Position numbers and translations under genes: made by a program | Assembly (NCBI GenBank): GCA_964551835.1 | Contig: CAZKEM010000046.1 | Location: forward strand, 1-24,387 | Direction: 5' to 3' | Length of the DNA stretch: 24,387 bases | Origin: an uncultured Acidimicrobiaceae bacterium | Lineage (GTDB): Bacteria; Actinomycetota; Acidimicrobiia; Acidimicrobiales; SZUA-35 | In this document: positions 1 to 24,387 of the stretch, piece after piece | Layout: each line of letters opens with the position of its first letter | Numbering within the stretch: position 1 is the stretch's first letter | Notes under the pieces: model-generated | Told to the model about the DNA's origin: nothing | Database searches by the model: none | What the model saw: only the letters and a program-made list of their open reading frames with translations

Positions 1-80
1 TGCCAAACGGTTTACCGGTACGGCTCGAGATGCCTGCGAGAATGGTCGCTACAACCCAAAGTGGGCACGCCTTAGTCGTC

Positions 81-299
81 TTAGGTACCGCTAAATAGGG
101 GAGTAAAAACCTCTTGATCCTCGACCCAACTGGCGACGAGATTGCAAGGTTCGGCACGACCTGCAAGACGGGCCTTGTAGATCAGGTCATCCCGGTCGGA
201 GAGGAAATCAGAGTCATTGAAGTAACGTCGAACGAAACACTTAGCTATACCGACCCGAACCCAGCGATGGCGGTGGAACAATTTCTTATGAAAGTCCAT
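81..299 (-). CDS. hypothetical small protein (72 aa); identity and reality uncertain
   Basis: ATG-initiated ORF ending TAA at 81-83. No recognisable motif and no clear SD. It overlaps an equally plausible plus-strand ORF (114-344). Confidence 0.2.
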   Translation of the reverse strand: MDFHKKLFHRHRWVRVGIAKCFVRRYFNDSDFLSDRDDLIYKARLAGRAEPCNLVASWVEDQEVFTPLFSGT

Positions 300-357
300 G
301 ACAGGGGTTGGAGATTTCTAAATCTGAAGTCTTGTATGCTATAAAATCGTCTAGGAG

Positions 358-1656
358 ATGAACGAACCGCCGACATGTCAGCTGCTTCGCCAACCGAACC
401 TTCTCGCGAGTCCAACAGTTCCTTCGCAAGAGATCCCTTCCGTCGTCGCGGATACGATCGAAAATGCGTTTCCGCGGAAAGACGATAGATCACGTTTGAG
501 GTCAACGCCCAAGATTGCGATTGGGGTTGGTTCTCGTGGCATCGCCAACATCGATCTGATCGTAAAGGCCGTCGGAGATACGTTTAGGGGCCGGGGTTAC
601 CAGCCCTTTATCGTCCCAGCGATGGGAAGCCACGGCGGTGCCACCCAAGAGGGCCAGATCGCAACCCTACAGAAGCTCGGTATCTCAGAAGAGACTGTTG
701 GCCTTCCGATCATCGGTGACATGACAACAGTTCAGATTACTAACGTTGACTCGCTGAACATTGGGATCGGAGTCACCTCCTGGCAAGACGACACTTTGAT
801 TTTTCCGATTGGTCGAATCAAACCTCATACAGGTGTTGTCTCGCCAACAACCCAAAGCGGTCTGCGAAAGATGCTTCTTATAGGCTTTGGCAAACAGAGC
901 TACGCGGCTGCGTATCACTCGGTTGCGGGAACGGCGGGCCTTGGCCCGGTTATCGAGAGAGGATCGGAAGCGCTCGTCGCGTCGGGTCGTGTCCTCGGCG
1001 GGCTTGCAATTGTGGAAGGACCAAACCACGGCACGTATCTGCTCGAAGCGATACGAGCCGCCGATTTCTCAACCCGCGAGCCGAAACTTCTGGCGCTGGC
1101 AAACCGTCTGATGCCTACGTTTCCCAGTGCATTGCCCTCAATTGACATACTCCACCTGTGGCAGGTTGGCAAACCAATTTCGGGTACAAGTGCCGATCCG
1201 AACGTCACCTCCAAACGCCTTGATGGAACGAGCCGGGTACCCGGTAAAGGAACCACACCCATTGGGGTGGTGTGCGCATCAAACGCCCATCCAGACACAG
1301 CGGGCAACCTAGTCGGGGTCCATCTCCTCGATGCGGTGACCGATAAGTTGGCGCAAGAGATAGGGCCAGCGACGTTTGAAAACGCTCGTGCAAGTGGGTC
1401 CGTCAAAGGGGCCCAACCCAAGCTTGGTTTGCCAGATGATGAGTCCATGATTCGGTGGGCGTTTTCAAATTTCGAAGCTGGCGCCAGCTTCGTATCGATT
1501 CGAGACACACTACATCTTGGAGAGATGATCGTCGATAGTTCGACGGCAAGAAGTCTGCGGACGTCGGACGAAGTCGAGTTTGTTGGCAAACCCTTCGAGC
1601 TTAGGTTCGAAGGAGGAAACCTAGTGAACCTCTGGAACGAGCAACCCGAACAGTAG
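358..1656 (+). CDS. LarA-like / DUF2088-DUF362-type domain protein, 432 aa (family assignment tentative)
   Basis: Long ORF with coding-like GC3 and GGAG directly upstream of the ATG. The AMGSHGGAT and RIKPHTG segments resemble the His/Lys-containing motifs of LarA_N-like folds; this is recalled from memory and not verified. Confidence 0.7.
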   Translation: MNEPPTCQLLRQPNLLASPTVPSQEIPSVVADTIENAFPRKDDRSRLRSTPKIAIGVGSRGIANIDLIVKAVGDTFRGRGYQPFIVPAMGSHGGATQEGQIATLQKLGISEETVGLPIIGDMTTVQITNVDSLNIGIGVTSWQDDTLIFPIGRIKPHTGVVSPTTQSGLRKMLLIGFGKQSYAAAYHSVAGTAGLGPVIERGSEALVASGRVLGGLAIVEGPNHGTYLLEAIRAADFSTREPKLLALANRLMPTFPSALPSIDILHLWQVGKPISGTSADPNVTSKRLDGTSRVPGKGTTPIGVVCASNAHPDTAGNLVGVHLLDAVTDKLAQEIGPATFENARASGSVKGAQPKLGLPDDESMIRWAFSNFEAGASFVSIRDTLHLGEMIVDSSTARSLRTSDEVEFVGKPFELRFEGGNLVNLWNEQPEQ

Positions 1657-1670
1657 GGTCCTTCGCTTCG

Positions 1671-1925
1671 CTAATTTTGGGCCATCGCCCACTTGGCGAT
1701 AGCGTCGGCCGCAGTCTTCGGTTCTAGTTCTGTGGTGTCGAGCGTTAATAGGTGTTCTGCGTCGTAGCCCATCAGCGGCTTGTTTTCTGTATGGTTGCGC
1801 TCTGCCATCTCCACGTCCAGCGGCTTACGAGCCCCTCGACGACTCTCCCCGACGATTCGACGCAAGTTCTCCTCGAGACTACACGTTATGTGGACCACCA
1901 AAAGCGGGGGACGGCTGGCACCCAA
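1671..1925 (-). pseudogene. C-terminal fragment (84 codons, TTG-initiated ORF) of a chloramphenicol-phosphotransferase-like (CPT/AAA_33) P-loop kinase. No intact Walker A upstream.
   Basis: The translation LLVVHITCSLEENLRRIVGESRRGARK...YDAEHLLTLDTTELEPKTAADAIAKWA resembles the C-terminal half of CPT-family small kinases. An in-frame stop lies about 30 codons upstream. A shifted frame upstream (ATG 2047..2045; VINRASQPSERD) looks like a degenerate P-loop. Confidence 0.4.
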
Positions 1926-2349
1926 GGACTCGATTCGGCCCCATTCCGCCGAAGAAGGCGACAGGCATCGCGTTCGCTCGGTTGGCTGGCACGATTGATC
2001 ACGGTTGTTGCCGTCGTATCAGTCGTGTTAACCGGTGCGGCCGCCATCGTAGGGCTCTCAAAACCTTGACTCGTCTGAATTTGTTGTCACCGCTGCGAAC
2101 TGGTTCACCGGAATGTGGCCACTCTTCTGGTTAAGCGGCGGTGCGCTTTTCGCTGGTCTTGGTCTGAGCCTACTTGGGCTAGTAATCGCCGCGGCACAAG
2201 CCGTTTGACCCCTGCCTTCGCGGCTGTATGGGTACTGGTTCTGTGTCGCCGGACATTGTCCGATGGCACCCGTACCAGCGGTCACAAACCCTCAATTTGA
2301 AACCTCGGTCGACGTACAATTGTCTTTGAGTCCAATAAGGAGGATCTCA

Positions 2350-2766
2350 ATGTTTGGAATCCCGAAACGTCAGAAGAACACCGTGAGCGAAGACGTCGTG
2401 GACGCTCTTAGTTTCACGTACAACAGCGTGGAAATCGCTGTGATGGATCGCCTTGGTACCCGTACTGAGGTTGCTGAAGGTACTGTCATAGCCGCTGAGG
2501 GTAAACTCGGAGCAGAAGCAATACTTCTTCTTGAAGGTACAGCCGATGTTAGCCGTGATGGTGTCAAGGTGGCGACCGTCGGTAAAGCCGACATCGTGGG
2601 CGAAGGGTCATTGCTTACGGGCAAGCCTCGGAATGCTTCGATTGTTGCGAATACTACGGTTGATTTGGTGACGTTCACTCCTCAGGAATTCTCGGGTTTG
2701 TTGAATGCGTGTCCACGACTTGATGTTCAAATGAAGCAGCTCTTAGAAGAGCGTGTGCCTGCATAA
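2350..2766 (+). CDS. stand-alone cyclic-nucleotide-binding (CAP-effector-type) domain protein, 138 aa
   Basis: AGGAGGA at 2338-2344, 5 nt before ATG 2350. The sequence GTVIAAEGKLGAEAILLLEGTADVS...GEGSLLTGKPRNASIVANT is typical of a cNMP-binding beta-roll. No DNA-binding or other output domain follows. The ORF track extends to an upstream TTG at 2263. Confidence 0.8.
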   Translation: MFGIPKRQKNTVSEDVVDALSFTYNSVEIAVMDRLGTRTEVAEGTVIAAEGKLGAEAILLLEGTADVSRDGVKVATVGKADIVGEGSLLTGKPRNASIVANTTVDLVTFTPQEFSGLLNACPRLDVQMKQLLEERVPA

Positions 2767-2786
2767 CGCAGCGTTATTTCTAGTTC

Positions 2787-2824
2787 TGAATCCGGCTGGC
2801 GTTTGTCGGCCGGATTTGTTGTTT
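2787..2824 (+). terminator. candidate intrinsic terminator after the cNMP-binding gene
   Basis: Perfect 8-bp stem AATCCGGC (2788-2795) / GCCGGATT (2808-2815) with a 12-nt loop, followed by TTGTTGTTTT. Confidence 0.45.
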
Positions 2825-2900
2825 TCCGACTGGGTCGGTGGTCCATCACAATTCACGTCGTTGCGCAGGAATTTGAGACTTCAATACCATACTGGAGCCG

Positions 2901-3602
2901 ATGAAAAACGTTTCACGTGCTGGTGCAGCGCTCGCAGGACTCAAGGTGTCAATTCCAATGGTCCCGCCGGTGATTCCCTTTGGTCTGATTCTCGGGTACT
3001 CGATTACACAAGCACCGTTAGATCCGTTCGTCGGATGGACATCTTCGTGGACCATTTTTGGCGGTGCGTCTCAATTGGCGGCAGTCAATTTGGTCGTCGA
3101 AGGTGCGTCGGCCGTTGTGATTGTCTCGACAGTGGCCATTATCAACGCTCGTCATTTTCTCTACTCGGCAGCGTTGAACGACCGCTTAGATTCGCTTCCT
3201 CGCTGGTTTCGGGTCGTAGCTAGCTACATCCTTATCGACCAGGTTTTTGCGATCATCGAAGCCTTGCCTCGGGACACGCCGAAAGAGCGGATCATGTGGC
3301 TCTGGTTGGGAGCTGGAAGTAGCTTTTGGTTGATCTGGCAGGTATCGGTTGCCGTTGGTGTGGTCTTCGGTGACATATTGCCAACTTCGTGGTCGCTGAA
3401 CTTTGTCGTCCCGCTTATGTTCGGCGGCCTCATGGTACTCAGCATACGAAGTTCGGCCGGGGTAGCGGCCGCCGTCGTTGGCGGCAGTGTGGCCGTAGCT
3501 GCAGCGGGCTTACCACAGGGTTTGGGCCTGGTCGCCGGGATTGTGGCGGGTGTGGCGGCCGGAGCGTTGGTCGAGCGACGCAATGGTGTACCCGATGCGT
3601 GA
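2901..3602 (+). CDS. azlC: AzlC-family branched-chain amino acid exporter subunit
   Basis: Polytopic membrane protein carrying the AzlC signature INARHFLYSAAL. GGAG lies 3 nt before the ATG. Confidence 0.85.
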   Translation: MKNVSRAGAALAGLKVSIPMVPPVIPFGLILGYSITQAPLDPFVGWTSSWTIFGGASQLAAVNLVVEGASAVVIVSTVAIINARHFLYSAALNDRLDSLPRWFRVVASYILIDQVFAIIEALPRDTPKERIMWLWLGAGSSFWLIWQVSVAVGVVFGDILPTSWSLNFVVPLMFGGLMVLSIRSSAGVAAAVVGGSVAVAAAGLPQGLGLVAGIVAGVAAGALVERRNGVPDA

Positions 3603-3903
3603 ATGGTTCGTTTTCGGTGCCGCCGGTGTTCTGACCTACCTGACGCGCGCATCGTTCTTGTTGCTGGGGGATCGCCTGGTGGTGCCCTCCGGCGTTCGCA
3701 AGATGCTTCGCTATGTTGCGCCGGCAGCCTTCGCTGGAATCGCCGTGCCTGCCGTTGTCGGGAGTAGTGTGGCGAGCGTAGAACTCAGTGCACTGGTGGC
3801 CGGGTTTGTAGCCGTGCTCGTCGTTTGGAAGACTCGAAATCTAGTACTTTGTATGGTTTCTGGAATGGCTACGTTGTGGCTTGCCCAATGGTTCGGCCTG
3901 TGA
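3595..3903 (+). CDS. azlD: AzlD-family branched-chain amino acid transport protein (about 102 aa)
   Basis: Small protein of about 4 TM helices, starting MREWFVFGAAGVLTYLTRASFLLLG. Its ATG at 3595 overlaps the azlC stop (ATGCGTGA, 8-nt overlap). The ORF track lists a longer version from 3541. Confidence 0.75.
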   Translation: MREWFVFGAAGVLTYLTRASFLLLGDRLVVPSGVRKMLRYVAPAAFAGIAVPAVVGSSVASVELSALVAGFVAVLVVWKTRNLVLCMVSGMATLWLAQWFGL

Positions 3904-3940
3904 CCTGGTGCCCTGAGAAGCGTAAAATCAGGAGCTGGGC

Positions 3941-4810
3941 CTAATCGGGCCTGAGCGCCTGTATCCGCTGCGCGAGTGTCTCGTCTGTTGCGAACAGCAC
4001 GCCTCGATGGTTCATGAAGGTCGAGTCAGCGCGATTCAGGTCGAGGGGCCGACCTTTGATATCGGTAGCTACGGCGCCGATTTCTCGAAACAAACAAGCA
4101 GTGGCTGCGAAGTCCCATAGGCTGCCGCCGCCGGACGGCCCAGGAAATTTGAAGTAGCAGGCCGGAGGGTGTGCGAGCACGCCGCATGCGTTCATTACCG
4201 CTCCGGCAGTTACCTCGAGCCGCAGTCCAGACAAGCCCACGTCTCGTGCGACCTGGTCCAGGGCGTCGCGGAGTGCATCGTGGTCTGCGAGAGCGAGGAA
4301 GCTCCGGTCGGCGAATACGTGAAGCTCCTCACCTTCGGCGAACGGTTCGGTCGGCCAGGGATGGCCGTCGCGAAATGCTCCGGCCCCGGAAATCGCGTGC
4401 AACAGGGTAGCCTCGACCGGGTCATAGACGACACCGATAAGAGGGGTGCCGTCGCTGCCGACCAGGGCGATGGACACCGCATAGCCCGGTGAACCCTCGA
4501 TGAAGGCAAGGGTGCCATCGAGCGGGTCGACGCACCAGAAGTTGTCGGCTACCGTCCGGCTGCCGTCGTCGTTTCGTTCTTCGGTCAGAAGCCCAAGTTC
4601 GAAACGTTCGAGGGAAGGGGTGAGGGTATCGATAATAAGTTCCTCGCTACGCCGATCGACCTCGGTCACGACCTGAGACGCAAGACTCCCACCGGCTCCT
4701 TTGCGCTGAACCTCACGAGGCCGCGACCGTGCGATCATTTTGCCGGCCACGGTAGCGGCCAAGACAGCCAGGTCGGCCAGTTCACGAAGGTCGTTGGGTG
4801 GCAGCTTCAC
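3941..4810 (-). CDS. inositol monophosphatase / CysQ / HisN-family phosphatase, 289 aa
   Basis: Carries the IMPase motifs WCVDPLDGT and [20 protein letters not shown]. Its GTG start at 4810 overlaps the stop of the upstream kinase (GTGA). Confidence 0.85.
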
Positions 4811-5799
4811 AGTCCCTCCAAGACTTCGCGAGTAAGCCGATCACTGTAGCGATGAAGTTTCCAGTGCCCCGGGCTCCAACCTTGCAGGAAGCGACAGAAG
4901 TCTGTCCAGGCGACCGGATAGAGTTCGCGCCAGTCCGCCTCTAATGCAGCGAAGTCCAGCAGCTTGCCAGAAACCGTTAACGCGTCTTCTAGTAGTTCGA
5001 AGTAACGGTCGAGCAGACCAGGGACCACTACTTCGCTGTCGTCTTCGTCGAGACAGCTGCTAACAAAATAGGCAACGTCCTTCATGCCGCAGCCGCCTCC
5101 CACATACTGAAAGTCGACAGCAGCGACACGGCCACCGTCGACGTCGAAGCAAAAGTTCGCCGCCTTGGCATCCCCATGAACGAAGGTCTGAAACGGGCTA
5201 CTCTCGAGCCGACGATCGATAGTTTCGGCCGCCGCCTTAAGCGGACCATCTTCAAGAGCGTCGAGTTCGTCTGGGCGAGTCGCCAAGTGCCAATAGGTGC
5301 CCGTGGACCACAGTCCTTTGGGCCGCTCACCCATGAAGGTGGCGTGAAAACTAGCCAACCACGCCAGACAGGCTTCGAGCTCGGCTTCGTTCAGTTGTCG
5401 GCGTCGCCCTGAAAACCCCGACTCATCAAGATCTTCCAAAACAATAACTACCCCATCGGGCAGCGTCTTGCGGGCTAGACAACGGGGCACACGACAGGTA
5501 GCGGGACATCTCTCCCCGTACCGGTCGTACCACGTCGTCTCGACCTGGTAAGAACGTAACTTCCGCTCGTGGGAAAGGTCGGAACTCCAGCCGTACGGAT
5601 GGTCACGGTGGTTGGGCCAAGTGACGTGCTTGACGATCACACTGGTTTGCGGCCCGCCCTCGAGACGGAGCCGCATGATTTGCCCGTACCCACTCCACAG
5701 GCTCTGAACGACCTCGGTGTCGAGGACAGCTCGAGCATTGGCGGCACCGAGTACCACAGTCTCCAAACTCTTCGTCAGTTCGGCATCGGCTTTGCTCAC
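4807..5799 (-). CDS. phosphotransferase-family kinase (APH/ChoK/CHK-like fold), 330 aa
   Basis: Brenner motif HGDAKAANF and a DFQ (DFG-equivalent) segment VDFQYVGGG. The N-terminal glycine-rich segment [13 protein letters not shown]...VIVKHV is a nucleotide-binding loop. GTG start lies 3 nt after the SDR stop. Confidence 0.8.
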
Positions 5800-5802
5800 T
5801 GC

Positions 5803-6354
5803 TTACGGCCACCGGCTCAGAGACAGCAGTTTCCACAGAGTTCTCAACCCGACGCTAGCTGTGTCGTTCAGCAAGTTTGTTTTCGACGCCCCGGGGTGGC
5901 AGACCTGGACTTGAACGCTCCTGCCCTCAGCCTCGACTCGGCGTTGAAGCTCGAAGTGGTTCTCGCCAAGCTGGCTTTCAAACCCGTCCACGGTTATTTC
6001 TTGCTTGGCCACCTGCGCTATTGCCGCGTTGCAGATGACAGCATCGATGTGGGGTACCTTTTCGAGTAGCTCGGCTGCGGATTCCCGCACAGAATCCAAT
6101 ACTGCGAGGTCCATGCGTACGAACGATACGGCAGCGTCATCGCCGAATTCCTGTTTCAGCGACGCTATGGCGGTGGCTGATTTGTCGGCGTTGCGGTTCA
6201 TCATCACCACCGACGCGCCCTTGGAAAGAAACATCCGTGTCGCCTCGAACCCAGTGCCAGTGTTGGCTCCTGTGATTACGTATGTCTTGGGTGCGGGGGA
6301 TCCGAGTCGCTCCGGGGTCCAACCATCTGGTCCGAATGTGTTCTTGGTATTCAC
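5803..6354 (-). CDS. short-chain dehydrogenase/reductase (RDH-like) remnant, 183 aa. It retains the Rossmann motif and the C-terminal PG motif but lacks the Ser-Tyr-Lys catalytic segment, so it is probably inactive or a pseudogene.
   Basis: Rossmann motif TGANTGTGFE and NNAG-like CNAAI are present. The later part reads VDGFESQLGENHF...VCHPGASKTNL. The only Tyr in the whole ORF is in the N-terminal KTYVITG, so there is no YxxxK. The NNAG to HPG spacing is about 43 aa, against about 90-100 in functional SDRs. Confidence 0.55.
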   Translation of the reverse strand: MNTKNTFGPDGWTPERLGSPAPKTYVITGANTGTGFEATRMFLSKGASVVMMNRNADKSATAIASLKQEFGDDAAVSFVRMDLAVLDSVRESAAELLEKVPHIDAVICNAAIAQVAKQEITVDGFESQLGENHFELQRRVEAEGRSVQVQVCHPGASKTNLLNDTASVGLRTLWKLLSLSRWP

Positions 6355-6570
6355 TTCGAATCTCCCCGGCTTGGTTTCTTCATCGATTGGAGTGTTTCGT
6401 CTCTGGGTTGAGTTTAGCTAGCCCAAAGAGTTGATTGTTGCAGACGTGATCGGATGGGAACTTTTGGTGACATCGTCGCCGTCCTAGTTATCGAAGACCC
6501 TCTCCCCGACGTTGTTGATCGGCGGCGGGGGTGAGAGGTTACGACCAGGAATCGAAGGACAGTCTTAACA

Positions 6571-7662
6571 ATGAGGAAAGCAATTCTAGCCGGAGTAACG
6601 GCATCTGTACTGCTTGTCAGCGCTTGTAGTTCTACCGGTGGTTCGGCTGATCCCAATGGTTCAGCAGAGTCCACCGTTCCCACTGGAGCGCGTGACACGG
6701 TCCCAGGCCCAAATGAGTTGGATACTTCTGGCGACAACGATCCGGCACCGCCGACGGAAATTGAAAAGCTGACTCCCGGTCCTGCATTTGGTGTTTCAGA
6801 TGTCGAGGTAAAGGCTCTATCTGAAGGAGCTGGGGTAACACAAGAAGCCGCAGAAGTATTTGAAGAGGTTGACTTTCTGAACTTCGTCTACGAATTCGAT
6901 ATCGGTATAGAGTCCATGAACCAATTTGAAACCGTCGACGGAGAATATCTGGACGAGGACCTCTTCTTTGCGGTGACCAATATTCAATACGGTGATATCG
7001 GTGAAGACGGAGCGGTTGAAGCTGTCGTCTATGTGCACTACAACACCGGCGGGACGGGCCAGTTTACCGATGTCATTGTCTATGGACTGGATGACGGCGG
7101 TGCCCCAGTGCAACTCGCCACCGCTGGCTCAGGCGATAGAGCTAATGGGGGTATTGAATCGGGCCGGATACGAGATGGAAGCCTTCAACTGTCGAGATTT
7201 GAGGGCGACGCTGCTTGCTGTCCGACCAAGGTCCTCACCTATGAGTATCGAGATTGGAAAGATGGATTTCTCCAGCCTTTAGGCGAACCTGAGAAGGAAG
7301 CGTTTGTATCGTTTGACGGCCCGCCAAATGTCAATCCTCCCGACTACGATTCGTCCGAGTTGAAATTTCTTCCGGGCACTTCATCTGCTCGGATGTTCGG
7401 TTCAGGAGACTCCAACCCGTTAACGTTTGAGGCCTTCAAGGGCCAGACTACGAGAGTAGAACTCACCTCAGAGATATTTGGCCAGGTAAGCCTTAGTCTG
7501 ACCGATTCGACAACCGGCGAAGTTCTGGGAGAAATACAAGTGAACACTGCAATTACCGTTGAGCTGCCAAACGACGGCGAATATGTACTAACACCTTCGG
7601 TTATCAGTGCCGAGCTAGATGATGTTTCCCCAGGTTTCGAAGCAGAGATACAAATCAACTAG
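6571..7662 (+). CDS. secreted, highly acidic lipoprotein of unknown function, 363 aa
   Basis: Signal peptide MRKAILAGVTASVLLVSAC with lipobox VSAC. The mature part is D/E/G/T-rich and contains a CC pair (DAACCPTK). Confidence 0.8.
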   Translation: MRKAILAGVTASVLLVSACSSTGGSADPNGSAESTVPTGARDTVPGPNELDTSGDNDPAPPTEIEKLTPGPAFGVSDVEVKALSEGAGVTQEAAEVFEEVDFLNFVYEFDIGIESMNQFETVDGEYLDEDLFFAVTNIQYGDIGEDGAVEAVVYVHYNTGGTGQFTDVIVYGLDDGGAPVQLATAGSGDRANGGIESGRIRDGSLQLSRFEGDAACCPTKVLTYEYRDWKDGFLQPLGEPEKEAFVSFDGPPNVNPPDYDSSELKFLPGTSSARMFGSGDSNPLTFEAFKGQTTRVELTSEIFGQVSLSLTDSTTGEVLGEIQVNTAITVELPNDGEYVLTPSVISAELDDVSPGFEAEIQIN

Positions 7663-7862
7663 AGCGAGCAAGAAAGGTTCCGGACGCTGATCACCAGGTA
7701 GTCAGAGGGTTATCTGGCGATCACGATCGGTTACGAACGTTGTGGTGGGTCCTGACCCAAGGCAACGGTGGTTCTGAATTCGGCTAGAGTCTATACTTGG
7801 GCTCAAGTGTCTCCATGCCGTGACTTCGAGTAGCGTTCACGAGATGACCTAGGGAGTTCGCC

Positions 7863-8657
7863 TTGGTTGATGATTTCTACAGCTCTCCTCTTGTCATAAA
7901 GACGTATGATCTTTTGACTGAGCAGGCCAATCAGCAAATTTGTGGTGATGTCGCCCTTTATCTTGATTGCGCTAAGCGTTTTGGTGAACCGGTCCTGGAG
8001 CTTGGAGTTGGCACGGGTCGCATTGGGTGGGCATTGGCAGAGGCAGGCTATGAGGTCACTGGCATTGATCGCTCGAAGAGCATGCTCGAGGCCGCCAAGT
8101 ATAAAGGTGAAGGGCAAGATGACGAGACCCGAATGCGTCTCAACCTCTTGGAGGCCGACATCACATCATTTGATATTGCTCGGATCTTCTCCCTGGCCCT
8201 TGTGCCGTTCAGCACCTTCCAGCATCTGACATTGCCACAGCAACAGCGAGCTTGCTTAGAAACAATCCATCGCCATCTCGATACCGATGGCCGACTCGTT
8301 ATTGATGTCTTCGACCCTGTCTTAGACGCCTGCGTGAGCGGAGCTGAAACCCCAAATCCCGATAGGGAAGTAATAGAGCCGGAAAGTGGTCATAAGTTTC
8401 GGCGGCGCAGCATCCACCGCGTTAACGAACCCTTTAGTCAGTCGTTCACAGAGACGTTTCTTGTGGAGCTGGTCGACGAATCGGAAAGACTGATAGAGCG
8501 TGTAGAAGCAATCCATAACCTGCGTTGGGCAACACGTCAGGAGATGATCTATCTATTTGAGCTTTGCGGCTTTAAAGTCGACGAAGAATATTCGGACTTC
8601 GATAACGGCGCACCCGCCTATGGCAAACGACAAATCTGGATCGTCAAGCCCGTCTAA
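7863..8657 (+). CDS. class I SAM-dependent methyltransferase, 264 aa
   Basis: Motif I VLELGVGTGRIG; acidic motif II LLEADITSF; motif III DGRLVIDVF. TTG start with AGGGAG 8 nt upstream. Confidence 0.85.
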   Translation: MVDDFYSSPLVIKTYDLLTEQANQQICGDVALYLDCAKRFGEPVLELGVGTGRIGWALAEAGYEVTGIDRSKSMLEAAKYKGEGQDDETRMRLNLLEADITSFDIARIFSLALVPFSTFQHLTLPQQQRACLETIHRHLDTDGRLVIDVFDPVLDACVSGAETPNPDREVIEPESGHKFRRRSIHRVNEPFSQSFTETFLVELVDESERLIERVEAIHNLRWATRQEMIYLFELCGFKVDEEYSDFDNGAPAYGKRQIWIVKPV

Positions 8658-8766
8658 GGGTCGAGATGTCGGGGGTTCGATTCGGAATCAAGCTAAGCTA
8701 ACAGGCGTTTCTACGCGGTTGGTTCGACGCCCGTCTATCGCTTGGCCGGACCAGTCAAGGTGATGG

Positions 8767-9327
8767 TTATGCGTTGGCTGGCTTTTCCCAAGCCTGTGGC
8801 ACAAATGCGTCGTCTTTTGGAGTTTCAGCGATGCTATTTGTGTAGTTCGAGATGACCTTCTGGGCAACGCCGACGAGGACCTCCAGAACGTGCTGCTTGG
8901 TGTATCCGGCAGCGAGAAACGCGTCGGTTGCTGCATCGCCGACCGCACCATTGTTCTGGACGACCGACCGGACGAAGGTAGCGAGGGCGTTCAGTTTTGG
9001 GTCGGCAATTGCAGTGCCAGCCCTAAGCGACTCTACGACGTCGGCAGGTACGCCCGTCATGTTCGAGATCGTCGAGTGAGCGGCCATGCAGTAGGTGCAA
9101 TTGTTCTCGAAGCTAGTCGTCATCAGAATGATCTGCTGTTCGGTGCCATCGAAGGCGGTCTCGCCGACCGATCCGGCAATCGTCGTGTAGGCCTTGAGCG
9201 CCACTGGGCTTTCCGCTAGAACACCAAGAAGATTTGGTGTGAAGCCATACTTGGCGGCGGCATCTTCGAGGATAGCCTTCGACCCTTCGGGTGCGGTTTC
9301 GGTGGTGTGAATAGCGAAATATGGCAT
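8767..9327 (-). CDS. carboxymuconolactone decarboxylase (AhpD-like) family protein, about 186 aa
   Basis: CMD/AhpD motif NNCTYCMAAH (CxxxH). I place the start at ATG 9327 (MPYFAIHTTE), not at the ORF-track start 9378. Confidence 0.75.
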   Translation of the reverse strand: MPYFAIHTTETAPEGSKAILEDAAAKYGFTPNLLGVLAESPVALKAYTTIAGSVGETAFDGTEQQIILMTTSFENNCTYCMAAHSTISNMTGVPADVVESLRAGTAIADPKLNALATFVRSVVQNNGAVGDAATDAFLAAGYTKQHVLEVLVGVAQKVISNYTNSIAETPKDDAFVPQAWEKPANA

Positions 9328-9517
9328 GGAAATAGTCTCTCTTCTAAAGTCAAGGTCGTGGGTGAATCCAGTCGACATAGAAGTGAACCCAAGTAAGAGC
9401 CGGACTTATTCCGTGCCGTATTTTGCTTCAGGGATTGTGGCCAGGGGCTCGAGTCGAACGCCCGGTACAACGTGAAGTTCGAGTACGAGGTCGTAGTATA
9501 TGTCAGCCGCCTCGTCA

Positions 9518-11254
9518 CTACTCGGCATCACGCCTAAGCGGTGCGCAATTCTCGGCTGCGGCCACGCGAGCCTGGCTTCTGCCGTAGTTCCATCCAAGTA
9601 GTCCGTACTCGGCCTTGACCTGTCGCTTAGCCGAGCAATATTCTTCGATGTGAGTACTGCTTGACCAGCGAGACTTTTCGTCGAACCGGTCGAGGTTAGC
9701 CACGATGACCGGTGTGGCATCGCTGGACAGGTTAAGAAGGTAGTCCTGGTCGAGAGCGACGATGGTGGTGTCTCGGCTGAGGTTTGTCGATGCGACGAAG
9801 TGGTCTGGGTTCGATAATCCAAACAGAATCAACATGGCACACCCGAAGGCCTGCACCAAAGGGATTGGTCGAGGAGTCCGGCGGGTGAAGCCAAACAGCG
9901 AGGACTCGGGCAGTATCGCCCGTTTACTGACGATAAGTAACGTGCCGAACAACCAGACGAGGAACCACGACACTGACAGCCTCGTACCGGTTAGTCCGAA
10001 CGAACCGATATAGAGGTTCATTTTCGACAACGCCACCGCGGTCAACGCCATGGTTTCGATAGTCAGAACGCCGACGGCGACCTTACTCCACGGCGATCCG
10101 TTTGTGGTCGACCGTTTGAAGAACCGCCCAGCGATTGCGATGACCGCCACAACAATTGCTGCCACCGCTACGAGTTGGAAGAAACCTTCCCGCGCATAGT
10201 CGGCCCTCGTTAAACCCGCGGTGCGGAAGATGATGTCGTCTCCTTCGGAAATGACGACTAGTTGGACGGCGCACCAGGCGGTCAGAGTCGCAACAAGGCC
10301 AGCAAACACTAGAAGTAGCTCAAGCGGAAATGGCCTAGCTTCGTCTGAAATCTCTTCGGCAAGTGGTTTAACCGCAGCAGACTCCGGGCGGGTTACGCTG
10401 ATTACCAGCCCGACCAAGAATGGGAAGAAGACAGCGATAACGATCACGTGGCCGACCGACGACCCGGGTGATTCGACGCTTGGAATTAGCGAGGCGAAAA
10501 TTGCGTCCCCGCTAGCGAGTAAGGCAATGACTGGTACCGTGATAGTCGCCGCGAGAGCGACACCTCGAAGCAACCTGAGCAAGTTCGGTCCGTTTCGAGA
10601 CACGTCGGCGGTTTGGGACCACGAGAACACAAGCCAGCTTGGGAACCGGAAGATGTCCATCAAATAATGACCGAACGAGGTCACCTGTTGAATCGTGCTC
10701 TTCGAAGGCAGGTCGACCGACGCTGAGAACAACAAAGCCAGAATCATGATCCAGGTTGGGACCGTGACCACCAAGGCTGACCGAAGAACAATATTTATGC
10801 CAGCGGCTACGGCCAGAGCCGCAGATGTAGCAGCGGTTGAGGTAAGTGTCTGAGCTCGGTGGCGGGCCAACAGTATTGCCGCCGCCGTCAGGACGATTGT
10901 GCCGAAGCCGCTGACCGACGACCAGCTGCTATGCGAGGCGATGTCAAGAAAGATCGCAGCTAGAAGCGGCAAGATGATAAGTAGTGGCGATGCGGGCATC
11001 GAGAACGAAGGTCTGAGCTTTCTCGCAGTCGTGCCCTTTTTGGGTGGCGCAGGCTGTTGAAATAGGAAGGGCGCACGAGTCAGGGCCGGGGATGGGATCC
11101 TCGGATGGCCTGCAGCATCAACCGCATTTTCGGCCGCGATGTTTGGTGTGCCAGCTGGCGTTACCGGGGGCCCCATCTGTGGTGAATTTGGAGGTCCAAA
11201 GACCGGCCGCGGGTCGGGTTCGGGCGTCGTTGAACTAGGGTCGTTATCAGTCAT
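9518..11254 (-). CDS. polytopic integral membrane protein with Pro-rich N-terminal tail, 578 aa. Family unknown; possible accessory component of the adjacent two-component system.
   Basis: The first ~100 aa are Pro/Ala/Thr-rich with no predicted TM segment. At least 10 hydrophobic segments follow, then a ~100-aa soluble C-terminus. AAGGA lies 5 nt before the ATG. The start is 19 nt downstream of the histidine kinase stop, so the two are probably co-transcribed. Confidence 0.75.
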   Translation of the reverse strand: MTDNDPSSTTPEPDPRPVFGPPNSPQMGPPVTPAGTPNIAAENAVDAAGHPRIPSPALTRAPFLFQQPAPPKKGTTARKLRPSFSMPASPLLIILPLLAAIFLDIASHSSWSSVSGFGTIVLTAAAILLARHRAQTLTSTAATSAALAVAAGINIVLRSALVVTVPTWIMILALLFSASVDLPSKSTIQQVTSFGHYLMDIFRFPSWLVFSWSQTADVSRNGPNLLRLLRGVALAATITVPVIALLASGDAIFASLIPSVESPGSSVGHVIVIAVFFPFLVGLVISVTRPESAAVKPLAEEISDEARPFPLELLLVFAGLVATLTAWCAVQLVVISEGDDIIFRTAGLTRADYAREGFFQLVAVAAIVVAVIAIAGRFFKRSTTNGSPWSKVAVGVLTIETMALTAVALSKMNLYIGSFGLTGTRLSVSWFLVWLFGTLLIVSKRAILPESSLFGFTRRTPRPIPLVQAFGCAMLILFGLSNPDHFVASTNLSRDTTIVALDQDYLLNLSSDATPVIVANLDRFDEKSRWSSSTHIEEYCSAKRQVKAEYGLLGWNYGRSQARVAAAENCAPLRRDAE

Positions 11255-11273
11255 AGGTTTCCTTAGCTGCTCG

Positions 11274-12329
11274 TTAGGCCACAGAAGTGGTCAATACGAT
11301 CGGATCTGTTTTGTTGTCGTCGATTCTTTGACGAGGCATGTCGATAACAAAGCATGAACCGTGAGGTTTGTTGGACGAAACTTCGATCGTTCCACCATGT
11401 TGGTCCATAATCTGTTTGCTGATTGCTAAGCCGAGCCCGGCGCCGCCCCCAGAAAGTCGTGACACGCCTTCGGCTTGCCAGAACCGTTCAAAGATCCGTT
11501 CCTGTGATTGTTCGGGAATTCCTGGACCGTTATCGCGCACCGATATTCGAACTCGGTCTCGGTCTTGGGTCGCCACTACGGTCACTTCGTCGCCGTTGTT
11601 CGAGAATCGGCTGGCGTTGCTAATGATGTTCATGACAACTTGTCGGAGTCGGTACCGCTGAGCGTTGACAAGTAAGTGGACTGGGGTGCGGATGACTATC
11701 CGAACGGTCGGGTCGGTGAGCATGACTTCGCTCGACACCTCATGTAGTAAGTCTCCAATATCGACCGGTTCGGTGTGTGAAGTTCGGGTTGAGCCTGCGT
11801 CCAGGCGTGACAGGTCGAGTAGTTGGTTAACTAGTACCGATAGGTTCTCGGCCCGTAGAAGCATCTGTTCAAGCGTTGACCGTTCGGGTTGTTCTACGCC
11901 ATCGACGAGGTTCTCTAACGTCGAGCGCAAGGCGGCGACTGGGGTTCGCAGTTCGTGCGATGCGTTGGCGACGAACTCCTTTTGTAGCCGGTCGGTTTCC
12001 GCCAGTTCGTCGACCATTCGGTCGAACGCCGTCGCGAGCTGGCCTACTTCGTCTCGGCGGGTGATGTCGATTCGTTCGGAGTGGTCGCCGTTGGCCATGT
12101 TGGTCGCGACCACCGCCATTCGACGTAGGGGGGGCGTGAGACCTCGGGCGAGGAACTGAGCCATCATCAGCGCTAGCGCTCCGGCTGCCACGGGCCTAAC
12201 CCAGATGGGCCATCCGAGCGTGAGGCCGAGTTGGCTCATAAAGGCGGTGACCGCTACCGAGGCGACGATGACGATTGAGATTTTGGTTTTGACCGATCGC
12301 ATGTGGTCGAGTGGTTTGAGTCTGTTCAT
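11274..12329 (-). CDS. sensor histidine kinase, HisKA/HATPase_c, intramembrane-sensing type (about 351 aa)
   Basis: Two TM helices separated by a ~7-aa loop (PIWVRPV), then HAMP, H-box SHELRTP, N-box MNIISNASRFS, G1 DNGPGIP and G2 GLGLAIS. ATG at 12329 overlaps the response regulator stop (ATGA). The ORF track extends artificially to 12479. Confidence 0.9.
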   Translation of the reverse strand: MNRLKPLDHMRSVKTKISIVIVASVAVTAFMSQLGLTLGWPIWVRPVAAGALALMMAQFLARGLTPPLRRMAVVATNMANGDHSERIDITRRDEVGQLATAFDRMVDELAETDRLQKEFVANASHELRTPVAALRSTLENLVDGVEQPERSTLEQMLLRAENLSVLVNQLLDLSRLDAGSTRTSHTEPVDIGDLLHEVSSEVMLTDPTVRIVIRTPVHLLVNAQRYRLRQVVMNIISNASRFSNNGDEVTVVATQDRDRVRISVRDNGPGIPEQSQERIFERFWQAEGVSRLSGGGAGLGLAISKQIMDQHGGTIEVSSNKPHGSCFVIDMPRQRIDDNKTDPIVLTTSVA

Positions 12330-13015
12330 CCTTTGATGCCTTCTTCGGTACTGGGCGTAGCTGCGAGTGCGTAGCCGACGCCGTGAACTGTGCGGATTGG
12401 GTTCGTAGAAAATTTGGATCGCAGCGACCTGATATGTGAGTCGACGGTTCGTGTGCCCGACCCGTCTCGGTACCCCCAAACCGTTGCCAACAATTGTTCT
12501 CGGCTTCGCACGCCCCCGGAAGATTCGCAGAGGGCTCGTAGAAGGTCAAATTCGGTGGGGGTGAGGTGGAGTTCTTGGCCGTTTTCGAGAACCCGTCGAG
12601 TGGCTGGTTCGATCGTAATGTCGCCGTGGACGAATGGTTCTCCTTCGACGGCCGCTTCGGCGCGTCTGAGGACGGCCTTGGTGCGTGCCATGAGCTCGCG
12701 GCTGGAGAACGGTTTGGTGATGTAGTCGTCGGCGCCGACACCCAGGCCAACCAACATGTCGGGTTCATCGTCTCGGGCTGTGAGCATTATGACCGGGATC
12801 CGCCGATGGGTGTGGATTCGTCGGCAGACCTCGAGGCCGTCGAACCCGGGCAAGTTGAGGTCGAGGACTACGAGGTCGGGCGCGAGTTTGTTTGCTGCTT
12901 CCACAGCGCTCGGCCCGTCGAAACAAGATTCGACGTCGAACCCTTCGCTGCGGAATCGGTTACTGACTGCACGGTTTATTGTGGGATCGTCTTCCACCAC
13001 CAAAATCAACTGCAT
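12326..13015 (-). CDS. OmpR/PhoB-family response regulator, 229 aa
   Basis: Receiver domain with DD, phospho-accepting D in VVLDLNLPGFDG, T and K (ITKPF). Winged-helix C-terminus LTPTEFDLL...VWGY...RTVDSHIRSLRSKF. Confidence 0.9.
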   Translation of the reverse strand: MQLILVVEDDPTINRAVSNRFRSEGFDVESCFDGPSAVEAANKLAPDLVVLDLNLPGFDGLEVCRRIHTHRRIPVIMLTARDDEPDMLVGLGVGADDYITKPFSSRELMARTKAVLRRAEAAVEGEPFVHGDITIEPATRRVLENGQELHLTPTEFDLLRALCESSGGVRSREQLLATVWGYRDGSGTRTVDSHIRSLRSKFSTNPIRTVHGVGYALAATPSTEEGIKG

Positions 13016-13059
13016 GGCTATACGCTAGAGCATGGTTGTCAGGGTGTTGGTTAGCCCTT

Positions 13060-13077
13060 GTGCAGATTCTGTGCAGG
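13060..13077. promoter_or_regulatory. perfect 7-bp direct repeat with 4-bp spacer, TGTGCAG-ATTC-TGTGCAG (11-bp phasing); candidate OmpR-family binding box
   Basis: Read directly from the sequence. It lies 45-62 nt upstream of the response regulator start codon (13015) in the 104-bp gap between the lipoprotein and regulator genes. The 7-4-7 architecture matches pho-box-type sites. Confidence 0.4.
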
Positions 13078-13119
13078 ACGGTTAACGGTCCGATTATCGT
13101 TGGCGAGAGACGGCAGACC

Positions 13120-15372
13120 CTATGCGACGAGTTCGGCGAGTTTAGTTGTCGGGATCCGCCACAGTCCGACACGGTCTCGGTCTGACCCCATAAACACGAT
13201 TTCGTCGTTGAACTCGACCGCATTCCAAATACTTGTTTTAGACGAGAATTCGTCGGGCTCAAATCCGGTTGGGCCGTCTTCGTTTGTTAGCGCCTCCCAG
13301 GTGTCGCCCTTGTTGAACCAAACTTGACCAACCTCTTTGCCGGTCTCTTCGTCAACGCCAGAGCCAAGAGCAAGACGCATTCCGCCGAGCTCGACCACTT
13401 CGTTGACGTCATCATCTTTTGTGCCGATCTCGACAATCGACCAACTGGACATGTCAGCAGAGGTCGCGACGAGAGAAGTGCCGTCGGGTGTAGAACCCCA
13501 GATGGCCAGTGAATCGCCTACGGATCGGCAGTCTGAGATCGAATCGAATTGATCGAACTGCGGGTCTGCTGGTTGAGCTTGCCAGGACCTACCATCGGCG
13601 GATATCGCAAGTCGAGCGTTGCCGAACTCGTCAACGATCACGGACACCAACGTGTCTCCGACCGAAGCGAAACAGCGGACAGCCGGCCTTGCCCCGGGTA
13701 GTGTAATCCCTTCGATTGGAGCCGGTTCCAGGTCCCCGGTGACGGGAGCGAAGTAGAACTTTAGGGCCTGTGAGCCACCTGCGAAGAAGTCCGCACCGCC
13801 TACTATCGCTGAGCCGTCTTCACGGCTTAATGTCTCGTTGAATTGGCTCCGGGTCGTCTCTTGCCCGGTGGGAAGTTGCTGACGTTCGGAATTGGTGTTG
13901 GGCTGGATTAGTGAACCGCCCCATCCCGCAAGCTCTTCGGACTGGGATGCGATGGTCAGTTGATCGCCGTTGGCGTCGGAGTCCGTAGTTGCGAACCCAC
14001 GTTGGCCGACTGTTGAGCCGCTCCACGGTTCATCAGCCGCTCCGGTCCATGTCTGAGGAGTCGGAACGGTATCCAGGCCAGACTTTACATAGTTGGTGCC
14101 AGTGATCACTAGCTTGCCGTCGATCACATGAATATCGTTTTGCCCAAAAGAATCGTTTGAGACAGGTAACTCAGGGTGTTGTATCGGGCTCCACGACCCG
14201 CTGGTGGACCGAACGAGTTTAGATCCGGATCCGATAAGTAACGAATCTCCTGAAGCGCTGAACACGCTGTCGTCGATTCCCTGCGGAGTAACCCCCGAAC
14301 GGATAAGCCCAGAAAATTCGACTGAGCTTGCGGAATTGGACATGACGATTGGATCTTGAAGGAACGGCTCGCTAATGGAAAAATAGACTCGTTCGCGATC
14401 TAGCGCTATCGATGACAACCCATAACCGCCTTTGACAGTACGTCCCTCTGCGAACGTGATAGTTAGGTCGAAAGAGTCCCAAGCCTCGTTGTCGGCGGTC
14501 CTTGAGAACGCAGCAGGCTCATCGACTTGCTCACTTCGTTGTGCACCAACCGTCACGAGTCGTCCGTCGGGTAGTTGTGAGATATCGGAGAGGTAGCCTT
14601 CGTTGAAGCCGTCCATGGGGGCCGGCTCAGCTACCAGCTGTCCGGAATTCTCAGTCCAGAAAAGCGGCGTAGCCTTGGAGTCCTTTGACTGCCAGCCGAC
14701 GCCAAGTAGAGTCCCATCGTCAAGCGTAATGAGCGAACCAAGTGCCATATCGGTTTCGGTACGATCGCCAATATCGATCTCGACCGATTGCCACGTGTCG
14801 CCACTGCGTCGCCAGACCGCTGGAACGTCATAGTCATCAACTTCGCTAGACCCGCGAAGTACGTTGCCGTCAGGCGAGATGCCGCTGGCGTAAGAATCTC
14901 GACCGGGTACATCAAGCTCTACGAGCTGCCACGTGTCGCCCTCTTTGAACCACACAGCAGCTTTCGATCCCGCTTCGTCGGTCACGCTGCCAACGGCAGT
15001 GACACTAGTTTCTCCCACATGCATTTCGAAAACACGCCCCGAGATGGCACCATTTAGTGGGAGCTCCTCGCGGTTTCCATCGTTTCCGTTCGGAGCGTGA
15101 AGCACAAACGGGACCGATCGCCGCTCGCTGGTCTTGTTCATCGAGCCAGCCACGTACCAGCCAAGCTCGTTGGCGGGGTCGATCAAGCCGGCGTTTATGC
15201 TGGCGTAGTCGTCGGTGATCGTGGTTAACTCGTTGGGCCATGGTTGGACGAGAGGTTCGGACTGCTGCGGGCCTTGCGGCTCCGTTGTGTTATCGGGACT
15301 CGCTTCACTCGAAAAGAACGAACAGCCCGTTGCCAGGAGCGAACAACAAAGAGCAACCACCAATATTCTCAT
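13120..15372 (-). CDS. large secreted lipoprotein with BNR/Ycf48-like beta-propeller repeats, about 750 aa
   Basis: Signal peptide MRILVVALCCSLLATGCS (lipobox LATGC) from ATG 15372, with GAGG 6 nt upstream. Recurrent motifs AAVWFKEGDTWQLVELD, PAVWRRSGDTWQSVEID and GQVWFNKGDTWEALTNE are typical of BNR/Ycf48-type propeller blades. The ORF track extends to a TTG at 15399. Confidence 0.75.
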   Translation of the reverse strand: MRILVVALCCSLLATGCSFFSSEASPDNTTEPQGPQQSEPLVQPWPNELTTITDDYASINAGLIDPANELGWYVAGSMNKTSERRSVPFVLHAPNGNDGNREELPLNGAISGRVFEMHVGETSVTAVGSVTDEAGSKAAVWFKEGDTWQLVELDVPGRDSYASGISPDGNVLRGSSEVDDYDVPAVWRRSGDTWQSVEIDIGDRTETDMALGSLITLDDGTLLGVGWQSKDSKATPLFWTENSGQLVAEPAPMDGFNEGYLSDISQLPDGRLVTVGAQRSEQVDEPAAFSRTADNEAWDSFDLTITFAEGRTVKGGYGLSSIALDRERVYFSISEPFLQDPIVMSNSASSVEFSGLIRSGVTPQGIDDSVFSASGDSLLIGSGSKLVRSTSGSWSPIQHPELPVSNDSFGQNDIHVIDGKLVITGTNYVKSGLDTVPTPQTWTGAADEPWSGSTVGQRGFATTDSDANGDQLTIASQSEELAGWGGSLIQPNTNSERQQLPTGQETTRSQFNETLSREDGSAIVGGADFFAGGSQALKFYFAPVTGDLEPAPIEGITLPGARPAVRCFASVGDTLVSVIVDEFGNARLAISADGRSWQAQPADPQFDQFDSISDCRSVGDSLAIWGSTPDGTSLVATSADMSSWSIVEIGTKDDDVNEVVELGGMRLALGSGVDEETGKEVGQVWFNKGDTWEALTNEDGPTGFEPDEFSSKTSIWNAVEFNDEIVFMGSDRDRVGLWRIPTTKLAELVA

Positions 15373-15397
15373 TTGAACCTCGGAACTATTAGTAAAC

Positions 15398-15460
15398 AAG
15401 CAGTAACGAAACGCTTTTAAAGAGCGTTTGCAGACAATAGCAGTTACTATCAGTAAGCGC
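15398..15460. promoter_or_regulatory. AT-rich divergent control region: 21-nt near-perfect palindrome AAACGCTTTTAAAGAGCGTTT (15409-15429) flanked by CAGTAA-type direct repeats
   Basis: Palindrome with 9 of 10 complementary arm positions. Repeats AGCAGTAAC (15399-15407), AGCAGTTAC (15439-15447) and ATCAGTAAG (15449-15457); the last two are 10 bp apart. It lies 37-57 nt upstream of the lipoprotein ATG and about 110-170 nt upstream of the NfeD-like gene. Confidence 0.4.
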
Positions 15461-15568
15461 CAATTGGCTTCTAGTTATTCGAAATACCTGCTAGGCCGAC
15501 ATAAAGAGAAACAACATATTGACTAAGATCGCAATAACTGGGGCGGTGCCGCAACGAGCTGTTGTTGT

Positions 15569-16300
15569 GTGTTTATCCCACAGAAGCGGAAAGTTGGGGG
15601 CGTGGAGAGCTTTATAGACACAGCAACGAGTTATCCAGTGTCGATATTCACCGTCCTGCTAGCTACGAGCATCGGTTACTGGCTGATCTCGACCGTGCTT
15701 GGCTTGGGTGATTTTGGTCTTGACAGCGATATCGGTATAGACGCCGACGGTGGATTCGAGGTTGAAGCCGGACCCGCCAGCGACGGTTTCGCCATCGAAG
15801 GCGACGGCTTCGACGGCTCAAGTGATGGCCCATCGTTTGCAACAAACTTGGCGATCATAACTGGAATAGGTGTGGCGCCGTTCAACATAGTGATCTCAAT
15901 ATTTTCGCTTGCCGCGTGGACAATGGCGATGCTCGCAATGACCACTTTTGGGTCTCTACCGCTTCTGCCCGCAACGTTTGTTCTGATAGTAGGTGTCATC
16001 GTCGGGCTAGCAGTATCAGGTCGGGTCGCCCGTCTACTTCGCCCTCTATTCGTTGCCCAGACAGCAACGAAACATGAACAGTTAATCGGCCGGATCGTCA
16101 CCATACGAACTGGGCGAGTCGACGCCACCTTCGGACAAGGCGAGATCGACGGGCCAGGAAACGAAGACCACATCGCTCAAATCAGATGCCATGAAAAAAA
16201 CGACTATACAACCGGAGACCGAGCGCTCGTCGTAGCCGTCGACGATGGCGGAATTTTCACGATCTCATCAGACAAAAACATAATTAAAACGATCGGCTGA
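15569..16300 (+). CDS. NfeD/YqiJ-like membrane protein with C-terminal OB-fold (short-form NfeD), 243 aa from GTG 15569. Alternative GTG start at 15602.
   Basis: N-terminal TM, then an acidic D/G-rich insert (nt 15710-15838), two or three further TM helices, and a C-terminal beta-barrel segment GRIVTIRTGRVDATFGQGEIDG...GDRALVVAVDDGGIFTIS, as in NfeD/YuaF/YqiJ. It lies directly upstream of a flotillin gene, the classical pairing. Confidence 0.75.
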   Translation: MFIPQKRKVGGVESFIDTATSYPVSIFTVLLATSIGYWLISTVLGLGDFGLDSDIGIDADGGFEVEAGPASDGFAIEGDGFDGSSDGPSFATNLAIITGIGVAPFNIVISIFSLAAWTMAMLAMTTFGSLPLLPATFVLIVGVIVGLAVSGRVARLLRPLFVAQTATKHEQLIGRIVTIRTGRVDATFGQGEIDGPGNEDHIAQIRCHEKNDYTTGDRALVVAVDDGGIFTISSDKNIIKTIG

Positions 16301-16375
16301 TCGCAGTCCGCGGCTCGGTTTCATCGTAACAACACCTCTAAACAACGATTTTCATCTTGAAAGGCAAGGCGGTTC

Positions 16376-18379
16376 ATGCAAGCATTAGCGTCCATCGCAA
16401 CGGCAGTAGTAATTCTCCTCGGATTCATTTTCTTAATCGGGTTCTTTGTGACCCGGCTCTACCGGAAGGTGCCACAGGGTAAAGCGCTTCTCGTCAGCAC
16501 CACCAGAGCTGTAGTGGTAACGTTCACTGGCCGCATCGTTTTGCCGGTCATACATAAAGCCGAGGTCATGGATATCTCGGTTAAGAACATCGAGATCGAC
16601 CGACGCTCCACCGAAGGCCTCATCTGTCGAGACAACATCAGAGCCGACATTAAGGTCAACTTCTTCGTTCGGGTAAACAAAGCAGAACAAGACGTTGTTA
16701 AGGTCGCCCAAGCAATTGGGTGCGAGCGCGCCTCGGACCCGACGACGCTGGAAGAGCTCTTCGCCGCCAAATTCTCTGAAGCGCTTAAAACCGTCGGCAA
16801 GCAAATGGACTTCGAATCGCTCTACCTCGAACGAGCGATCTTCCGTGACCGCATCATCGAAGTGATCGGTACCGACCTCAACGGCTACTCCCTTGAAGAC
16901 GTCGCCATCGACTACCTCGAACAGACACCGCTCGAAAAACTCGACTCGACCAATATTCTCGATGCCCAAGGCATCCGTAAGATCACCGAGATGACCGCCA
17001 TCCAACACGTAGCGACCAACGTCGCAGCGCGTGAAGAAGAAAAGCAAATAACCGCCAAGAACGTTGATACCAAAGAAGCTGTTCTTGAGCTCGAGCGGCG
17101 ACAAGCAGATGCCGAAGCCCGCCAACAGCGCGAAATTCTCGCCGTTCGTGCCCGAGAAGAAGCGACCACGGCAACCGTCCAAGCCGAAGAGCGCCTCAAG
17201 TACGAGATGGCGACGCTTGAAGTAAACCAAAAGCTCGGCATCGAGCAAGAGAACCTCGACCGAGAAGTAACCGTCGCCGCGAAAAACCGTGAACGAGTAA
17301 CCGCCGTCGAACAAGAACGAGTCGACAAAGCACGCGAACTCGAAAACATGAGCCGCAAGGTCGAAACCCTGTCGGCCGAAAAAGCGTTGGAGCTCGAGAA
17401 GTCGACGATCGCCGACATCAAACGTGAACGAGTAGCGGTCGAACGGACCGTAGCCGAGGAAGAAGAAAAGATCGAAACGCTTCGAGCGGTCGAAGGCGCA
17501 GACCGAGTCCGCCAAGCCGCAGTCATCGAAGCCGAAGCTTCAGCGCAGGGTGACTTTGTTCGCGATATCAAAGCAGCAGAGGCAGCTGAAGCTGCGTCGG
17601 AACACTTGGCGAAGGAAAAGATCACCCTTGCCAAAGCTTCGCTTGACGCTTCTGACCTAGAAGCTCGTGCTGAGATTCGACTGGCCGAAGGCGCGAAAGC
17701 ATCGGCGGCCGCCAAAGGTCTCGCATTCGTCCAAGTCGACGAGGCGCGCGCCGACGCCAACGAAAAACTTGGTTTGGCCGAAGTCCGAGTCGACACGGCT
17801 AAGGCCGGAGCGATCAAAGAACTCGGCGAAGCTGAAGCGGCCCGGCTACGAACCGAAGGCCTCGCCGAAGCCGGAACGATCGAAGCCAAACTCAAAGGTG
17901 AAGCAGCCGGCCTGATCGAAAAAGCCAGTGCGATGAAAGAGCTAGAAGACGCCGGGCAGCAACACGAAGAATTCATCCGCAAACTTGAAGCCGACACAGA
18001 GGTACGTTTGGCCAAGGTCGAAGCAGGCGTCAACGTCGCATCCGTCCAGGCTGATGCTATGAAAGCCGGGTTCGAGGCAGCCGACATTGACATCGTCGGC
18101 GGGTCTGACGTGTTCATCGATCGTGTGGTCGGATCGATTGGGCACGGAAAAGCCGTAGATAATTTCTTCGAAAAGTCCGACGTTGCCGGCACCGCCATGG
18201 GGCCATACCTAAACGGTGAAAAAGACCTGCTCGCTACCTTGACCAACGCGGTTGGAGTTCTTGGAACGGACGGCATTCGAGACCTAACCATTGCGGACCT
18301 GATTCGTCGGTTCGGTGGCCAACTCGGAAACGGTAGTAACGGCTTGCCCGGAGGCGATAGCGCCGACGACGCCAAATGA
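16376..18379 (+). CDS. flotillin-family SPFH (band 7) protein, YqiK/FloT-like, 667 aa
   Basis: N-terminal membrane hairpin AVVILLGFIFLIGFFVTRLYRKV and SPFH core KALLVST...IEIDRRSTEGLICRDNIRADIKVNFFVRV. A long E/A/R-rich coiled-coil region (about nt 17024-18056) and a flotillin-type C-terminal tail follow. Confidence 0.9.
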   Translation: MQALASIATAVVILLGFIFLIGFFVTRLYRKVPQGKALLVSTTRAVVVTFTGRIVLPVIHKAEVMDISVKNIEIDRRSTEGLICRDNIRADIKVNFFVRVNKAEQDVVKVAQAIGCERASDPTTLEELFAAKFSEALKTVGKQMDFESLYLERAIFRDRIIEVIGTDLNGYSLEDVAIDYLEQTPLEKLDSTNILDAQGIRKITEMTAIQHVATNVAAREEEKQITAKNVDTKEAVLELERRQADAEARQQREILAVRAREEATTATVQAEERLKYEMATLEVNQKLGIEQENLDREVTVAAKNRERVTAVEQERVDKARELENMSRKVETLSAEKALELEKSTIADIKRERVAVERTVAEEEEKIETLRAVEGADRVRQAAVIEAEASAQGDFVRDIKAAEAAEAASEHLAKEKITLAKASLDASDLEARAEIRLAEGAKASAAAKGLAFVQVDEARADANEKLGLAEVRVDTAKAGAIKELGEAEAARLRTEGLAEAGTIEAKLKGEAAGLIEKASAMKELEDAGQQHEEFIRKLEADTEVRLAKVEAGVNVASVQADAMKAGFEAADIDIVGGSDVFIDRVVGSIGHGKAVDNFFEKSDVAGTAMGPYLNGEKDLLATLTNAVGVLGTDGIRDLTIADLIRRFGGQLGNGSNGLPGGDSADDAK

Positions 18380-21300
18380 CCGAACCCCAAAAGGAAGACC
18401 AGGCGGCCGTCGACGAAGACGTCGCCGTCGAAGAGGGTGCAGGCGCGGAAGCGTCGCAACCTCAAACCGAGGGTTCAACAGTTGCACAAAGCACGTACGA
18501 ACTGCTGCAACAACGGCTCGTCGACGCGGCCAAAGAACTCGCCGGTCGAGCTGAGCGGCTCAACGAACTCCGGCTAGACACGTTCGGTTCAAGCCAGCTA
18601 GACCTGGCGGGAACCGAACGCGTCCGGACCGAGAACAACGTCGTGCCGCGCGACATTGCGGCTGCAGGCAACCAGCTAGTGATGGCCTACAACGCAACCG
18701 CCGGCACTCGCTCAGAGATCCGGCCCGAGGACGTCTTCAGTATTCACCACCTCGACGACTCGTCGGAAAAGTTGGTGCTCAGCCCCAACCCTGACGGACT
18801 AGTCAACTCTGCGCTCGACGACGACCAGTTCCGACGAGACTTCGAAGAACTCCACACCTACTTCCAAGACGCCAGAGTCCAGCAGGTCTACGAAACGAAC
18901 CAGAAACTGCTCGTCGTCTTCCGAACCGGCGACGGAGTCAACGATTTACGCGTCCTGCGTTGGCTGATCCACCCCGACGGTGAACTGTCATACATGGACG
19001 ACCGGGGCGAGCGAGACCACCGCTTTCCTCCCCATCAAAATGTCGAATGGCAACAGACGACTCGGGCCGACCATCTCGAAAACCGGGTGATCGTGGTAGA
19101 GGACCGCATTCACGTCAACCCGCTCGATGGCAAACTGAACGTCGCTCTGACTGACGGTACGCCAGGCGGGCTGGTGCTGGTCGACGACGACGTAGAGGAG
19201 TCGGACCAATCTCTCCAAGATTGCATAGTCGACTATGCGCTGGCCGGTGACCTGGTCATTCTGCGTATCCTTCCGTACCGGGAAACCGTCCGGCGTCACT
19301 ACGTCATAAACCTTCTAGCCCGCACGGCTACCCGAGTCGACGCCTTAGACCAAGCCTTTCGACTCCTACCTGAAAACCAAGGCCTGATCTTTCCCGAAGG
19401 AATTTATTTACGCACAGGCGAGGTCCGCACGTTTGACCTTGACGCCGACGACATGGAACTGCTCGAAGTTCTTCGTTCCCCCAACGGCGAAGACGTCCTC
19501 TACGTCTTCCACCACAAAGACAACGGCCGTTCGATTTTGTTACCCTACAATGTCGTACGTCAAGAAGTCGCCGTACCGATTTGGTGTCACGGTCATTGCC
19601 TGTTCCCCGACGGCACGATGCTTATCTTCCGCGAAGAACCGCAACCTACACGGATTCACCCAGTGCAGATCTGGCGGACACCATTTTGCAGTGATGAATG
19701 GTTTAGCGAACAACCTCAGACATCGAGCCCGCTCGACCGTATCGGCAATGCTAGCCTGGTGGCCGGCATCGCCGACGCGTTAGCGTTACAACGACTGGTC
19801 GTCCGCCTCGAACCATCATCGGAACTCTACGGTGACTTGCTAGGTACCGCCGGTCGGACACTTGACACCCACCACTGGTTCGACGCCGAAGAAGTCGGGA
19901 ATCTCGCTCAGCCAGTCCAGGACATACGCTCAATCGCCGAACAAGTAATCGAAGAGTTCGAACAGGTCCAACAGGTCAGAGCAAGCGCACGAGAAGCCCT
20001 TGGTGAAGCCCGCGAGTCCTTGGCCGATGTCCAGCAAGAATTACGTATCAACCCTCCGGAGTCGACGGAAGACTTTATCGACCGTCTAAGCTCTATCCGT
20101 CACGAGATCGGCCATCTGCACACGATTAAAGAGGTCCGCGAGATCGACATCTCGGCCGTCGACACCTTGATCGAAGAGGCAACCGAAGTCCGACAGACCG
20201 TAGCCCAAGACGCAGCCAGCTACCTAGCTCAAGATGACGCCTTCGGATCCTATGTGGCTGACCTCGACGAGCTGTCTGAGAAGAACCGGAACGTCACAGC
20301 GTCGATTGAGGTGGCCAGCATTCTCGAAGACGTCGACGGTGTGGCCAATTCGATGGACACTGTGGCCGACGCTATCGGTGTTCTCGTGGTCGACGACCCG
20401 CAAATCCGGGCGTCGGTCCTCGAACAGGTCTCGTCGGTCTTAGCGAACTTGAACAGAGTTCGGGTTGAAGCTCAAAACAACCATGACACTTTGATCCAGA
20501 GTGAAACCGGTGCGTTGTTCGCAACCGAACTGGGGCTTTTTGGTCAAACCATTTCAACCACGTTAGCTCGTTGTGACAGCCCCGAAGCATGCGATGACGG
20601 CTTGGCCCGTCTACTACTACAACTCGAACAGCTTGAAACTGCAGGACCGAGATCGGAAACCCAGCTCGACGAGTTGAACGAACGGCGTGACCATCTGGTC
20701 GAAGTGTTTACGTCTCGTCGTCAGCAGCTGCTCGACGATAGCCAGAAACGAGCCGACCAGTTAACTTCTGCGGCGCGGCGTACTTTACAACGGGTCGCTG
20801 ACCGTTCAGCACGGCTTGAATCGATCGACGATATCAACGGGTTCTTCGCCGCCGACGCGTTAATCGACCGCGTAAGACGCATTATCGAACAGTTGAAGGA
20901 TTTGGGCGAACCGGTTCGCGCAGACGAACTGCAGGCATCGCTGGGTAGTTCGCGAGATTCCGCCATTCGGGCACTGCGGGACAGGCTTGAACTGTTCGAT
21001 CGTGGGGCTGTGAAATTGGGCCAACATCGGTTCAGTGTTGATGAACGCCAACGCGAATTGACGTTGGTCCCGTTCGAAGACCATCTCGACGCTGTTCTTA
21101 CCGGCACCGACCTTCGGATGCCGGTCGCCGATGAATCCCTAGCCGCTCATCGGGCCTTATGGGACCAAGCTGTTCCTTCGGAAACCAATGAGATGTACCG
21201 CTCAGCGTACTTGGCGGCCTCGATTGCCTTAGACGCTTTGGAAGGTGACGATGCAGCCACAGAGGTCTTGTCGAACGTCGGCCCAGCCGATGGTGACGAC

Positions 21301-23301
21301 GACACCTCGACGATCGTCTCCTTTGTTCGTGACGTCACCAATGATCGGATAGACGAAGGTTACGATCAGGGCGTTCACGATCTCGACGCCGCCCGTATCT
21401 TGGCCGTCATCGGACCCAAGGCGTTAGCTGCAGGCTCGCTCCTGTATGCGGGTTCCGATCGCGCCGCGGCGCGTTGGGCCTGGAATTTTGAGTTTGACGA
21501 CGAAAAGCAATCGATTTGGACCCAGCGCGGCAATGCAGCCGCGGTATTAGAGACAGACGTGGCGACCATCGCAGCGATGGCGAACGAGCTGGCCGAAGAA
21601 CTCAAACTTACCGAAGCGCAAAGTCGATACCTCATGGGTGAACTCGTCACCAAAGACAACCTTGGGTTTGCTATCTCGACCTCGATACAAGACCACGTAG
21701 CGTCGCTACGGTCGAACGCCTCGGTGAAGAAACTGATCAAAGAACTGAACCACGACGCCGACGGAATCCGGCCGGTACTCGCCAACTTCATCAACCGACA
21801 CACGGACCTGCACGTCGATGACGTCGAAGAGTTGGCGGTCTTGCTGTTAACCCCAGACCTACAAAGCTACGTTGTAGACATCGACCTAAGTTTCGAGGTG
21901 CCCGGTCTGTCCGGGGGTCATCAAACGATTGAAGGCCGGCAACTCGCTGGTCGCATCGATTCTCTTTTCCAGATGGCCCAAACTCATCGCCGCGTGGTTA
22001 TGCCCGCCCATCAAGAGTTCAATACAGCCCGTCGAGGGGTGATCAAGTCACTCCGTTCAGATCTACGACTCGACGATCTCGAACCGCAGGTCCCCGAAGG
22101 GTTCGTCCGAAACAAACTGATCGACAAGTTGTACCTGCCGCTAATCGGCGACAACTTGGCCCGCCAGATCGGTACCGCTGACGACCAGTCCGCAGCCCGA
22201 AGCGGCTTGTTGATGTTGCTGTCGCCTCCGGGCTACGGAAAGACAACTCTGGTCGAATACATCGCTGATCGCTTAGGCATGGCATTGGTCAAGGTGTCTG
22301 GCCCCGCGTTGGGTCACGAAGTGACATCACTCGACCCGGCGTTGGCGCCCAGCGCAACCGCGGCTCGTGAAGTCGAGCGCATCAACATGTCGTTCGCTGT
22401 TGGCTCGAACGTCATTTTGTATCTCGACGATATTCAACACACCAGCCCTGAATTGCTCCAACGTTTCATCTCGCTGTGTGATGGGCAACGGCGAATCGAC
22501 GGAGTCTGGAATGGCGAAGCTACGACGTTTGACCTACGCGGCAAACGCTATGCCATCGTGATGGCTGGAAACCCGTACACCGAGTCGGGTGAACGGTTCC
22601 ACATTCCTGACATGTTGGCCAACCGGGCCGACATCTACAATCTAGGCGACGTGTTGTCCGGAAACGAAGACGTTTTCGCTCACTCTTATATTGAGAATGC
22701 GTTGACCGCTAATGCGGTGTTGGCGATGCTTGCCGGACGAGACCGAAAAGACGTCGACGTGTTTATGGCTGCCGTTGACGGCAAGCCGTTGGACGAAACC
22801 AGGCTGAGCCATACCTACAGTTCGGCCGAACAGCGCGACATCGTGTCAGTGCTCGGGCATTTACGTCGGGTGCAGAACGTCATTTTGTCGGTCAATCGAC
22901 AGTACATCAAGTCGGCGGCCACTGACGAGAAGTACCGCACAGAGCCGCCGTTCCTCTTGCAAGGTTCGTACCGAAATATGGCGAGAATGGCTACAAAGCT
23001 ATTGCCGGTGATGACGCCAGACGAAGTCAATGTGATTATCGACGAACACTATGTGGCCGAGTCTCAAGCCTTGACCGGAGACGCTGAAGCCAACCTTTTG
23101 AAACTTGCCGAGCTGCGAGACGTCATGACGCCGGAACAGCAGGACCGTTGGGCAGATATTCTCGAAACCTTTAGACGTCAGCAGCGGCTGGGCGGCGACG
23201 AACGTGACCCAGCTACAAGAATGGTGGCCGCGATAAACGAGGTTGCTTCGGAGCTGAGCAACATCCGTAACGGTGTCAGTGGTGATGAAGCCGCTAGCTA
23301 G
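18376..23301 (+). CDS. 1641-aa protein with C-terminal MoxR/dynein-class AAA+ ATPase module. The N-terminal ~1270 aa is of unknown function.
   Basis: The ATG overlaps the flotillin TGA (ATGA at 18376-18379) and there is no SD within range. Walker A LLSPPGYGKTTL (22231-22248). Walker B ILYLDDIQ (22414-22437). Sensor-1/Arg segment MAGNPYTESGERFHIPDMLANRADIY (22561-22638), matching ATQNP.E..GTY.LPEAQLDRF of MoxR ATPases. Sensor-2-like QGSYR in the lid. Confidence 0.85.
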   Translation: MTEPQKEDQAAVDEDVAVEEGAGAEASQPQTEGSTVAQSTYELLQQRLVDAAKELAGRAERLNELRLDTFGSSQLDLAGTERVRTENNVVPRDIAAAGNQLVMAYNATAGTRSEIRPEDVFSIHHLDDSSEKLVLSPNPDGLVNSALDDDQFRRDFEELHTYFQDARVQQVYETNQKLLVVFRTGDGVNDLRVLRWLIHPDGELSYMDDRGERDHRFPPHQNVEWQQTTRADHLENRVIVVEDRIHVNPLDGKLNVALTDGTPGGLVLVDDDVEESDQSLQDCIVDYALAGDLVILRILPYRETVRRHYVINLLARTATRVDALDQAFRLLPENQGLIFPEGIYLRTGEVRTFDLDADDMELLEVLRSPNGEDVLYVFHHKDNGRSILLPYNVVRQEVAVPIWCHGHCLFPDGTMLIFREEPQPTRIHPVQIWRTPFCSDEWFSEQPQTSSPLDRIGNASLVAGIADALALQRLVVRLEPSSELYGDLLGTAGRTLDTHHWFDAEEVGNLAQPVQDIRSIAEQVIEEFEQVQQVRASAREALGEARESLADVQQELRINPPESTEDFIDRLSSIRHEIGHLHTIKEVREIDISAVDTLIEEATEVRQTVAQDAASYLAQDDAFGSYVADLDELSEKNRNVTASIEVASILEDVDGVANSMDTVADAIGVLVVDDPQIRASVLEQVSSVLANLNRVRVEAQNNHDTLIQSETGALFATELGLFGQTISTTLARCDSPEACDDGLARLLLQLEQLETAGPRSETQLDELNERRDHLVEVFTSRRQQLLDDSQKRADQLTSAARRTLQRVADRSARLESIDDINGFFAADALIDRVRRIIEQLKDLGEPVRADELQASLGSSRDSAIRALRDRLELFDRGAVKLGQHRFSVDERQRELTLVPFEDHLDAVLTGTDLRMPVADESLAAHRALWDQAVPSETNEMYRSAYLAASIALDALEGDDAATEVLSNVGPADGDDDTSTIVSFVRDVTNDRIDEGYDQGVHDLDAARILAVIGPKALAAGSLLYAGSDRAAARWAWNFEFDDEKQSIWTQRGNAAAVLETDVATIAAMANELAEELKLTEAQSRYLMGELVTKDNLGFAISTSIQDHVASLRSNASVKKLIKELNHDADGIRPVLANFINRHTDLHVDDVEELAVLLLTPDLQSYVVDIDLSFEVPGLSGGHQTIEGRQLAGRIDSLFQMAQTHRRVVMPAHQEFNTARRGVIKSLRSDLRLDDLEPQVPEGFVRNKLIDKLYLPLIGDNLARQIGTADDQSAARSGLLMLLSPPGYGKTTLVEYIADRLGMALVKVSGPALGHEVTSLDPALAPSATAAREVERINMSFAVGSNVILYLDDIQHTSPELLQRFISLCDGQRRIDGVWNGEATTFDLRGKRYAIVMAGNPYTESGERFHIPDMLANRADIYNLGDVLSGNEDVFAHSYIENALTANAVLAMLAGRDRKDVDVFMAAVDGKPLDETRLSHTYSSAEQRDIVSVLGHLRRVQNVILSVNRQYIKSAATDEKYRTEPPFLLQGSYRNMARMATKLLPVMTPDEVNVIIDEHYVAESQALTGDAEANLLKLAELRDVMTPEQQDRWADILETFRRQQRLGGDERDPATRMVAAINEVASELSNIRNGVSGDEAAS

Positions 23302-24043
23302 AGGGAGTATTTTCGTTGAGTATTTTTTTCGGAGTGCTATTTAGTTCGGATCGAAACGCCGCGATATATGAGCTTGAGGTTGCGTAACCGCTCGCTAAAG
23401 CGATCTCGGTCATCGACTTCTCTTGTGAGAGCAGGTCGAGCGAAAAGAGTATCCGGCTCCGTCGTTGCCATCCGGCTAACGTCATAGCGGTCTCCGATCG
23501 GAAGATTCGTTCGAGCGTGCGTCGGCTCGCCGCCACCGTTGCGATGGCGTCGCCGAGTGTGATGGTGGGGTTATTGGTTAGAACCGTGGCTAAAGCTTGC
23601 GCACGCGAGTCGGCTGGGAACGGAAGGTGCAGCGGCGCAGTAGGCGCGGCTGCGATTTGGTCGAGAACGACTTGAATCAACGCCTCGTTGCTTGGGGTGG
23701 CTAGCGAAATCGGGCATTGTTTGACGACATGGAGTAAAAGCTCGCGGGTGAAGGTATTGGTGGATACAACCCGGTTGCCCGATCGCAGCGCCTTTAGTTC
23801 GTGGCGAAAGTAGAGGCACCGCATCGCGGTCGGTCGCCGGGTTCGAGCACGGATGGTTGTACCGTCGGTGACACATAAGGCCCGGTGAGGCGGTACGGTC
23901 CACGACTCCGACGAGGAAGATGCCACAAATAGCCCAGATTTCGAATACAAGACTTGGTCCCAGCCGGCCTGAGTCGGTAGGCGTACCTCGCCGGTCGGGT
24001 GGGTTACGGCGTAACTTCGGACCGAAGGCTCTTTGTGTCGCAT
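23294..24043 (-). CDS. AraC-family transcriptional regulator (N-terminal cupin/AraC-binding domain plus C-terminal HTH_18), 249 aa
   Basis: C-terminal dual HTH LGDAIATVAASRRTLERIFRSE...MTEIALASGYATSSSYIAAFRSELNSTP. GAGG 6 nt before ATG 24043. The 3' end overlaps the stop of the 1641-aa gene by 8 nt (convergent). Confidence 0.85.
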   Translation of the reverse strand: MRHKEPSVRSYAVTHPTGEVRLPTQAGWDQVLYSKSGLFVASSSSESWTVPPHRALCVTDGTTIRARTRRPTAMRCLYFRHELKALRSGNRVVSTNTFTRELLLHVVKQCPISLATPSNEALIQVVLDQIAAAPTAPLHLPFPADSRAQALATVLTNNPTITLGDAIATVAASRRTLERIFRSETAMTLAGWQRRSRILFSLDLLSQEKSMTEIALASGYATSSSYIAAFRSELNSTPKKILNENTPSS

Positions 24044-24123
24044 TGGCTACCTCAAACCTTTCACACTTTGCCCTAACACCGACGACGTTAATGCAAGCCG
24101 CGCCTTCTACGAAAGTTTACGAG

Positions 24124-24387
24124 ATGGCAGATTACCCGACTATTGTTACCTTTGAACCGATGACTCAACCTACCTCTGCCACCATCAAAGAACATATACT
24201 CGAAGGCGAAACCGTCGACGGGCCTATGGCCATTTTGCATAAACGGCCCGACGACGCCGTGGACTACCCGTCGGTGGTCATGTTCCATGACGGACCAGGT
24301 GTCCGATCTGCCACCCACGAATTTGCCGCAAAACTCGCCGGCAGCGGCTTCGAGGTCTACGTGCCCGACCTCTATCATCGCCATGGG
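24124..24387 (+). CDS. dienelactone hydrolase family protein (5' partial, runs off the window end)
   Basis: Manual translation from ATG 24124: MADYPTIVTFEPMTQ...AILHKRPDDAVDYPSVVMFHDGPGVRSATHEFAAKLAGSGFEVYVPDLYHRHG, a typical dienelactone hydrolase N-terminus. It is divergent from the AraC gene and absent from the ORF track because no stop lies in the window. Confidence 0.7.
   Translation, partial: MADYPTIVTFEPMTQPTSATIKEHILEGETVDGPMAILHKRPDDAVDYPSVVMFHDGPGVRSATHEFAAKLAGSGFEVYVPDLYHRHG

Follow-up and report, generated by a model that had tools for sequence, protein, structure and literature searches.

A three-gene YqiJ-flotillin-giant ATPase cassette in an Acidimicrobiaceae contig corresponds to the abbreviated form of a described envelope-stress operon

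Introduction

In Escherichia coli (yqiJ-yqiK) and Bacillus subtilis (yuaF-floT), the gene for an OB-fold protein with three transmembrane (TM) helices is followed by a flotillin gene, and the two genes form a module without an AAA+ gene downstream. Membrane scaffolds are combined with AAA+ machines in HflK/C-FtsH, in which an SPFH cage surrounds an AAA+ protease, and in the pairing of Vps4 with ESCRT-III, which belongs to the PspA superfamily. Among MoxR ATPases, CbbQ, NorQ, and RavA are involved in the maturation or insertion of client complexes.

A PspA-linked membrane-stress operon has been catalogued by comparative genomics (Ravi et al., 2024, mSystems, PMC11237479), including an "abbreviated" form of three genes encoding, in order, a YqiJ-YuaF protein, a Band-7, coiled-coil, and flotillin protein, and a β-propeller, coiled-coil, and AAA-ATPase protein. 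[quoted passage not shown]

In Pseudomonas aeruginosa, the six-gene biofilm-associated cluster bacABCDEF (PA3732-PA3727; PA14_16140-16200) was shown by RT-PCR across every junction, including bacD-bacE, to form one transcript, and a sigma-54 site was proposed from its promoter sequence (PMC10948618). Mutants of bacA and bacB exhibited biofilm, rhamnolipid, and virulence phenotypes, and BacB to BacF increased 6-13 fold in the bacA mutant (PMC10948618). PA14_16160 has been described as a short NfeD and PA14_16180 as an SPFH protein (PMC13086221), and PA3728 is listed as an "ATPase" (PMC8190622).

Results

The window, i.e., the whole 24,387-nt stretch of DNA analyzed here, contains three co-directional ORFs on the plus strand, and their coordinates and the 75-nt spacing between gene 1 and the flotillin gene agreed with the initial annotation. 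The features are listed below, with the ORF limits of the three genes as initially annotated.

15400-15601, no strand: divergent intergenic region 5' of the cassette, presumed promoter region
15569-16300, plus strand: gene 1, YqiJ/NfeD-like protein, 243 aa, GTG start
16376-18379, plus strand: gene 2, YqiK-type flotillin, 667 aa, ATG start
18376-18379, plus strand: ATGA stop/start overlap of the flotillin TGA with the ATG of the giant ATPase gene, read directly from the sequence
18376-23301, plus strand: gene 3, giant ATPase, 1641 aa, ATG start
18535-19875, plus strand: DUF3686 domain (aa 54-500), with a long helix at the N-terminus and then a propeller-like, all-beta domain
20236-20481, plus strand: DUF7902 segment (aa 621-702; Pfam PF25472, E 8.8e-15) inside the long helical middle region
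22183-22875, plus strand: C-terminal MoxR-like AAA+ module (approximately aa 1270-1500)

A minus-strand ORF (13120-15399; 759 aa) that showed no Pfam match diverges from gene 1, and the position of region 15400-15601 between this ORF and gene 1 is the basis for presuming that it contains the promoter. Scans for sigma-70 promoters and terminators gave nothing exceeding the shuffled expectation. No genes for PspA, DUF2170, or PLD were found among the window ORFs scanned.

Gene 1 had been described as encoding a short-form NfeD/YqiJ-like OB-fold membrane protein, an assignment borne out through homologues and profiles rather than by a direct Pfam match. The protein alone gave no significant match to Pfam or NCBIfam families, and pairwise BLASTP against E. 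coli YqiJ was not significant. Homologues with 36-39% identity scored 24.3-24.5 bits on Pfam YqiJ_OB, just below the cut-off of 25.4 bits, and the family profile (A2) matched E. coli YqiJ with an hhalign probability of 96.3% (E 1.5e-9) and, as its top PDB match, the OB domain of B. subtilis YuaF (2k14; E 0.0044). The protein consists of approximately three TM helices (hydrophobic segments at aa 24-47, about 91-127, and 122-157), an acidic loop, and a C-terminal OB-fold placed after a basic stretch, as in the short DUF1449 form, and no match to a ClpP-like protease domain was found in its 243 aa. This profile-level similarity suggests that gene 1 encodes a short-form YqiJ/NfeD-like protein. Since the first residue of the homologues aligns with V12 (consensus MxxFL, corresponding to VESFI in the window), and a Shine-Dalgarno (SD)-like element (GGAA/GGGG) was found upstream of GTG 15602 and was absent upstream of GTG 15569, the true start is probably GTG 15602, giving a protein of 232 aa.

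The identification of gene 2 as a 667-aa flotillin was upheld. No usable Pfam or NCBIfam match was obtained with the protein alone; BLASTP aligned it to E. coli YqiK over 469 aa (28% identity; E 9e-36), spanning the SPFH and helical regions and extending as far as aa 461 within the EA-rich region, and a homologue with 70% identity (P0014) matched Band_7 above the cut-off (E 7e-10). Its homologues carry the source names flotillin, SPFH, or YqiK. The SPFH/Band-7 domain is accompanied by a long EA-rich helical region, and the protein is approximately 110 aa longer than E. coli YqiK. The single hydrophobic segment (aa 1-30) corresponds to one N-terminal TM helix and is followed by basic residues.

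The giant ATPase matched DUF3686 (E 3.8e-151), DUF7902, AAA, and AAA_5 in Pfam. Its homologues are 1600-1900 aa long with identical architecture, and DUF3686 is found almost exclusively in this architecture; the NCBI name for the family is "DNA repair ATPase". PDB sequence searches, whether by the giant itself or by its profile, matched only the Walker-A region, and the middle helical region showed no sequence-level match to any solved structure. The AAA+ module contains Walker A (SPPGYGKTT; 1283-1291), Walker B (LYLDD; 1348-1352), sensor-1 (N1399), and a putative Arg finger (R1417). Its earlier classification as a MoxR-class AAA+ protein held for the core fold, which is structurally nearest to the MoxR members CbbQ2 and NorQ, and for the AAA_5 signature, but the Walker B motif is non-canonical and no VWA-domain partner, typical of MoxR proteins, was found in the cassette, among the window ORFs scanned, or in conserved neighbor clusters. 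The Walker B residues D1351 and D1352 (DD, not DE) were invariant in 12 and 76 homologues, with Asp in place of the catalytic Glu; since every family member has DD, ATP hydrolysis may be slow or atypical. The conserved sequence after strand beta-2 of the giant homologues is GPALGHxVTSLDP, and an aromatic pore-loop motif was not seen at this position in the family. All soluble parts of the three proteins are predicted to be cytoplasmic, because the giant has no hydrophobic TM segments, the flotillin TM helix precedes basic residues, and the OB-fold of gene 1 comes after its basic stretch.

At the flotillin/ATPase junction, the reported ATGA overlap was present, and ATG 18376 is the sole start codon within the first 50 codons of the giant ORF. 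No SD sequence was found within 20 nt of this start, as the initial annotation had noted; the only SD-like element nearby (GAGG/GGAGG) lies 21-25 nt upstream, out of range. The accompanying proposal of coupled, near-stoichiometric translation exceeds this evidence, since the two genes are separated by 50-130 nt in the majority of loci and an overlap does not set stoichiometry. The window, one of the two close relatives examined, one Streptomyces locus (L004; 8-nt gap), and a few metagenome loci share a tight junction (-4 to +8 nt), and the junctions of L087 (1-nt overlap) and L088 (5-nt gap) are comparably close. The tight junction is a lineage-specific feature, typical of Actinomycetota only.

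Neighborhood analysis covered independent loci on metagenome contigs, which are not taxonomically labelled genomes and whose giants are only 35-44% identical. Of the 58 loci with enough upstream DNA, 55 had a co-directional flotillin gene immediately upstream of the giant gene, and a YqiJ-like gene was present in 46/50 loci. Homologues of the giant are therefore decisively enriched beside flotillin and NfeD-type genes, and the three genes constitute a real, strongly conserved, functionally linked module. The flotillin and YqiJ were the only universally co-conserved partners of the giant, and the giant occurred without flotillin in three of the 58 loci (L020, L025, and L033). The same gene order was found in Streptomyces sp. 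NBC_00287 and in two Acidimicrobiia-like genomes, where the flanks were unrelated. Other lineages add genes for DUF2170 (CesT/Tir-like) and PspA/IM30 upstream and sometimes for a PLD-family hydrolase downstream: extended loci contained PspA in 16, DUF2170 in 14, and PLDc_2 in 8 cases. A Hymenobacter plasmid is annotated with Tir chaperone, PspA, DUF1449, hypothetical, and "DNA repair ATPase" in this order, and pQBR103 of Pseudomonas carries PspA/yjf genes, SPFH, and "DNA repair ATPase". Two candidates were rejected: an apparent flotillin-giant fusion without an intervening stop (L045), whose translated GC-rich spacer is rich in R, P, and A and lies at a contig end, most likely reflects readthrough or a frameshift, and a hit from a single-sequence search of genome contigs (L001) was a spurious P-loop match.

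The initial annotation had not recognized this arrangement as a described system, which proved wrong: it is catalogued by Ravi et al. (2024), including Table S3, in which the Dokdonia entry agrees with the gene order of the cassette (PMC11237479). The cassette shares with that operon the three core genes and their order, together with an ATPase likewise composed of a propeller-like N-domain, a coiled coil, and a single AAA+ module, and the PspA, DUF2170, and PLD extensions of the long form recurred in the metagenome loci analyzed here. Judged by its gene content, the cassette corresponds to the abbreviated form of this widespread operon, because the CesT/Tir-like (DUF2170) and PspA genes are missing upstream, where the divergent 759-aa ORF lies instead. 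It differs from the published operon in that only the three-gene form is present, in the 4 nt shared by the stop and start codons of the flotillin and giant genes, and in its origin from a genome of 56% GC that is probably Acidimicrobiales-like.

The long form agrees with bacABCDEF of P. aeruginosa. The products of the cassette would be counterparts of BacC (short NfeD/YqiJ-like), BacD (SPFH/flotillin; PaFlo3), and BacE (the ATPase PA3728). The published bacD/bacE forward primer matched the flotillin gene of a Pseudomonas-like locus (L024) at 20/20 positions, and the reverse primer falls, with one indel and one mismatch, on the RTENNCIA motif in DUF3686 of the giant from that locus; these matches and the annotation, rather than the full sequence, suggest that PA14_16190 belongs to the giant family. 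The bac operon differs in having DUF2170 and PspA upstream, a sixth gene downstream, and the proposed sigma-54 site, none of which the window has. Co-transcription of cassette genes is shown in P. aeruginosa only, for the bac operon.

Discussion

We consider it somewhat more probable than otherwise (roughly 0.55) that the cassette is an envelope-stress module in which the giant ATPase remodels, disassembles, or loads a flotillin-YqiJ (or PspA) scaffold under membrane stress. The role proposed in the initial annotation, namely, an ATP-driven remodeler or disassembly factor for flotillin assemblies or a flotillin-scaffolded envelope machine, may well apply and agrees with the prediction published for the operon (PMC11237479). 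The tool results above underlie the gene identities, the conservation of the linkage, and the cytosolic location, and the contacts, substrate, and ATPase activity of the giant are conjectural parts of the model. The N-terminal helix of the flotillin would lie in the membrane with its SPFH and helical regions toward the cytoplasm, and flotillin and YqiJ would oligomerize into a membrane-attached scaffold, like other SPFH proteins. The giant may oligomerize via its single AAA+ module, with propeller-like heads on long helical arms binding the flotillin scaffold, PspA, or clients held there, and ATP binding and hydrolysis would lead to remodeling, disassembly, or loading of the scaffold during membrane stress. 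Counted against this model are the DD Walker B, the lack of a VWA partner, the three loci without flotillin, and the lack of PspA among the window ORFs scanned. E. coli yqiJK lacks such an ATPase, so either partner can function on its own.

A narrower version, in which the giant serves as a dedicated ATP-driven motor for disassembling or reshaping flotillin scaffolds and also, where the operon is long, ESCRT-III-like polymers of PspA, and would be a counterpart, from an unrelated AAA+ clade, of the Vps4 or FtsH/HflKC logic, is offered tentatively and at less than even odds. The likeness to HflK/C-FtsH and Vps4/ESCRT-III is conceptual, namely, a membrane scaffold with a ring AAA+ machine; the giant, however, has no protease domain, TM anchor, or MIT domain and carries an AAA+ module of the MoxR rather than the classical type, and the soluble domains of the scaffold are predicted to be cytoplasmic, whereas those of HflK/C are periplasmic. 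The Vps4 parallel was drawn by Ravi et al. (2024), and the motor role was foreseen there in outline (PMC11237479).

The strongest competitor, which we regard as rather unlikely, is that the ATPase matures or inserts a client complex as a flotillin-scaffolded chaperone, flotillin and YqiJ merely concentrating the client at the membrane. [quoted passage not shown] CbbQ and NorQ are approximately 260 aa long with VWA partners (CbbO and NorD), whereas the giant is 1641 aa long and has an N-terminal extension of 1250 aa, the DD Walker B, and no VWA partner nearby. Against this reading, no conserved client gene or VWA adaptor accompanies the cassette, the flanks being wholly different between relatives, and universal co-conservation is confined to flotillin and YqiJ.

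Defense systems frequently include giant NTPases equipped with propeller and coiled-coil sensors, and the patchy distribution of the family (including pQBR103 and plasmids of Hymenobacter, Deinococcus, and Streptomyces) and the PLD-family hydrolase in some loci would fit a conflict or anti-phage system, with flotillin, YqiJ, and PspA sensing or executing membrane damage, the giant as sensor or switch, and PLD as the effector in long forms. This is improbable in view of the flanks in the window, Streptomyces, and two complete genomes, which contain housekeeping, transport, and regulatory genes and no recognizable defense genes among the ORFs with Pfam matches; PADLOC gave only weak IetA matches of approximately 30 residues in the Walker-A region (E 8e-4 to 4e-3), and the P. 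aeruginosa operon has a sigma-54 link and is associated with phenotypes in biofilm and rhamnolipid (PMC10948618). That the giant is a DNA repair ATPase merely located beside membrane genes, as the source names and the Pfam text for DUF3686 ("ATPase involved in DNA repair") would have it, was already disfavored and is very hard to sustain: the weak matches to RuvB are confined to the P-loop region and fall under family cut-offs, the neighbors are membrane proteins, and neither a DNA-binding or nuclease domain nor a DNA-repair gene context was found for the giant.

The association of these genes has been published previously, and the window is one more actinobacterial example and not a new system; our analysis adds as details a fold of the MoxR-like type, the invariance of the DD Walker B, and the lineage-specific tight coupling of the flotillin and giant genes. 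A dedicated, conserved AAA+ partner would offer a direct experimental handle on the disassembly or regulation of flotillin/PspA assemblies. The P. aeruginosa homologues are tied to biofilm formation and virulence, and a review table lists PA3728, for which mutations were reported in three studies of cystic-fibrosis isolates (PMC8190622).

Identity of the cassette genes

The three ORFs, the intergenic gap, and the ATGA overlap described in the initial annotation were all recovered at the following positions.

15569–16300, + strand: gene 1, YqiJ/NfeD-like protein, 243 aa, GTG start
16376–18379, + strand: gene 2, YqiK-type flotillin, 667 aa, ATG start
18376–23301, + strand: gene 3, giant ATPase, 1641 aa, ATG start

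In direct scans, neither gene 1 nor gene 2 received a significant Pfam or NCBIfam assignment; the labels initially given to both held when homologues and profiles were used. A 55-sequence family profile of gene 1 matched E. coli YqiJ (probability 96.3%, E 1.5e-9), and its top match among solved structures was the OB domain of B. subtilis YuaF (E 0.0044), the NfeD partner of FloT. Close homologues of gene 1 scored 24.3–24.5 bits on Pfam YqiJ_OB, just missing the cut-off of 25.4, and the gene 1 protein contained about three hydrophobic segments. Its true start is probably GTG 15602 rather than GTG 15569, because the consensus of its homologues begins at the V12 position (MxxFL, corresponding to VESFI) and Shine-Dalgarno (SD)-like purines precede GTG 15602 but not GTG 15569. 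Gene 2, separated from gene 1 by 75 nt, aligned with E. coli YqiK over 469 residues (28% identity, E 9e-36) and encoded a protein with a single N-terminal hydrophobic helix. Homologues 56–73% identical to gene 2 carried the names flotillin, SPFH, or YqiK, and some of them matched Band_7 above the cut-off.

The giant protein contained DUF3686 (aa 54–500, E 4e-151), DUF7902 (aa 621–702), and one AAA/AAA_5 module near aa 1280–1400 with a MoxR-like fold, and no transmembrane segments were predicted in it. A sequence search against solved structures gave no match outside the P-loop region. DUF3686 had 635 representatives among 1.84 billion clustered proteins; among the matches listed, the apparently complete proteins longer than approximately 1500 aa spanned 1500–2040 aa, mostly 1600–1900 aa. 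Walker A, the sensor-1 Asn, and a putative Arg finger were invariant in the family. The Walker B motif (LYLDD; 22417–22431, aa 1348–1352) carried a second Asp in place of the canonical catalytic Glu, and this DD form, invariant across all aligned homologues, suggests atypical or slow ATP hydrolysis.

Conservation of the flotillin–ATPase linkage

Metagenome contigs were scanned with the family alignment, yielding 80 loci in which the giant was 35–44% identical to the window protein and full-length in nearly all, a few being cut at a contig end. A flotillin homologue immediately preceded the giant in the same orientation in 55/58 loci with at least 2.5 kb of upstream sequence, and a YqiJ-like gene was present in 46 of the 50 with at least 3.6 kb, as expected from the linkage proposed initially. 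The three flotillin-less exceptions (L020, L025, and L033) also encoded a full-length giant, and in L025 (4494–6295) an AIM24-family protein and an M48 peptidase directly preceded it in place of flotillin. The triplet was also found in Streptomyces sp. NBC_00287 and in two complete Acidimicrobiia-like genomes, and its gene order was conserved across phyla. Since the flanks in the Acidimicrobiia-like genomes are unrelated to those in the window, the triplet is a self-contained unit. Downstream of E. coli yqiJK there is no giant-type ATPase, indicating that only some NfeD–flotillin pairs come with the giant.

Next, we focused on the flotillin–giant junction, where the stop and start codons overlap by 4 nt (ATGA, 18376–18379). 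Within its first 50 codons, the giant has no start codon other than ATG 18376, and the nearest SD-like element (GGAGG) ended 21 nt upstream, so that the initial annotation was correct in finding no SD in range. Its proposal of coupled, near-stoichiometric translation was not sustained, because the genes were 50–130 nt apart in most other loci (450–950 nt in a few) and an overlap does not establish stoichiometry. Tight junctions recurred as a 1-nt overlap in L087, a 5-nt gap in L088, and an 8-nt gap in the Streptomyces locus. From this spacing, the overlap is lineage-specific, a habit of actinobacteria with compact operons, and does not define the system. In one metagenome locus (L045, 1–6045), the flotillin C-terminus and the giant shared one stop-free frame; because the linker is R/P/A-rich, a true fusion was rejected in favour of a frameshift or readthrough of the spacer as the likely origin of this frame.

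Long forms and correspondence to a published operon

In 16 loci, a PspA/IM30 gene was located just upstream of the YqiJ-like gene, either adjacent or with one small ORF between, and on the same strand in 15 (divergent in L079). A DUF2170 (YjfI-like) gene was also there in 14 loci, and a PLD-family gene occurred in eight, usually just downstream of the giant. Seven long-form loci contained a conserved ORF of approximately 110 aa without a Pfam match between PspA and the YqiJ-like gene: L039 (6739–7074), L041, L063, L065, L066, L079, and L085. A Hymenobacter plasmid was annotated in the order Tir chaperone, PspA, DUF1449, hypothetical, and "DNA repair ATPase". In the P. fluorescens megaplasmid pQBR103 (NC_009444.1, 85112–97641), a yjf-like cluster was joined to the cassette as follows.

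yjf cluster: PspA, rhomboid protease, DUF2491, DUF350, DUF1190, glutathionylspermidine-synthase-like gene
joined to it: hypothetical gene, SPFH gene, "DNA repair ATPase"

This locus merges two PspA contexts treated separately by Ravi et al.

The arrangement, initially not recognized as a described system, had been published: Ravi et al. (mSystems 2024; preprint 2020; PMC11237479) described this operon, reported that abbreviated operons without PspA are more widespread, and included a Dokdonia entry in their Table S3. The long form matches the P. aeruginosa bacABCDEF operon, in which bacA encodes a DUF2170 protein and bacB a homologue of PspA (PMC10948618). RT-PCR products across every junction, including bacD–bacE, demonstrated co-transcription in P. 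aeruginosa; a bacA mutant showed 6–13 fold increases in BacB to BacF, a sigma-54 site was proposed, and bacA and bacB mutants exhibited biofilm, rhamnolipid, and virulence phenotypes (PMC10948618). In another study, PA14_16160 was described as a short-form NfeD and PA14_16180 as belonging to the SPFH family (PMC13086221). PA3728, probably bacE, appears as "ATPase" in a review table of genes for which mutations were reported, in its case by three independent studies on cystic-fibrosis isolates (PMC8190622). In the six-gene locus L024, the forward primer published for bacD/bacE matched the flotillin gene at 20/20 bases, and the reverse primer fell on the DUF3686 RTENNCIA motif of the giant, differing by one indel and one mismatch; this is indirect evidence that BacE belongs to the giant's family. 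By inference, the window cassette would correspond to this P. aeruginosa operon, which has initial characterization. The initial gene calls and linkage were right, and the window adds a further actinobacterial example of the published arrangement.

Putative function of the giant ATPase

All soluble domains would be cytoplasmic, given the basic residues after the flotillin transmembrane helix and before the YqiJ OB domain. Flotillin and the YqiJ-like protein would form a membrane scaffold; the ATPase would oligomerize, and propeller-like heads on its helical arms may bind the scaffold itself or the PspA or clients it contains; nucleotide-driven movement would then remodel the scaffold. The DD Walker B, together with the finding of neither a VWA partner in the cassette nor an aromatic pore loop in the giant, argues for a MoxR-like conformational remodeller with putative ATP hydrolysis rather than a threading unfoldase.

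The MoxR precedent is also compatible with a chaperone that is scaffolded but acts on a client other than flotillin, a possible but rather doubtful reading because a conserved client gene is absent. Copies on plasmids and the PLD gene in some loci could indicate a defence or conflict system; PADLOC gave no meaningful match, however, no defence genes were recognizable among the flanking genes with Pfam matches, and the biofilm phenotypes point elsewhere, making this role unlikely. A true DNA-repair ATPase is favoured by the NCBI family name only, for which no support was found, and we consider it highly improbable. Remodelling of the flotillin scaffold remains our preferred reading.

Surroundings of the cassette

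The remaining features of interest in the window were as follows.

358–1656, + strand: 432-aa ORF
6571–7662, + strand: 363-aa ORF
9518–13015, − strand: OmpR-type response regulator, HAMP histidine kinase, and DUF4153 membrane protein, upstream of the cassette
13120–15399, − strand: 759-aa ORF, divergent from the cassette
23294–24043, − strand: AraC-family regulator, convergent, with an 8-nt overlap at the 3' end of the giant gene

Promoter and terminator scans gave no signal above shuffled expectation. The 759-, 432-, and 363-aa ORFs had no Pfam match even at E 0.1, and the 759-aa ORF was not conserved beside the cassette in relatives. The regulator, kinase, and DUF4153 genes form a probable operon. 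The AraC–giant arrangement was repeated on a second contig with an identical giant protein.
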